Shown piece after piece: positions 1-64,000 of a stretch of 64,000 bases of DNA. The stretch is from a virus. The notes beneath the pieces are model-generated. The model saw only the letters and a program-made list of their open reading frames with translations. It was not told where the DNA came from and searched no databases. The position numbers and the translations under genes were made by a program. Where the stretch lies: IMG/VR virus record IMGVR_UViG_3300035684_000001, positions 96,001 to 160,000 of that record. One strand, written 5' to 3'. Position 1 is the stretch's first letter, and each line of letters begins with the position of its first letter.

Positions 1-1025
1 TTCCCTAATAGTCCTTTGTGAAAAACTTGATAATCGACTAGACTGTTTCCTAAGCAATATGTACAAATTCCTAATTTATCAAGCTTGTATAGGACTATAG
101 GTGCTGTTTCGATGATTCGATCGAGATAGTAAGCCTGAAGGTAGTCTGATTCTTTGTTGGCGATCGCGCTACAAATTATAAATCCAGCTTTTCTTAAAAA
201 TGTACTTTCTACCTCATTCCATGCAACACAGGGTGACTCTATTTCGATAAATCCCCAGTGAATGCTATTGATAAAAATTGGTATTACAACTAATTCTGGT
301 GTTATCACATCTTGATAACTAAGAGTTCTTGTTGTTGATAAACGATCTTCTTTTAATGTAAACAAACATTCGTCGCCAAATAAAATAGAACAATTATTTG
401 CTTGAAACAACTGTTGCAAAGACTGAATAGAAGCTTTTACTAATACTTGAAACGTTTTCCAATCGCTTGGGGTATTTAACAATGATTTGATTTTGCTTAT
501 TGTTTTTGTGTGACCGCGATCTATAAATACCAATTTTATGTCCGATCTGGCTATTGCGTACTCCAAATATTGACACGTTTGTATTATAAGCAATAAATCG
601 CTTTCAACCCATTCACGACTATTTTCGTTCCAGCAAATAAGTGCGCCCCACTCCAAATTGTTGATCTCTATGCAGCCACTGAGAACAGACTCAATTCCAA
701 GACTAGAAAGCTCCTCGTGGTAAGGAGATCTATCTTTAGTCATGTCAACGCTTTCGTAAATTTGCTGCGACAAACTTCTTAAATGCCGACCAACAAATTC
801 TTTATGTATTATTTCATTCCACCTGTCTTTTGAAGCGTCTGCAAGAATCCTTGGTCCTCGATCGGTCAAGATTAAGTTAAATTCACAAATCAAAACGCCA
901 TCACAGCCAATTATTTCTTTGACTTTGGCTGCAAGGGCAATCGCTGCATTGCATATCTCGTCACCTGACAAATTTCGTCCTTGAGGTAGTGCTGGAAGTC
1001 CTAAGAAGTTCTTACTCGTGAGCAT
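1..1025 (-). CDS. GAF-GAF-PAS sensor protein, 5' part (runs off the left edge)
   Basis: My manual translation from the ATG at 1025 is open to the window edge (MLTSKNFLG...). It shows two GAF-like segments (LGIESVLSGCIEINNLEWGALICWNENSREWVESDL; LVVIPIFINSIHWGFIEIESPCVAWNEVE), then a PAS-like start (DRIIETAPIVLYKLDKLG). It is absent from the ORF track because the stop lies outside the window. Confidence 0.75.
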   Translation of the reverse strand, partial: MLTSKNFLGLPALPQGRNLSGDEICNAAIALAAKVKEIIGCDGVLICEFNLILTDRGPRILADASKDRWNEIIHKEFVGRHLRSLSQQIYESVDMTKDRSPYHEELSSLGIESVLSGCIEINNLEWGALICWNENSREWVESDLLLIIQTCQYLEYAIARSDIKLVFIDRGHTKTISKIKSLLNTPSDWKTFQVLVKASIQSLQQLFQANNCSILFGDECLFTLKEDRLSTTRTLSYQDVITPELVVIPIFINSIHWGFIEIESPCVAWNEVESTFLRKAGFIICSAIANKESDYLQAYYLDRIIETAPIVLYKLDKLGICTYCLGNSLVDYQVFHKGLLG

Positions 1026-1042
1026 AATTTTTTTCAAAACAT

Positions 1043-1073
1043 AAACCCCTTCTGGGATACCCAGAAAGGGTTT
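1043..1073. terminator. Hairpin in the 5' leader of the GAF gene
   Basis: AAACCCCTTCTGGG-ATA-CCCAGAAAGGGTTT, one mismatch. Confidence 0.5.
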
Positions 1074-1092
1074 ATTGTAAAGGTTTTGGCTC

Positions 1093-1121
1093 ATTATACT
1101 CTTTTTTGGGGTTGGTGGCAA
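1093..1121 (-). promoter_or_regulatory. sigma70-type promoter for the GAF gene
   Basis: Minus-strand TTGCCA (1121-1116), 17-nt spacer, TATAAT (1098-1093). The -35 lies in one arm of an inverted repeat at 1110-1128/1140-1158. Confidence 0.6.
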
Positions 1122-1360
1122 TGTTGGGCGACCGGGCTACCCAATATTGCCACCAACTCTTAAGGGCGATCGGTTTACAAACAAGAGCTCCCTTAAGTAT
1201 TGACAGCATTTTTTAGTTTGACCCATAAATTTTTTTCGATAAATGTATCTACTTTACTTTTTTGATCAGTATATTTTATTAAAGTTTTATTGGTATTGAT
1301 TTTTGATTTAAAATAATTTATATTAAAAAAGTAAACCGCAAAACAATAAAAAATAATTCA

Positions 1361-1684
1361 ATGAAAGTACAAATTAAAACAGGTAGTGAATGGCACACTA
1401 CAGAGCGTCGCGGATCAATGGTAAAGATAAACGGCAAACCTATTTATGAAGTGCTAAAACCGATTAATAAGCCCGAATGGGAACTTGTCGGAAACAAAGG
1501 CACTCACGGTAAATGGTGCGTTGCAGAATACGAACTACCAAAAGGCGCAAAAATTGAATTTAAAGCTACAGCTAACAATCGCGAAGATATAGTTAGCTCT
1601 TTTGTTGTCGGAGAAATACCGTCAATCGATGTAGACGGCTATACTTACAACAATAGCATTTGCGGTTGGATTGTTTCAATTTAA
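1361..1684 (+). CDS. Hypothetical protein
   Basis: 107-aa ORF behind an AT-rich leader. Confidence 0.65.
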   Translation: MKVQIKTGSEWHTTERRGSMVKINGKPIYEVLKPINKPEWELVGNKGTHGKWCVAEYELPKGAKIEFKATANNREDIVSSFVVGEIPSIDVDGYTYNNSICGWIVSI

Positions 1685-1781
1685 CATCTAAAACAATAAA
1701 CTCGACCGCCTCGCCCGGTCGCCTGCCACCAAATCAAAACACACGCCCTGCCTGGGATTCCCTGAGCAGGGTTTTTTATTT

Positions 1782-3296
1782 ATGGAAGAAACGAAAACTA
1801 AACCGATCGCCCCTGCAACGCCCGCGACTAAGCCGATCGCCCCCGCCGCGCAGCAACCGACGCAGCAATCCTACCCGACACCGGAGGATGTAAAAAAAGT
1901 TTTGCCTCAGTTCGACCTTGACTCGATCCGGAAAAACTTGCCTTACATTCTAAGGGCGATGAACGAAGCTGGGTTGAAATCAAAGAATCAACTTGTTGGC
2001 ATCATTGCCACAATGGGAACGGAAACCCTTAATTTTACGCCAGCATCGGAAATAGGGCCGGGAAGCTCCAGCGTTGAAGGTGGATCAAATTTCAGGGGCC
2101 GTGGATATATACAATTGACCCACACCTACAATTACGAGATGTTTGGGAAGTTGTTAAACTTGCCTCTGCTGCAAAATCCAGAATTAGCCGGACAGCCAGA
2201 AATTGCAGCAAAGATAGCAGTAACTTATTGGCAAGGAAAGCACAATGCCGCTCAAAACTGTCAAGTATCTGCTGAGGCACAAGATTGGCACGAGGTAAGG
2301 CGAAAAATCCAAGGAAATCCCAACGGTCACGACAACGATTTCGGGAGAACCTTCAAGCCCGCGATTGATCGCGCAATGGCAATTTTTAAATCCGGGATCG
2401 ATGGGATGCCAGCCCTCCCGGGCAACACCGGCGCAACCGATTTTGATACCGGAGGAGCACCCGCAGTTACGATGGTCGGTCAGCACAACCCAACCAGTCA
2501 ATTAGGGGCGATGGAAGCGGCGCTGGGATTGATGGCCCTGGACTCCCACAAAACCCATATTGCTCAATTCTATTTAGACCTTCACGGTCAGCCCGATATT
2601 TTAAAGTTAGATGCCGGATTGACATTTGAAGCGCGGGGGCTGGGAGAAGGACTGGACGATACTTATACTGTGGAAGAAGTTCTGTTCCTTTTTGGCGATC
2701 GCCTCGAAGCAGAAGTAACTGCTTTCAAGCCCGATCCTAATGCAAAAATTCAAATGTTCCGGGGTGATGCTTCCAAACCGGATGCCCCGCAGAAACATCA
2801 AGCCGCTCCAGAAAGCGCGATCGCTCAGACTGTCACGGTAAGCGGAATGCCAGTTTCAAAGCAGGGGTGGCGATCTCCTATGGATATTAAGGGAAATTCA
2901 GTTATAGACGTGGGTGAATATGGAAGTGCTAGGGGACGGCATCATGCAGGAATTGATTACGGTGGACATGGTTCCGGTTCAGATCCAGATGCAGTTTTTG
3001 CAGCTAAATCGGGAAAAGTTACAATAGTCAAAACCGACATGAGTGGTGGAGCCGGGCGGATGGTTCGGATCGATCACGGAGATAATACAGAATCTGTATA
3101 CATGCACTTAGCGATGCCAATTTTGGTAAAAGAAGGTCAATCTGTCCAATCTGGTCAAAAAATTGCTACAAGAGGTGGATCTGGATTTGGTTCTGAAAGC
3201 GGATATGCAATTCACTTACATTTTGGAGTTTATATTAACGGTCAAGATGTAAATCCTCGCGACGTTCTTCCTCATCCTCAAGTAGCAAGAGCTTAA
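1782..3296 (+). CDS. Virion-associated hydrolase: GH19 lysozyme/chitinase-like domain, baseplate-hub-like segment, M23 peptidase
   Basis: GH19 motif FRGRGYIQLTHTYNY; late-control-D/gp44-like G.P...L.AG....GLG...DTYTVEEV; M23 motifs HHAGIDY, YMHL, HLHFGV. Confidence 0.8.
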   Translation: MEETKTKPIAPATPATKPIAPAAQQPTQQSYPTPEDVKKVLPQFDLDSIRKNLPYILRAMNEAGLKSKNQLVGIIATMGTETLNFTPASEIGPGSSSVEGGSNFRGRGYIQLTHTYNYEMFGKLLNLPLLQNPELAGQPEIAAKIAVTYWQGKHNAAQNCQVSAEAQDWHEVRRKIQGNPNGHDNDFGRTFKPAIDRAMAIFKSGIDGMPALPGNTGATDFDTGGAPAVTMVGQHNPTSQLGAMEAALGLMALDSHKTHIAQFYLDLHGQPDILKLDAGLTFEARGLGEGLDDTYTVEEVLFLFGDRLEAEVTAFKPDPNAKIQMFRGDASKPDAPQKHQAAPESAIAQTVTVSGMPVSKQGWRSPMDIKGNSVIDVGEYGSARGRHHAGIDYGGHGSGSDPDAVFAAKSGKVTIVKTDMSGGAGRMVRIDHGDNTESVYMHLAMPILVKEGQSVQSGQKIATRGGSGFGSESGYAIHLHFGVYINGQDVNPRDVLPHPQVARA

Positions 3297-3308
3297 TTTG
3301 AAATAAAA

Positions 3309-3728
3309 ATGGAACCTTACTTTTACCAACGACTAATAAAACAAGATGGCAAAATCATCCCTAATCCTCATAAACTACGTCCCCCAACCGAATTCAGGGT
3401 TATCGGCTGGAGTGCTGTAGCGGAGTATCGAATCGTATTTTTCCAAGAAGGTTATCTAAAAGGCGAATACCTGTACCGAGGTCGGGAGCCGATCGCCATC
3501 TCTGACGGAAACCTGGCAATTTACACTCGCGACAGCAACTCCGAAGCACCCCAAGGTGCAGTGAATATGGGAAACACTCAGTCAGTAAACAAGGTAGATT
3601 GGCGAGTAGGTATGCACGGAGTTCCCTCTGCTATCGCCGATGCCCTTCGCAATCCGATGAATCAAACCTGGGATATCCGACCTGAACAGGCAGGGTTCAA
3701 AGATTGGGAGCCTCCTGACGAAGGTTAA
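3309..3728 (+). CDS. Hypothetical protein in tail operon
   Basis: 139-aa ORF co-oriented with tail genes. Confidence 0.65.
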   Translation: MEPYFYQRLIKQDGKIIPNPHKLRPPTEFRVIGWSAVAEYRIVFFQEGYLKGEYLYRGREPIAISDGNLAIYTRDSNSEAPQGAVNMGNTQSVNKVDWRVGMHGVPSAIADALRNPMNQTWDIRPEQAGFKDWEPPDEG

Positions 3729-3855
3729 AAAAAGAGTTGCGAGTTTTGGGAGATCGGTGTATGCTTGTTGTAGAAATACCGATATCGCACGGGCGATCGG
3801 GTTGAAAATATTGTAAAACAATATTTTCAATGTCCTAAAAAATAAATAATTTGCT

Positions 3856-4974
3856 ATGTCAGCCGTCCAAACCTTTTGGGCGGTTGTTGTCGTTTCTAGG
3901 AGTAAAAAGATGGCATTGGAACTCGAAGTTAGAAATTTAGTTGCAGCCACAACTCAATTAAGCAATACTGTCAGTGAAGAACTAAATAAAGTCAGAACGG
4001 AAAATGCAAATTTTAAAGCAGATCTTGCAACTAGCTTTAATACGCAAAGGCTTACTGCAAGTCGGGTAAGTCTTGTTAGTAATTCCTATAGTCCAATAGA
4101 AGTTCAAAATACAGGCAAGATAGGAAATACTATTTGCAGGAACTACGCTTTTTTCAATATGAAAAAAGGAGAGGCTAACGGAGGAAACTGGGATGGTTTT
4201 GCGCTGTATTCTTACAGATTCACTGATGCTAACACATTAGCTCCATCTGGTGTTGCAGTTCCTTTTGTTATTTTCGACAATAATAGTGTTTCAATAGGAG
4301 GTTCTCAGCCTTCTGCAATGGCAAGCGATACTTTTGCCATTGGATATCAAGCTCTAACAGCTTCATTGCAATATACAAGTGCCGTTGGAATAGGAGCGTC
4401 AGCTAATGTTACAGGCAACAACCAAATCCAATTGGGCAACGCTGGAATGGCAGTCTATTCCCAAAACGCTATACAGCTCAGATCTGATAGAAGAGACAAA
4501 ACAGATATTCGTCCAACCGTTTTAGGTCTTGAATTTATTAAAGCTTTAAAACCAGTCGATTTCCGCTGGGACACGAGGGATGCCTATAGAGTTCCTGCAC
4601 CTACAGCTCCTACTCCAATCTCAGAAGAAGCTTCTGAAAGCGAAAAGCAAAAATACGAATCTGCGATGGTAGCTTATAACGCTGCAATAACAGAATGGCA
4701 AGAAAAAAATAAAACAGACGTTTTAAAACCTGATGGCAGTAAAAAAAGAAATAGAATTCACCACGGTTTAATAGCTCAAGATGTTGAAGAATTAATCCGT
4801 TCGACTAATCAAGATTTTGGGGGTTTTCAAGATCATAAATATTCTGGTGGTGCCGATGTTTTGAGTATTGGCTACACCGAATTAATCGCACCTTTAATTA
4901 AAGCGGTTCAGGAGTTAGCTCAAGCCAACCAGGAATTGCGGGGAAGAATTGAAACATTAGAAGCAAGGAAGTGA
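3856..4974 (+). CDS. Tail fibre/spike with C-terminal intramolecular chaperone (Peptidase S74-like); true start probably 3910
   Basis: SDRRDKTDI...LGLEFIKALKPVDFRWD, HGLIAQDVEE, and a terminal coiled coil. Confidence 0.85.
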   Translation: MSAVQTFWAVVVVSRSKKMALELEVRNLVAATTQLSNTVSEELNKVRTENANFKADLATSFNTQRLTASRVSLVSNSYSPIEVQNTGKIGNTICRNYAFFNMKKGEANGGNWDGFALYSYRFTDANTLAPSGVAVPFVIFDNNSVSIGGSQPSAMASDTFAIGYQALTASLQYTSAVGIGASANVTGNNQIQLGNAGMAVYSQNAIQLRSDRRDKTDIRPTVLGLEFIKALKPVDFRWDTRDAYRVPAPTAPTPISEEASESEKQKYESAMVAYNAAITEWQEKNKTDVLKPDGSKKRNRIHHGLIAQDVEELIRSTNQDFGGFQDHKYSGGADVLSIGYTELIAPLIKAVQELAQANQELRGRIETLEARK

Positions 4975-4981
4975 TTAATAA

Positions 4982-5860
4982 ATGCCACCAAAAATTTTGT
5001 TCAAGAGGGGAACTACAGACAAAGCTAGTGCATATGCTGGTCAACAAGGCGAAGTTATTCTCGATATCGGGCTAAAAACTTTAAGAGTTCAGGATGGAGT
5101 TACCGTAGGCGGCAATATCCTGGCTGACCGTAACTTTGTTACGGAGGCTGTTGGAAGTGCAGTTCAAGGACTGATCACTAAAACTGCTTGTCGAGTCGCA
5201 ACAACGGGGAACCTCACAGCATCCTACACCAATAAAACCCTGACAAACACGGGCAATCTAACAGCCCTGACAATCGACACGATCGCGCTAACAACAAATG
5301 ATCGCGTCCTAGTAAAAAATCAAACCAATTCAAGTCAAAACGGAATTTTTCGGGTAGTAAATCCGGGTTCCGCTTCAGTACCTTGGACTTTAGTTCGCGA
5401 TGTTGATGCAGATATTAGCTCTGAGATGCCGTCGGGAACTTACACTTTTGTTACCGAAGGAGCGGTAAACGCTAGTATTGGCTTTTCGCTGGCGACCAAA
5501 AACCCGATTACCCTCGATACCACTCCACTGGAATTTACTCAGTTCAGTGGTGCAGGTCAAATAGATGCAGGCGAAGGACTAACAAAAAGTGGGAACAGGC
5601 TTAACGTCGCTACAGCTTCCGCATCAAGGATTGCTGTTGGCGAAAATACAATCGACTTAGCAACTACGGGGGTTACTGCTGGAGAGTACCGTATATTGAC
5701 AGTTGATGCTTACGGCAGAACTACTGGGGCTAGAAACCCTAGCACTTTAGCTGACTTCGGACCAGTACCAACAGCGCCCACAGGTGCCGCCACCAATGAA
5801 CCGGCTAGTTGTGCGTTTGTTCAGCAGGAGTTGTCCATTATTGATGGTGGAGTGATGTGA
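4982..5860 (+). CDS. Fibre protein with Mtd_N-like N-terminus and RVATT...DRVLVKNQ...NGI domain
   Basis: KILFKRGTT...GEVILD...LRVQDGVTVGG; CRVATTGNL; DRVLVKNQTNSSQNGIF. Confidence 0.75.
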   Translation: MPPKILFKRGTTDKASAYAGQQGEVILDIGLKTLRVQDGVTVGGNILADRNFVTEAVGSAVQGLITKTACRVATTGNLTASYTNKTLTNTGNLTALTIDTIALTTNDRVLVKNQTNSSQNGIFRVVNPGSASVPWTLVRDVDADISSEMPSGTYTFVTEGAVNASIGFSLATKNPITLDTTPLEFTQFSGAGQIDAGEGLTKSGNRLNVATASASRIAVGENTIDLATTGVTAGEYRILTVDAYGRTTGARNPSTLADFGPVPTAPTGAATNEPASCAFVQQELSIIDGGVM

Positions 5861-5887
5861 CGCTAGTTCCATCGACTGATACAACCG

Positions 5888-6163
5888 ATGGAACTAGCAG
5901 TTTTGTTGCCAATCTTCATTGATCGTACCCAACGACCTCCTCTGAATTTTATGCCAATTACTTTTGTCGCCGACCTTGATATGGACGGAAATTCAATTGA
6001 CAACGTACAACAATCTAGTTCCCTTAACTCAGTTGCTACAGTAGGAAAACTTGAAACAAGTTTGTCTGTAAAAGCAAATGCTATCCATGTTCACGATTCA
6101 GCAGATATTCAAAATATTGAGAATCTATTTCAAGATATTACTTTAGATGGAGGAACTCTTTAA
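5888..6163 (+). CDS. Small virion/fibre-associated protein
   Basis: DLDMDGNSIDNV motif and a C-terminal LDGG shared with neighbours. Confidence 0.55.
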   Translation: MELAVLLPIFIDRTQRPPLNFMPITFVADLDMDGNSIDNVQQSSSLNSVATVGKLETSLSVKANAIHVHDSADIQNIENLFQDITLDGGTL

Positions 6164-6229
6164 TAATGCCAATAATAAAAATGGTCGCGGTAAAAAACCA
6201 GAAGATGACAGATTTAATAGCGGGGTGAT

Positions 6230-6427
6230 ATGCTGCTAGTTCCATCAATTGTGTCGATCGACCTTACAAGAAATTCTGTTCCCAATGTTCAACCGATCTC
6301 GCCCAATTCTCAAGTTCATACCGAATTAGTGCAAAAACTATTGACTCAAGTAGTGTCTCAACAGGGTTCTCAGATTGTAAATCTTTTGGACTTGAGCGAT
6401 ATCACAATTGATGGAGGAGAACTTTAA
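6230..6427 (+). CDS. Small virion/fibre-associated protein
   Basis: C-terminal DITIDGGEL matches DITLDGGTL of the upstream ORF. Confidence 0.5.
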   Translation: MLLVPSIVSIDLTRNSVPNVQPISPNSQVHTELVQKLLTQVVSQQGSQIVNLLDLSDITIDGGEL

Positions 6428-6428
6428 T

Positions 6429-7391
6429 ATGAGTACGGGTATCGTCCAACACTTCCGAGGAGACACTGATAAAAATAAGGTGTTTAAAGGTTTACCGGGA
6501 CAGATTACGGTAGATACTCAATACGGGACAGCTATAGTTCATGATGGGAATCAAGTTGGGGGATTTCGCTTAGCTAGAGAACTTGTGACTGAAGCGGTAA
6601 TTGCTAATACAGCGGCGATCGTCGATCTTCAAAAACGATTGACGCAAACAGAGGTTAATATTGATGTTGCCCTATCTGGGCTTGATATCAAGGCTTCTGT
6701 TAGGGTTGCCACCACCGGAAATCTCACCGCATCCTTTGCAAACAACGTACTTACTAACACAGGTACATTATCACCGATCGCCGTTGACACAATTTCCCTA
6801 GCTTTGGGTGATCGGGTCTTAGTCTGGAACCAGACTGCTGCGCTGCAAAACGGTTTGTATACCGTCACTAACGTCGGATCTGCTACGGTTGCTTGGACTT
6901 TAACTAGAGCTACTGATGCCAACACCTCGGCTCTAGTGCTAAAAGGGATGTATTGCTTTGTCTCTGAAGGGAGCGCAAACAGGAACAAAGGATTTGCGCT
7001 AATTACTTCTGGGACGATCACCCTCAACAGCACACCCCTAACTTTTACTCAAGTTTCGGCAGCGGGGCAACTAATTGGCGGTAACGGATTAATTAACTCC
7101 GGTCAAGCCTTAGATGTTGTAACTGCCTCTAGTTCTCGGATCGTTGTTGCACCAGACGCGATCGACTTGGCAACTACTGGAGTGACTCCAGCGACATACG
7201 GAAGAGTTGTGGTTGACTCCTACGGGCGCGTAATCTCTGGGAGCAACCCGTCGGCTATGGGCTGGGCTTCGCCCACGGGAAACCCCAACCGTCAGACTTT
7301 TGTGACATCTACCGTAACAACAGTTGGGCTAGCTGAAAGGCTGAAAGCATTGATTGACGATTTGACGGCGATCGGGGTACTCAAACCGTAG
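6429..7391 (+). CDS. Fibre protein, paralogue of 4982..5860
   Basis: QHFRGDT...GQITVDT...VHDGNQVGG; KASVRVATTGNL; DRVLVWNQ...QNGLY. The start MSTG at 6429 is preferred over 6408. Confidence 0.75.
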   Translation: MSTGIVQHFRGDTDKNKVFKGLPGQITVDTQYGTAIVHDGNQVGGFRLARELVTEAVIANTAAIVDLQKRLTQTEVNIDVALSGLDIKASVRVATTGNLTASFANNVLTNTGTLSPIAVDTISLALGDRVLVWNQTAALQNGLYTVTNVGSATVAWTLTRATDANTSALVLKGMYCFVSEGSANRNKGFALITSGTITLNSTPLTFTQVSAAGQLIGGNGLINSGQALDVVTASSSRIVVAPDAIDLATTGVTPATYGRVVVDSYGRVISGSNPSAMGWASPTGNPNRQTFVTSTVTTVGLAERLKALIDDLTAIGVLKP

Positions 7392-7505
7392 CAAAAATTA
7401 AGCAATGTTAAGTAGATTTTTTAAGAGCATTCTGATACACTAAAAAAAAGCGGGCGCTTTTAGAGAAGCGACCCCGCTGAAAAAAAAGAACACTAAGGAA
7501 TCATT

Positions 7506-9956
7506 ATGAAGGATATCGAACTCGATTGTCAAGTAGTTTCTGACTTAGCTCCAGTTCAAGACTGGACGATCAACGCAGAAGAATTGCTCAAAACTTTGGC
7601 TGTTGATACCACTCAGCTATTGGAATCAGTCAAAAACCATTTCTTAAAAATAGGACAAGCTTATCGAAAAATACTGAACTTGGCAGAAGAATCTCAAGAA
7701 GAAAAGCAAGTTCAGCGGTTTTTCAAGCATAATTTTAGTCCAGAACTTCGGAAAGACATAAGAAAAGGTCTAAGATTTTGGGACTACACTCAACAACTTG
7801 ATGACGTAGAAGAGGATATTCGCTTCGTTCTTTCTAACACAGGATTTGACGCTGGAAATGCACTTATAGGGAAACTTCCTGATACGCTGTCGAAGGTTAA
7901 ATTTCCAGGAGTTTTAGAAGATCCGATCGCCAAAAAAATCGATGTTGCGGCAAATATTGTAACCGAACTGGTTGAGGCTACGCTGAAGGAGAAAGAAGGT
8001 ATAGATAAAGGTGTCAAACCTTCTGACGTAGGGAGGTTAATCAAGCTTCATTCCGTTCCCGACTGCGATCGCGTTGAATTCAAAGAAAACCACGCCACAT
8101 ACCGAGCCGAAGTTGTTGATTACTGTCCGGATACCGATTCGATCAAGGTAAGGGTTGACGGCTCGGGAGAAGAAAAAGAAATTCCTCGGGGTACGATCGC
8201 CCTCAAAGAACAAAAAGCTCCGAAGTTACACGAACCTTGTTTGATACAGGGAGATGAAGTGGAACACTACAACAGGTGCGGCATACTTAAAGCCCTTCTT
8301 GCGGACGATAAAGCTTTAGTATTGTTACTAGACGGTCACCTCGTTGAAGTCCCGAAAAAGCAAATCATCAAAGGCAAAAAAGGTAGCCCAATCCCTGAAC
8401 TCTTGCACCTGTTAGACGAATCCGGTAATACAGAAAAGGTTTCTCTAGCTGTGGAAAAGGCTAAGGCGGAAACAAAGGAAGCTCTTCAGAAACAAATTGA
8501 CGAACTGACAAAAGAAGTAGGCAAGGCTTACAAAGATGGTAAAGAATTCGTCGCAGCACAAATGCAGCCCAAAATTCCATTTGAGGTGTTCCTCGGAATT
8601 CCGGTAGAAGAAAAAATAGAAATCTTTAAGGCTCAGCCAGACGAAACCCAACATTTAATTTTGAGCAATTACGTCAGCTCGCTACCTCTCAAAAAAAACG
8701 ATCGCCCCGTTGTTGAAATTGAAACTTCGGTTAAAACAGAGCCTGTTGAAATACCAGTCGCAAAGTGCGTTAATCGCCCGGTCGTCCGCGCTGAAGCAGT
8801 CGTCGAAACTAACACAACAATCACAGAAATATTGCCAGACGCAAAACCTGTCGATCTCGACATGACTCGGTTCGCCCCAAAAGATTTGACGGAAACACTA
8901 CCTGTGGAGTTGACGCTAAGCTTGGAAGAAGCTGAGGTTGAGTACCAGAAGGCGGTAGATACCCTTGAACGTAAGAAAAAAGAATTAGGCGTAGATCCAA
9001 CCTTAGTTGCAATAAATCCCGCAGTAAAAAAACAGTGTGAGAGTGAAATAAAAGCGGTAGATAACGCCAAGACAAAGTTGTTTAGATTGAGACTCGATTT
9101 AAAGGCACTATCTCAAACCACGCTCCAAGAGCCAGAACCCCAAAGAGTTGAGACAAGCTTCTCGGAAGAAGAGGTAATTAAAGCAGGCGAATTGTTATTA
9201 AAGGGATATCGCGCGATCGAAGATGGAGCTAAAGTTCAATCTGTATTAAAGGAAGTGTCCATTGAATTTCCTCAAATTGCAGATTATTTGGCATCATTTT
9301 CTGGCAAAGAATGGTTGTGTCTGTACTATTTCAAAAACGCAGCCGATGCTCAGGTGATTGTCCGAACGGTTGTTTCCAATCAAAAGGAAGCAGATGCGAT
9401 TATAGATCGGGCGATAGACTGCTCGCAAGAATTGGACAACATAGCTGGATATTACCGGGAAGGAAATTTTTCAGCCTTAGAAAGATTTGACACTAGGCTG
9501 AAAGTGATAGCAGAACTCCTTCTCACAAAAGAAGATATTGCTGCCATTGAAGCCGGGATATCCAAGTCTAAAGTTCAGGTTGCAAGCGAAGAGGCAAAAA
9601 TTACTACTAGGACTAAAGACGATCCTGCAAGTAGCAGCTACTCAATAGAGACAATCAGAGAGTGGCTTTGTTCTTATCAAGTCCAAAACGGAATAGCGTA
9701 TTTAGAGGCAAACGGAATTCCATTGACCGACGTACTTAGCGCGAACGAGTTACAAGCTATGTACGATGGGGGAGGGCAAAAACGAGTTAACGCCATCGTA
9801 TTGGTTGATCGTTTTAAGTGCACAAATTTAATCAACTTTGAGTCGATTGCCAACTCCAAATCGAAAAGCCAAAAACCCTCTTCGTCGAAACCAAGACAGT
9901 TGCCTCCAAAAATTGGACCAATAGAAACATCAGAAGAAATTCCGGGAGGTTTCTAA
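7506..9956 (+). CDS. Large hypothetical protein (816 aa, partly coiled-coil)
   Basis: Long ORF with AAGGA upstream; no family recognised. Confidence 0.75.
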   Translation: MKDIELDCQVVSDLAPVQDWTINAEELLKTLAVDTTQLLESVKNHFLKIGQAYRKILNLAEESQEEKQVQRFFKHNFSPELRKDIRKGLRFWDYTQQLDDVEEDIRFVLSNTGFDAGNALIGKLPDTLSKVKFPGVLEDPIAKKIDVAANIVTELVEATLKEKEGIDKGVKPSDVGRLIKLHSVPDCDRVEFKENHATYRAEVVDYCPDTDSIKVRVDGSGEEKEIPRGTIALKEQKAPKLHEPCLIQGDEVEHYNRCGILKALLADDKALVLLLDGHLVEVPKKQIIKGKKGSPIPELLHLLDESGNTEKVSLAVEKAKAETKEALQKQIDELTKEVGKAYKDGKEFVAAQMQPKIPFEVFLGIPVEEKIEIFKAQPDETQHLILSNYVSSLPLKKNDRPVVEIETSVKTEPVEIPVAKCVNRPVVRAEAVVETNTTITEILPDAKPVDLDMTRFAPKDLTETLPVELTLSLEEAEVEYQKAVDTLERKKKELGVDPTLVAINPAVKKQCESEIKAVDNAKTKLFRLRLDLKALSQTTLQEPEPQRVETSFSEEEVIKAGELLLKGYRAIEDGAKVQSVLKEVSIEFPQIADYLASFSGKEWLCLYYFKNAADAQVIVRTVVSNQKEADAIIDRAIDCSQELDNIAGYYREGNFSALERFDTRLKVIAELLLTKEDIAAIEAGISKSKVQVASEEAKITTRTKDDPASSSYSIETIREWLCSYQVQNGIAYLEANGIPLTDVLSANELQAMYDGGGQKRVNAIVLVDRFKCTNLINFESIANSKSKSQKPSSSKPRQLPPKIGPIETSEEIPGGF

Positions 9957-9958
9957 AA

Positions 9959-10195
9959 TTGAAAAGCGACATCCCTTTACGGTTGATGGATTCAGTCGCT
10001 ATAGGCGATCAACACATCTATAAAAAAGTCTTAGAAATTGTGTTGATCGCCCCAATTCCTCCCAATCAAGCCATACTCGCCCGATTGTTAAATATTCCCG
10101 ATTGCAAAATTCAAAATGCTGTAGAATTTTGGCGATTGCACGGTATGATTCGAGTTGAACAAGGAATGTTTTATGCCATTCAGCACTTGAACTAA
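9959..10195 (+). CDS. Small HTH-like protein
   Basis: NQAILARLLNI...IQNAVEFWRLHGMI resembles a winged helix; the gene is tightly packed in the operon. Confidence 0.45.
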   Translation: MKSDIPLRLMDSVAIGDQHIYKKVLEIVLIAPIPPNQAILARLLNIPDCKIQNAVEFWRLHGMIRVEQGMFYAIQHLN

Positions 10196-10209
10196 AAACA
10201 CAAAACAAA

Positions 10210-11757
10210 ATGAAATACAATCCGATCGCCAAACAAAACCAAATTAGTTGCGGGACTGGAAATGTTGCGGTAATTACCGGGTGGACGCCAGCACAAGTTA
10301 TAAAGGAAAAATTAAGTCTGCAAGACTACGGGGCGATCGGGCAACTGTATTCCCCCACTCGCGGTATTAATTTTTTGGTAAAGAACTTGTTGGCAAATCC
10401 TCAAATTAGGCATTTAGTATTGCTCAGCGCTACTGAAGCAGACAGAAACAGCGGCGCAATCGAAGTTTTTTTGTGGTTTTTACACTATGGATGCGAGAGA
10501 GGAGTTACAGATTTAGGACAAAAAGCATGGGTTATTAACTGCAACTGCAAAGAAAATAAGGATAGCAACAATTTATCTTTTCAGGGTAAGGGTTACATAG
10601 ACGCTGAAATTCCTGAACCGGATTTAAATTTGCTCAGAAAATCTCTGTCATGGGTCGTTGTCAGCAAAATCCAAGATTGCATTAACGAGGTGTGGGGTGT
10701 GCCAAAGAATACTGTACCTTGGGGGCTACCCAAAAATTATCCGGCTCCAGAACAAGAAGTGCCAAAAGTTATCCCGGGCGATCGGTACGGGCATCGGATT
10801 GAAGGCAAAACAATTGCCGAAACGTGGGTAAAGATCGTCCACCGCATTAAAACCACGGGAACTGTTAGACCAACAGGTTATGACGGTCACTGGCAAGAGT
10901 TAATTGACTTAATGGCGATCGTCACCGACGAACCCAAAGAATTCTATTTCCCAGAGCCGAATTACCTGTCGTGCGATCGCGCTTTTGTTGAAAAATATCG
11001 ATCGCAAATTTTAGAAGATACGCCCTACGAGGAAGGTGTTAAATATACCTACGCGCAGCGGATGCGGTCGTGGTTTGGATGTGATCAGATTGAAGAAGTT
11101 ATCAACAAGCTAATTAAAGAGATTGACGCAGCAAGTGCTGTAATTAGCTTGTGGGATTCAGGCGGGAATCTTTATAGAAGACCTGATGGTTCTTCCGATC
11201 ACCAGCACAGCGGTAGCCCTTGTTTAAATCAAGTTTGGGTGCGAGTCGTCAATGATGAAATGTCGATGACAGCGATCTTCCGCAGTAACGATATGTTTAG
11301 TGCATGGCCGGCTAATGCTATGGGGTTGCGGGCGTTGCAGCAACACATTCGAGACGAAATAGCTGGGCGATCAAGTTACGACTTAAAAATGGGACCGCTA
11401 ATCACTATCAGTCAAAGCGCTCATATTTACAGTGACTGCTGGGACTACGCAGATAAATTGATTACAGAACACTACGATCGCCTCGCAAAGAAAGAAGCGA
11501 GATCGTTTGCAGACCCTATTGGGAGTTTTTTGATATCAGTAAATAACAAAAACCAGTTAATTGAAGTCGAACACATTTCACCGAGTCCAGGTGATGAACC
11601 TCTTCAGTTTTTTGCTGGAAAAGACCCACAGGAGTTGGGTGTTCAAATCCTGAAAGCTTGCCCCGGAATACTAGCTTCCCATTGCTTGTACTTAGGAATT
11701 CAACTTAAAAAAGCATCCCAGTGTGCAATGAACGGGCTATCTTACACCCAAGAATAA
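10210..11757 (+). CDS. thyA: Thymidylate synthase, cyanobacterial multi-domain type
   Basis: YTYAQR, SPCL, FRSNDM...WPAN motifs, with extra N- and C-terminal domains. Confidence 0.85.
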   Translation: MKYNPIAKQNQISCGTGNVAVITGWTPAQVIKEKLSLQDYGAIGQLYSPTRGINFLVKNLLANPQIRHLVLLSATEADRNSGAIEVFLWFLHYGCERGVTDLGQKAWVINCNCKENKDSNNLSFQGKGYIDAEIPEPDLNLLRKSLSWVVVSKIQDCINEVWGVPKNTVPWGLPKNYPAPEQEVPKVIPGDRYGHRIEGKTIAETWVKIVHRIKTTGTVRPTGYDGHWQELIDLMAIVTDEPKEFYFPEPNYLSCDRAFVEKYRSQILEDTPYEEGVKYTYAQRMRSWFGCDQIEEVINKLIKEIDAASAVISLWDSGGNLYRRPDGSSDHQHSGSPCLNQVWVRVVNDEMSMTAIFRSNDMFSAWPANAMGLRALQQHIRDEIAGRSSYDLKMGPLITISQSAHIYSDCWDYADKLITEHYDRLAKKEARSFADPIGSFLISVNNKNQLIEVEHISPSPGDEPLQFFAGKDPQELGVQILKACPGILASHCLYLGIQLKKASQCAMNGLSYTQE

Positions 11758-11760
11758 AAA

Positions 11761-12096
11761 ATGCAATCGATTATATCTGAAATCGAACAAGAAAGAAAAA
11801 GGCAAGACTTGAAATTTGGAACACCGCCGAGATCGCGCAAACCTGCGCTTTATTTGGCTGTTTTGATGGAAGAAGTGGGCGAAATTGCTAGAAGCATACT
11901 TGAAGGGGATAGCGATAACTACCGCATTGAACTAATTCAAGTAGCTGCTGTAGCTGTAGCAGCGCTCCAAGATTTCGATTACGGTAATTCGACGTATGCA
12001 ATAGAATCTATTTGCAAACCTATTGTTTATCGAAATGATAAATTGACTTACTGTTGTGAAATGGTGGGCGATTGCGTACAATATGAGTTTTTCTAG
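11761..12096 (+). CDS. MazG-like nucleotide pyrophosphohydrolase
   Basis: LMEEVGEIA...ELIQVAAVAVA motif. Confidence 0.8.
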   Translation: MQSIISEIEQERKRQDLKFGTPPRSRKPALYLAVLMEEVGEIARSILEGDSDNYRIELIQVAAVAVAALQDFDYGNSTYAIESICKPIVYRNDKLTYCCEMVGDCVQYEFF

Positions 12097-12152
12097 TGAA
12101 TTGTGTGATATAATTGTTGTAGAAACAAAAACAATGAATCACGCACAAAATC

Positions 12153-12494
12153 ATGAAAAATTTACTCCCGATGATTGTTGCAGTTAAAAGAATTGTATTT
12201 GACAATTCTACGCCTGAATCGAAATTTTCGGAAAACAATCTGAAGTATGCGGCTGAATATAGCTTGCAAATAGGTGGGTTTATGATTCCTCCAACCTTAT
12301 TAAGAGAGGGGACAGAAATAAACCCTTCTTACCGCGTTTTAGCCGGACATTTCCAGTGCTACGCAGCATTGAGAGCATATAAGCTTGATCCACTACGCGG
12401 TGAGACTATTCCCGCGATCGTCATCCGAAAAGATGACCCAAATCTGGAGATTTTACTGCATCAATTGAACTACATCAACTATAGCGACAGTTAG
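12153..12494 (+). CDS. ParB/Srx-like domain protein
   Basis: YRVLAGHFQCYAALRA...ETIPAIVI resembles cyanobacterial stand-alone ParB-like proteins. Confidence 0.6.
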   Translation: MKNLLPMIVAVKRIVFDNSTPESKFSENNLKYAAEYSLQIGGFMIPPTLLREGTEINPSYRVLAGHFQCYAALRAYKLDPLRGETIPAIVIRKDDPNLEILLHQLNYINYSDS

Positions 12495-12510
12495 TAGTTA
12501 ATCTGACATT

Positions 12511-12547
12511 AAAAAGCCCTTGGAACTAAAAATCCCAAGGGCTTTTT
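12511..12547. terminator. Bidirectional intrinsic terminator
   Basis: AAAAAGCCCTTGG...CCAAGGGCTTTTT between convergent genes. Confidence 0.8.
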
Positions 12548-12574
12548 GCTGTGCTTAATTTTAGGTTACTTTAA

Positions 12575-12820
12575 TCATTTTTGCCCGATCACTCGCAACA
12601 CCCGTCGAGCTTCGCCAAATCCCGACTTTTCCTCAATTTTTTCGCGAGTCATCGGGCGATTCTCGATTTCAGGCCGTTCTACCTCGCGTGATCGCATAAA
12701 TTGTAGCTGGTCGTCTGTGGGTAAAATCATTAGTAGTTTGATGGACTGCTGATTTTCCGCTTGAGCGCTACTCTTGACTTGGTAGCCCACGATCATATGT
12801 AAAAGACGAGAGATTGACAT
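12575..12820 (-). CDS. Hypothetical protein
   Basis: 81-aa ORF ending at the terminator. Confidence 0.5.
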   Translation of the reverse strand: MSISRLLHMIVGYQVKSSAQAENQQSIKLLMILPTDDQLQFMRSREVERPEIENRPMTREKIEEKSGFGEARRVLRVIGQK

Positions 12821-12907
12821 AGCCCGTAGTTTAGGCGAAAAAGCAAATCAAAATGCTCTACCGCCGGACAAAAACAAGTAACAGCACAAAAATGTCAATC
12901 TCACAAT

Positions 12908-12948
12908 AAAAGAAGGGGCGATCGTGTTTACGATCGCCCCCTCTTTTT
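12908..12948. terminator. Intrinsic terminator with HIP1-containing stem
   Basis: GGGGCGATCG-TGTTTA-CGATCGCCCC flanked by A and T tracts. Confidence 0.75.
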
Positions 12949-12965
12949 ATTACATCAACCTACCA

Positions 12966-13253
12966 TTAATCCTTGTCGCGTTCTGAGGTAGTTGGCGGAA
13001 ACAAATCGCGGTAAGAAATTCCCACACGTTCGTAGCAAACAGCAGCGTTGGCTAACATTCTGACTTTCTGAATCTCCCGTAGTATTGTTGTCAATTCTGC
13101 GGGGTTTTTGATAACGCCAGCTAAGCGCTTTACGTAGGCTAGCGAAGCTTCGTTCACCACTATGTGCAGTTCTTGTTCGGCGTCGCTGTTAAACGGGTGG
13201 TAGGAGAATAACTTTTCAAGCTTTCGTAAGAGTTCAGTATTGTCTTCTGGCAT
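12966..13253 (-). CDS. Acb2/Tad1-like small protein (candidate anti-defence sponge)
   Basis: FSYHP...V...LA.....ELTTILREIQKVRMLANAAV resembles the Acb2-family pattern FTYH...REKSLALTKLEEAVMWANAAIA. ATG at 13253. Confidence 0.5.
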   Translation of the reverse strand: MPEDNTELLRKLEKLFSYHPFNSDAEQELHIVVNEASLAYVKRLAGVIKNPAELTTILREIQKVRMLANAAVCYERVGISYRDLFPPTTSERDKD

Positions 13254-13354
13254 ACGATTTTTGCAATTCCTATTCAAAGACTACAGATGCGTTTTGTTCC
13301 CGAATTGAAAGATTATTTTTTGGGCGATCAACGTAATATGGTATTATATCACAA

Positions 13355-13639
13355 GTGAAAGCAATTAGGTATATGAATATCATCCATTTCAACCTAAACG
13401 ATCAAGTTAAAGTTAAGCTCACCAAAACCGGAAGAAAATATTTGAAACAAAAAAATGTTAAATTGGCGACAGACAAAGAGGGTTTTTTAACTTTGTCTCT
13501 ACAAGAATTTGCGGGAATATTTGGTGACGCCTTGCAGTTACCAACATTTAATCCGCCTGTTGAGCCAAATATTATTTTGATAGTGGATCAGGAATTAACA
13601 TCAAAAAGTCCAAATCAAGTGAAGGCGGAAAAACCATGA
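13355..13639 (+). CDS. Hypothetical phage protein
   Basis: FNLNDQVKVKLTKTG start; 94 aa. Confidence 0.6.
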   Translation: MKAIRYMNIIHFNLNDQVKVKLTKTGRKYLKQKNVKLATDKEGFLTLSLQEFAGIFGDALQLPTFNPPVEPNIILIVDQELTSKSPNQVKAEKP

Positions 13640-14054
13640 ATTATGACGAAAACAGTTTGGAGCAAGAGTTTCAGCTTTATAGTGCTATTTTGGATATTGA
13701 AACAACACTAAACGAGTTGAACGAGCTTATGCCAGCGGATATCGTAACCACGATCAACCTCAAAGCCTGATTCCTTCGTTGACCTATATGCCAAGTCTGT
13801 ACCCAAGTTTGATGTCAGATTTTATAATTCATATCACAAAAAATAATTGGCATCTTTTAAATAAAAACGATCGCGTTGCTATTAAAAACGAGGTGCAGTT
13901 GGCAATCGCAACTGAAAACCTAAAAATGAACTGCAATTTGCAAACTTGGAAAAGTTTCAATTATTGGCTTGCTGCAAAAATTTAAGTTTTAATTAGTGAT
14001 CGCCCGTGTTAGCATCTATGGTAACTACAGGCTTTCACAATATTTCCTAAAACT

Positions 14055-14261
14055 ATGCCAGTGTTTGATGATGCCGAATCTCAAAAAAGTTACGAAGCCC
14101 GCAGAACAACCCCACCACCACTGCCCGATCCAAACAGGGAAAGAAGCAGATTGGAATGGTTAGCGCTTCCTGTCGGTTTGCAGCCATACCCTTTTGATGC
14201 CAATTTGCAAGAATTCAAAGACTGGTTTAAGCAAAAATATGGAAAAGACGCAACATTTTAA
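14055..14261 (+). CDS. Hypothetical protein
   Basis: 68-aa ORF with ATG start. Confidence 0.5.
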   Translation: MPVFDDAESQKSYEARRTTPPPLPDPNRERSRLEWLALPVGLQPYPFDANLQEFKDWFKQKYGKDATF

Positions 14262-14410
14262 GCAGACGATCGTGCTAAACTCTAAGTGATGAGGCTATTC
14301 TCGGGAAGCTTAGCCTCCTCGCCAACACCCATGTTAAGACTGTAGAAGCGCTGAAATCCTTGTGATGTTAGCGCTTTTTTGTTGTGGAAGTGGAACGGGC
14401 GATCAAAGTG

Positions 14411-14725
14411 TTAAGCGCCCCTTCTGAATTTTTGGTGAATTCGCATCTCTAGTGCCTGAATGACGACCATGTACCGAAAATCCAGATCGGCTTCAAGCTC
14501 CCCCTCCTCTTCCCCTTCATCATTAACTTTCTGTGACTTTGGATTTGCTGTATAACGCCCAAATTCCATGTTCATATTAGCGTAAGCTTTTAGTAAGTTT
14601 GCAGCGCTAGCATTAGGGTTTTTCAATATTTCACGAGCGCGATTATATGGCATTTTTTTACCAAATATTTGACCATTAGAAATAAAAAGACCGATCGCGC
14701 AAGGGACGCCGATCGAATCGAACAA
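14411..14725 (-). CDS. Hypothetical protein (start probably the later MPYN)
   Basis: ORF track; plausible composition. Confidence 0.45.
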   Translation of the reverse strand: MFDSIGVPCAIGLFISNGQIFGKKMPYNRAREILKNPNASAANLLKAYANMNMEFGRYTANPKSQKVNDEGEEEGELEADLDFRYMVVIQALEMRIHQKFRRGA

Positions 14726-15131
14726 TCAAGCGTAGCGTTCAACAACAATTGGATCGCGGATCATGACTTCCATCACAAATTGCGTTTAAGCTGCACTGGC
14801 CCAGCCACGTCCAAAAAGCAGCTATCGCCTACCGCGATTTCACTGGATCGGAACCCAGCGCTGGTGCTGCCCCAGTTCGCTGCTAGTTTGATTTTAACAA
14901 AAGCTTGCTCGATCTCCCGGAACGCATCCACTTCGTCGTCGCGCCCACATCCTCAACCATATTTTTAGCCTTACCAAGTTTTGGGCGATTAGTTCCGTAC
15001 TTTGGGCTAACCGAATCCAAGTAGTTGAGCTAACTCCAGATTGTGATTGCATTTGCCACCATATCAACCCCGCTGCTCACGACGAATGTCCAACTCAGAG
15101 TACAATAAGCCTAATCTTCTTTGTTCATAAT

Positions 15132-15686
15132 ATGGAATATTACCTAGATACTGAGTTTATTGAATTAAGCGAAAATAAAACAATCGACTTTATCTCGATT
15201 GGAGTTGTAGCAGGGGATGGACGGGAATATTACGCAATCAGCGAAGAATTTGATGCAAGTACAGCCTCTGAATGGGTTGTGGAAAATGTATTGAATAAAT
15301 TGCCACCACGTCCAGGCTTGTTCAAATCTACAGAAGTGTCACTTCGACAGCGATACGAATCAAAAGCCTGGAAATCGCGAAAAAGAATAAAAAAAGAACT
15401 TTTGGATTTTATTGTTCCAGACGAAAATGGGATTGAGTTTTGGGCAGGTTGGGCCTCTTATGACTGGGTAGTGTTTTGCTGGATATTTGGCTGTATGATC
15501 GATCTCCCCAAAGGCTACCCCAATTATTGTAATGATGTAATTCAGTGGATGAATCAACTGGGGTTAAAACGAGAAGATCTACCATCAGAACCAAAAGACG
15601 CTCACAATGCACTAGCTGATGCTCGATGGGTGAAACAGGCTTACGATGCACTCAAAAAATATGACAATAATGTATACAACTTTTAG
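15132..15686 (+). CDS. DEDDh 3'-5' exonuclease (Rv2179c-like)
   Basis: YLDTEFIE, ISIGVV, YDWVVFC, HNALADARW. Confidence 0.85.
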   Translation: MEYYLDTEFIELSENKTIDFISIGVVAGDGREYYAISEEFDASTASEWVVENVLNKLPPRPGLFKSTEVSLRQRYESKAWKSRKRIKKELLDFIVPDENGIEFWAGWASYDWVVFCWIFGCMIDLPKGYPNYCNDVIQWMNQLGLKREDLPSEPKDAHNALADARWVKQAYDALKKYDNNVYNF

Positions 15687-15775
15687 CGCAATGAGTTAAT
15701 AATAGTGCATTGTTATTTTTTCAGCATCTTGCAAAGTAAACAAATGGGCGATTTCCCAATTTTCGCCTGTCTTGT

Positions 15776-16294
15776 TTATACATCTTCAAAAATAAATTGT
15801 TGTATACCAGAAAGTGAAAAAAGTCCAGACTGTGTTTTGCCACTAACAAATAAAGAGTAATTACAACTATTTTCATCCCAATTTTGTACGAATGCTACAT
15901 AGTCAACATCTAGAATTTTTTCGTGTAACGGATTCATCCGCCAACGACAGCACTGCGACACTTTTTGTACTGCTTCTGCCAGCGACAGCACTTCAGGAGT
16001 TAAAAATAAAGTAAAATCAGCATAACCCGAAGAATGCACAGTACCGCTAACTCTGCGTTTTACAGAAAGTTTCAACGAGTATAGTTTATTAAAAAGTTCT
16101 ACCTCTAATAGAATAGTTCCAACGAAATATTCATACGATTTTTCGTTTAAACCCTCTAATGCAGCAGCACATTTAAAAGCACTTGGATCGAAATCAAAAA
16201 ATATCAAACGATTGTTAACGCGATTAACATTGTAGAGATGCGCTGCTATTTTTTCAGCAATTTGCTCAGACTGTAGTATGACGACTTTTTTCAT
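15776..16294 (-). CDS. Hypothetical protein, paralogue family A
   Basis: Shares AHL...F..FD..AF....ALEG with 27708..27926 and 30455..30847. Confidence 0.7.
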   Translation of the reverse strand: MKKVVILQSEQIAEKIAAHLYNVNRVNNRLIFFDFDPSAFKCAAALEGLNEKSYEYFVGTILLEVELFNKLYSLKLSVKRRVSGTVHSSGYADFTLFLTPEVLSLAEAVQKVSQCCRWRMNPLHEKILDVDYVAFVQNWDENSCNYSLFVSGKTQSGLFSLSGIQQFIFEDV

Positions 16295-16419
16295 TTTTTT
16301 CTATTGATTTATTAAAATTATATACGATCATTTGTAATGCTCAACTAACTTGACACAAAAAAACATCTCTCAATCATTATCCGATTGAGAGATGTTAGTA
16401 GCGAAATCACTAGATATTG

Positions 16420-17223
16420 CTAATCAAAATTATCAATGAAACAGCCGCAACCACCAAGTGCCTCAAAATCAAAGGAAAGCTGCAAGGGAGCTGACTGTAT
16501 TTCCTCCCTGAACGCTTTAAGAGTAAGACCTTTAGTTACTCCATTTTTTGTGCGCCGCAAGATACCGACTGAATCATTATTTATCGATTGCAAAAACTCT
16601 TGTTCTTGTTGTTCGTGGTGCGCGTAAACATCTGGTAGATATTTTAATAAATTTCGGTAGTGTTTTAACCCTGCTTTCGTGCAAAAGCCACCACAATTGG
16701 CATGAGCAAAGCCCATGTCGTAAAGCCTAGGTTGCTTAAGGTTGTTCAGTTTGAGTTGGCGGTTAATTTCTTGCTTGTCTACCCAGCGATCGCCCCAGCA
16801 GAGTGGAGCTTCTACCTGGAATGGGTGCCAGTTTTTGGAGATCGCCTCCATCCGTTCCAACTCTTCAAATCCAATTCCAAAGTATAAAACCGTGTCATCA
16901 GGTGAAAAGTTAGCATTGATCCAATTTTCGCAAGGTTTAACCTTAAGCTCGATCGAGCAATCAGATGCGCGATGATTAATAAATCGTTTTTCATTAAAGA
17001 TATCCCACGGATTCCGACCGTCTTTAACTTTGATCAACTGACCACCAACGTTTTTCGCTGCTTCTTCTAAAAATCGGTAGTTGTCGGGGTCTTCGATAGT
17101 CGTGTCCGCAAAGACTAGCCACAAGTTATCTGTGCCAAACTTCTGAGCTATTATCTTAGCGGCAAACCATGAAGCTTTGCCGCTTGAAAAAAACACTACG
17201 TGGTTTTGTGTTGGTGCTGACAT
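16420..17223 (-). CDS. PAPS-reductase-like (PP-loop) phage protein
   Basis: VFFSSGKASW, VFADT.IED.D.YRFL, CSIELK, HANCGGFC. Confidence 0.75.
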   Translation of the reverse strand: MSAPTQNHVVFFSSGKASWFAAKIIAQKFGTDNLWLVFADTTIEDPDNYRFLEEAAKNVGGQLIKVKDGRNPWDIFNEKRFINHRASDCSIELKVKPCENWINANFSPDDTVLYFGIGFEELERMEAISKNWHPFQVEAPLCWGDRWVDKQEINRQLKLNNLKQPRLYDMGFAHANCGGFCTKAGLKHYRNLLKYLPDVYAHHEQQEQEFLQSINNDSVGILRRTKNGVTKGLTLKAFREEIQSAPLQLSFDFEALGGCGCFIDNFD

Positions 17224-17331
17224 TGTTTTGTGTGTTGATTATTATTCAATACAACAATTATACTACGAATGTAGTTAAATTGCTGTCAATAATTAACTAA
17301 ATTATTTTTGTTTACAACCTTTAAAATGATT

Positions 17332-17433
17332 TTATCTGCTAGAAGATCCCATTGATGATTCTAAAAAAATAATCCTACCAAGGATCGAACTTATTGACGA
17401 CTGAATCTCGGTTGATATTGAAAGATTAACCCC
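17332..17433 (-). pseudogene. Orphan 3' end (33 codons plus stop) of the spike gene; its first ~20 nt are the predicted TnpB guide
   Basis: GVNLSISTEIQSSISSILGRIIFLESSMGSSSR* versus GVNLSIISEIQLSIGSILSRLIVLESSTNSSSR* at 19064..19165. 77/102 nt and 24/33 aa identical, no gaps. Confidence 0.9.
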
Positions 17434-17534
17434 TTGACACTCTTCGGCCTAAAGGTGCGAGGATTCTTTCTTCATAGGGACACCAATGCGTTTACCCTCA
17501 GAAAGCTTCTTGACCGTATGTCCTACGGCTGCAA
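17434..17534 (-). ncRNA. Predicted omegaRNA scaffold and IS200/IS605 right end
   Basis: tnpB-3'-like sequence ending GAATCCTCGCACCTTTAGGCCGAAGAGTGTCAA, a typical cyanobacterial IS605 right end with terminal TCAA. Confidence 0.7.
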
Positions 17535-17634
17535 CCACCGCGTCGAGATACTCTTTGACAACACTTGTTTGATATTTACGATTACCGGGTTTGACAGACT
17601 AGCACGATCGGCGTCTTGTTTGGGAAGCCTCAAG

Positions 17635-18840
17635 TTAAGCTTCTTGGTTCGCAGGGATTCCAACGAATTTACCCTCTCCAAGCATCTTGACCGTGTGTCC
17701 CACGGCTGCAAGTCCTCGTATTAGAACTACTTGTGCTGCTGCTACATCCCTATCGGTTGTGTAACCACAGCTAGAACATAAATGTACGCGCTCCGACAAT
17801 TCTTTTTTCCCGGTTTCTACTCCACAACTAGGGCAAATTTGACTTGTCTTGTGGGCGCTTACTTTTTGGAAGTACACGCCATGCTTGAAACAGGCTTGAC
17901 CTAAAATATTAAAAAACTGACCCCAGCCTGCGTCCAAGCAATGTTTCGCTAGCATCGCCTTAGCCAACCCAACGAGGTTCAAGTCTTCGACAAAGATCGT
18001 GTCCGCGTCTTTGCATAGTTGGTGTGCCAACTTCCAGTGCCAATCTTTACGGCAGTTGGCAACGTACTCGTGAAACTTAGCAACCTTTTTTTGAGCTTTC
18101 AGTCTATTTTGGGAACCCGGTTTTTTGCGACTGACGCGCTTTTGCAGCAATTTAAGCTTGCGTTCGGCGTCAACGAAAAACTTTTGGCGCTTGACTAAAA
18201 GACCGTTAGATGTTGCGATGAAGTTTGTTAGGCCAACGTCTATCCCAAGAGCTTCGCCGTGCGGCATGACTGACGGTACGGAAACATCCCATTGTAAGGT
18301 CAGCATCACATACCAGCCGCTAGCTTTGCGGACTACTCTTGCTTGCTTGATAGTTGCACCGTCTGGAATAGGGCGCGACTGGTGAAATTTAACCAAACCA
18401 ATTTTCGGCAATTTTACTGCACCGTTCTGAATTGGGTTAACTCCCAATTGGGGGAACACAAAAGACCGCATTGCTCCCGCTTTCTTGAAGCGAGGAAAGC
18501 CGTGCTTCTGTTCCCACATACTGACGAAAGCTTTTTCAAGTCTTCGCAACGTTTGCTGCAAAACGTGTACTTGTACAGCTCCCAAGTCAGGTATCCTTGC
18601 CCTAGCAGCAGTTAAGTGTTTGCACTGACTGAGGTAAGTTGGTCGCTTTGCTTCAGCAGAAATGATAAATTCAGAGCGGATAGAGCAAGCGTTAACCTGA
18701 CAGCTACGAGATTGAAACCAATGCTTTCTCTCCGCCAGTGCGTAGTTGTAGACGCGACGACACTGTTCCAGCCAGTCTTCAAAGATGGCTGCCTGTGCAG
18801 TCGTTGGTTTCAATTTGAATTCGTAGGTTAGATTTAACAT
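17635..18840 (-). CDS. tnpB: RNA-guided endonuclease TnpB (IS200/IS605 family)
   Basis: TYEFKLKPT N-terminus; RuvC GIDVG, VEDL, DRDVAAA all intact; zinc finger CPSCG...CSSCG; no tnpA nearby. Confidence 0.95.
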   Translation of the reverse strand: MLNLTYEFKLKPTTAQAAIFEDWLEQCRRVYNYALAERKHWFQSRSCQVNACSIRSEFIISAEAKRPTYLSQCKHLTAARARIPDLGAVQVHVLQQTLRRLEKAFVSMWEQKHGFPRFKKAGAMRSFVFPQLGVNPIQNGAVKLPKIGLVKFHQSRPIPDGATIKQARVVRKASGWYVMLTLQWDVSVPSVMPHGEALGIDVGLTNFIATSNGLLVKRQKFFVDAERKLKLLQKRVSRKKPGSQNRLKAQKKVAKFHEYVANCRKDWHWKLAHQLCKDADTIFVEDLNLVGLAKAMLAKHCLDAGWGQFFNILGQACFKHGVYFQKVSAHKTSQICPSCGVETGKKELSERVHLCSSCGYTTDRDVAAAQVVLIRGLAAVGHTVKMLGEGKFVGIPANQEA

Positions 18841-19063
18841 TTGCTTACCCTCCTTTCCGAATTATAGAACATTGAATAAGGACTGAACCGATTATTCACG
18901 ATTCTTAACTAAATCCACTCTAAAAGGGCAAGGTTGTACCCAATCTTTTAGTTAATCATTTGTTCTGTGTTGCTTTTTTGGTCATATATTAGCTGTATTA
19001 CAGCCGTAGGACGCTTGGCAATAAGTAATGAGTGATTATTCTGTTTTCGATATTAATAGTGTC

Positions 19064-22000
19064 TTACCTACTAGAAGAATTTGTTGATGATTCTAAGACG
19101 ATAAGTCTAGAAAGTATCGAACCTATCGATAGCTGAATCTCGCTTATTATTGAAAGATTTACGCCATCAACAAAAACACCATCCTCGTTTATTTCGATTT
19201 CATGCAACGTTTCAGGTTCCATTCCTTCTTTAGGGTCAGACAAAGATCGGAAAATAACTTTTTTCCCCTGAATATACACAACTTCTGGCGTACATAAAAC
19301 TTCATTACAAAAAGAACCATCTTCATTAAACGATTGGATATGTGCATTGCGACCTTGAAGCGCAAACCTTGCCGCCTGTTTATCCCAGACAATCGGTTCT
19401 TCTGGTTTATCATCATCATCGTCATTGTCGTCAATCTCAACCGGGGGCTTATTGTGATCGCCAGAAAAGAATGAACTTAGCGACAGCAACCCGCTCTTGG
19501 GATCGAGCAAGACTCCCACACCTTTGGAACCGTCCTCAGAGCCGTTGCGGAACACAGTTGTACCGATTGACGACAAGGATGTTCCAGATCCGCCCATGCT
19601 CAGCATTCCGCCCAGACCTTTAGAAAGTAATTTCTTAGGACTAATGCTCAGAGAAACCTTGCCCCCAGGCCCGAGTAACTTTGTCACCTTCCCTAACATC
19701 TGAAGCCCCGATTTGCCGTCCATACCCAAAAGTTTCAATCCTTGTTCAGCCATCGCCATTTGAGAACCACCGGGTCCTAACAGTTTCACAAAATCCATGC
19801 CGATTTGCATCGCCTTTTTCCCGTCAGGACCCAACAGCTCAGCAACTTTCTCGGCAAGCTTCAATTTAGAAACTCCATCTGCTCCTACCAACTGAGAGTA
19901 AGTTTTTACCATTTCCAGCAGTCCTTTACCCGACGGACCGAGCATTTTAGCGAGTTCTTGCGTAACAACCGTCATTGCCCCCTCCTTACCGCCAGCCCAA
20001 ACAGTTGCCGATTTTTCATCGGCAAAGATATTTGTGCGGATCAACTCCCCGATCGCATCCTCGACTTGCGGACCCAGTAATTCCCCTATTTTTTCGTTGA
20101 CGTAGCTGATTGCAGCTTTCTCACCCGCACCTTTCATGCCGATGTCATTTTCCCAAGCGAACATTTCTGTCCTGACTTTTTTGCCATCTTTCTCAATGGC
20201 TGGGCCAAGGATTCCCGATTTTACTGGATCGACAAAGCTACAAGCACCATCCCCGCCAGATTTCATTGCCACAGTTCCATTTTTTTCAGCACACATGGAA
20301 CTTCTTAGTTTAGATTTTTTTGGTTTTTCTAACTCTTTTTCCTTTGCTTCACCTCCTTTTTCCATTGACTTTGCAACAAAAGGAGTGAACTTAAATCCAG
20401 CAAAATCGCTAGGCGGCTCATAATCATCGTCGTCCTGAGTTGCATCGTTGCGAATTGGAGACAGCATTTCTGCACGATTTGCCCCAACAACTGTCATAGC
20501 TCCCTCGCCCGGAGCAAACATAGCTGTTTCTTCGGATGCTGCCTGCATCCCCGATCGAGTCTTTTCTCCATTGATTTCAATCGCCGGTCCGTGCATTCCA
20601 CTTTTGGTTTCATCCGCTGAAAAGCAAGCTCCGTCACCGCCAGATTTACCGCCTACCAATCCTTTCCGATCGGCAAACAGACAAGTCCTCAATTTTTTCT
20701 TGGCTTCTGCATCTGCAAATTTGCCCGTTTTACCTTCTTCCCGATCGCCCCCCTTCTTAAATTTGACCGACTTGAGGTCAAATTCAAACCCATCATAGTC
20801 GCTGGCGGGAGGATCGTCTTGTTCATCTTTAAACTCGCCTTCTTCTCTTTCTGGACCAAGAACTTCTGCCCGATCGCGCGCAACGTAAGATATTGCACCG
20901 TCAGCAGCCTCGCTTCCTGCTTCCTGAGCGAATACAAAACTACCAGTCCGCAGTTTTTTACCGTCTAATTCAATTTCCGGACCGAAAGTCTCGGCTTTTT
21001 CTAGGTGGACGATCGATCCCGCGCCGCGTCCTCCCGATAAAGTTCCAGCCCCGCCGTAACCGTCCGCGAATAAGGAAGTTCGTACCATCCGGTCTTTTTC
21101 TTCTAGATCGTCGTACTTGGGCCGCTTTTTAGCTTCTTCCTGTTCCCCACCTTGTTTGCGACGCTGCCCTTTAGAAAATATTTTGTAACCACCTTTTTTA
21201 CCTTTACCTGGTTTATCTTCCTCGCGTTCTGGTAATTCCCCATCTTTGCGTTCCGGTCCTAGAATCTCTGCCATGCGTCGCTCTACGCGAACGCCGCCGC
21301 CTTTATCCCCTGCGGTCATACCTCCGCCAGCTTTGTCGGCAAACATAGACACTCGAAGGTTGGGAGCAAATTCCGGACCCATTATCTGAGCACCTTCTTT
21401 GCCAATGCGGGCGATCGCCCCTTTCTCACCGCGATTTGACTCCATCTGCACGTAAGTTTCGCGGGCAGTAATCCTAGCCCCTTTGGGTTCGTCGGGTATT
21501 GCGCGAAGGAGTTTGCTGTAGTCGTCGATTGCCGACTCTAGAATTGGAATCAATTTTTGCGCCAGTTCTTTGCAAGATTTAGGCAATACTTTTTCTACAG
21601 CATTTTGCAGGATATCATCGGAACTGTTGGTGATTGCAAAATGCTTGGCAACTTCTTTGAGCGGTTCAACCAGTATGTCTTTGTTAAAAAGTACGTCATC
21701 TCTAAGCAATAGAAATGCCAAAGCTTCTAACGGTGCAATCCCTTTGATACTTTTCTGCCCCTTCAATACTGCACTTAAAGTTTTTTCGGTTTTTTCAATT
21801 AATCCTTGAGTTACTTCCCCAAATAGTATTGATAGTGGAGATTCCCCCGCCACCAATTTATCCACGTTTTTTTTATCTTCTTCGATTTGTTTCGCTTCTC
21901 GATCTTTGTCGGCTAGCTGTTCTTTTGTCAAAAATTTAGCAGCTTTTAAATCTTGATTGCTGAACACCCGAGAAACTGCTTGTTCCGTCAAGGTTTCGTC

Positions 22001-23470
22001 GCCTTTGTGTAACTGGTAAACGCCCATATTGCCCTTAGCAAATTCAGAATATTCCCCGAGCTGCCCGATCGCCCCTTCTACCCTTTCCGGCAGCTCGTCC
22101 CACCACTCTTTCTCTTCTTTGATAGTAAATTTTTCTAAACGCTCTGGCTTGGGATTGATGGTATCTTCCATACCTTTGATTTTGTCCTGCAATCGCATTC
22201 TGACGATCGCGTCAATCGAATGCCAACCGTTCGGCACTATCTCGGCTATTAGTGCTTCCTTCTGCAAAACAACGTCGTACCTCAGCGCGTCCAGTGTGGG
22301 TACAATCGCGTCCAACCTTGCAAACAGAGCCTTTTTTTCCTCAGCGTCTAGCAGTGCCAGCAGTTTTTTGAGATCCTTCGGTATCATCCCCAGTGCTGTT
22401 CCGACGATCGCGCTGCCGGGTTTATCCTTGGCGACTGATTTTTCTGCGATGTTAACTATTTTGTCTAATTCAATTCTCAAAGCTTCTCGCAGTTGACCGT
22501 CTAAGCTTTCGCCCAGATCGACAGCAGGGGCTGTCTTTAGTTCCTGCAAGATTCCAATTCCTTTTGGCAGGTTCACCGCTACCCCATCTCGCAGCCTCCG
22601 CAAAACTGCATTAGCTTCGTAAATATAGTGCGACGTGCCAAATGCTCCGCTTTCAAAACCGTCAGTCAGTTTTTCTAGTTGTTTTAACAGTTTGACCCCT
22701 TGATCTAAATCTGCCGATAAAAATCCCCTAGCTTCAGAGAGCAAACGCGAATGGCGGCGCAAGGGTCCTTCTAAATGTGCATTTTTGCTGTTCAGACTTA
22801 ACTGAGATTTTTCGGCGCAGGCGATGGTAAGCGTCCCGTCTTTATTCAAATTAATGGCAGCACCGCCGAGCGATCGCGCGTTCAGATTCCCTTCCGGCGA
22901 TGCAGTGAAACTGGCATTGTCGTTCTCGATGCTCGCAGCGCCGTCTTTCATCAAATGGACTCTAGCCTTGCCCGGTGATTCTTGGAGGATAGAACCATCT
23001 CCAGAAACCGACTGAACGGCTTTACTCGCAAAAGTCTTGAAATAGGAGCCATCTTTGTCGTTGTTGATTTCAATCGTCCCGCCTGCCGACGCGCTGCCTG
23101 TGACTCCGTGCGATCGGTCGAAGTCTGGATGCGGGCGATCAACTCGGTTGTGCAAACACCCCATTATTATCAGTCTGGTAGGGTCGCCAAACATCGGACT
23201 TAAAACAACCAAACTCCCTAATCCCAGCGGACTGTGAGAACCTCCGGGTACGCCATTTGCCGTGAATTGTTCCATTACCGGAATCCAGCCGTCATCTTCG
23301 TTAGGTAGATAAGCAGTTTCGGAAAGCAAGTCACATTTGACTCTGGCGCGACCGATCTTCTCTGGATCGTTTACGTCTACGACTGTTCCCGGCATCCAGC
23401 CCATAACAAAGCCTTCTTTGATGTGCGTTGCCTGGACTTTTTCTGGCGTTATTTTGGATTCAAAGCTCAT
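19064..23470 (-). CDS. Baseplate central spike, gp5/VgrG-like, 1468 aa
   Basis: N-terminal OB-fold motif GTVVDVNDPEKIGRARVK...GWIPV...GSLVV...GDP...IIMG; C-terminal half made of Gly-rich repeats. Confidence 0.85.
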   Translation of the reverse strand: MSFESKITPEKVQATHIKEGFVMGWMPGTVVDVNDPEKIGRARVKCDLLSETAYLPNEDDGWIPVMEQFTANGVPGGSHSPLGLGSLVVLSPMFGDPTRLIIMGCLHNRVDRPHPDFDRSHGVTGSASAGGTIEINNDKDGSYFKTFASKAVQSVSGDGSILQESPGKARVHLMKDGAASIENDNASFTASPEGNLNARSLGGAAINLNKDGTLTIACAEKSQLSLNSKNAHLEGPLRRHSRLLSEARGFLSADLDQGVKLLKQLEKLTDGFESGAFGTSHYIYEANAVLRRLRDGVAVNLPKGIGILQELKTAPAVDLGESLDGQLREALRIELDKIVNIAEKSVAKDKPGSAIVGTALGMIPKDLKKLLALLDAEEKKALFARLDAIVPTLDALRYDVVLQKEALIAEIVPNGWHSIDAIVRMRLQDKIKGMEDTINPKPERLEKFTIKEEKEWWDELPERVEGAIGQLGEYSEFAKGNMGVYQLHKGDETLTEQAVSRVFSNQDLKAAKFLTKEQLADKDREAKQIEEDKKNVDKLVAGESPLSILFGEVTQGLIEKTEKTLSAVLKGQKSIKGIAPLEALAFLLLRDDVLFNKDILVEPLKEVAKHFAITNSSDDILQNAVEKVLPKSCKELAQKLIPILESAIDDYSKLLRAIPDEPKGARITARETYVQMESNRGEKGAIARIGKEGAQIMGPEFAPNLRVSMFADKAGGGMTAGDKGGGVRVERRMAEILGPERKDGELPEREEDKPGKGKKGGYKIFSKGQRRKQGGEQEEAKKRPKYDDLEEKDRMVRTSLFADGYGGAGTLSGGRGAGSIVHLEKAETFGPEIELDGKKLRTGSFVFAQEAGSEAADGAISYVARDRAEVLGPEREEGEFKDEQDDPPASDYDGFEFDLKSVKFKKGGDREEGKTGKFADAEAKKKLRTCLFADRKGLVGGKSGGDGACFSADETKSGMHGPAIEINGEKTRSGMQAASEETAMFAPGEGAMTVVGANRAEMLSPIRNDATQDDDDYEPPSDFAGFKFTPFVAKSMEKGGEAKEKELEKPKKSKLRSSMCAEKNGTVAMKSGGDGACSFVDPVKSGILGPAIEKDGKKVRTEMFAWENDIGMKGAGEKAAISYVNEKIGELLGPQVEDAIGELIRTNIFADEKSATVWAGGKEGAMTVVTQELAKMLGPSGKGLLEMVKTYSQLVGADGVSKLKLAEKVAELLGPDGKKAMQIGMDFVKLLGPGGSQMAMAEQGLKLLGMDGKSGLQMLGKVTKLLGPGGKVSLSISPKKLLSKGLGGMLSMGGSGTSLSSIGTTVFRNGSEDGSKGVGVLLDPKSGLLSLSSFFSGDHNKPPVEIDDNDDDDDKPEEPIVWDKQAARFALQGRNAHIQSFNEDGSFCNEVLCTPEVVYIQGKKVIFRSLSDPKEGMEPETLHEIEINEDGVFVDGVNLSIISEIQLSIGSILSRLIVLESSTNSSSR

Positions 23471-23553
23471 AAAACAAAAAAACCGCCAGAGAGAAACCTG
23501 GCGGGGCGTGTGTTTAATTTTTGGTAGGGCGGGCGATCGGGTGGGCGATCGGG

Positions 23554-24042
23554 CTAGCTATTTAGTTCGTCGATGTCATCGCGGTTAAATTGCAGCCCAC
23601 GTCGAAATTCCTCTTGAGTCCAATCTCGAACATGGGGATTTACTGTTCCGAATTCCTGCATTTGTGATAACCACAGACTGATCCGAGCAAAAAAGCGAGC
23701 ATCTGACATAGAATAAGCAAACGCTACAGATGGGTGAACAAAGATAGATCCTTCATCACCTCTAACGTAGTCTATCAAAGCTTTTGAGCGACTACTCATT
23801 TCTGAGTACCCGCTCTTAACGGCTAATTCTGTGTCAGCATTAGCGACTGGCAGACCCGTTAAAAGTGAAAGCTCTTCTAACACATCTTTTGCAAACTGAG
23901 TTCTAGTCCAATTGTTGAACCGCTTTCCGATCGCCTTACTGATGTCTCGAACAGACACATACCCATCCTTGCCTCGAATTTCAATTTTTTGACCGTTGTA
24001 CTCAGGAAATTGATCGAACCATGATACCATTGCTTTAGACAT
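23554..24042 (-). CDS. KilA-N domain DNA-binding protein
   Basis: YNGQKIEIR..DGYVSVRDISKAIGKRFNNW...GSIFVHPSVA. Confidence 0.8.
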   Translation of the reverse strand: MSKAMVSWFDQFPEYNGQKIEIRGKDGYVSVRDISKAIGKRFNNWTRTQFAKDVLEELSLLTGLPVANADTELAVKSGYSEMSSRSKALIDYVRGDEGSIFVHPSVAFAYSMSDARFFARISLWLSQMQEFGTVNPHVRDWTQEEFRRGLQFNRDDIDELNS

Positions 24043-24242
24043 TTGGTTTTCCGGTATAGAGTTGAGTGTTTAGTTAAGGGCGAGTCGAGCCAAACGATCG
24101 CCTTTAACGCCAATTTTAACAAAATATTTATCCCAAAGCTTATTTCCAAGAGGCGATAATTCAACTACAAAACTATATGAATGAAAAGAATCAATACTGG
24201 AAACAATCAAGGTTGAATTAGGGCTGATACCAATCCAAGAAC

Positions 24243-24285
24243 AAAAAGAGGGGGCGATCGGATATTAATCCGATTGTCCCTTTTT
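24243..24285. terminator. Intrinsic terminator
   Basis: AAAAAGAGGGGGCGATCGGAT...ATCCGATTGTCCCTTTTT. Confidence 0.65.
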
Positions 24286-24306
24286 AGATAGATCGGGCAG
24301 ACAGAA

Positions 24307-24603
24307 TTAAACCATTTGTCTGTCTTTTTTTGCCCTTAACATTGCTTCACGAACGACTGAAGTTGATTCTTTTTCGATCGCCCCATTTTTTAGGGCTAAT
24401 TCCCTTTTGCTGGGAATCAAATCATAGTGAGGCAAAAAAGCGTGATTCTGAAAATACGATTTTTTCAAGCCTATCTTCAGTGCCATTTGGTGTAACTCTT
24501 CAATATTTCCATCATCGGAAAAAAGATGACACCATCGGTTGCCAAATCTTGATACTGACTTACTTTTTGGTTGGATTGTTTGTAAGCTGTCTACACAAAT
24601 CAT
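24307..24603 (-). CDS. DUF4031-like protein
   Basis: WCHLFSD...EELHQMA.KIGLK..YFQ...HYDL...KR.LA...GA. Confidence 0.8.
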   Translation of the reverse strand: MICVDSLQTIQPKSKSVSRFGNRWCHLFSDDGNIEELHQMALKIGLKKSYFQNHAFLPHYDLIPSKRELALKNGAIEKESTSVVREAMLRAKKDRQMV

Positions 24604-24678
24604 AATTTTTGTTAACAGTAATCGAGTAAGGTAATTTTTTAGAAATGGGCGATCGCATAATTGCCCAACTCTAAAATG

Positions 24679-24966
24679 TCAATCTCTGAATTTACTCCAC
24701 CCGGCTACGACACATCGTTTTGTGTAGTCAGGATTTGAAACTTTTTCGGCAATTAAAACGCTACCTCTTTGATCTACCAACCTCCAAGCTAATGGATGTT
24801 TTTTTGCTTCTTCGTGACTTTTTATTTCGTAAGGAGTAATGTGTTCAAAAAGGATCGTTCCTTTAGGGTGAGGCCAAAACTTGTATTTTTCGTTATCGTT
24901 CATCGTTGTCACTGTTTTGTTTGTTTTTGCTAATATGTTAACGGGCGATCGGTAATTTAACACCAA
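24679..24966 (-). CDS. Hypothetical protein (start probably 24903)
   Basis: ORF track. Confidence 0.45.
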   Translation of the reverse strand: MVLNYRSPVNILAKTNKTVTTMNDNEKYKFWPHPKGTILFEHITPYEIKSHEEAKKHPLAWRLVDQRGSVLIAEKVSNPDYTKRCVVAGWSKFRD

Positions 24967-24996
24967 TTGTGGATTTTATCAAGTTGTTATTCTATT

Positions 24997-26019
24997 TTAG
25001 CGTCTGCTCTTAGATTTTGCTGCTGCTTTGTCCATTTCTTTCTTCCGATCCTCTCTCAGTTTGGATAATTTCTTTATCCAAAACTCCCTAGAGCTGGGAG
25101 TCATATCAAGGACATCGACTTGAGGAGAATCTTCGTCATGAAAAGCAAATTTTAATTCATTAAAGTATTTCTCGACAGAGCCAATTTTTTGATTCGGTCG
25201 CGGTGGAGTGAAAGTTGAAAAGTAAAAGTCGGCATCAACGGCTGCTATCCACTCTCCCGCACAGCTCGGACAATCCATTGGAATAGTTTGCTCAGGACCG
25301 AACCATACCTCCCCGATCGCCCGCTGAATTTTATTGTAATCTCGATAATGCAACTTATCGAGCATTTGATCGGGCATGGAGATTAAGGCATCTGCTGCCC
25401 GCAACTTAACTTTGGAAAATGCGTCGCTCGCTTCCGAGGAAACTTCTTTAAATCTTGGGGGTTCCCAGTAACACTTGTCGGTATCATCGACTGGACGGGT
25501 TAGCTGTACGTGAAACAGTGGAGGGGCAAGAAGTGCGGCACATCCTCGGAGTACCACGGACGATAAATCGTGAGTATATATGTCGCCAGACTCTTTGTGG
25601 TTGATCCTGTGACCGCAGTAAGGACAGGTACAGGGAATCGCAATGTCCGGCCCCGCCCCCTTGCACCTAATGTTTAACAACAAACTCAAAATGTCGGCCA
25701 AGTACATCCCCTGAAACAAGCGCGGGGGAGAAGTATTTAGCTTGTTAGCTACTTCGGCAAGCGGCCATCCGTCGATCGTCTCCACAATTTGCGGCAAGAA
25801 CTGTGAATAAATCCGAACTAGGCGATCGGGAGTTTCTCTGTTTTCATCCTCAAGCCGTCCGAGCAACACGTCGTGATGGCCTATGTACGGTTTGAGGGTG
25901 TACTCGCGGAGGCGATCGCCGTTCAAAAAAATACCCAGCGGAAGGTTCTGTCCCCACTGATACAGCTCCCGATCTTGAACAGACAGACTGCTATAATCAA
26001 ATGATTTAATCACTCTCAA
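24997..26019 (-). CDS. Baseplate hub/tail assembly protein (T4 gp26-like)
   Basis: LPLG...EYTLKP...LADILSLLLNIR...CTCPYCG...second CPSC motif. Confidence 0.65.
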   Translation of the reverse strand: MRVIKSFDYSSLSVQDRELYQWGQNLPLGIFLNGDRLREYTLKPYIGHHDVLLGRLEDENRETPDRLVRIYSQFLPQIVETIDGWPLAEVANKLNTSPPRLFQGMYLADILSLLLNIRCKGAGPDIAIPCTCPYCGHRINHKESGDIYTHDLSSVVLRGCAALLAPPLFHVQLTRPVDDTDKCYWEPPRFKEVSSEASDAFSKVKLRAADALISMPDQMLDKLHYRDYNKIQRAIGEVWFGPEQTIPMDCPSCAGEWIAAVDADFYFSTFTPPRPNQKIGSVEKYFNELKFAFHDEDSPQVDVLDMTPSSREFWIKKLSKLREDRKKEMDKAAAKSKSRR

Positions 26020-26027
26020 GTAAAATC

Positions 26028-26891
26028 ATGAACTTAATTACCTTTGAGTATATCGCCAATCAGGGCTTGCCAAATGAATGGCGAATAGAAAAATGTCAAT
26101 TTGGTCAACTTAATTTAATAGTAGGTAAAAATGCGAGCGGTAAGTCTATGCTTTTAAAAGCAATTGCCAAGCTAGCAGATCTACTTAGAGGAGTCGAAAT
26201 TACTGAAACAGAAAATCACGAATGGCGTGTATTGTTTGATATTGGCAAACCAGACTACTACATAGAATACTCACTTAAAATACAAGAAGGTTTTGTACAC
26301 AAAGAACAGGTACTCTTATGCAGAGACGCAAGCAAGTATATTTTGCTGGTTTTACTAGATCGAAACCAGTCAGGCGAAAGTACCGTTTATACGGAAAGGC
26401 TACAAAAAGACGTTAAATTTCAAGCTCACAAAACAAAAACCGTAATAGCACAACAAATAGCGCAATATCCAAATTATATTCAATATCCATTTTTAAAATT
26501 GTTTTTTCTATGGTCTGATCGAATAAATTTTTATCAATATAGGGAAGTCTTGAATACAAATTTAAGTCTCAATATTTGTGGCAATCCCGCGCTAGATATA
26601 TCTAAAACGGTTGTTGTCGATGATGTTGGATGCAAACTAGACTATGAATTTTCACCCATTCTTGCTAAGAATTTAGTGGAATATAGCAATCGATCGCCTG
26701 TTCAATTTATCCTAGCTACGAACAATCAATTTGTGGTAAACAGCGTACCGCTAGACTGCTTGTCGGTCATCGAACAATCCCTTAGCGTCATCAAAGTACA
26801 CAACATTTTTAACTCGCGGGACAAGTTTGAAAAGTTTAAATTTATAGGACTCAACAACTTTGACTTATTTACCAGCGAGTTTTTGTTGTAA
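26028..26891 (+). CDS. ABC/AAA_21-type ATPase, probably internally deleted
   Basis: Walker A GKNASGKS; degenerate Walker B VVVDDVG; QFILATN; C-terminal GLNNFDLF. Confidence 0.7.
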   Translation: MNLITFEYIANQGLPNEWRIEKCQFGQLNLIVGKNASGKSMLLKAIAKLADLLRGVEITETENHEWRVLFDIGKPDYYIEYSLKIQEGFVHKEQVLLCRDASKYILLVLLDRNQSGESTVYTERLQKDVKFQAHKTKTVIAQQIAQYPNYIQYPFLKLFFLWSDRINFYQYREVLNTNLSLNICGNPALDISKTVVVDDVGCKLDYEFSPILAKNLVEYSNRSPVQFILATNNQFVVNSVPLDCLSVIEQSLSVIKVHNIFNSRDKFEKFKFIGLNNFDLFTSEFLL

Positions 26892-26946
26892 CTGGCGATC
26901 ACCGATCTCAATTCACCAAAAATACAACAAAAACTAAATTGATAGA

Positions 26947-27264
26947 TTATTTTTTATATCTGCGCTGAATCGCTGGGAAATTAGCAACTTCTTCAGCCGA
27001 TTCAACATCAAGAATTTCACGAATACGAACTCCGTCTATTTCACATTCCACTTTCAATGTAAAAACACCTTCTTTTTTCACAAGTATTAATGACGAAAAT
27101 TGCAAAAATTTATTAGAATAATCAAAGCCTAACCCTTTTGTTTCAAGACTCCATTCAGTCTGTATAGAGTTTTCTGTTGAAGATCTTACCTCAGCCGTAA
27201 AAACAATTTCATTTAACCATGCTATTTGTTTTTCCTGTGGCAGAATTTGTACTTTAACTAGCAT
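26947..27264 (-). CDS. Hypothetical protein
   Basis: 105-aa ORF with GAGG upstream. Confidence 0.55.
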   Translation of the reverse strand: MLVKVQILPQEKQIAWLNEIVFTAEVRSSTENSIQTEWSLETKGLGFDYSNKFLQFSSLILVKKEGVFTLKVECEIDGVRIREILDVESAEEVANFPAIQRRYKK

Positions 27265-27320
27265 TGATGAACACCTCTTAAGTTTTTAGAATTTTTTGAT
27301 ATATTCGATCGCCCTCAACT

Positions 27321-27640
27321 TTAAAGTGAGCAAACGCGACAGAACGTTAAATCGGTTACACCTAAAACGATCGGATCGGGAGTTGTCAATATCCACACAG
27401 TACCGCTATTCATACTACCACCCAAAACAAGAAATGTCGTACCTTGCGCGATCCTAGTATCAGCGTCAGCATTTTCAGCTCGAACCCACGATTCTTGATC
27501 TGCTAAATACAAACCGTTTTCAGTTCGATCTGTTTGCGCCGTAAGTAGTACGCGATCGCCAGTACATAGTGTTGTATCTTGAATAGTTAACAATCCACCC
27601 GTTGTAATGTCAATATTTTCAACAGCAGCGATTGTGCAAA
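27321..27640 (-). pseudogene. Stand-alone copy of the fibre domain of 50295..51293
   Basis: AAVENIDITTGGLLTIQDT...DRVLLTAQTDRTENG...DPIVL..TDLTF matches 50495-50790; no clear ATG. Confidence 0.7.
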
Positions 27641-27707
27641 CATAATTGGTATGAACGTAATCTCTAGAGCTAGATATAGCCTCCCATTCTCGCGAAGAAA
27701 GAACAAA

Positions 27708-27926
27708 TTAAGGAAGATTAGCTATATTTAAAATCTTCCATTCTGTTGAGCCCACTCCTTCTAAAGCTCGCGCTAAATTAAAAGCTGCGCCATCAAATTT
27801 GGTGAATTTCAACAGCGGGCGATCGGTAGTGGTGTCAATTGCGACGTGATGTAGGTGAGACACAACTTTTTGTGCAACATCCAATGAATCAAACTGGACT
27901 ACCTTCTCAAAAATTTCAGCTACCAT
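27708..27926 (-). CDS. Hypothetical protein, paralogue family A
   Basis: VAQKVVSHLHHV...LKFTKFDGAAFNLARALEG. Confidence 0.65.
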   Translation of the reverse strand: MVAEIFEKVVQFDSLDVAQKVVSHLHHVAIDTTTDRPLLKFTKFDGAAFNLARALEGVGSTEWKILNIANLP

Positions 27927-29518
27927 ATTTCATCCTCGTTTGCAGTTTCACGCTGAAGCAAATAATCAGCTAGACCATTGTCCCTATCGCTAGCATTTTC
28001 CGTTTCCATTGCCGTATCGACAGCCGCAACCTTTGCAGAATTTTGCTCTATTGACAGTAAAGATGCAGCTTCCCGCAAGCTAGCTTCTCGAATACGCTGC
28101 CTTGGAGATACTGCGGTTTTGCACTTGCTTAAAATTTCTTTGATCTTAGCAAAAGCAGCTTTTTTTTCATCAACGTCTACCTGTTCCAGCTCTGTCGATT
28201 CCTCTGTTGGCACAACTTCTTCGGTTTCTTCTATCTCTTCCCCGATCGTCGCTTCAATCAATTTTTCCGGTTCTGGTGCAACCAAAGCACTGATTGGGAC
28301 GATCGCCGTAGCATAAGTTGGCAGGCAGTTGGCAATCGCCTGTTCAGGAGATATTCCTAGCGCCTCTTGCTTGGCAGCTTCTTCGCCAGCACGGATTAAC
28401 TGTTGGCGAGCAGCATCGGCGACAGCGCGAACTACGGGGGCTTTAGCCAAACTTCTCGCAGCATTTGCAGCAGCTTCCGTACCAGTAGCACCTACTTTCC
28501 CTCGCTGGTCTTGGGTGATCGCCTCCCCAACAATCCGTTCCGGTACGCCCCGCAATCTGTATCCAAAGGGAACAAGGCGGCTGCCGAGTTCTTCGCCTGA
28601 AAGATATTCCTCCCACAACAACTGGGCGATCGGGTCTGCATCGCCCGATTTTAGTTCGCGGATTGTAGCCTTGGTATACCCCTCCGGGGAATTAATGTTG
28701 ATGCACTGCTGAGCGTATATCAGTAGCTTGTAGAAAAAATCCTGTTGTTGAGTCTGGTTGACCGAACTGAGCTTTGCGGAACTTTCGTCCAATGCTTGAA
28801 CTTCAGTTGTAACGACAAGCTCTGGTTTATTTTTAACCGTGTCAAAAATCTTTTCGGCATTTGTCTTTGTCGTTAGTCGATCCTCTTGGTCAATTATATT
28901 TTCAAAGTCTTCCCCACCCCCTTTTTTGTTTATTGCTGGCTTCGGTTTTACCGATCGCCCTACTGGAGTGGGTTTGTTTTGATAAAGTCTTTCTGAATAG
29001 GTATTTTGATATGATTTGTCACCATTCGACAAATCGAGGTGATCAGATTTGACAGATCGATGTGTTCTGTTTTGACAAATGCAGAGCGGCGCACGTTTCA
29101 GTAGCTCAGCTAGCTTGGTGTAATTTACCGTGTAATATTTACACTGATCCCAGAATTGGGCTCGAAGTTTTTCGGAAATGATGAGCCCAGTTTCTTCGAG
29201 ATAATTAAAGATTCTGCGGAGCTTGGCAAAAGTAGCCCAAGTAAAATTCGACAGCCAATCTATCAGCTTCCCGTGTTCCCGACTTTTTTCTAGTTTGCGC
29301 TGGCTCGTGCAGGCGATCGGATTGCGGATGTACTTTGCGCCGTCGGGGGCGATCGTCCCTGCCATATCTGGGTTTTCGACGCACCACTGAATTTTAGAAA
29401 AGACTGTTGCGGCCTCTACGCCTACTATCTCAGCCACGTCTGGCGAGAAGAAGGAAAGTTTTTCTGTTTCTCGAACGACGTTTTGCGAATTATGTGATAT
29501 CATGGTGGTTATACACAA
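27920..29518 (-). CDS. Replication initiator (phage replisome-organiser type, winged HTH)
   Basis: FSPDVAEIVGVEAATVFSKIQW...KLRRIFNYLEETGLI...KYYTVNYTKL, followed by an iteron-bearing linker. Confidence 0.75.
   Translation of the reverse strand: MCITTMISHNSQNVVRETEKLSFFSPDVAEIVGVEAATVFSKIQWCVENPDMAGTIAPDGAKYIRNPIACTSQRKLEKSREHGKLIDWLSNFTWATFAKLRRIFNYLEETGLIISEKLRAQFWDQCKYYTVNYTKLAELLKRAPLCICQNRTHRSVKSDHLDLSNGDKSYQNTYSERLYQNKPTPVGRSVKPKPAINKKGGGEDFENIIDQEDRLTTKTNAEKIFDTVKNKPELVVTTEVQALDESSAKLSSVNQTQQQDFFYKLLIYAQQCININSPEGYTKATIRELKSGDADPIAQLLWEEYLSGEELGSRLVPFGYRLRGVPERIVGEAITQDQRGKVGATGTEAAANAARSLAKAPVVRAVADAARQQLIRAGEEAAKQEALGISPEQAIANCLPTYATAIVPISALVAPEPEKLIEATIGEEIEETEEVVPTEESTELEQVDVDEKKAAFAKIKEILSKCKTAVSPRQRIREASLREAASLLSIEQNSAKVAAVDTAMETENASDRDNGLADYLLQRETANEDEIW
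29012..29080. repeat. Three imperfect 23-bp repeats (iteron-like)
   Basis: CGAGGTGATCAGATTTGACAGAT and CGATGTGTTCTGTTTTGACAAAT are adjacent; a weaker unit ends TCGACAAAT. Confidence 0.6.
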
Positions 29519-29915
29519 AATTTTATCTTCAAGGAAGTACGACTGTCCAGGTCGCGCTTCCTATTTTTTTGAGTATAATCGATGATCGCCATTTGCGCTA
29601 GCCTTGGACGCAAAAAAACAATAACCCGCGATAACTTTCGATTAAGGGCGGGCGATCGCGTACAATTACTTTTAACACTATATTTTATTGCAATTTTGTG
29701 AGCGATAAATTAAAACTGCTTTGTGGTACAAACGAAGTTACTGAAAATAACCATAGATAATTAACGCTGTTTTGCTAAAGTGCTGGTGATCGGTGAGACA
29801 AACTTCTCTACCGGGCAATCACAATTTTCCACAATCTTTACCCCATCGCCCGCGTGATAAGAGCTTAGGCTTTTTGTTGCGGTTGTTTGAACGGTGGAGT
29901 GATCAATGGTAATAT

Positions 29916-30161
29916 TTAATCATTTACAACAAGGGAGGGATCGTCCGGAGGTATCCAAACGCCATTTGCGTCAAATAAGCAATCCACCGCTTGAGCTAAG
30001 TATGGGTTGATCGCCCGATCTTTCTCGCCGGCACCGATATCCCAAACTCCAGTCCGATCGCCCCTTTCAAGCAAAGGCTCAAGACCTATCATTTCTCGCG
30101 CTTGGTTTACGGTTATTACACGATAGAAACAAAGTGCTTCTGCTGTTGCGCGATTGCTCAT
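29916..30161 (-). CDS. Small protein with a portal C-terminal-like motif
   Basis: VITVNQAREMIGLEPLLERGD versus portal IITKNESRRRVGEKPLSEEGGD. Confidence 0.45.
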   Translation of the reverse strand: MSNRATAEALCFYRVITVNQAREMIGLEPLLERGDRTGVWDIGAGEKDRAINPYLAQAVDCLFDANGVWIPPDDPSLVVND

Positions 30162-30454
30162 GTTTTTAAAATTGAATTAATGTAACGGTAAGTTACAGCT
30201 ATAATAGCAAAAACGTCTGAATACGCCTTTTGTAACATAAATTGCTAATTATGTCAAATATTCCTTTGCTTATTACTGAAAAGTGGCGATCCAGCTCACT
30301 TTCATTGCGAATACCAGAACGTCAATTGTCTGTTGTTGTGAAATTTGACGATAATAAAGAATGTGTATATTTCTGTAAAGATGAGTACGTTGCTTTCTGA
30401 CTAATCAAAAATGGTTATTGTGTTACAGCCCCTTGTTACCCTAAGAATTAGAAA

Positions 30455-30847
30455 ATGAAAATAGTAAGATTTCGATCGCCCGAGTCGCCTGAAACCGCAC
30501 AACAGATGGCAAAAAAAGTTCAAGCACATTTGTACGACGTTATAAAAGAGGAAAATGAGCTGACATTTTCTAAATTTGATAAACAAGCTTTTGATTGCGT
30601 TATTGCTTTAGAAGGTCTTAACGAACAAGATTATTTTTTTGTTGACACTGAACTTTCCTCTGCACTTTTTTCTGGTTTTACGCAACTTAATATTTGTATA
30701 GAGATAGTTATTCAATCGTCACAAAGTAATTCTAGTATGTCTGGTCATTTTTACAATCATTTAGTTTGCAACTATTTTCAATGCTTGGGAGGTGCAAATG
30801 AATTTTTTTCGCAATCACTCCAAGGTTGGTTGGATTTATCAATTTAA
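30455..30847 (+). CDS. Hypothetical protein, paralogue family A
   Basis: AKKVQAHLYDV...LTFSKFDKQAFDCVIALEGLNEQDY. Confidence 0.7.
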   Translation: MKIVRFRSPESPETAQQMAKKVQAHLYDVIKEENELTFSKFDKQAFDCVIALEGLNEQDYFFVDTELSSALFSGFTQLNICIEIVIQSSQSNSSMSGHFYNHLVCNYFQCLGGANEFFSQSLQGWLDLSI

Positions 30848-31062
30848 TTTTGAGAGAACTAATAACAAGCTCTACACTGACACTTTTAAATCCTATATTA
30901 AGCACAAATGAAATAACTGAATTTGTTTATATAACGGATTGTATTTACAATCCTACAATACACGTTTTAAGATTTAAAAGAAATGGAGAGCTGCAATTAC
31001 ATCAATTTTTCCCAACCAGGTTAACGATTAGTTTATTTGAGAATTTTACTGAGTATTTATAA
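30826..31062 (+). CDS. Hypothetical protein
   Basis: ORF track; AT-rich. Confidence 0.4.
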   Translation: MVGFINLILRELITSSTLTLLNPILSTNEITEFVYITDCIYNPTIHVLRFKRNGELQLHQFFPTRLTISLFENFTEYL

Positions 31063-31374
31063 CCGATCGCCCCTACTTTCGCCTCCATCATCTTCAACAG
31101 TTTGCTCAATATCTACCCGATCGATATGCCCTACTCGTGTCTGCTCTTGCCTTCTTTCTTTTGACTGGGGATTGTAAGTACCGCAAGCACCTGTTAATGC
31201 TGAACCTGCAACACCAAGGGCAATCGCAAATTTTTCGGAGGACAAGTTTGTTGCAGTAATAACGTAAATAGCAACCACCGCTCCAGAAGCCGTAAGCGCT
31301 AACGGTGTGAACGATCTAACTATTTCGGCGAGCGCGTAATAATGTTCGGGCGTGTTTTTCACTTTATTTACCAC
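31057..31374 (-). CDS. Two-TM membrane protein (holin-like candidate)
   Basis: Two hydrophobic helices followed by a charged C-terminal tail. Confidence 0.5.
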   Translation of the reverse strand: MVNKVKNTPEHYYALAEIVRSFTPLALTASGAVVAIYVITATNLSSEKFAIALGVAGSALTGACGTYNPQSKERRQEQTRVGHIDRVDIEQTVEDDGGESRGDRL

Positions 31375-31475
31375 TTGGTGTTTCTATCTAAACAAGAAAA
31401 TAACAATACAGCCATTGTTAGACCCGTCAAACAAATTACTACTAAAACCTCATACCATTCCATATTAATATTCCT

Positions 31476-31874
31476 TTAATTTCCATCTGTTTTAACTAGA
31501 CTATACTTGTACTGCAACACGACGCCGCGACTGTAAATTTCATCAACCAGTTCCATTTGATAATAAATGCTTCCTACCAGCAATCTAGAATTGGGCAAAA
31601 CATCTTTATTCGTAAACCCCTCGATCGCCAGTATATAGGCAAAAATTTTTTCTGTCGTTACCCAGCCTGCGTCTGTTGGAATTCTTGACTGTTTCCGCTC
31701 GATATGACCCTGAACAGATCGCCTAGTAAATCCAACTTGTGCTTTTACCGCGTATTCAGGATTTGCTGGTTCCACAATTCCTTTTTGACATAGAAACAGT
31801 GGAGTCCCCTGCTCTAGAGAACATTGTCTAAATGCCTCCATGTCAAACCAAGGCGAGTTCATGTCTAGAACCAT
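31476..31874 (-). CDS. Probable head-closure/neck protein
   Basis: Follows the head-tail adaptor; size and beta-rich pattern fit. Confidence 0.45.
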   Translation of the reverse strand: MVLDMNSPWFDMEAFRQCSLEQGTPLFLCQKGIVEPANPEYAVKAQVGFTRRSVQGHIERKQSRIPTDAGWVTTEKIFAYILAIEGFTNKDVLPNSRLLVGSIYYQMELVDEIYSRGVVLQYKYSLVKTDGN

Positions 31875-32482
31875 AGTTTTTTCCGGTAGCGTTCCAGCGG
31901 CGACATCAAATCGTCGAGGTTGGTTGAGGATCGCTGGTTTTTGGCTTCTTTCCCCACCGCGAAAGTTTGAGAAATTCCGCCTTGCAGCCCAACGTTTATT
32001 AAATGGCGGGTGCGATCACCCAACACAACTCCTGCCATCAGTCGTCTTAATATGTTGAACATAACTTGAGGGACGATCTTCGGCAAAGGGTCGTAACCAG
32101 CGGTATAAGTTACTTTATACCGCTGACCGACAGGCGAACAGCAAAATCCGCCTACTTCAACGCTCTGACCGCCGCGCCATATAGCTTGAACTTCAATGTC
32201 TGGCTGCGGATGTCCCACAAGTGAGGGCAAAGTTGTGGTTATCCCTTTGATTTCGATTACGGGCGATCGGGAAATGCTCAGCATTCCTCGATAGTTAGCC
32301 GGCAAGACTTCCACGTACTCCTTGACCAGCAAAGATTGGTGAAGCCAGTTGTCCATTTCTTCCTGGGCGATCGTCAACCAGTTTTCCAGTTCCGGCAAAT
32401 CTGGTAAAGTCTCTAGAGAACAAAGTCGAGCTGCCAGCAATCTACTTGAAGCTTCGTCAGGTGTAAGATAAAGTTTTCGCAC
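31865..32482 (-). CDS. Head-tail adaptor (gp6/gp15-like)
   Basis: AQEEMDNWLHQSL...PVIEI...KVTYTAGYDPLP. Confidence 0.75.
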   Translation of the reverse strand: MRKLYLTPDEASSRLLAARLCSLETLPDLPELENWLTIAQEEMDNWLHQSLLVKEYVEVLPANYRGMLSISRSPVIEIKGITTTLPSLVGHPQPDIEVQAIWRGGQSVEVGGFCCSPVGQRYKVTYTAGYDPLPKIVPQVMFNILRRLMAGVVLGDRTRHLINVGLQGGISQTFAVGKEAKNQRSSTNLDDLMSPLERYRKKLWF

Positions 32483-32560
32483 AACTTGATTCCAATCGTT
32501 TCTAGTGCTAGCATACGCTAAATACTAAAAATACTTCAACCTATGCAACGGGTCTAAAAG

Positions 32561-32695
32561 CCCCTTTTGTCGTTTAAGGCGATCTCAACCCATGTTGTCG
32601 CTGGCGATTCAGTAACTACCAGCTTTCAATCTAAACCCATGCAGGGGCTCCTAGGGCCCCTTTCGTCGTTTAAGGCGATCTCAACCCATGTTGTC
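32561..32695 (+). repeat. 39-bp direct repeat (32561-32599, 32657-32695), part of a ~96-bp tandem duplication
   Basis: CCCCTTT(T/C)GTCGTTTAAGGCGATCTCAACCCATGTTGTC, 38/39 identical. Confidence 0.9.
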
Positions 32696-33041
32696 AAAAG
32701 TTCCTCATAATTTATCGCTAAGTGCTGATCAACTTGAAGTGCTATCCGAAATGGGTATTGCACCAACATCTGTCTACATTATCAAAGCTGAAACCCTCCA
32801 CCAAACGGCAGTAAGAGTTGATGGCTACACCAACGGGCATTATGTTTTTTTTCTGGAAGGTGATGCCCGCGACCACGCCATGTTTTTGAAGTATCTGTAC
32901 GGAGAAAGCTACAGCATTGTAATGCCTACGCGCTTCCGAAATATCACTATTTACGGAAGTCCGACAGAGAAGTACGTTATCCCTGCAAATTTAGTCAATT
33001 TACAATCAGCGCCGATCAGCCCCATCAACTACAGCGCCTAA
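32688..33041 (+). CDS. Hypothetical protein, paralogue of the next gene
   Basis: LSLSADQLEVLSEMGI...DGYTNGHYVFF. Confidence 0.7.
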   Translation: MLSKVPHNLSLSADQLEVLSEMGIAPTSVYIIKAETLHQTAVRVDGYTNGHYVFFLEGDARDHAMFLKYLYGESYSIVMPTRFRNITIYGSPTEKYVIPANLVNLQSAPISPINYSA

Positions 33042-33042
33042 T

Positions 33043-33360
33043 ATGCCTACAGCGACTCCAGCTTCTCTAACTCTCACCGCCGATCAAAAAGAAATTCTAG
33101 GTCAACTGGGAATCGACGTTACAAAGTTAAATTTTGTCAACAACACCGCTGTCGATCCCGGAATTCTTTGCGACGCTTATACATCGGGTCACTACCTGAT
33201 TTTTGTAGACGGACTTCAAGAACAGCACGTCAATTTTTTCAAAAAAATGTACGCGACTCAGACAATTCCAGAACTTGCAATCAAGGTTCCAGGATTGTGG
33301 GTTTACGAAACTCCATCTGCCAAGTTCAACAAACCAGAAACTAAAGTAACTGTGAATTAG
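33043..33360 (+). CDS. Hypothetical protein, paralogue of the previous gene
   Basis: LTLTADQKEILGQLGI...DAYTSGHYLIF. Confidence 0.7.
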   Translation: MPTATPASLTLTADQKEILGQLGIDVTKLNFVNNTAVDPGILCDAYTSGHYLIFVDGLQEQHVNFFKKMYATQTIPELAIKVPGLWVYETPSAKFNKPETKVTVN

Positions 33361-33433
33361 ACGCGATGCAAAATTCAATACTCACCCAAGCCGGGCTAAC
33401 CAAATTAGTCCGGCTTTTTAAATTGGAGAAAAA

Positions 33434-33856
33434 ATGACACTCGTACAAGCTCACCTCAGATTTGGTCGCGAACCCTTACAGATTCCATATCCCGAAGATT
33501 TTGAAGGGGATAAATACGACGGTGGAAATACAGACTTTGACGATGCTGAAATTTACATTTCTACTGAACCGAGATTTTTTACCCCTGACGAGATCGAAGT
33601 TGTTCAAGAGTACCTAAAAACCCTTCTTTATTCGCAAGAGTTGATTGAGACGGGCTGCATCATGATCGACGAAGACGATCCGCTCCTTGAATTCGATCAC
33701 GACCAATTAGATGCTCTCGAACAAGATCAGTCGTTGCCTCAAACTCGCAAACCGATCGGCGGTGGAACTCGCCAGTTGTTCGAGCGGGTTTTGCTGATCA
33801 GGGAATACGGCTACAGAGGTACGGGGTTTAAAGGATTACCAGGAGCTAAAGAATAA
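33434..33856 (+). CDS. Hypothetical acidic protein preceding the sheath
   Basis: GGAG RBS; stop overlaps the sheath start. Confidence 0.7.
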   Translation: MTLVQAHLRFGREPLQIPYPEDFEGDKYDGGNTDFDDAEIYISTEPRFFTPDEIEVVQEYLKTLLYSQELIETGCIMIDEDDPLLEFDHDQLDALEQDQSLPQTRKPIGGGTRQLFERVLLIREYGYRGTGFKGLPGAKE

Positions 33857-36800
33857 TGCCCAGCGCTTTGCAACAATCAATCAAAATTTACGGACCCCCA
33901 GAAGGCGCACCCGGTGTGTCTGTAATCGAGCAGCGGTCAGTAAGTATGCTCGGCGATCCTCAATTTGGCGCGATCGCCCTTTGGGGAAATTTGCGTCGGG
34001 GTCCAGTCGGTTTGCCCGTAGCTATTTCATCGAAAAAGCAGTACCTAGAACTGTTCGGCGATCCCAAAAACCCGGCGTGGCACTTGTACGAAAACAGCGC
34101 CCACCTTTGCCCGGATGCAATTGACGGTTTTTTTGCAACTTCAAGGGGTAAAGGAATTCTATTCCTGTCGCGCCTCGAAATAGATAATGCTAGACCGGCC
34201 GAAATAATTATCAAGAACCGTCAAGGTGCGGACGCACTCAGAATCACCGCCGCCAACCCAGGTCGCTGGGGCGGATACAGAAATGAAATTCCGATTTCTA
34301 CCGTTGTCGTGGCTACTTCACGGACGTTTACGCTCGTCGCACCTTCGGTAAAATCCAATGAATTCATTGGAGCTAAGGTTCGTTTTACGTCCAACTCCGG
34401 CAAAACCTACGAAATAGTTGCAAACACGGCAGCAACAGATTCTGGTGAAGTAGTCTTCACAGTAGGAGCTCAGTACGATCTTGTAGCTGATGGAATTTCG
34501 GGTCCAATTTCCATCGACGGAACAGCCAGTTACGCAACAACGAGATCGCTCTCCGGTACAATTTCTTTTCCGCTTTTGGTTAATTTATCGGGTCAGTGTA
34601 CGGCTAACCTGACTACAATTACTGGATTCTCAACCTTGTTTGTTTCCGAGTTGAAAGTAGGTGCAAACATCTATTTAAACGGCGAAGCGAGAAGGATCGA
34701 AAGCATTACTTCAGACACTACTTTAACTATCTCAGAACCCTTTAGCAGCGATGGTCGAGATTTAGTAATGCAGCGCGACAATCTCGTTGTAACAGGAGTA
34801 GGTACGGAATTTGTTTCGGAATTAAAACCAGGAGATTCAATTTATTACTCACACGATGGCGAAGAATATAGCAGAGAAATTGCTGCGATCGCCTCTGCAA
34901 CTTCTTTGACCCTTGTATCGGGTTTTGATTTTCCAATTTTAGCTGGCTCATCTGCTTACGCAGACAATCTGTGGGTGACAGGACAAAACTCGGAATACGA
35001 AATTGATATCAAGACTGGCGATGCAATTATCGATCCAAATCGCCGGGGCGAAGCTGCTACTGTAGTTGAAATTGATGCAGCCAATCAGAGGTTTAAGGTA
35101 TTCCCCCGTTTTTCTTCAAGCTTTACCGACGCCCAATTGACGAAACAGTCTCAAAAAGTGCAGGTCAAGCTGGAACAACCAGAAAACGTTGGGCTGGCAA
35201 TCGAAATTGGACAAGGAACTAAATATCCCGAAACTCATTTTTCATTGAAATGTTATTTCAATGGAACTTTGATGATTTCGGTTCCAGATGCTTCTCTAGA
35301 GAGGGAAGATCCTTATTTTGTCGAGACTATCGTCAATGACGGCAATATCGGCTACCGCACCTCCGGACAAAATTATCAAACGTGGATTGTGGTTGAGTCG
35401 TTGTGGAGTTCGACTTACACGACGGGAATACAGTCTGACGTTCGCCCCTGCAACGGTACTGGCCAAGTTTTGGAGTTGGCAGCTCAAAAACTTTATACAG
35501 TCGGTCAATTTGATTACAACGCGGTCATCGGTCGCCTGTTTGCCCCAAATCCTTACAAATATTCCCGCAACGCGCTGAGAATAAAAAATGCCAGCGCTCC
35601 TTTGACCTTAGAAGGAACGATAAGTTCCAGCGGCGTAGATGTTAGGGGTACGGGAACAATTTTCCGCAAGCAGTTGAAGCGCGGCGATTACCTTTACGAT
35701 CCGGCATCGGGAACCGTTCGCAAAATTAGGTTGATTCCGAGCGACACCGAATTAATTCTTGAAACCATGTTTCTAAAGAATGTTCGGTCAGGGACAAAAG
35801 CACTGCGCTCTGGATATCTGCTTGTAGATCAAGGTAACGATCTTACGAACTACTGTAAAGTTGGTGATCGGTTTTTGGTGTCTTACCCTGAATATTTAAA
35901 ATTTGGGTATGATGGCGACACGGCTCGTTTAACTTCCTACAACTTTACCAAATATTTCGATCTTGATCGCAACTATTTAGTAACAGCAGTTTTTGGGAGA
36001 AATGTTGGACTCGTAAGAATGGCTGTTCCCGGTGTTTCCGACATATCAACTCAAAAAGCTGGCATTGAGTATGCGTATCAAAACGCTTTTGAGTATCGAG
36101 CAGAAATACCTTCCAATATCAACAATTCAGCAGTAGCGGAAGTTTTTATCGAGCAAGATTTGGAGCGCAACAATTATATGTCTGTTGCGTTTCCTTCTTA
36201 TGGATATGTTTCCAACCCGAGGGGAACTGGCGATCGGTTTGTTTCACTTTCGGGCGACATTATGGGACTAGAAAGTGCCAAAGCAAGTTTAGCAGAAGGC
36301 TATCACCATCCCGCTGCTGGGCTTGACGCTCGTTTGTCAAGAGTAACAAAACTACCGTTTACGCCCACTCCCAGCGATGAAGCAATTTTGAATTTAGTCG
36401 GCATTCAACCGATTAAAGTTTATGCCGGCAAAGTTATTGTTTGGGGTGCTAGGTGTCCGTCTGTTGACGATATTTATACCTTTCTCCATGTCAGGCGAAT
36501 TCAGTCGAATTACCTGCGAGTGTTTATGGAAGCTAGAAGCTTCTTGCAAACACTGTTTCAGCCAAATCAACCTGAATTAGCGCAGCAAATTGTACTAATT
36601 CTCGAAAGTTTTGCGCGACGGGAATACCAGAAAGGAGTTTACACTCGATATCTTTCTTTCGATCAAGCCGTAAGAATTGATTCTTCCGGTGGGGAGTCTG
36701 GCGATTTTGACGTAGTAGTTTCAATTCTCAATGGAGAATTGAATATTTATTACGGGTACATTCCAACAGGTGTATTAGAAAGGTTGCAAATTTTTGTAGC

Positions 36801-36858
36801 CCCAGAAACAATTGTTTCTCGCGTTGGAAATAGCAGTGTAAATGCTAACTTTCTATAG
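33856..36858 (+). CDS. Contractile tail sheath protein with inserted domains
   Basis: GAPGVSVIE, G..RRGPVGLP...I.S...Y..LFG; C-terminal LN..GIQPI...G.V.VWGAR...FLHVRR. Confidence 0.9.
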   Translation: MPSALQQSIKIYGPPEGAPGVSVIEQRSVSMLGDPQFGAIALWGNLRRGPVGLPVAISSKKQYLELFGDPKNPAWHLYENSAHLCPDAIDGFFATSRGKGILFLSRLEIDNARPAEIIIKNRQGADALRITAANPGRWGGYRNEIPISTVVVATSRTFTLVAPSVKSNEFIGAKVRFTSNSGKTYEIVANTAATDSGEVVFTVGAQYDLVADGISGPISIDGTASYATTRSLSGTISFPLLVNLSGQCTANLTTITGFSTLFVSELKVGANIYLNGEARRIESITSDTTLTISEPFSSDGRDLVMQRDNLVVTGVGTEFVSELKPGDSIYYSHDGEEYSREIAAIASATSLTLVSGFDFPILAGSSAYADNLWVTGQNSEYEIDIKTGDAIIDPNRRGEAATVVEIDAANQRFKVFPRFSSSFTDAQLTKQSQKVQVKLEQPENVGLAIEIGQGTKYPETHFSLKCYFNGTLMISVPDASLEREDPYFVETIVNDGNIGYRTSGQNYQTWIVVESLWSSTYTTGIQSDVRPCNGTGQVLELAAQKLYTVGQFDYNAVIGRLFAPNPYKYSRNALRIKNASAPLTLEGTISSSGVDVRGTGTIFRKQLKRGDYLYDPASGTVRKIRLIPSDTELILETMFLKNVRSGTKALRSGYLLVDQGNDLTNYCKVGDRFLVSYPEYLKFGYDGDTARLTSYNFTKYFDLDRNYLVTAVFGRNVGLVRMAVPGVSDISTQKAGIEYAYQNAFEYRAEIPSNINNSAVAEVFIEQDLERNNYMSVAFPSYGYVSNPRGTGDRFVSLSGDIMGLESAKASLAEGYHHPAAGLDARLSRVTKLPFTPTPSDEAILNLVGIQPIKVYAGKVIVWGARCPSVDDIYTFLHVRRIQSNYLRVFMEARSFLQTLFQPNQPELAQQIVLILESFARREYQKGVYTRYLSFDQAVRIDSSGGESGDFDVVVSILNGELNIYYGYIPTGVLERLQIFVAPETIVSRVGNSSVNANFL

Positions 36859-36885
36859 TTTTTTCATTCTTGAGACTTTTTTACA

Positions 36886-37452
36886 ATGCGTAAAGCAACA
36901 TTATCTCCAAATCCGATTCCGCAAAACAAACAGCGATTTATTGTTGAAGGATTGCCAGAATGCGACCGAATTATTACTAGAGATGCAATCAATCTTGAGA
37001 TTACAACTGCCGATCGCCCGGATAAAACTAAGGTTCCAATTGGTCGAGTCAATCCCGGTGATTTTGGCATCACTTTAGACTTTGCTGACGACAAAGCCAG
37101 AAATGAATATTTGGGATGGTTTGAAATGTGCATCGATCGAGGTTCTGCTTTGCGAGCTACTAACGCTCGCACTAGGGAATTGATTGGAGCTGGTGGCGAT
37201 GTTGCATCTAGAACTTACGGGGGGGTTCCGGGTATCGATCCTAAATACAAAAAATTGGCGTCAATTATTTATCAAAGATTGTACATACAAGAACCGCCAA
37301 TTGTTTGTAAATTAATTGGCGTATTTCCGTCGTCATGCGAATTTCCGGATTACGATATGGACGGCGAAGATTTGTGTACTCTGTCTATGACGCTTTCTTA
37401 CGACGACGTTGAACCGATTGGCGATTTCAGAGCGTTTGGAAACAGTTTTTAA
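36886..37452 (+). CDS. Tail tube protein (gp19-like)
   Basis: Immediately after the sheath; C-terminal FPSSCEFPDYD.......SMTLSYD. Confidence 0.8.
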   Translation: MRKATLSPNPIPQNKQRFIVEGLPECDRIITRDAINLEITTADRPDKTKVPIGRVNPGDFGITLDFADDKARNEYLGWFEMCIDRGSALRATNARTRELIGAGGDVASRTYGGVPGIDPKYKKLASIIYQRLYIQEPPIVCKLIGVFPSSCEFPDYDMDGEDLCTLSMTLSYDDVEPIGDFRAFGNSF

Positions 37453-37453
37453 T

Positions 37454-38275
37454 ATGGTACTTAAAACTCCTCGCATTGTATCGATCGCCCCTTGGTTGGC
37501 GCTGCCAAATCAAAAAATCGTAATTAACGGTAGCGGATTTACAAAGGATGTTGCCGTTAAACTAGGAGAATCTGTAAGTTTAACGGTAACATTCCACAGT
37601 CCGACTCAAATTTCGGCGATTGTCCCGGTCGTCTCTCCGGGAAGTTATTTTATTGTTGTTGATCGCGCCGGGGTAAAATCTAATGCGGTACGGGTGGCGA
37701 TCGACAACAACTCTGCAATTACTCCACCGCCCCCGCCAATAAAACCGCAACCTTCTCCTGAGATTGAGATTGTTTGCGTCGATTATCCTGTTGTTGGGGC
37801 GATCGCCACCATTAAAGGCTCTGGATTTACGCCAGCAACATCTGTATTTTTTGGCGATGTGTCGGCGACAGACGTTGCTGTAGTTGATTCCGGCAAGATT
37901 CGGGTCAAAATTCCCGTCGTTGAACCGGGGAACCTCACTCTAAAGGTTAAAACAGTTGCAGGCGAAGATTCAGAGTCGTTCCAAGTTTTGCATCCCATCC
38001 CGAACCCTACTTTTAGGACTGTGGACGACGAATTTGAGTATTGGAATATGGCAACAAATACTTGGACTCGCTGGGAATCTAAAACTCCAGAATCTACACC
38101 TCAAGATGTTTTAATGGCGATGGTCGGTAATTTGAGTGCAATGGCGATCGCTCAGTCGAAGCAAATATCAGAACTTGAAAATCGGGTGTCGGTACTGGAT
38201 TCGGTACAGTTAAATTTGGATCTGGCGATCGCTATTCTCAAAGCACAGGGAAATAGCTTGAGCTTGATTGTGTAG
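37454..38275 (+). CDS. Two IPT/TIG (Ig-like) domains plus coiled coil
   Basis: P.IVSIAP...IVINGSGF; ATIKGSGFT...VFFG...IRVKIP. Start MVLK preferred. Confidence 0.75.
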   Translation: MVLKTPRIVSIAPWLALPNQKIVINGSGFTKDVAVKLGESVSLTVTFHSPTQISAIVPVVSPGSYFIVVDRAGVKSNAVRVAIDNNSAITPPPPPIKPQPSPEIEIVCVDYPVVGAIATIKGSGFTPATSVFFGDVSATDVAVVDSGKIRVKIPVVEPGNLTLKVKTVAGEDSESFQVLHPIPNPTFRTVDDEFEYWNMATNTWTRWESKTPESTPQDVLMAMVGNLSAMAIAQSKQISELENRVSVLDSVQLNLDLAIAILKAQGNSLSLIV

Positions 38276-38290
38276 GCAAATTTAAACAGC

Positions 38291-38330
38291 AAAAAGCCCG
38301 CACCCTGTTAGTTTAGGGCGCGGGCTTTTT
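38291..38330. terminator. Bidirectional terminator, repeated family
   Basis: AAAAAGCCCGCACCCT...AGGGCGCGGGCTTTTT. Confidence 0.8.
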
Positions 38331-38342
38331 GTTTTTTATTTC

Positions 38343-38624
38343 TTATTGACTCTGAGCAACTTGCTGATCTGAATAACCGTAGCCATGCTTGGCGTCTATT
38401 GCCAACTTATGCTGACTCTCTATGCTTTCACTTTCAAGTATTTCACGAATGCAATTCCTGTTCTTAACTCTGTAAAAACTAGCGTAGCTGTGAATTACTG
38501 CCGCAGCATATAGCATTTCCTGCCTGCTATTAAGATCAGTTTTAGTAAGATGTTTGCTCAGGTCTTCTGGAGTTTCGACTCCAAAAGCTTTCATTAGATT
38601 TTGTTTTACATGAAAAGTATTCAT
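38343..38624 (-). CDS. Hypothetical accessory protein
   Basis: Own TATAAT promoter and AAACACAAAAACA-ATG leader. Confidence 0.65.
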   Translation of the reverse strand: MNTFHVKQNLMKAFGVETPEDLSKHLTKTDLNSRQEMLYAAAVIHSYASFYRVKNRNCIREILESESIESQHKLAIDAKHGYGYSDQQVAQSQ

Positions 38625-38750
38625 TGTTTTTGTGTTTGCTCGTACATATTAATATTATAACGTAGGTAAATAAAACAAGCTAGTATTTATCGTTATTTTC
38701 AAGGTACAAGGCAGCAGTTTGAGTTTGATATTGTAGCCAAAAATAAACAC

Positions 38751-38790
38751 AAAAAAGCCCGCAACCTAATTAATGGGTTGCGGGCTTTTT
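38751..38790. terminator. Bidirectional terminator, repeated family
   Basis: AAAAAAGCCCGCAACCT...GGGTTGCGGGCTTTTT. Confidence 0.85.
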
Positions 38791-38893
38791 ACGGGCTAGA
38801 AGTTGTTATTTTGCTAGAAGTTCGCGACAAATCGCAAGTAAATCTGATCACTAACTGCTTGAATTGCCCTTGAAAATCGATGAAATAACCCAT
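38789..38893 (-). pseudogene. Truncated accessory gene (MGYFIDFQGQF...)
   Basis: Same 45-nt leader and similar N-terminus as 39427..39939, but only about 34 codons. Confidence 0.55.
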
Positions 38894-38959
38894 GTCGTTT
38901 AAATTGTTTAGATTTGTGTCTACCTCTTTATTATACTTTTAGTATATAGAATAAATAAC

Positions 38960-39000
38960 AAAAAGCCCGCAACCTAAATTAATAGGTTGCGGGCTTTTTT
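38960..39000. terminator. Bidirectional terminator, repeated family
   Basis: AAAAAGCCCGCAACCTA...TAGGTTGCGGGCTTTTTT. Confidence 0.85.
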
Positions 39001-39015
39001 AAGCTAAACCAGACG

Positions 39016-39315
39016 TTACATTATTTTTCCGTAAAGAATGGATGTTTTAGTGGGAAACCCTATAACGTAACTTCTTTCTTCTATCTTTGCTACGATCGCC
39101 TCACGAGTACACTTGATACCGTGATACTTAGCAAAATCTTTAAAAGAAGATTCTGCGTAGTCCTGATCTATTACACCGATATCAAACTCCCAGTCTTCTC
39201 CGAGAGTTTCTTCAATGTAGTCATATAAAATCCTGAGTCCTTTATTAGAGAAATTGTCTGGACTTGCAGATTTAACGCGCCTGAAAAAATCTTTGAAAGA
39301 CATTTGCATTTTCAT
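39016..39315 (-). CDS. Hypothetical accessory protein
   Basis: FSNKGLRILYDYIEE...EFD; own promoter. Confidence 0.65.
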   Translation of the reverse strand: MKMQMSFKDFFRRVKSASPDNFSNKGLRILYDYIEETLGEDWEFDIGVIDQDYAESSFKDFAKYHGIKCTREAIVAKIEERSYVIGFPTKTSILYGKIM

Positions 39316-39376
39316 TGTGTTTCTGAAGAGTGTTTATAATACTATTATAACTCGAATAAATAAATAAAGCAAACGC

Positions 39377-39415
39377 AAAAAGCCTGCAATCTATTAGTTT
39401 AGATTGCAGGCTTTT
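39377..39415. terminator. Bidirectional terminator, repeated family
   Basis: AAAAAGCCTGCAATCTA...TAGATTGCAGGCTTTT. Confidence 0.85.
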
Positions 39416-39426
39416 GTTAATGAGAT

Positions 39427-39939
39427 TTATTTAATCTCAGTTTTTTTGGTAATAACATAACTGTTGTTGACAACAGTTATTGTTCCTGTGTTTGTCTCAT
39501 CACCTTTTTCGCCACGCCATTCGACGCAGCCGTTGACAATGACACCCCAAGGTCTTAAAAAATTGTCAATGAGGTAGTCCAACCATTCTGAGGGATAATG
39601 AAACGAGTCATTTCCATCCCATTGGAGGAAGTCACCTTCTGTTGAAGGTATCCAATTACAGTACAAGCTAGGTTGGTTGGTAGGTGGTTCATTGGGATGA
39701 ACGACAGATAGAGAGTCACAATCTTGACCCATAAGTACCATCGATCCGACATAATATTCTGCTTCCCAACCTATTGGTAGTTTGACAGCTTTTCTTATTG
39801 GATCTGGGAGCTTTTCAGCAATTAGCTGATCTCGTTTCATCCGCCTCGTTCTTGCGAATTTCATTAGATAATTAACTTGCTCCGTTGTTAGTTTTGGGGA
39901 TAGATTGAATTTTCCGTGAAACGTGGTTGCGTGACTCAT
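39427..39939 (-). CDS. Conserved phage hypothetical protein
   Basis: TTFHGKF...RRMKRD...PSLYCNW...WDG...EWLDYLIDNFL.PWG..VNG...W.GE. Confidence 0.75.
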   Translation of the reverse strand: MSHATTFHGKFNLSPKLTTEQVNYLMKFARTRRMKRDQLIAEKLPDPIRKAVKLPIGWEAEYYVGSMVLMGQDCDSLSVVHPNEPPTNQPSLYCNWIPSTEGDFLQWDGNDSFHYPSEWLDYLIDNFLRPWGVIVNGCVEWRGEKGDETNTGTITVVNNSYVITKKTEIK

Positions 39940-40007
39940 GTTGTTTAAATTGTTTAGATTCGTGTTTACCTCTTTATTATAAAGCCGAAAAATAAAATAA
40001 ACAAGTA

Positions 40008-40334
40008 TTAGTCAGTACACACGTCAACTATTTCTACGTTCATTACACTTGGCTCTCCGAGTTCGCTTTTTGAACTCAAATGCACGGTAAATTCGCGATC
40101 AAAATCCAAACTATTGTCTTCAAATATCGGAATTTCAATATCGCACTGCCTTTGACCGGGTATGAACAACAATAGGCGATCGAGGTGATCGAAATCAACT
40201 CCTGCCCTAGCTGTTCCGTTTTGTGAAGTAACCCGGACTTTTTCTGGCAATGAAATATCTAACTTTCTGATTACGGCAAATCGTGCCATTCGACCTTCCG
40301 CCACAATTAACGAGGGACTACTCAATAAAAACAT
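40008..40334 (-). CDS. Stand-alone Calx-beta domain protein
   Basis: V.VTSQNGTARAGVDF...F.PGQ....I.IPI.ED...DREFTV.L. Start moved to 40334 because the longer ORF overlaps the tRNA. Confidence 0.8.
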   Translation of the reverse strand: MFLLSSPSLIVAEGRMARFAVIRKLDISLPEKVRVTSQNGTARAGVDFDHLDRLLLFIPGQRQCDIEIPIFEDNSLDFDREFTVHLSSKSELGEPSVMNVEIVDVCTD

Positions 40335-40335
40335 C

Positions 40336-40364
40336 TTGACAATATCCAGAAACAACGATATTAT
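40336..40364 (+). promoter_or_regulatory. sigma70 promoter of the tRNA
   Basis: TTGACA (40336-40341), 17 nt, TATTAT (40359-40364). Confidence 0.8.
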
Positions 40365-40375
40365 TAAAACTGCAA

Positions 40376-40449
<74 letters not shown>

Positions 40450-40456
40450 TTAAAAA

Positions 40457-42367
40457 ATGCCACATTCCCGTCGCCTTTTTGAAATGCTTCCGCTGTACGC
40501 ACAGTTGGCGGACGAGATCGGTTTATTGCAGCATTTGTGCGACGTAGGAGTCCAACCACAACTGGACATCCTCTACAAGATAGTCCAACTCCAAGAGTAT
40601 CTCTACGATCCAGATCACCCCGCATCTTTCCCGCATTTGGACTGGCTGGGTCAATTTGTAGGTCTGGGGAAAATTGAAGATCACTATTTGGGAATTGGCA
40701 TCAATCCCGAGTGGTCAACCATCCATAAGCGAAACCTAATCAAGTCCGCGTGGAAGTATTGGCGGATCAAGGGAACCGAGAAAGGAATTCGGATGGCGAT
40801 CGCCCTGTGGCTGCTTTGGGACAAATCCGACGATCGCCAGCTACTAGAAATCAGGCAGCCTCTGGGTCGGTTCCCGCTAGAAGAACCTCCCAACTGGATA
40901 ACCTGCGGAACCCGCTACAATCACTTTCGCACTCAAACTTTCAACGACTTGCAGCGCATGGGCTGGGGCGACGCTCCCGGAAGGACTTATCGACCTCGTT
41001 ACAAAATATTTACAGATCCCGGTGGAAGTTGGGTTTATGGCAACAGGTACAGCGATCGCCGACTGTTGTACCGCAAGCCCAACGAAATTTCTAAAGAATG
41101 TTCGATGATGGGGATATACCGCCCCTGGATGCACTTCAACGAATTAGACGAAACCAACTGGCACAAAATATTTCCCGACATATTCGATCTCAATCACGAG
41201 ATTTGGATGGCAACATCAACCCCGACCGTAATTGGCTGGTTTCATTTTCCCGTCAAAGCATTGGAACCAAAAGTTTTACCTCCAAAACCGATCGCCCACA
41301 AGTACAAATTTGAGTGCGACGGCATCCACTACGGCGATCGCTACCAACCTCGAATTGTCAAAAAACAAGAAATTGTTAGAATCCAGAAACGCTGGACTTT
41401 TTGGGAGAAAGCTTGTTGGTACGGCGACGCTTTTGGATGGACGAAGCCAACAACTGTTATTCCTCCTCCTCGCCCGCCGATGGCATTAGCTTTTTACGGG
41501 GATATCTACGGAACTGTCGCCAAGGTTTCCAATGAGTCAAGACGATCGCGCATACACCCCGCCAAGTTTTATTACGGCGATGGAGTTTTAACTGAGTCTG
41601 CAAAAATAGAAACTTTAATTTGCAGCCCGGGAATCTGGCTTCAGGTTTCAAAAAAAACTGCGGGCGAGCGTCGTTTTAACGAACAAATCTTAACGATAGA
41701 GGTTACGACTGTCGAAACGGAAATACCAGCGGGCAATCGGCTCACGAATATTTCAGCGCTGCAGGGCGATCGTTTTTTTGACTTGCGACAAAATTTTCTA
41801 CAGCCCTATGCTGCAACCAAAATTGAGGAAATTAAAAAAATTGGCTCAATAATTGCCTCTGGTTTTTGGAATTCTGGTGCACCTTGGAATTACTTCGTTA
41901 GAAAACCCGGGCAAGGGCAATCGAGCGCTGAAACTACTGAGTTAATTCAGTTGTGCCACTTCACTCGCCGATACAGCCGGCGCATCTTAACGATTGTTGA
42001 GAAAAAAACAATTCCACAGCGGGCGATCGCCTTGCACGAGTTATTCCCAATGTTGAAGCAGGCGTCAGACTCAAAGAATTGGGAGTGTCAACTATCGACG
42101 ACGCTTGGCTGGCTGGTCTATCCCCCTATCTCTATAGTTGCGCTGAGCAATGCGAACTGGAAAACAGCAAGGCGATCAACTGCTGTTTCTAGAGATTTTC
42201 CGTACTTGCTGGTTGAATTTTTGGGACGATCGGAATCTGACACATTGGTCGATTCTATCAAAATATACTTAGCTGGCAAGTTAGTTGAGGCGCGCTACTT
42301 TGACAAATCACTGTTTATGGGGGAAATCGGTGGGTTTGGCGTAAGAATAATTTTACAATTAACTTGA
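40457..42367 (+). CDS. Baseplate/tail protein with P2 gpI-like N-terminus
   Basis: LDWLGQFVG...KRNLIKSAW.YWRIKGTEKGI. Confidence 0.75.
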   Translation: MPHSRRLFEMLPLYAQLADEIGLLQHLCDVGVQPQLDILYKIVQLQEYLYDPDHPASFPHLDWLGQFVGLGKIEDHYLGIGINPEWSTIHKRNLIKSAWKYWRIKGTEKGIRMAIALWLLWDKSDDRQLLEIRQPLGRFPLEEPPNWITCGTRYNHFRTQTFNDLQRMGWGDAPGRTYRPRYKIFTDPGGSWVYGNRYSDRRLLYRKPNEISKECSMMGIYRPWMHFNELDETNWHKIFPDIFDLNHEIWMATSTPTVIGWFHFPVKALEPKVLPPKPIAHKYKFECDGIHYGDRYQPRIVKKQEIVRIQKRWTFWEKACWYGDAFGWTKPTTVIPPPRPPMALAFYGDIYGTVAKVSNESRRSRIHPAKFYYGDGVLTESAKIETLICSPGIWLQVSKKTAGERRFNEQILTIEVTTVETEIPAGNRLTNISALQGDRFFDLRQNFLQPYAATKIEEIKKIGSIIASGFWNSGAPWNYFVRKPGQGQSSAETTELIQLCHFTRRYSRRILTIVEKKTIPQRAIALHELFPMLKQASDSKNWECQLSTTLGWLVYPPISIVALSNANWKTARRSTAVSRDFPYLLVEFLGRSESDTLVDSIKIYLAGKLVEARYFDKSLFMGEIGGFGVRIILQLT

Positions 42368-42380
42368 CTTTTAATATTGT

Positions 42381-42713
42381 TTGAGTTTTAATAATATTAA
42401 AAGTCACACAATACTTTATCAAGTTATGCGTATAAAAGTTACAAAAAACAACGAACATACTTTTGAGGGAATCGCTTTAGAGCTTCATGAGACAATTTTC
42501 ATAGATCGCCAAGGAGGTTTAATTGAAAAATACCATATTTTTGAAGGACAAAAAATATGGGGTTGGCATAAAAATTTACCAGTAGATAAGGAGATAGAAG
42601 TTCAACGACTCGTTGCAAAAAGCAGCTTTGGGATTGTGGGACACCCAGAAGGTCAACTCGTATTAATTGAGTTTCCATCTGAAAAAGTTTCAGAACGCAT
42701 AATTTACCTTTAA
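42381..42713 (+). CDS. Hypothetical protein (start probably 42426)
   Basis: ORF track. Confidence 0.5.
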   Translation: MSFNNIKSHTILYQVMRIKVTKNNEHTFEGIALELHETIFIDRQGGLIEKYHIFEGQKIWGWHKNLPVDKEIEVQRLVAKSSFGIVGHPEGQLVLIEFPSEKVSERIIYL

Positions 42714-42729
42714 TTCGAGACTTAAAAAC

Positions 42730-43326
42730 ATGAAATTTTCAGAAATAACACCGGATACTAAGTTGAATTCTCCTCTCCTTGTCGGCGTTGCAGGAACAAG
42801 CAAAATAAAAGTCGATGCAACTAGAAACGCAATTGATAGGCTAAATTTATATTGTGGTGTAATCTCGATCGAGATTGGTAATACTGGCACGAATGAGCAA
42901 CCATGTGGCTATCCTGAAATTTATCAGGGTGCGAGAAAAAGAGCAAAAATGGCAAAAGAATCTCAGCCAGAACACATCGATGTTTACTTTGGGATAGAAA
43001 ATGGGATAGATTTAGTTGAACAATCAGGAATAATAGAATTAGATACGTGGATTGATTATGCGATTATTTACGCAATCGTACCAGGAAAATCGATTGTGTG
43101 TACAAAGTCGGACAAATGTGTTTTCCCGACAGGGGCTGTACTCGCTACAGAACAACTGCCAGGTGGTTTTAAAAAGAATACAGTTGGCAAGTATATGGCT
43201 GAGCAAAAAATTGTTTCGCGTCATGATAACCCGCACATCGATCTTTGCAGAAAAAGTCGTCTTCAGTTTTTAGAAGATGCGGTTTTTGAAGCGTTATTAC
43301 ATATTTTTCCGAAAATGCGTCAATAA
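42730..43326 (+). CDS. yjjX: Inosine/xanthosine triphosphatase-like (YjjX/DUF84)
   Basis: GTSKIKVDA, NEQP.G..EI..GA..RA, GIENG, KNTVG, SRLQF. Confidence 0.75.
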   Translation: MKFSEITPDTKLNSPLLVGVAGTSKIKVDATRNAIDRLNLYCGVISIEIGNTGTNEQPCGYPEIYQGARKRAKMAKESQPEHIDVYFGIENGIDLVEQSGIIELDTWIDYAIIYAIVPGKSIVCTKSDKCVFPTGAVLATEQLPGGFKKNTVGKYMAEQKIVSRHDNPHIDLCRKSRLQFLEDAVFEALLHIFPKMRQ

Positions 43327-43431
43327 CTAATTGTGATCGCCAGACCAATTCGCTATATTGTAACCAATGAATTGTACAAAATCTTGTTGTATCTCAATAC
43401 TTGACAGCCAAAATAAGGAGATCAAAAAACA

Positions 43432-43640
43432 ATGAAACTAGAAGTGGGCGATGTTTTTGAATCAATTACGGTGATGGCAATATTAACAACAGAACTATTG
43501 AAATTAAAGCCTTGTTTGACAATTATGTTGTCATCAAAACACTGAAAGCTGCAAGGACTCGTACTCATCCTTATGAAATTGAACATGAATATTTTTTTGA
43601 ATGTGCAGCAGCAAGAGGATATATGTCAAAATATGATTGA
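43432..43640 (+). pseudogene. Frameshifted small gene
   Basis: MKLEVGDVFES then a frame change into NYGDGNINNRTIEIKALFDNYVVIK...; AAGGAG RBS upstream. Confidence 0.4.
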
Positions 43641-43751
43641 AAGCGCAATTACCAAAATGTAATATTCCTTTTAACGTCTTATTCCGATCGCCCAAAATTA
43701 ATTGTGTTGCGATCGCCCCCCCGATCCGGTATAATCGACCCAGTGTATTAA

Positions 43752-46049
43752 TTGCACCTTACCCTGTTATATTTTCCCAAGCCGGGACTCCCTCAAACGA
43801 GTCTTGGTTATTTTTTTTGGAGAAGCATTTGTGTGGCTGAAGTATTTCAGAGAAAAGTTAACGATTTGGCGGTCAATCCCAAGGCTCCAGAAGGTATAGG
43901 AGACATATCTGTCCTTCTCGCGGAGGAAGTTAACCTCAACAACGATATTCAAGTTCAATATATTTACTGCTCCCGAGGACAGCCGAAGTGGCTGAAACAG
44001 CCCCAAGTCACCCCGATCGCCTCCGAACAAAACGTCTACCAAGTTCACGGTAAAGCGCACCTGCCGATCTACCCGAACGACGGACTCAGCTTAGACTTTA
44101 ACCTAAAAATTCCATCTATTAAGGCGTCAGCCGGGTCGATTGTCAACCGGGAAGACTATTTATACTTAATTGCATTCAGTTGCGAAGTTGGCGCAGAACA
44201 AGACCCAGAACTGGGTCAGCTAGAGTTTTCGTATCGCGATCAAGACGAGCAGACGCAGGAAATTCAGATTAAGCAGATGGTAGGCGAGAACTCCCGCAGG
44301 AAAAGGGTGTTTTTCATTGCCATTTTGTCTCCCGAACCGATCGCCTCAGAAGATTTTCGCCAACTGACGGCAATTCCCCGCAGCGGCGACATTGACGCGC
44401 ACCACCGATTTACCGTAACTAAAAAAGGCGGTACTGGGTTTCCGTTTGGCGAACATCACGTCTGGGCGATCGACGACAACTGGACAGAATCAAAAAGCTA
44501 TCGAGTTTTCCCAGATCATATAGATGTACTGCAAATTTGTACGGTTCGCCGCAAAGCCAACTATACAGAAGGAGGCTACACGGGGGGCGACGGCATTGAC
44601 ATTATCGGGATCATTTTAGATGGTGCCGCTTCGACGGAGGATGTCAACACGATCGCGTGGAAGCGAATAGTCGATTTATTTTCCGGTTTCAGTCGCAACT
44701 ATTCCCGGACAGTCCAAAACTTGGTTCTTGGAACTGTCCAGGGAAACAGTTCTCCCGGAGAAGCGGCGATCGCCTCGAACGGAACAAACATGATTGCCAA
44801 CGGGCAGCGCATGACCTTTTTGGATCAAGCTGTTACCGACAATATTTCGGTGGTAAAGGTTCGAGCGGAAAACGATGGAACCGACCGCGCGCTGGTATCG
44901 ATCGTCTTGCAGCAACCGACTCCCTACGGTACATACTTTTCAGAAAATCTTGCGCTCCATAAAATTTACAGTCCCGACGGTAAAGATCAATCTAGTTTGG
45001 GGCGATTTACCAGGCTCGGACATTCAGGGGTGTTGGCTTGGATTGCCAGCGAAGATTCTTCGATCAAACCCGGTGGCATTGCTTACTGCGTCCCGGCAAT
45101 TTGCTACCCGCCCGGATGCGGTTTTCAAGTTCCTTTCCGCCGCTGCGAAAAAGTTTGGTTTGCTGGAAAGGAATTGGCTGAGGGCAACATTCGAGAAGGC
45201 GGACAAAACGACTTAGTAGAGTATCAAGAACCTGCCGGAGATCAGTCGATAATTGCTGTTATGGCGCGGGAGCGGTCAGGAATTCTTTATCTATACGAAG
45301 ATGTGGTCGTTCAGTCCAATGAGTTTGGGATGGTAGTTGTTCCGGACGAACCCGCTGGTTGTTTTGCTTTCATAGAAGGAGTACCGGAAAGACTGGATTC
45401 GCCGATCGCCAGAGTCCCGCGTCCAAACACCGCCTACCGAGCGCTAGTTTACCGCAGCCCCCGTCCTTCAGACAAACTGCAATTTCTTTTGGCTTATCCC
45501 AAGTATGAAGGTCTGGGAGATGCAGGTTTGCTCGACGGTGCGGAAATTATTTCCGATCCGCTGTTTGTTGCACACTCTCAAGGCGGCGGCAACACCGTAC
45601 ACCGGGGGGAGGCTACGTTCCGCTTTTCGCCGATCGCCAAATACCTACCGCAAGCTAGCGCAGCTAGAGCGCCAGAACTTTACGGACCGATTCACCTTGC
45701 CGGCGAGACTTATCCGGGGCCGCTAACAATGCGAGTCTTGCCGATTCAGGCAAGTCCGGGATTGGCACTTCCTTTCTTGGGTCAGAAAATCGAGTACGTT
45801 AAAAACTCAATTGCTCCAATTCAGGGAGATCGGTCGATTGAGGGAAGGCTGACGATCGGGGGCGAAACGATGGGTTTCAGGCTCCCAAACCTGTCTCACG
45901 ATTCTTTGTTTCAAGGCGTTGTGGCGATCGTTATTCGGAAAGAAAAAGAAATTCGACTGCTGGTTATAACGCACGATGGAATTGGTGGGACTGCGGCTGC
46001 TTGCGACACTTCTGCCGGAACTGCATTCGATCTATTTACCTTGGTTTAA
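43752..46049 (+). CDS. Large virion structural protein (true start probably later, near 43820)
   Basis: 765-aa ORF heading a co-oriented structural cluster. Confidence 0.65.
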   Translation: MHLTLLYFPKPGLPQTSLGYFFWRSICVAEVFQRKVNDLAVNPKAPEGIGDISVLLAEEVNLNNDIQVQYIYCSRGQPKWLKQPQVTPIASEQNVYQVHGKAHLPIYPNDGLSLDFNLKIPSIKASAGSIVNREDYLYLIAFSCEVGAEQDPELGQLEFSYRDQDEQTQEIQIKQMVGENSRRKRVFFIAILSPEPIASEDFRQLTAIPRSGDIDAHHRFTVTKKGGTGFPFGEHHVWAIDDNWTESKSYRVFPDHIDVLQICTVRRKANYTEGGYTGGDGIDIIGIILDGAASTEDVNTIAWKRIVDLFSGFSRNYSRTVQNLVLGTVQGNSSPGEAAIASNGTNMIANGQRMTFLDQAVTDNISVVKVRAENDGTDRALVSIVLQQPTPYGTYFSENLALHKIYSPDGKDQSSLGRFTRLGHSGVLAWIASEDSSIKPGGIAYCVPAICYPPGCGFQVPFRRCEKVWFAGKELAEGNIREGGQNDLVEYQEPAGDQSIIAVMARERSGILYLYEDVVVQSNEFGMVVVPDEPAGCFAFIEGVPERLDSPIARVPRPNTAYRALVYRSPRPSDKLQFLLAYPKYEGLGDAGLLDGAEIISDPLFVAHSQGGGNTVHRGEATFRFSPIAKYLPQASAARAPELYGPIHLAGETYPGPLTMRVLPIQASPGLALPFLGQKIEYVKNSIAPIQGDRSIEGRLTIGGETMGFRLPNLSHDSLFQGVVAIVIRKEKEIRLLVITHDGIGGTAAACDTSAGTAFDLFTLV

Positions 46050-46052
46050 AAA

Positions 46053-47696
46053 ATGGGAAAAATTAATTTCGGAATTAAAGGTACGTTCGGGGATTTTTAC
46101 CAAGGTAGATTTCCTACATTTAGCAGATCTTCTCCTTTATTTCTTGAAAAAGAAATAAATGGCTCTTTAGACTTAATCCCGATATCAAGCAATGAACCGG
46201 CTATTTACGACAACGGCAATTTTGTGATTGCCCCAGAAATTAGCAATTTGCTGACATACTCTGACGATTTAAAGAGTTCGGAGTGGATAGCAGGTTCTAA
46301 TGTTTTTGTGAGGCGCGAAACAACTCGCGGCGCGGTGTCGATAAGGCAGGAAGCAGACTCGATCGCCGTCATTGCTGGTAAAGGGCAGGATGAAGAAAGT
46401 CGAAAACGGCAAATACTAAGGCGATCAATCTACCTAGAAACGGGAAAAACGTACACGGCTTGGACGATTTTGCGACTTGCCAACGGTAGTGCTGGGGCGG
46501 GCGACACATTTCGCGTAATTCAATCGGGCAAAATTTTGGCTCAGGCTTCTTTGGGCGAAATGCTGAACGACGCGATCGATGCAAACAAGCGAATTGACAT
46601 TCAGTTTGTCCCCATCGACGAAACCTTAGTTCACATTGAGTTTTTCATGGAAAATTCAATGACGCTTGAAGTGACGATCGTCCAGATTGAAGAGAGAAAT
46701 TTTCCGACTTTCCCGGTCTACCAACAATCAGTTATCGTACCAGTAGAGCCAACAATCCTCTACTACCACCAATCGCCGCTGCAAGGCTTGAGGACTTTTG
46801 GGGTGATGGGCGCGATTGAGTATTGGAGAGGCGATGGCAATGTTGTCGAATGCGGTGATTTTAAAATAGCGATTAAAGGTAAAAAATTGTATGTAGAAAT
46901 TGGCACTTCTTCTGTTTTAAGTGAAGAATTGCCCAGCAGCTTTAAGTTTTACGTTCAAGTTGTCAGCGAAACTGGACTGACAAACGTCTACATAGATGGA
47001 AAACTAGCAGCCAAAACACCTACTCCGAATCTGTACCGAGCATCTGAGTCTGCAATGGTTTTATCGAGCGAAGGGGTGAGATGTTTTCAGCACTTGGTTT
47101 GCACCGAGGGCTTAATGGAGGATGGAAGAGTTGAAATCGGGCATCTTGCACTCAAAGATATAAAACGATTGTTTGAAGGAATCCCTATTCCGGCTGAAAT
47201 TATAGGATCTTCTTCACAAAAATTTATCGGCAAACCCGTAGAGGTTCCAGCCGCTTCGATTGATGAGTCTGGTTTTCTTATTCCCGGGTATGCTGCGGTA
47301 AGGATGCCGTTTTTGGCGATCGACCCGCAGGAGATTGAAAAAGTATTTCCTTCGACGCAAGAAGTCCAAATCAATTCTACTTTATCCTTTAAAGTGGGGA
47401 AAGCGTTCGTGCAAACCCTTGCAGGCGCAGATATTCGGACTGTCGAAGTAGTTGCCACTGACAATGCCTCTCGCAGGTTAAAGCTTGATACCGTAGAGTT
47501 GTTGCTTCCCGGTCAGGTGATCTCGCAGCCGACGCCCAACGGTGAGACTATCGTCCCCTGGATGAATTACGGGATAGACTTTTTGTATCCGTCGCCAAAT
47601 GTTTCTGTCGTCGCTAGTTATGGAGACGGTATAATATTAGCAAATAAAGGTTCAGAACCTTGCAGCGTAATTCCTGAGTACAAGATAAACCTATGA
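46053..47696 (+). CDS. Structural protein with possible carbohydrate-binding/LamG-like folds
   Basis: SNLLTYSDDL..S.W start; VQIEE...PT.P; TNVYIDGKL. Confidence 0.6.
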   Translation: MGKINFGIKGTFGDFYQGRFPTFSRSSPLFLEKEINGSLDLIPISSNEPAIYDNGNFVIAPEISNLLTYSDDLKSSEWIAGSNVFVRRETTRGAVSIRQEADSIAVIAGKGQDEESRKRQILRRSIYLETGKTYTAWTILRLANGSAGAGDTFRVIQSGKILAQASLGEMLNDAIDANKRIDIQFVPIDETLVHIEFFMENSMTLEVTIVQIEERNFPTFPVYQQSVIVPVEPTILYYHQSPLQGLRTFGVMGAIEYWRGDGNVVECGDFKIAIKGKKLYVEIGTSSVLSEELPSSFKFYVQVVSETGLTNVYIDGKLAAKTPTPNLYRASESAMVLSSEGVRCFQHLVCTEGLMEDGRVEIGHLALKDIKRLFEGIPIPAEIIGSSSQKFIGKPVEVPAASIDESGFLIPGYAAVRMPFLAIDPQEIEKVFPSTQEVQINSTLSFKVGKAFVQTLAGADIRTVEVVATDNASRRLKLDTVELLLPGQVISQPTPNGETIVPWMNYGIDFLYPSPNVSVVASYGDGIILANKGSEPCSVIPEYKINL

Positions 47697-47998
47697 GCAA
47701 TTTTACCGTTGATGGTGTAACGCTTGAAGTTGGCGATAAAATTTCAATTTTTCTTGTTGCAACGAACAAAGAAGATTTAGCCAAAGAATGCGATTGCACT
47801 CCGCTGTACCCCCAAGAAGAATTGATCGAAATGGAGGGAGTTCATTTTAGAAGGGCGTTTATCCTTCAAGATTCCGATCTCAAATATAACGGTATGCTTC
47901 TTGTTCCTTGGGACAAAGAAAAAAATGCACGGGCGATAGCTTACCAACAAGCTAATCCTAAGGTTAACGGTATTTACAAAGTTCGATCTGGATCTTAG
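47693..47998 (+). CDS. Hypothetical protein with fibre-domain-like ends
   Basis: VDGVTLEVGD at the N-terminus and Q..PK.NGIYKV.SG at the C-terminus. Confidence 0.55.
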   Translation: MSNFTVDGVTLEVGDKISIFLVATNKEDLAKECDCTPLYPQEELIEMEGVHFRRAFILQDSDLKYNGMLLVPWDKEKNARAIAYQQANPKVNGIYKVRSGS

Positions 47999-48002
47999 TC
48001 TG

Positions 48003-48623
48003 ATGGGGTCGATCAATTTAAAAAGACTCTTGGTAAAATATAAAACCATGAACTATTACACCGCCGATGACGTAAAGCGCTTAAATGGTGACGATACCTT
48101 GAATATTCTTCTTTGCTCGGGTGGAAAACCTGTTTTCAATAATGAACCTATTGACAAAGAAGAATATTTGTATAGATTTATGGGGTCTTTATATCGAAGG
48201 GTTGTGTTAGCGTTGCAAGCAGATCCGAGAGATAATGGAGTTCATTATGTACCTATTGCTAAATCACTAACTAAAAATTTTCCCGAAGATCGGATTCGTA
48301 CAATTTTATTACCTTCGGAAGCAGAAAACGTAAAACGTTTAATTGGTGATGAAACTCCAATTCGTTTGACAAATCCAGTTGAAGAATTTAATCTTAATAG
48401 GACACCCCTTGATAAAGAAGAAAATTTGTACAGATTTGGTGAAAATTTGTATCGAAAAATTTTACTTCAATCACAGAGAGAACCAAAAGATAACGGAATC
48501 TGGTATATGAAAGTTTCTGACTCACTGGCTGCGAACGTCCCCGAAGATCGAATTCTTACAATTTTATCACCTTCGGATTCAAACCTTTATTTCGCTAAAG
48601 AAGCAAATGCCTCAAAATCTTGA
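48003..48623 (+). CDS. Hypothetical protein built from two ~85-aa repeats
   Basis: KRL.GD.T...P.DKEE.LYRF...LYR..L..Q..P.DNG..Y.....L..N.PEDRI.TIL.PS occurs twice. Confidence 0.7.
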   Translation: MGSINLKRLLVKYKTMNYYTADDVKRLNGDDTLNILLCSGGKPVFNNEPIDKEEYLYRFMGSLYRRVVLALQADPRDNGVHYVPIAKSLTKNFPEDRIRTILLPSEAENVKRLIGDETPIRLTNPVEEFNLNRTPLDKEENLYRFGENLYRKILLQSQREPKDNGIWYMKVSDSLAANVPEDRILTILSPSDSNLYFAKEANASKS

Positions 48624-48963
48624 ATTTTATCCCGAAGATTTCTCCTTCCCTTCCACCCTTTCCCCAGAAGAACAGATGGCGAGAATGGAAGCTCGCTTCG
48701 TTCAGTCCATTTTTCAAGGGCTTGCTTACCAGCGACGAGCGACGGCAGCCCAGATCCGCGCCGAGAAAGCTTCTATGATCGTGGGCGATCGCCTACCATC
48801 TCCTTCCGTCGCCCCGGACATTCATTTACTTGACAATCAAACGAAACCTGCTACAGTAGAACAGTATAGAGCTGTTTGCGGTTCTATACTGAACATACTA
48901 AATCAAGTTCAACAATGGCAGTTAGTCGCCCCATCATGCAACAGTGAGGGCGAAAAGCTATAA
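48607..48963 (+). CDS. Hypothetical protein
   Basis: Overlapping, co-oriented ORF. Confidence 0.55.
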   Translation: MPQNLEFYPEDFSFPSTLSPEEQMARMEARFVQSIFQGLAYQRRATAAQIRAEKASMIVGDRLPSPSVAPDIHLLDNQTKPATVEQYRAVCGSILNILNQVQQWQLVAPSCNSEGEKL

Positions 48964-49044
48964 AAATAAGCTTAAAAACAAAATACCAACTCATGCCGAG
49001 GTTCATTACCTCGGTATTTTTTTGTCTAGTTCTGGGGATTCTCA

Positions 49045-49443
49045 ATGACAAGCGCGATCAACAGTCTTGCTCAAAAAGTTCAAGAAAGCTTGGAAGATAT
49101 AACCGAATCGGTTGACGATGTTATCCAGCAATCTACGGACACCCGAGAAAACACACAGTCAGCCATATTGGCTTTGAGTACAGCGACGATCGCCCTCCAA
49201 TCAAGGCAGATTGAAAATGATTTTGAGCAAGCCAGTAACGCAAAAAAACGAGATCGATGGCTGGAAACCTACATCCAGTGGGCGATCAAAGTTGTTAGCG
49301 ATTGTAGTAAAAAAATTATCTCTGACAGCGAGGTGCGAGCAAGGCGCGAGCGCGAAAAAGAGTTGCAATTAGGTAGCTTGATAGAACTAGCTACTGCAAC
49401 AATTAACACCCAAAAGTCAATAATTCAACATCTATTTGAATAA
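49045..49443 (+). CDS. Coiled-coil hypothetical protein
   Basis: ORF track. Confidence 0.6.
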   Translation: MTSAINSLAQKVQESLEDITESVDDVIQQSTDTRENTQSAILALSTATIALQSRQIENDFEQASNAKKRDRWLETYIQWAIKVVSDCSKKIISDSEVRARREREKELQLGSLIELATATINTQKSIIQHLFE

Positions 49444-49446
49444 TAT

Positions 49447-50256
49447 ATGCCGACATATTCTGACCATCTAAACGTTAACAATTATTCGATTTTTAATTTA
49501 CAGGAAAGCGAAGACCCCTCTTCAGCAGTTCGTCGAGATTATGTGATGGCTCTAGTTGCTGCAATTGAAAAAAAGTTGATGGCGGCGATTGAATCTCGCA
49601 CGACTGGCATGAACTACAAAAATTTGAAGTCTCCGTGCGAGATCGCCCTAACCTCTCATTTTAACATTGGCGTAGGTGGATTACCACCACTACAAGGAGT
49701 CACCTTGTCAGCAAATTCGCGAGTTTTGCTGACGGGTCAACAAAATCCAGCCGAAAACGGTCCATACGTTGCTCGTTCTGGAACATGGGTAAGAGCTTTC
49801 GATTCTAACGACCCAGCAGATTTTACGTTTGGGTTTACGGTCGAAATTTTGGGGGGCGATCCGGCAAATAAAGGGTTTTGGATGCTTACAACTCCAGATC
49901 CGATCGTCTTGGATCAAACGGCTTTAGTTTTTAAAAAACAAGAACGGGGTGGAATTGAATTTTTGGGCGGGGGTGTGGGAGGTAACACGCCCGAAGCTGT
50001 TCGCAAATATTTGGGTGCAGCCGAAGAAATAATTTTTTCACCCCTAGGTGATGGCTCGACTACTGTTTTTACCGTTACTCACGGATTGAACAATCGATTT
50101 GTTCAAAAGCCAAGCATTATTCATTTAGCTGAAGGGCTAAATAAATATATGGAACCATCCGTTCGAGTCCTGGATGAAAACAGGGTAGAAGTTACTTTTG
50201 GTCGCCCTCCTGATACTAATAGTTTTGCCATCACTATCGTCGGATTGCGCCATTAA
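49447..50256 (+). CDS. Fibre/decoration protein
   Basis: RVLLTGQQNPAENGPYV...W.RA.D; C-terminal GDGSTTVFTVTHGLN. Confidence 0.7.
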   Translation: MPTYSDHLNVNNYSIFNLQESEDPSSAVRRDYVMALVAAIEKKLMAAIESRTTGMNYKNLKSPCEIALTSHFNIGVGGLPPLQGVTLSANSRVLLTGQQNPAENGPYVARSGTWVRAFDSNDPADFTFGFTVEILGGDPANKGFWMLTTPDPIVLDQTALVFKKQERGGIEFLGGGVGGNTPEAVRKYLGAAEEIIFSPLGDGSTTVFTVTHGLNNRFVQKPSIIHLAEGLNKYMEPSVRVLDENRVEVTFGRPPDTNSFAITIVGLRH

Positions 50257-50294
50257 CCACACACAATTCACAAATATTTACAAGGAGCAACTAA

Positions 50295-51293
50295 ATGCTA
50301 TTAGGCAGTAATATTAATGCCAACAATCTAACAATCAACCAGCTTGATCGTTCAATCGTCGATGGTTCTTCTGCTTGTCGCAATGATCGCGTCAGCAGTA
50401 TTGAGAATGATTTCAACGCGCAAGCTGCGGCTCTTGAAGCGCAATTTCAAGCAGCAATAAACAACCTCGACACTAAAGAGTCTTGCCTTGTTGCCGCTAC
50501 TGAAAACGTCGATATTGCAACAGGCGGACTGCTGACTATTCAAGATACTGTACTGGCAATACGCGATCGCGTCCTGCTTACAGCGCAAACAGATCGCACT
50601 GAGAATGGTCCTTATGTTGTTGCTGCGGGCGCTTGGGCGCGCGCTGCAGACGCAGATGCAGATGCAGAAGTTACGTCAGGGATGGCGGTTCCTGTTGTTG
50701 GTGGCGACCTTGACAACCGCACTTTGTGGTTGCTGACAACTCGCGATCCGATCGTCCTAGATACAACCGATCTGACGTTCATTCGCAGTCGTTCGCCATA
50801 CGAAACTACCGTCGCTGGCGGTGGTTTAGATTTAACCCCAGCCCACGTACTTTCGCTGATCGGTACACCGGATCGCGTTAGCGTTTCTGGTCCCGGGATT
50901 GACATTGCTCCTAACTACGCAGGTCAAGCATCTATCGCGGCTGTCGGCAATATTGTCAATCCCGAAGCTCAATGGAATGGTCAGAAGATATCGATCGAGA
51001 GAGGCGGTACGGGCGAAACTACTGTTGCTGCGGCAAAGCTTGCTTTTGGTATCCCAGAAGAAATTTCGGCGACGATCGGTAACGGTACGGATACTGAATA
51101 CCTTGTTACTCACGGATTGAACAACACAAAAACAGTGTTTGTTAAAGTGATGCGACGTTCCGACAACGAAGAAATTCAGGTTGGTGTAAAATACGCACTT
51201 AATAGCGTTACAGTCAAATTTGACGGCGCAGCACCTCCAACAGACTCTTATGAAGTCTCAATTATGGGGATAAAGAAACCTTTTTTGGGCTAA
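50295..51293 (+). CDS. Fibre/decoration protein, paralogue of the previous gene
   Basis: DRVLLTAQTDRTENGPYV; C-terminal GNGTDTEYLVTHGLN. Confidence 0.75.
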   Translation: MLLGSNINANNLTINQLDRSIVDGSSACRNDRVSSIENDFNAQAAALEAQFQAAINNLDTKESCLVAATENVDIATGGLLTIQDTVLAIRDRVLLTAQTDRTENGPYVVAAGAWARAADADADAEVTSGMAVPVVGGDLDNRTLWLLTTRDPIVLDTTDLTFIRSRSPYETTVAGGGLDLTPAHVLSLIGTPDRVSVSGPGIDIAPNYAGQASIAAVGNIVNPEAQWNGQKISIERGGTGETTVAAAKLAFGIPEEISATIGNGTDTEYLVTHGLNNTKTVFVKVMRRSDNEEIQVGVKYALNSVTVKFDGAAPPTDSYEVSIMGIKKPFLG

Positions 51294-51404
51294 ATTTTTT
51301 AATTGAAACTCCAACTAGGATTTGGTCGTGGATTTCAACTAACGTCTGAAGATAGCCTCACTTTGCACCGCGCTTGGTGAGGTTATTTATATTTTTAAAA
51401 AATC

Positions 51405-51674
51405 ATGGAAGAAATTACGATTATTCCACTCGATCCACTACCAGAATGTTCGTCTAACGAAGTACGTAAAATATGCGTCAAAATTGGTGACGGAGTTAAG
51501 ACTAGATTTAAGTTTATTTTGCCATTTGCAATAATTGTTTCTTGGAGATTGCTTACGTGTCTTGATGAAGTAATCGAACCAGACTGCTTGTTGCGCGACA
51601 AAGAATTAATTTTACATTTTGGTAGACCTCCGTTGTTTCACGAGTTTACTTTTGAAATTTTGGGAATTTTATGA
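51405..51674 (+). CDS. Hypothetical protein
   Basis: Overlaps the lysozyme start. Confidence 0.5.
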   Translation: MEEITIIPLDPLPECSSNEVRKICVKIGDGVKTRFKFILPFAIIVSWRLLTCLDEVIEPDCLLRDKELILHFGRPPLFHEFTFEILGIL

Positions 51675-52078
51675 AAACAAATGAAGCTGGACTGAACCTG
51701 ATTAAATCTTTTGAAGGTTTGCGACTAGAAGCTTATCTTTGTTCTGCTGGTATTTGGACAATTGGTTACGGACATACTGGCGATGTACAAGAAGGCTATA
51801 TTATCACAGAAACAGAAGCAGAAGAACTATTTTTGAGAGATTTGCAAAATGCAGAATCTATAGTCAATGATTTAGTGAAAGTTAAACTTAATGACAATGA
51901 ATTTTCTGCATTGACAAGTTTCGTGTTTAATGTGGGTTTAAGCCAATTCTCTGAATCCACTTTGCTCAAAATGCTGAACGATCAAGAATATCAAAAAGCT
52001 GCCGATCAATTTTTGAGGTGGAACAAAAATGGCGAGGATAGACGACGAATTTTGGAACGAAGATTGTTTCTATCTTAA
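51671..52078 (+). CDS. GH24 phage lysozyme
   Basis: LIKSFEGLRLEAY.C.AG.WTIGYGHT; AL.SF.FNVG; AADQF.RW. Confidence 0.9.
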   Translation: MKTNEAGLNLIKSFEGLRLEAYLCSAGIWTIGYGHTGDVQEGYIITETEAEELFLRDLQNAESIVNDLVKVKLNDNEFSALTSFVFNVGLSQFSESTLLKMLNDQEYQKAADQFLRWNKNGEDRRRILERRLFLS

Positions 52079-52094
52079 AGGAAAAATAAATTAA

Positions 52095-52445
52095 ATGTTC
52101 TTTTTTCGCCAAGAAAATTATTCGGTAAGGGAAGGCGAGTCTATCGAAATTTCCGTAGTTCGACACGATAGCTCTCGACCTGCGTCGGTTCGAGTTGCGA
52201 CCAGCAACAGGAGTGCCAAAGAAACTGACTACGTTCCAATAAATCAAGTTCTTTCTTTTGATGTTGACGAAACTCACAAAGTAGTCAGAGTTTTTGCAAA
52301 AAAAGATTACCTTGTAGAAGGAGATGAATTTTTCACTCTACAACTGTTAGCGACAGAACCAAATACTATTGGATCTCCGTCGATCGCCACGATCAAAATT
52401 ATCGATATGCCCGTACCAACTGACGGTTTACCTACTTTTGATTGA
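52095..52445 (+). CDS. Stand-alone Calx-beta domain protein
   Basis: F.QENYSVREG.S..I.V.R...V.VATSN.SA...DY...L.F...ETHK.V.V...D..VEGDE.F.L.L. Confidence 0.85.
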   Translation: MFFFRQENYSVREGESIEISVVRHDSSRPASVRVATSNRSAKETDYVPINQVLSFDVDETHKVVRVFAKKDYLVEGDEFFTLQLLATEPNTIGSPSIATIKIIDMPVPTDGLPTFD

Positions 52446-52557
52446 GTTAATTTTACAAAAAAATGGCAAAATTAAGCAAGTTATTTTAAAAATAATAATT
52501 GTGCATAATGTTACACTAAGGTGTGTTATAATAATCATGTTCACGTTGGTTAAACAC

Positions 52558-53109
52558 ATGACACTTGATAATGCAATGAAATTAATGGATGTGCAAGTAG
52601 TTTTCACTCTTGAAAATATATTTTCCATTGAAAAAACAATTGAACTAGAGAATAATACTTCTTTTGAAAAACTGGTGTTTAAGATTGACAAACCTTTTGA
52701 AATGTTTGCCTTACAAGGTTGTACTACATTTTTGGTTGTCTGTAAAGATGTAGCAATACAAGCAATGAAGTCTGTCAATACTGCAAAAGGAGGCGGACTA
52801 CCTCTTGATGCTGATGATTCTTTTTCAAATTACCCCGACAAAAATAGCGCTGATATTCTTGGTCTTATAACTTCAGCAAAGATCGAGAGTTCAGATTTCT
52901 TTGTAAAAGGACATTTGTTTCCTTGGAGTCCAAAAAATAAAGCAGGCGACATTATAAACCCAAACAATTTGGGAATATTTTTGAATGGAAAAGTTTTGGG
53001 AAATATTGTCGAAATTAATGAATCAAAAGTGTTACAAGTATCTAGCCTCGAATTTCTAGGGGGAAATCTTTTTCTCACGAACAACAACTCTGCTCTGCTG
53101 CCAGCTTAG
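52558..53109 (+). CDS. Paralogue of the prohead-protease domain, predicted inactive
   Basis: Aligns to 56005-56575 (GLPLDADDS, VKGHLFPW, NNLG); extended -10 TGTTATAAT at 52524-52532. Confidence 0.75.
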   Translation: MTLDNAMKLMDVQVVFTLENIFSIEKTIELENNTSFEKLVFKIDKPFEMFALQGCTTFLVVCKDVAIQAMKSVNTAKGGGLPLDADDSFSNYPDKNSADILGLITSAKIESSDFFVKGHLFPWSPKNKAGDIINPNNLGIFLNGKVLGNIVEINESKVLQVSSLEFLGGNLFLTNNNSALLPA

Positions 53110-53160
53110 AACTTCAAAGTCATAGCTAGCATAAAATTTTTAGCATTTTACTGGTCAATT

Positions 53161-53204
53161 AAAAAGAGGGGCGATCGAATTATTATCCTATCGCCCCTCT
53201 TTTT
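53161..53204. terminator. Bidirectional terminator
   Basis: AAAAAGAGGGGCGAT...ATCGCCCCTCTTTTT. Confidence 0.8.
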
Positions 53205-53216
53205 GTGAATCAAATT

Positions 53217-53606
53217 TCAGTTATTTAGCGGGAACGACAATTCGATCGCTGTTATTTGCGTCAAAAAATATACTGCGCTAGGATTGCGTTCTCCAACTTG
53301 CTCTTGCATTTGAATTTTTAAGTATTGTAAGTATCCCGGAGTTAGGGACGATTCAATTAATTTTGCTGATTCCGCGATATACTTTGCAGACTCCAATTTA
53401 GCCATCGCATCTTGTACTTGTGCTTTTTTTGAATATTCTGCACGGGCTAGTGCTGCCCTTCCGTCTTGTTCGGAACTGTACACATTGTAGTTAGGGATAA
53501 ACCAAAGCACAAATGCAATTGCAAACAACAAAACTATAAATCCTAAAAAACTAAAATTGAATTGGTTTGACAGATCGATTTTGAAGCCATATTTTGCCAG
53601 TGACAA
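53217..53606 (-). CDS. Single-TM membrane protein (SPFH-like C-terminus)
   Basis: TM helix, then YNVY...G.A.LA.AE..K....A.A..E.A...SL.P.YLQY. Confidence 0.6.
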   Translation of the reverse strand: MSLAKYGFKIDLSNQFNFSFLGFIVLLFAIAFVLWFIPNYNVYSSEQDGRAALARAEYSKKAQVQDAMAKLESAKYIAESAKLIESSLTPGYLQYLKIQMQEQVGERNPSAVYFLTQITAIELSFPLNN

Positions 53607-54040
53607 CCGCTTTTAACGCTTTTTATTATACGTTGCTTGTTTGGAAAATAGCGCACTTTTGTATAAAATTAATAATTTGTTTTAATAAATCTGTGATTTT
53701 CCAGAAGTTAAGCTTCCGGGTGACGCAGGAACTCAGAACCCCGATCGCCCGCCCGTTGAACTTTGACTTCCATTCCCGGATACATTTCGTCAAAAACCGA
53801 ACCGACCTCGTTTTGGATCAAAAATTCCCGGACGTTCCGGGGTTCTCCGTTATTTTCGAGCAAAAAGTAAGGAATCAGAGTATCGTTGTAGATACTTGTT
53901 TTATTTGATTTCCTTGGGATGTCGCGACCGTAAATAACTGGTGGCGACGCTCTGCGGGTAATCGAATCCCATATTAGAGTCATAAAAATAAATAAATTTC
54001 CTAGCCGGAGTCCCTGCAGATTGCGGTATTTTTTTTCGTT

Positions 54041-55468
54041 ATGGTTCAAAACAGCCTAACCCGATCGCCCGTCCCAGACTTTCAGTATCAGCAACGCGCC
54101 ATTGCCTCATTATACAGTGCCTCGGAATACTTCAACCCGGTGGGTCACTTTAATAAATCGCTCAACTGCGATCCAGTGAGTCCCCAAAAATTGAGGTCGA
54201 TTTCTAAAAAGACACTGTTCTCGCGGGCGATCGAGCGGATTTCGAATGCTGTTGTGGCAATGCCGTGGACGATCGCCCCACCAGAAGAACTGAGCGATGA
54301 TGAAGGAGCTCGAAAAAAAGCGCTCGAATTGACCAAGGCACTGAGCCAGCCGAACAACGCGGAACACGACTTGTACAGCAGTTTTGTCAAGGCAGTAATC
54401 CGGGATATTCTGGTCATGGGGGTTGCAGCGGTAGAGAGGCAACCGGGAACTCAAGGATTTCAGCCTTTTTGGCTGTGGGTAGTGCCACCGGAAAAAGTTT
54501 ACCTAGATGGAAATTGGGATGCGTCTAGGGAGGGTATACACCCCAAGTTTTGGTACTGTCAAAACCAAGACAGAAGTTCTTATCGTTATTTGGACGATAC
54601 TAACTGGATACCGATCCTCAGTAAAAATCTTTTTTTAATTCAGAACCGATCCGCGAGTAACGAATTATTTCCGCCGTCTCCAGTCGCTTGTGCTTACGAA
54701 CGGTTAAATACGTGGTTGGATCTCGATAACTATCAAAGCCGGATAGTGAACAATCCGGTACGAGATTACATGATCACAGTTGAAAATGCTACTCACGATG
54801 AATTGCAACCGTTCCGAGAGTATTGGAAAGTCAACGTTGTAGGCTCGGGAGAGGTTCCGATCCTAGCAGGCAAAGTAGATGTCATAAAATTTGGAGCCAG
54901 AAACGACGAAGAGTTATTTTTGAAGTTCTCAGACTATCTGGCTGGGCTGATCGCGATCGAGTTTGGACTATCGAAGCGCGACTACGGAATTGATCCCCAT
55001 GATAACCGATCAACGATGGGGCCCGCAGCGGATTTAACGTTCCAAGATGCAATCTTGCCGATCGCCACCTGCGTAATTGAAAATTTAAACATCAAAGTTA
55101 TTGACTTCTATGCTCCTGGATACACGTTGACGTTAACTGACACGGAGCCGAGAAAAGAAAGCGAGGAAGCTGACACAGCAAGCACTCTGTACACTAACGG
55201 AATTATTACAAAAAATGAAAGTAGACGGCGGGTCGGTGAAAAACCTTTAAGTGAAGAGGGGGGAGATAAATTTTTTGAAGGAAAAACGGGAACAACTGAG
55301 GAGACTCTTGCAATTCCAGCAGAACCTCCGATACTACCAATGGAGCTTCCAACAATTCCGCCGCAGTCTAAACGAGAATCCCAAGGCAGAACTCGGCGCA
55401 AATCCCCGCGAAAACCCAAAAGGTCTTCCATTGAAGAAACTAATAGTATACAATTATCATTATTCTAA
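54041..55468 (+). CDS. Portal protein
   Basis: IERISNAVVAMPW, DILVMG.A.VE, SPVACA, IA..FGL, GIITKNE.R...G..P...GD. Confidence 0.85.
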   Translation: MVQNSLTRSPVPDFQYQQRAIASLYSASEYFNPVGHFNKSLNCDPVSPQKLRSISKKTLFSRAIERISNAVVAMPWTIAPPEELSDDEGARKKALELTKALSQPNNAEHDLYSSFVKAVIRDILVMGVAAVERQPGTQGFQPFWLWVVPPEKVYLDGNWDASREGIHPKFWYCQNQDRSSYRYLDDTNWIPILSKNLFLIQNRSASNELFPPSPVACAYERLNTWLDLDNYQSRIVNNPVRDYMITVENATHDELQPFREYWKVNVVGSGEVPILAGKVDVIKFGARNDEELFLKFSDYLAGLIAIEFGLSKRDYGIDPHDNRSTMGPAADLTFQDAILPIATCVIENLNIKVIDFYAPGYTLTLTDTEPRKESEEADTASTLYTNGIITKNESRRRVGEKPLSEEGGDKFFEGKTGTTEETLAIPAEPPILPMELPTIPPQSKRESQGRTRRKSPRKPKRSSIEETNSIQLSLF

Positions 55469-55540
55469 AATCACACACGCACCTTTGCCGGGGAACTGCT
55501 AATACAGCAGATTTCCGGCTATTTTGTTTTTTACCCAAAG

Positions 55541-57187
55541 ATGGACAAGGAACTAGCCGGAGCCGGAAAAATGCTATCTCAATTAAACAGCGGTCGCTTG
55601 ACAGCGGCTTTTGTTGAGATAGGTAAAACGCTCATAGCCGCAGGCGCAATCTCCGCATCAGATTTAGGAACTCTGTTTGAAGGGGTTGCAGAAACTTTTG
55701 AGGGTGAAAACACCTTAGAAGCGGGTGCAGCTATGAGCCTTCGGGAGCGATACAAGCGAGAGATTGTCTGGAGCAATTTTCGCCATTTGCTCAGCAACCT
55801 AGAATCTATGTGTAATGGAATTCTTTCCACACCTAAGGATTCAGCAGATCGACTATCTGCAATCGTTTCTGACTTTAAAGACACTTTTAACGAAATACTC
55901 AAAGAAGCATCAACCCTCGATCCGATTCCAGACGATTTTGGAATGATGCACAGAGGCGGTCTTTACTGCGCTAAAACAGAAGATCCTAGCGAGTTATCGG
56001 CTTTGCAGTTAGTGGAGTCTGCATCTCAATTAGTTGATGTAGAACTGCATTTTGGTATTGAAAAGCCGCTAATCCTTGAAAAAGCAATCGAAATTAATTC
56101 CGACGAATCTGTAGAAACTGTAGAGGCTTCTAGTCCAAATCAAAATATTACTCCGCTAAAAGGGGTGTTATTTAAAATTGACGAACCTTCCGAGTCAGCT
56201 CCTTCAAAAGGTTCTGATTATCCTCTGCTTATCCCTATGGATGTAGCGGAAAGAGCAATGGAATTTGTTAATGCCGCAAAAGGACTGCCTCTTGATGCTG
56301 ACGATTCTTTGTCAAAACACGCCAACGAAGATATTATCGGCATCATGACTTCAGCGGAAATTGATGCTTCCGATTTCGTTGTTAAAGGACATCTATTCCC
56401 TTGGAACCAAAAAGACAAGGTAGACGCAATCGCCCTAAACCAAAACAACTTGGGGATGTCTTTAAACGGAAAAGCTTCTGGGAAAATTGTCGAGATGAAC
56501 GGCTCAAAAGTTTTTGAGTTGTCCAACCTCGAAATTTTAGGGGCAAACATTCTACTTAAGAACAGAGCGACATATCAAAAAACGCGAATTTATCCGCTGG
56601 GTGAAATCGCAGCATCCGCACCAAATGAACTAGAAAACCAATCAACAGAAGGAGTAAAACCAAATATGGACTTAGAACGGGCGATCGGGGAACTCCAAAA
56701 AACTTTAGGAGAAATCAGAGCAGATGGCGCCAAGGAGGCTGAAATTGCAAAAGCCAGAATTCAGCAACTAACAGAAACAGTTAGCGCTCAACAACATTTG
56801 CTACAAACGATTCAAGCCGAACGCGACCAATCAATCGCAGTAGCTCAATCGCAAACTTTGGCGGCCCAAAAAGCCCAAGAACACCAAGAGTTAATTGCAG
56901 CTATTGGTACTGCGGTGCAATCACAAGTTCAGGCTCAAGTAGGTTCATTAAAAGAAGAAATTATCGACTCGATTAATCCTAAGCGAGTACCCCCGCGCAT
57001 GACTGGTTCTTTGGTGGGTATAACAGCAGCCGGACAGGAAAACCAACAGTCAAATGCGGTGCGCGATAAACTTTTAATTATCTCTGGAGAACTAAAAGCG
57101 TTAGGCGAGGATCAAGCTACTAATCCTCGACGTATCGCTCTATTAGACGAAGCTCACAGACTGAACCAACAATTATCTGTAAGCTAG
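55541..57187 (+). CDS. Prohead protease/scaffold fusion
   Basis: Lies between portal and capsid; central domain with H (SKHAN) and GMS; coiled-coil C-terminus. Confidence 0.65.
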   Translation: MDKELAGAGKMLSQLNSGRLTAAFVEIGKTLIAAGAISASDLGTLFEGVAETFEGENTLEAGAAMSLRERYKREIVWSNFRHLLSNLESMCNGILSTPKDSADRLSAIVSDFKDTFNEILKEASTLDPIPDDFGMMHRGGLYCAKTEDPSELSALQLVESASQLVDVELHFGIEKPLILEKAIEINSDESVETVEASSPNQNITPLKGVLFKIDEPSESAPSKGSDYPLLIPMDVAERAMEFVNAAKGLPLDADDSLSKHANEDIIGIMTSAEIDASDFVVKGHLFPWNQKDKVDAIALNQNNLGMSLNGKASGKIVEMNGSKVFELSNLEILGANILLKNRATYQKTRIYPLGEIAASAPNELENQSTEGVKPNMDLERAIGELQKTLGEIRADGAKEAEIAKARIQQLTETVSAQQHLLQTIQAERDQSIAVAQSQTLAAQKAQEHQELIAAIGTAVQSQVQAQVGSLKEEIIDSINPKRVPPRMTGSLVGITAAGQENQQSNAVRDKLLIISGELKALGEDQATNPRRIALLDEAHRLNQQLSVS

Positions 57188-57275
57188 AACCGCGCAAAAT
57201 ACCGCGAATACAACCTCAGCCGGGAAACCATCAAGTTTCCCGGTTTTTTATTCTTTTCGTATCAGGTTTAAATAA

Positions 57276-58331
57276 ATGGCTAATCACGTAAGCGACATTC
57301 GATTTGAAGATCCCCTTGCTGTTCAAGATTCCATGATTCAAGCAGGAGCTAGCAACCTAGGCGGGTTTGCAGTTCGCCAAGATTTTTTACCTTTGATTGG
57401 AGATTACCGCGTCAAAGTTACACAATTCTGGAAAAGAATTACTAACAAGCTTCCGGCAGCTTCCCCGATTATTCAAGAAATGATAACTTCTTCGTTGCCA
57501 ACAGTTGCGTTTGCACCTAGAGGCAACTTAGAAGCTGTTCCCACTCAACCACCAATTTCGCTTGGGTATGGTCCTGGGCAAGAAGTTAAAGCAATAGTTG
57601 GTCGCATTCACTGCGAACACTTTGCTATGAGTATGGTTCACCAACAAAATAATGCTTACGGCGATCAAATGTCAACAGACACTCACAACTTGATTCTGTC
57701 GGCAATGCGTTTCTTGGAAAGGTCTTTGTTTACCGGAAATGCAAGCGTTAACCAACTTGCTTTTAACGGAATGGTGGCGCAAATGCCACCTGAAAACCTT
57801 TTTACGGCAGACATTACGAGCGATAATCCAGACGCAATTCACGATAAAATCGACGAAATTTGCTCAAGATCGGCGTATCGACCTAACTCGCTGATCGAAC
57901 ACTATCCAACACATATCTTTTGTAGTGGGGCTGGTGATCGACTAATCAAAAAAGAAATCAAGCAACTTCAGTTATATCACAACGTAAAAGAGATAACTCC
58001 TGGCGTTAAAGTGCCAGCTATTTCTACTTCATTTGGAGATGTAGAAATTGTTCCTACTGTTTATTTGCAAGATAAATCAGAAGAAGATGCAGATATCATT
58101 TCCTACTATATAGTCGATATGAATAATTTTGCTTGGTTCGGCGTTTATCCCTACGGCGGTCAAAGAAAATTCGAGCCGCAAATATTTGACTTGAGCCACG
58201 TAGTGAACGGACTGCCGACCCTGCGAGAAAGAATGATTATTCTCTACGGGACTCCAAAAGCTATGGACGAAGGTAGGGGAATCTTTAGGCTCGACGTAAA
58301 AGCTCCTCGCGGTTCTAAGTTTGAGGGTTAA
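57276..58331 (+). CDS. Major capsid protein
   Basis: 351 aa after the scaffold gene; LERSLFTG...AFNG and final YGTP..M pattern typical of HK97-fold capsids. Confidence 0.75.
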   Translation: MANHVSDIRFEDPLAVQDSMIQAGASNLGGFAVRQDFLPLIGDYRVKVTQFWKRITNKLPAASPIIQEMITSSLPTVAFAPRGNLEAVPTQPPISLGYGPGQEVKAIVGRIHCEHFAMSMVHQQNNAYGDQMSTDTHNLILSAMRFLERSLFTGNASVNQLAFNGMVAQMPPENLFTADITSDNPDAIHDKIDEICSRSAYRPNSLIEHYPTHIFCSGAGDRLIKKEIKQLQLYHNVKEITPGVKVPAISTSFGDVEIVPTVYLQDKSEEDADIISYYIVDMNNFAWFGVYPYGGQRKFEPQIFDLSHVVNGLPTLRERMIILYGTPKAMDEGRGIFRLDVKAPRGSKFEG

Positions 58332-58376
58332 AAATATCAATCACAATAGCGAAGAGGATTTTAACGGGACAAGATT

Positions 58377-58860
58377 ATGAATAAAAATCACGACAAATTA
58401 CTGGAAAGTCTAGATGTCGTAGGGTGTCGGGTTGTTTTGAACGGAATGGTAGCTCAAATACCTACTGACAACCTTTTTGAAGCGGACATCACTAGCCATA
58501 ATCCCGATGTGATTAGCGAAAAGATTGAGGAAATCTGCACAAAATCAGCGTTTCGACCAAAATCGCCAATCAAACCGACACATATTTTTTGTAGCGGAGC
58601 TGGTGTTCGATTAATGATTGCAGAAATCAAACAGTTGCAGTTGTTTCACAAGGTAAAGAGATAACTCCCGGCGTTAAAGTACCATTTATTTCTACTCCAT
58701 TCGGGGATGTAGAAATCGTTTCTACCGTCTATTTACAAGATAGAACAGAGCCAGGTGCAGATATCATTTCGTACTATATCGTTGACATGAAAAATTTCGT
58801 CGATCAAGGAACGTTTAGGCTCGACGTAAAAGCTCCTCGCGGTTCTAAGTTTGAGGGTTC
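58377..58860 (+). pseudogene. Diverged, frameshifted copy of the capsid 3' half
   Basis: NGMVAQIP.DNLF.ADIT...PTHIFCSGAG; 1-nt deletion near 58652; ~45-codon internal deletion; 58814-58859 identical to 58284-58329. Confidence 0.9.
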
Positions 58861-58863
58861 AAA

Positions 58864-59343
58864 ATGCTAAGTATTTCTCTTATCGTTACTAATAAATGGC
58901 GATCGCGCCCACCAATATTGATTGTTCCGGGTCACGGTATTGTTCGCCGACCCGGAATAGGAGGGCGTTTGGTTGTGAGCTATCAGGTGGTGGCAAATTG
59001 GTTAGTCAGTAACGGGTTTTGCAAGTTGGTGGAACCAGGAGAACCTCCAGAACCGCAACCTACAGAAGTACCAGTAATAGATCGCCAGCTATATATCACT
59101 CAAGACTCAAACTTGGAGTTCATTCCACCGCTAACAATCGATGTTCCGATCGAGAACGTGCGCTTGATCAACTTTTTTATGACAGCCGAACCCACTGAGA
59201 TTAACAGTGCAATTTCGGCTATTAGCCTCAAAAAAGCTCAAGAGCTCAAGCAAGTCGAAATTTTGCAGTGGTCGGATGTGGTGAGAGTTCTGAGTGATCG
59301 CGCGATCGAGGCAGCAATCAAGTGGGTTCAGACTGTGCCATAG
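58864..59343 (+). CDS. Hypothetical head-associated protein
   Basis: Follows the capsid locus. Confidence 0.6.
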   Translation: MLSISLIVTNKWRSRPPILIVPGHGIVRRPGIGGRLVVSYQVVANWLVSNGFCKLVEPGEPPEPQPTEVPVIDRQLYITQDSNLEFIPPLTIDVPIENVRLINFFMTAEPTEINSAISAISLKKAQELKQVEILQWSDVVRVLSDRAIEAAIKWVQTVP

Positions 59344-59428
59344 AAAAGCCCGCAACACTCCAAAGTTGCGGGCGATCGATAGTATACGCTCAAGAAATAA
59401 CACTTCTGAAATCTCAAAGAGCAAACGA

Positions 59429-59596
59429 ATGAATATCTTTCTTAAACCGGAACACGAGAAGTTTATTAAAGAACTGCGCCAAAAAATAGAAGTCGGAGCT
59501 GCACAAATTGTTAAGGGGCAAACAACAGACGGAGAGCTTGTGTTTGCTAGACTTCAAGAAAAATTGACGAAATACAATTCTCAGGATCGCGAGTAA
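59429..59596 (+). CDS. ParD-like antitoxin with internal deletion
   Basis: MNIFLKPEHEKFI joined to ELRQKIEVG..QI..G...DGE.VFARL; the central RHH portion appears missing. Confidence 0.55.
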   Translation: MNIFLKPEHEKFIKELRQKIEVGAAQIVKGQTTDGELVFARLQEKLTKYNSQDRE

Positions 59597-59909
59597 CCCA
59601 GCTTTTAAACACATTCAATCCAATCAGCAATTAAGTCGAATCAGCTTGTGCCATAGAAAAACCTGCAGCTTTTGATTGTTGCCGACGGGCGATCACCCTA
59701 AGAACAGACAACAAAAAGCCCCCGGATGGGTTGGGAGCCTCAAGTCTGTTGATATACTCCAGCGCTTTGTCAAGGCGCTAGTTTACTCGCTCAGTCTAAC
59801 ACGAATCGATCCAGCAATTTCGGCGTGATCGCGCCGAAAAAATCAATATTCAACCTCAACCAGGGAGCCTATTGCTTCCCGGTTTTTTGTAAAATCACAC
59901 CCAAAAATC

Positions 59910-60743
59910 ATGACCATCCAAGCACTGAAAGCTACCGTCTTAAAAGCTAAATTGAAAGATGCAGCAAGCCTGCAACCTTCAGAAAAAGCCTCGATCGCCC
60001 TCAGTCAAAGTTTATTCAATTACTCCGACCTAACCCCAGTTCGAGATCAGCACTATCAAATAATGCTTGCCGACGGCATTGAGGCGATCGACGGCACCTT
60101 GATTAAAAAGGGCTACATTTACGCCCCGCACTGGCAGCTACCAAAATCTACGACTCGACTGGATGTCAGGTATTTTAGCCAGGTTGACAATTACAGCGGT
60201 TATTTCGGCCCCGGAACGCGCCAGTGCAACCTGACAGCCTGTGCGATGTTTGCCGAACACCTGCTGGAAAAATTCGGTAAAAAAACCCTTTCCCAAAGAG
60301 CTGAGGATGACGGTTTGCAGGAGCCGGAAGACTACTACGGCAAAATTTTAAACAAGTACGGCGACACGATCGACCACGGTGCTCAAACAAAAGCCCTGAG
60401 AGATCTAGGGATTGACAGTTATTTTAGTTACACCCTTGACGTTCCAGAAGCGATCCATTCTCTTGAAAACGGCTATCCCGTGGTGCTAGGAGTCACTTAC
60501 AAAGTTAGTGGCCACATGATTTTGTTGGTTGGGTACGATCGCGCCAAACGAGAATTTTACGTTCACGACCCCTACGGTTCTCGGGCCGGTATTGCCGACT
60601 ACTACGCGGTGGTCGGTGGCGATAGCGGAAAATATGATGTCTACACCCAAGAATCTTTAGAGGCTATTTGGGGCGACAGCGGGTGGGGGCGGATTCCGGT
60701 TGCCGTTGGAGGGCGATCGACTGGACTGCCGACGAATTGGTGA
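59910..60743 (+). CDS. C39-like cysteine peptidase (cell-wall hydrolase candidate)
   Basis: QCNLTACAM, GHMILLVGYD, VHDPYG give the Cys/His/Asp triad. Confidence 0.8.
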   Translation: MTIQALKATVLKAKLKDAASLQPSEKASIALSQSLFNYSDLTPVRDQHYQIMLADGIEAIDGTLIKKGYIYAPHWQLPKSTTRLDVRYFSQVDNYSGYFGPGTRQCNLTACAMFAEHLLEKFGKKTLSQRAEDDGLQEPEDYYGKILNKYGDTIDHGAQTKALRDLGIDSYFSYTLDVPEAIHSLENGYPVVLGVTYKVSGHMILLVGYDRAKREFYVHDPYGSRAGIADYYAVVGGDSGKYDVYTQESLEAIWGDSGWGRIPVAVGGRSTGLPTNW

Positions 60744-60819
60744 GCGGGTATGTTATGAGCAGGTGGATTACCCAAACCACTCATAGTTCGTTGCCTCGGG
60801 TTCGACTCCCAGTGCGCCT
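60744..60819 (+). pseudogene. Degenerate tRNA-like element (CAU)
   Basis: CTCATAG loop and GGG-TTCGACT-CCC T arm at tRNA-like spacing; acceptor and D arms pair poorly. Confidence 0.3.
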
Positions 60820-60844
60820 TTTAATTGAGCAAAGTTTAGACAAC

Positions 60845-60878
60845 AAAAAAGCCACCCAAACTAATTGGGTGGCTTTTT
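60845..60878. terminator. Bidirectional terminator
   Basis: AAAAAAGCCACCCAA-ACTAA-TTGGGTGGCTTTTT. Confidence 0.85.
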
Positions 60879-60912
60879 ACTTATAAAACAAGGACGGAAA
60901 GCGGAAATATCA

Positions 60913-61170
60913 TTAACTCAAGTTGTGAGGAACCTGACTTGCCTCCATTTTTCCTGCGTAATTGCCTGCGCGGTCGTAGAGGCTTCCATCTTTGTGCATT
61001 ATTACTTCCTTGCCGTAATCTCGGAGATTCCGAACAAAACATTCTTCTTCTGCCTTATCGTAATAATTTGTCCCCTTTCCTTGCACTTTCCCTATCTTTT
61101 TTCTTTTGTTTGTTGCGGTATTTAGGATATACCAAAAATTCGATGAGGTGCATGAAGTTACGATCCACAT
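60913..61170 (-). CDS. Hypothetical accessory protein
   Basis: Own TGTTACAAT promoter at about 61207-61215. Confidence 0.55.
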   Translation of the reverse strand: MWIVTSCTSSNFWYILNTATNKRKKIGKVQGKGTNYYDKAEEECFVRNLRDYGKEVIMHKDGSLYDRAGNYAGKMEASQVPHNLS

Positions 61171-61300
61171 AATTTTTGATTTTGTCTTTGACTTGTGTTT
61201 ATACTTTATTGTAACAAATTTTAGTGTTCAAATCAAGTAAAATACTTTGCGGATTAATCAAATAATTTTCTAATTGATGAGCGATCGAATTTTAGGTAGC

Positions 61301-61337
61301 AAAAAGCCTCGCGATCGATTTGATCGCGAGGCTTTTT
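61301..61337. terminator. Bidirectional terminator
   Basis: AAAAAGCCTCGCGATC...GATCGCGAGGCTTTTT. Confidence 0.85.
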
Positions 61338-61344
61338 GCTGATC

Positions 61345-61599
61345 TTAATGGAAATAGACAAAAGCTAAGGTTTTTGTCAAATCAGTTAATTCCGCTTTCT
61401 CTAGACAGCAGATTTCATTTACTGCATCTGTAAAATCCTTAGATGGATTCTCAACAGAACGACTGACCAGACCTCTAACTGTTTCGGGACCGTGTGATGA
61501 GCAATAAACTGCTCCTATTATAAGCAGTTTTTCTTGTCGAGAAAGTTTGTTTAACTCTCGCAAAATTCGTGTTATGTCATACGATCGTACTTTTGTCAT
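61345..61599 (-). CDS. Hypothetical accessory protein
   Basis: Own promoter and leader. Confidence 0.6.
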   Translation of the reverse strand: MTKVRSYDITRILRELNKLSRQEKLLIIGAVYCSSHGPETVRGLVSRSVENPSKDFTDAVNEICCLEKAELTDLTKTLAFVYFH

Positions 61600-61703
61600 T
61601 GTTTTTTATTTTGTGATTTATTATAGTATAACATATATTGTGTGTTTGCATTTATTTGTAGTTTAGTATATTTAGTATAATATTTTGTTACAATTTATGC
61701 AGT

Positions 61704-61739
61704 AAAAAACCTCGCTATTTAATCGATAGCGAGGTTTTT
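61704..61739. terminator. Bidirectional terminator
   Basis: AAAAAACCTCGCTAT...ATAGCGAGGTTTTT. Confidence 0.85.
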
Positions 61740-61756
61740 AATTAAACAACAGACTT

Positions 61757-62089
61757 TTACTGCTGATTGAACAAGAAGTAGTTACTTAGTTCGGTTGTTG
61801 ATGTTTTGTGAATTTTTTTTGCCAATTCTTTGGCGGTCAAGGGAACTTCGGGAAGTTCGTCAATCAGGAATGCAAGATCGTCGGCAGTGCAGTACAACTG
61901 TTTCTCGAATACTGTAAGGCGATCGTGCTTAACCGCAATTTGTACAGCTTTTTCCCAAGAACATCCTAAAATACTTGAAATGCCGTAAAAGTCGCAAAGG
62001 ATCAATCCATCGCATTTGTAAATGTGATGAATTTTTGTACCTAATATGCTAAACACTTCTGTGGGCTGAATTGTCAGTATGTTTGTCAT
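61757..62089 (-). CDS. Hypothetical accessory protein
   Basis: Own TATAAT promoter. Confidence 0.6.
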   Translation of the reverse strand: MTNILTIQPTEVFSILGTKIHHIYKCDGLILCDFYGISSILGCSWEKAVQIAVKHDRLTVFEKQLYCTADDLAFLIDELPEVPLTAKELAKKIHKTSTTELSNYFLFNQQ

Positions 62090-62214
62090 GTTTTTGATTT
62101 TCTATTGTTATTTTATTATAACAAATAAATCAAGTTAATACATTTATATTTGGGTTTAAAAAAAATATGTGTCGTGTTTTGAGATAAAATTAGTAGATAC
62201 GGCATTTAGACAGC

Positions 62215-62250
62215 AAAAAGCCTTGGAATCAATTGATTCCAAGGCTTTTT
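62215..62250. terminator. Bidirectional terminator
   Basis: AAAAAGCCTTGGAATC-AATT-GATTCCAAGGCTTTTT. Confidence 0.85.
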
Positions 62251-62262
62251 GGCTAGATCGAT

Positions 62263-62985
62263 TTAGATAGTGATACCACATTTTGGAAGTTTCTTGCACA
62301 ACCAGTTGATATCACGATCGCTAATTTGATTGCCTCCGAGGTAGAGTCTTGTCAGATTAGTCAGCGATGCTAGTGGTTTGATATCGCTAATCTGATTGTT
62401 TTCGAGGGATAGCCCGACCAGATTAGTCAAAGTTGTTAGTGGCGTAAGATCGGTAACTTGACTGTCGCTGAGAGCAAGCCATTCCAAATTAGTCAAAGCT
62501 TGTAACGGTTCGAGGTTGGTAAATTGATAACCGTAGAGGTGATCGTAGATTACGAGATTAGTCAACTTAGTCAAAGCTCGTAACGCTTCAAGACTGCCGA
62601 TCTGGTTTGTTAAGTGTCTTGGCGGTTCAACGTCGCTAATCCGATTATTTCCTATGAAAAGCTCAGTTAGATTAATCAAAGAAGCTAGCGAATCAAAATT
62701 GCTGATTTGATTGCTTACCAGCATGAGCCAAGTTAGATTAGTCAAAGTTGTTAGTGGTGTAATATCGCTAACCGGATTGTCTCTGAGACAGAGCCGACTC
62801 AGGTTACTTAAAGAGGATAACGGCTTAATGTCGCTAATTTGATTGTTTTCAAGGTAAAGTGCCGTTAGGTTGACTAAAGATTCTAGCGGTTTAATCTCGC
62901 TGATTTGATAGTCAGCGAGATCAAGCTCTGTTAAATTGTTTAGGTCAAATTGAGCTAGAATTTTTTCAGTGTGTTGGATTGTCAT
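62263..62985 (-). CDS. Leucine-rich repeat protein (internalin-like 22-aa LRR)
   Basis: Repeated LTNLT.L.L..NQISDIKPL units. Confidence 0.95.
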   Translation of the reverse strand: MTIQHTEKILAQFDLNNLTELDLADYQISEIKPLESLVNLTALYLENNQISDIKPLSSLSNLSRLCLRDNPVSDITPLTTLTNLTWLMLVSNQISNFDSLASLINLTELFIGNNRISDVEPPRHLTNQIGSLEALRALTKLTNLVIYDHLYGYQFTNLEPLQALTNLEWLALSDSQVTDLTPLTTLTNLVGLSLENNQISDIKPLASLTNLTRLYLGGNQISDRDINWLCKKLPKCGITI

Positions 62986-63051
62986 TGTTTTAAGTTTGCG
63001 ATCATGTTACTTTTTTATTGTAACAATTAATTAATAAAAATACAACAAACC

Positions 63052-63585
63052 ATGAAATTTAAAGCAACCAAAAACGAGTTCCCTGCGCTCCGATCGCGCC
63101 TAACACAACTACAAAAACAAGTAGTACCAACTGGTCAAAAGTGGGCAGAAGAGGCAGCGAAAGAATTTGAGGAAAAATACCGATCACACTTAGCGACACA
63201 GGGTAGGGGCGGCGCGCCTCCTCCGCTATCGGAGGCAACCGAGTATATGTACAGTCAGTACGGGGAAACGGACGGCTCTGGCATATTGAATCACATCGAA
63301 TTTGGAAGCAAGACTAATGCCAAGGGTGCGATCTCCTGGGTGGGAATTCCGTCTGGGAAACCGACCGTGGTGGCGATCGTCCAAGACAGGGGGGCAACAA
63401 TTACCGTTACCCCCAAAATGCGGGGTTTCCTTGCTTCACGGGGGATTTTCTTGCGGGCCGATACGATGGCGATCGTTGTGCCGGGGCGCGGGTCTTGGAG
63501 CGAATCGATTCATCGGGCGATCGGCGAAGCAAAAACTCGACTAAAGCGGGATTTTGGTATCATCCTTGGCGCAGGCAAAAAATAA
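63052..63585 (+). CDS. Probable neck/tail-completion (virion morphogenesis) protein
   Basis: PPLSEAT, A.VQD.GATI.VTPKMRGFL, IVVPGR. Confidence 0.6.
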   Translation: MKFKATKNEFPALRSRLTQLQKQVVPTGQKWAEEAAKEFEEKYRSHLATQGRGGAPPPLSEATEYMYSQYGETDGSGILNHIEFGSKTNAKGAISWVGIPSGKPTVVAIVQDRGATITVTPKMRGFLASRGIFLRADTMAIVVPGRGSWSESIHRAIGEAKTRLKRDFGIILGAGKK

Positions 63586-63620
63586 GACCGTAAGATTTTT
63601 GGTCTTACGGTCTTATTTTT
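63578..63620. terminator. Bidirectional terminator
   Basis: AAAAATAAGACCGTAAGA...TCTTACGGTCTTATTTTT. Confidence 0.85.
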
Positions 63621-63912
63621 AAATAGCTATACAGTAAACTAGCAGAGCTAATTCTAGCACTGCATTTACTGAATGTTTTGAGTACCCGCTTTTGCAGGAA
63701 ATCAAAAATGCTAAGGCATATTGAATTATTGTTAAGCCTATTATTTCAGTTACAAAATGAATTGGGATATGTATGATATATCCGTGTCCGTAGGACATCT
63801 CAATTGTTTTGACGATCGCCTCACCAAACTCCAACAAAGTAGTCGCTAGTGGAAAGATCTCCAGCAAAAATTGGATCGGATTACTTCGATCAACGTGATT
63901 ATTTAAGTTCAT
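63619..63912 (-). CDS. Small membrane protein
   Basis: Hydrophobic ORF with AACACAGAACAAA leader. Confidence 0.5.
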   Translation of the reverse strand: MNLNNHVDRSNPIQFLLEIFPLATTLLEFGEAIVKTIEMSYGHGYIIHIPIHFVTEIIGLTIIQYALAFLISCKSGYSKHSVNAVLELALLVYCIAI

Positions 63913-64000
63913 GATGCTTTGTTCTGTGTTTATAATAATATTATATCATAAAAATATATTAATTTAAACGTTAAATAGAATTTTCAGTATTATTTTGCTA

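Follow-up and report, generated by a model that had tools for sequence, protein, structure and literature searches.

A tnpB-only IS200/IS605 element between two ends of a cyanophage baseplate spike gene: a possible RNA-guided home-and-rescue cassette

A baseplate hub/spike gene followed by a second version of its own end, with a transposon-derived nuclease gene lying between the two, was found in a 64,000-nt stretch of phage DNA (the window; positions 96,001 to 160,000 of the IMG/VR record IMGVR_UViG_3300035684_000001). The nuclease gene belongs to a non-autonomous element that carries only tnpB and a right-end guide-RNA module and that lies 33 codons before the end of the spike gene. The spike gene itself is unbroken, as a complete alternative end (copy A) and a 109-nt trailer stand between a TTGAT within the gene and the left end of the element. 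Judged from the sequence, this layout could let the cassette spread or exclude rival phages. The features are listed in Table 1.

Table 1. Features of the spike gene, the tnpB element and their surroundings in the window.
Feature	Position	Strand	Basis
Native downstream context: 108-nt spacer, then PAPS-reductase-family gene	16420..17331	-	Colinear with L004 6389-8619
Copy B: displaced spike end, 33 codons and stop, without frameshift	17332..17433	-	Sequence
Predicted guide template, first 20 nt of copy B	17414..17433	-	Position directly 3' of right end
Conserved right end / predicted omega-RNA scaffold module, non-coding copy of tnpB 3' end, ending in GAGTGTCAA	17434..17534	-	37-copy alignment
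tnpB-only IS200/IS605 (IS1341-type) element, 1521 nt	17434..18954	-	Empty-site comparison and ends of phage and Microcoleus copies
tnpB, 401 aa, intact	17635..18840	-	Pfam HTH_OrfB_IS605, OrfB_IS605, Cas12f1-like_TNB
Coding copy of duplicated tnpB 3' end	17641..17724	-	Copy comparison
Left end, subterminal hairpin decayed	18841..18954	-	Folding of host and window copies
Trailer, 109 nt, from copy A stop to element, ending in TGAT (18958-18955), outside the IS	18955..19063	-	Boundary comparisons
Copy A: resident last 33 codons and stop of spike gene	19064..19165	-	Sequence
Baseplate hub/spike gene, 1468 aa, intact, ending in copy A	19064..23470	-	ORF list
TTGAT within spike gene, TAM-type site where copy B homology begins	19166..19170	-	Sequence; family target TGAY
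Approximate foreign 3' tract of spike gene, co-conversion-like, running on through copy A	19166..19420	-	Identity drop against L013

The spike gene was assigned by its Pfam Phage_base_V domain (residues 27-107) and by PHROG 430, baseplate hub subunit, and has six relatives with 80-92% identity. The phage is a soil-crust cyanophage, and the spike gene is an essential one. Copies A and B are each 102 nt long and align without gaps, with 77/102 nt and 24/33 amino acids identical and the stop codon at the same position. In the 60 nt upstream of the two copies only 16/60 positions are shared, which is the random level; therefore, the homology begins exactly after TTGAT in copy A and after GAGTGTCAA in copy B. 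The first base of copy B lies directly 3' of the right end of the element (17434), so that the right end precedes in copy B what follows TTGAT in copy A. In silico removal of 17434-19165 gave an in-frame spike gene with end B. The first-pass annotation had proposed the two gap-free ends flanking an intact tnpB, the exact start of their homology and the intact gene left by this deletion, and all its coordinates and counts held.

The gene order is gene core, inserted end, nuclease gene and displaced end. Copy B was identical to the ends of L013 and L004 at 81-84/102 positions (79-82%), indistinguishable from the 75-80% of copy A in the same comparison; every allele differs by 18-25% in these last 102 nt. 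With a pN/pS of 0.18-0.48, the same as among functional alleles, copy B looks like a functional, natural allele. The 108-nt spacer that follows it contains a promoter-like site (TTGACA-18-TAGTAT).

The boundaries of the element were set by comparing an empty site in G000 (position 56796) with the filled site L006, together with the ends of the phage and Microcoleus copies. The empty site reads CACATGAC followed directly by AACTC, whereas in the sister phage CACATGAT is followed by the IS and then by AAGCC; in the host copies, YTGAC precedes the left end and GTCAA ends the right end. By these sequence comparisons, TGAY is established as the target motif of the lineage, lying outside the element. 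Therefore, the TTGAT in the spike gene is a compatible site, in agreement with its first reading as a TAM-like sequence. The element is inserted 3' of this short conserved target without target-site duplication, and ends in TCAA. Its right end is a genuine, family-wide transposon end, as GTCAA terminates 59 distinct copies and the end is identical across all phage and host copies. The proposed right end at 17434 was thus upheld, but the left end, thought to adjoin the in-gene TTGAT, had to be moved: it lies at 18954, behind a second TGAT, and 109 nt separate it from the copy A stop. The in-gene and left-end TGAT are two canonical junctions 211 nt apart, so the cassette is not one clean transposition unit, and insertion with recombinational rescue is indicated. 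With its second junction at the left, the cassette must have arisen in two or more steps and is not necessarily an evolved unit.

The subterminal hairpins that serve the Y1 transposase are no longer both complete in the window copy. In host copies the left end forms a CGCCC..GGGCG hairpin of -10 to -13 kcal/mol, which is lost from the window copy; the right-end stem of the window copy has one C.A mismatch. No Y1 transposase was found in the window phage or in the sister phage; the Microcoleus genomes carry 3-5. The window copy is an IS200/IS605 member by descent and, by these folds, is probably no longer mobilisable by TnpA. Only 114 nt separate its left end from tnpB, which starts 223 nt beyond the stop of copy A. 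The lineage is common in Microcoleus and has long resided in this group of cyanophages. Right-end remnants are scattered in G000, and a tnpB-less derivative (L008) is present in G003, which points to frequent insertion and decay.

The spike tract upstream of copy A is, by sequence identity, clearly foreign relative to the nearest relatives of the phage. At a breakpoint 331-383 nt ahead of the spike stop, the identity of the window to L013 drops from 89-97% to 68-78%, whereas L004 keeps 84-93% identity to L013 (change-point 2dLL 50.8; Fisher p 7e-9). The foreign tract terminates at the cassette. In the trailer, the first ~30 nt weakly resemble the spike 3' UTR of L004, and its last 25 nt are similar to the sequence left of the sister element in L006, which shared second place with two other sites when 2939 TGAY-anchored sites were ranked.

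TnpB matched ISDra2 TnpB (8BF8, 8H1J) with an E-value of 5e-35, with the GIDVG, VEDL, DRD and CxxC..CxxC motifs aligned. The protein is full length, and its RuvC D-E-D triad and zinc finger are intact. Against the L006 copy, tnpB had a dN/dS of 0.086 at ~17% nucleotide divergence between the two phage copies, and by this measure is under strong purifying selection. The 3' end of the gene is duplicated, a derived feature common to both phage copies and missing from host copies with measured ends. Moreover, in the phage copies the 5' part of the host-type scaffold was swapped for an unrelated spacer; the scaffold module is kept between them, the neighbouring spacer is not. The scaffold predicted with RNAalifold from 37 copies has compensatory changes in 14/32 predicted pairs, and matched no Rfam family.

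The guide role of 17414-17433 is predicted from its position and from the literature on ISDra2 and Geobacillus TnpB (PMC10055086). Compared to the resident copy A site, this 20-mer has mismatches at positions 3, 6, 19 and 20, those at 3 and 6 being synonymous; a recount reproduced the differences first reported. The resident site is the sole TAM-bearing near-target of the predicted guide in the phage's own genome. As TnpB binding is reported to be permissive of mismatches (PMC10055086), self-immunity by two seed mismatches is uncertain.

At the spike site, natural alleles carry TTGAT or TTGAC and differ from the predicted guide at 2-4 positions. Relatives with the exact guide-type allele had been expected, but searches of viral, metagenome and protein collections gave no uninterrupted allele that matched the guide exactly, the closest being that of L013, with 2 mismatches behind TTGAC. 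The cassette was absent from all six spike relatives examined, and no second phage carrier was found. The 3-4 guide mismatches per 20 nt in relatives are those expected at ~84% genome identity; therefore, they give no sign of selection for escape. As a whole, the first-pass reading was borne out for the layout, the right end, the TGAY target and the integrity of TnpB, and not for the exact target allele or a second carrier.

The most likely explanation is an in-gene insertion that was rescued by recombination and now has home-and-rescue properties; taken whole, it could as easily be wrong as right. Host TnpA acting in trans would have put the element into a B-type spike gene at TTGAY, and recombination with a more divergent A-type phage would then have restored the gene, either by a crossover between two element copies, by TGAT microhomology joining, or by homing of a ready-made cassette. 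TnpB and its omega-RNA would be programmed against uninterrupted B-type spike alleles behind TGAY, with the resident allele set apart from the guide at the TAM-proximal positions 3 and 6. When phages infect together, the cassette could cleave an essential gene of the rival genomes, and homologous repair could then copy it in along with a working gene end. The outcome would be a natural home-and-rescue selfish element or a phage-competition weapon. That it operates as a working natural RNA-guided home-and-rescue gene drive in phages, with a TnpA-independent TnpB, a recoded cleavage-resistant end and a guide taken from the displaced end, is a tentative proposal and a rather doubtful one.

A serious competitor, falling somewhat short of an even case, is that a host-derived IS struck the spike gene once and only a recombinant with a regained gene end survived, TnpB being inactive or serving mere element maintenance and copy B lying at the guide site without consequence. 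Such a history would agree with the failure to find the exact target allele or a second cassette-bearing phage, with the two separate TGAT junctions, and with the lost left-end hairpin and weakened right-end stem. It is harder to reconcile with an intact tnpB kept under low dN/dS across the divergence of two phage copies that share a phage-specific architecture, with intact catalytic residues and with conservation of the scaffold module next to a spacer that is not conserved; and, if TnpB is active, cleavage at TGAY plus B-type sites would follow automatically. In G003, the sister element disrupts a small gene for which there is no replacement copy; this fits simple survivorship, rescue being seen only where the gene is essential, and the frequent insertion and decay in G000 and G003 also favour a passive origin.

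Purifying selection that persists despite a decayed transposase-recognition hairpin could also mean that TnpB was domesticated, as a TldR-like RNA-guided regulator or in some other non-nuclease role in the phage, and phage-encoded TldR proteins exist (PMC13418256). This is improbable, as the residue loss or truncation typical of TldR is not seen in the full-length protein with its D-E-D triad and zinc finger, and the match of the guide is to the end of a coding gene and not to a promoter. A switch, by which the phage would alternate two spike C-termini through deletion of 17434-19165, has still less to commend it: the deletion is in frame and both ends look functional, but no recombinase, inverted repeats or joint across the deletion was seen, TnpA cleaves beside the left-end hairpin, here decayed, and not 211 nt upstream, and the change would go one way only.

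The sequence was found in one DNA run only. Independent contigs of this run span both junctions at 100% identity, with depths of 14.7, 15.6-15.8 and 16.4 in flank, element and flank; therefore, the element is single-copy and contiguous. No cassette-free joint was present in the contigs of the source sample, which drop rare variants. An assembly chimera of two strains with different spike ends, joined via the repeated tnpB sequence, is hardly credible: short-read contigs do break within tnpB, owing to the many host copies in the sample (depth up to about 1250), but unitigs specific to the phage within tnpB match the window at 100% identity, with a depth equal to that of both flanks, G000 has one tnpB and one spike, and a strain giving the junction of right end and copy B would itself need the element inside its spike gene.

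The closest published analogue is the mobile endonuclease ORF (mORF) of fungal mitochondria, known from atp6 of Allomyces macrogynus and from atp6, atp9, cox2 and nad3 of Glomus (PMC3630166). There, too, an inserted C-terminus, the endonuclease gene and a displaced C-terminus follow the gene core in this order, the inserted one being foreign and the displaced one native in the mORFs; as here, the inserted C-terminus diverges and the gene stays functional. mORFs spread by cleavage of the element-free allele and repair, as may be proposed here (PMC3630166). However, the mORF endonucleases, of the LAGLIDADG or GIY-YIG type, recognise DNA on their own, whereas here an RNA would do so, with the displaced end as guide.

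ISDra2 and the Geobacillus ISGst (PMC10055086; 8BF8, 8H1J) share with the cassette a TnpB with RuvC D-E-D and zinc finger, and a right end that closes with TCAA and has a structured scaffold. In both, insertion is on the 3' side of a short TAM, which is TGAY here and TTGAT in ISDra2, and leaves the target unduplicated; the guide is templated (here by prediction) by the DNA adjoining the right end, and the element is non-autonomous and depends on a host Y1 transposase. In contrast to them, here a full replacement gene end plus 109 nt separate the left end from the in-gene TAM, the left-end hairpin is decayed, the duplicated tnpB 3' end means that ORF and scaffold no longer overlap, and the guide is predicted to match other genomes, in an allele of a phage structural gene, instead of the donor site that the element has vacated.

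The free-standing homing endonucleases of T-even phages (SegF, SegG and Mob; intronless homing, marker exclusion) also combine a phage nuclease beside a conserved gene, few target substitutions that part self from non-self and a co-conversion tract beside the nuclease gene, and nuclease genes at phage mosaic boundaries similarly lie where genetic exchange ends (PMC10448857; review PMC13565253). Unlike the T-even enzymes, the nuclease here is RNA-guided, transposon-derived and inside the original gene, whose end is duplicated. In plasmid populations, TnpB drives IS spread without TnpA by 'non-restorative homing' (PMC11870625). The cassette may be likened to this TnpA-independent drive, in which TnpB cuts element-free copies of a multicopy replicon and the element-bearing copy wins, but that work concerns insertions needing no gene rescue, with no phage case and no replacement gene end (PMC11870625). 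IStrons (group I intron plus TnpB, PMC10690162) also place an IS605/IS607-type TnpB element within a gene that is spared; here, no intron was found in an Rfam E-value scan of 16500-20000, and it is a spare gene end, at the level of DNA, that rescues the gene. As the first-pass annotation had supposed, no published TnpB case with this layout was found in the literature.

TnpB protects its own transposon after excision. If the proposed reading is true, a phage-borne, transposase-independent TnpB element would extend TnpB drive to homing between viruses: it would interrupt an essential structural gene, supply a mismatched spare end and keep the displaced end as its guide. Engineered cleave-and-rescue and home-and-rescue drives would also gain a natural counterpart in it. 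Such elements could help to explain the retention of intact tnpB by phages, and also why hypervariable gene ends and mosaic boundaries are clustered at these sites.

The spike gene encodes a 1468-aa protein with an OB domain of the gp5/VgrG type and a PHROG match to the baseplate hub. It ends as ...GTT GAT/GGC GTA AAT ... TAA (slashes mark junctions here and below), and the tnpB start lies 223 nt past its stop. The conserved element end, ...GAGTGTCAA, terminates at 17434, and a second version of the last 33 spike codons plus stop (end B) begins at the very next base, gap-free with respect to the resident version (end A). The two ends share 77/102 nt and 24/33 residues, with only 16/60 identical positions, the random level, in the 60 nt upstream of each. 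The first-pass annotation had described both the two gap-free ends flanking an intact tnpB and a homology start exactly after TTGAT, and the alignment confirmed these points; its expectation of an intact gene after deletion also held, as in-silico removal of 17434-19165 gave an in-frame spike gene with end B. One correction to the first picture concerns the left end of the element, which lies after AAATGAT and is separated from the in-gene TTGAT by end A and a trailer. Both junctions of the cassette (end A, trailer and element) are canonical for the element family, yet they lie at two separate TGAT sites 211 nt apart.

Features of the spike-tnpB locus, with positions in the window
Feature	Position	Strand	Length	Placement
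KilA-N domain gene	23554-24042	minus		upstream of spike
Spike gene	23470-19064	minus	1468 aa	first segment in order, up to TTGAT; closed by end A
End A	19165-19064	minus	102 nt	directly after in-gene TTGAT
Trailer ending in TGAT			109 nt	between end A and element
tnpB element	18954-17434	minus	1521 nt	after trailer
tnpB	18840-17635	minus	401 aa	within element
tnpB 3'-end duplicate, coding copy	17641-17724			first in order
Unconserved spacer				between coding copy and conserved module
tnpB 3'-end duplicate, second copy	17464-17547			
Conserved non-coding module	17534-17434		101 nt	closes element
End B	17433-17332	minus	102 nt	directly after element right end
Spacer			108 nt	after end B
PAPS-reductase-family gene	16420-17223	minus		after spacer, downstream of end B

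End B keeps its stop and has no frameshift. Its pN/pS against other alleles was 0.18-0.48, compared with 0.21-0.30 for functional alleles among themselves; it either was displaced recently or gained its differences while still functional. As the last 102 nt are 18-25% apart in all lineages, A and B included, end B cannot be shown to be the 'native' one.

The IMG/VR record containing the window (188.5 kb, estimated to be 67% complete) has one tnpB and one spike gene. The TnpB protein is intact, contains the three Pfam domains of its family and matches ISDra2 TnpB with an E value of 5e-35, in an alignment that retains the D-E-D residues of RuvC and the two CxxC pairs. Its nearest relatives are dozens of copies in Microcoleus genomes (up to 89% identity), and five related loci were found in three further large phage contigs. 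G003 (IMGVR_UViG_3300036939_000082) is a sister phage with about 84% identity; its tnpB, 92% identical to the window copy, lies elsewhere in the genome, at locus L006. This locus is empty in the record under study, G000 (CACATGAC/AACTCTCACT), and filled in G003 (CACATGAT/TAATAAAAAC...GAGTGTCAA/AAGCCTCACT), which fixes both element ends and places the target motif TGAY outside the element, with no target duplication. Host copies from Microcoleus agree, with YTGAC before the left end, GGAGTGTCAA as the right end and a length of 1345-1346 nt; the limits of the window element were obtained by the same alignment. No flank duplications were found around the other phage copies (L005-L009). The element is by descent an ordinary IS200/IS605 tnpB-only element.

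The sister tnpB element of G003 lies directly after ATGAT at the start of a small gene (MTTLTFDEINY...), within a segment of about 550 bp inverted between the sisters (G000 56510-57058, outside the window, against L006:2578-4630). The G000 version of this gene is open for 123 codons and its C-terminal part switches at the inversion border. In another phage contig, IMGVR_UViG_3300035686_000002 (151.7 kb), a full tnpB lies near one end and a second copy is cut by the other end; the left flanks of these two loci (L005 and L007) differ, and L005 is flanked on its right by sequence that runs antisense into an acidic coding region. Solo right-end hairpin remnants (..CCTTTAGGCTGGGGAGTGTCAA) were detected in G000 outside the window, at 188426(+), 181037(-), 952(-) and 180297(-), and G003 has a tnpB-less, PATE-like derivative consisting of a left end and the right-end module (L008:2926-3330). 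These remnants and the derivative indicate that this IS lineage has inserted and decayed repeatedly in these phages.

Between the window and L006 copies of tnpB, dS was 0.51 and dN 0.044 (dN/dS 0.086). The last ~28 tnpB codons are duplicated in the window copy, in L006 and in the tnpB-less L008, and owing to this duplication the ORF and the guide-RNA scaffold do not overlap. The duplication is missing from the host-like phage copies L005 and L009 and from the Microcoleus copies with measured ends. This shared derived character suggests that the tnpB divergence, under purifying selection, probably arose in phage genomes. The right-end module showed a conserved fold over 37 copies, and 14 of its 32 pairs carry compensatory changes, which is the expectation for an omega-RNA scaffold; it matched no Rfam model, and folding of the scaffold as a single sequence was uninformative (z -0.6). 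Host copies fold a left-end hairpin, CGCCC..GGGCG, at -10 to -13 kcal/mol; this hairpin is weak in L006 and L008 and has disappeared from the window copy, whose terminal right-end stem contains a single C.A mismatch. No Y1 transposase is encoded in either phage (G000 or G003), and Microcoleus genomes encode three to five. From the hairpin decay and the lack of a Y1 transposase in the phages, the window copy looks immobile by TnpA, with tnpB and scaffold retained.

Between the tnpB stop and the scaffold module (17535-17640, minus strand), two degenerate motifs resemble the right end; they end in TGTCAA, at 17591 and 17555, and unique sequence follows each of them. Similar stretches occur in L006 and L008. 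The motifs may be nested remnants, or a repeat-spacer arrangement at an early stage; a mini-array reading was rejected, the 16-mers after them matching none of the compared sequences.

Regarding the origin of the layout, the junction of the right end with end B lies at a TGAY-homologous position, so a B-type spike gene must have received an insertion of the transposase type. Such an insertion would strip an essential virion protein of its last 33 residues, so that a viable phage would need a new gene end. This could come from a crossover inside the element, the partner of the broken phage being an A-type phage in which this element followed a TGAT located 109 nt past the spike gene, from illegitimate joining at the TGAT microhomology, or from homing of a cassette already in its present form. 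The sister element of G003, just after a small-gene start codon, brings no replacement end, which fits survivorship, a spare end being seen where the interrupted gene is essential. The structure, and that it arose by insertion plus recombination, can be regarded as nearly certain.

The window spike gene is 89-97% identical to its metagenomic relative L013 until ~330-380 nt before the stop and 68-78% identical thereafter, whereas the G003 spike (L004) and L013 remain 84-93% alike over this final stretch (change-point 2dLL 50.8; Fisher p 7e-9). Accordingly, the last part of the spike gene and end A form a block of foreign origin that is bordered on the right by the right end and presumably also takes in the trailer and the element. 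Local alignments of the trailer with the L004 spike 3' UTR, the flank of locus 2 in G000 and the L006 left flank gave z values of 0.8-2.0, each alone non-significant. Its first ~30 nt weakly resemble the G003 spike 3' UTR and its last 25 nt, also weakly, the sequence to the left of the sister element; in a TGAY-anchored test against the latter, the trailer tied second with two other sites among 2939 (~p 1e-3), the unanchored test being non-significant. These resemblances, two weak hints, point to recombination and not transposition as the means by which the left flank moved with the element. The foreign block resembles a co-conversion tract beside a homing element, and is equally what recombinational rescue leaves. 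That the locus is a passive scar of insertion is a real possibility, somewhat short of an even chance.

The only run with the locus was a biocrust metagenome, in which depth over the tnpB region exceeds 1000 owing to other organisms. Independent contigs of the public run, at 100% identity, cover 16800-17709 and 18694-19800 and hence both junctions, and phage-specific unitigs inside tnpB have a depth of 15.6-15.8 against 14.7 and 16.4 in the flanks, which fits a single element copy per phage genome, joined to both flanks. An assembly chimera of phage strains is highly improbable given the identical junction contigs and matching depth, and one of the strains would in any event have to carry the element within its spike gene. 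The source-run contigs listed included no cassette-free joint, from which absence does not follow as contigs lose rare variants.

Six spike relatives were found, namely that of G003 and five metagenomic proteins. None has a tnpB after the spike gene, and the downstream genes differ in every relative. In L004, L013, a further metagenomic relative (L014) and three more contigs, these genes include a 212-aa ORF, a GH19-like gene, and LRR and pentapeptide proteins, among others; variation along the spike gene is highest in its last ~130 nt, even when L004 is compared with L013. The end of this gene is a mosaic boundary.

Site alleles were compared for the relatives with DNA available. Against the guide position (the first 20 nt of B), the resident allele, GTTGAT/GGCGTAAATCTTTCAATAAT, has four mismatches, at positions 3, 6, 19 and 20, in agreement with the first reading; the G003 allele, ATTGAT/GGTGTTAATCTTTCGATTTT, also has four, and that of L013, GTTGAC/GGGATTAATCTTTCAATATT, has two (positions 4 and 20). 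A search for cassette-free guide-type alleles, as had been proposed, gave no exact one, the best being L013 behind TTGAC, and no second cassette carrier was found. The mismatches in relatives do not exceed the expectation from ~84% overall identity. In its own genome, the A site is the sole near-match to the guide position with a TAM; GTCAA/GGGGTAAATC at G000 171267 was discarded, as it has no scaffold upstream and is a chance match. Exact and degenerate DNA patterns of the TAM-plus-guide site recovered nothing besides G003 in viral contigs and nothing in metagenome contigs, megablast with 17200-23500 gave no match in the phage GenBank collection, and poorly chosen protein patterns of the spike C-terminus retrieved no relatives from metagenome contigs. 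The spike C-terminus had no match in 79 Microcoleus genomes and five named sequences, so there are no prophage alleles in that set.

The same order, in which a gene core is followed by a foreign end, a nuclease gene and the displaced end, is well documented for fungal mitochondria, where the nuclease is a protein homing endonuclease, as in Allomyces atp6 and Glomus atp6, atp9, cox2 and nad3 (PMC3630166). The window layout also resembles intronless homing in T-even phages, and differs from IStrons, in which the same problem of in-gene insertion is solved by an intron, a feature that this locus lacks. A literature search found no description of this layout with TnpB, in line with the first-pass annotation; a cyanophage preprint from 2026 describes a phage tnpB that does not differ from the host copies, but not this architecture.

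In the ISDra2 and Geobacillus systems, the omega-RNA ends with ~16-20 nt templated by the DNA beside the right end, and TnpB cuts DNA bearing a TAM followed by a guide match (PMC10055086). By analogy, the predicted target would be an uninterrupted B-type spike allele behind TGAY, and TnpB would cut an essential gene of a co-infecting phage with this allele. The cassette genome would then serve as the repair template, and end A, trailer and element would be copied in, with homology provided by the spike gene on the left and by end B and beyond on the right. Self-immunity through the mismatches at positions 3 and 6 is plausible for ISDra2-like enzymes, reportedly in line with Karvelis et al. 2021. 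It is not certain, as TnpB binding has been reported to be permissive of mismatches (PMC10055086). With no exact target allele, second carrier or cassette-free joint found, and with mismatches at expectation, the full statement, that is structure, origin by insertion and recombination, and a homing or exclusion consequence, is about evenly balanced. TnpA-independent drive of this kind has been demonstrated for plasmids (PMC11870625), and a 2026 review names it as a theoretical possibility between co-infecting phages (PMC13565253). That the cassette may act as a homing or exclusion element is tentatively proposed, as a possibility on the doubtful side.
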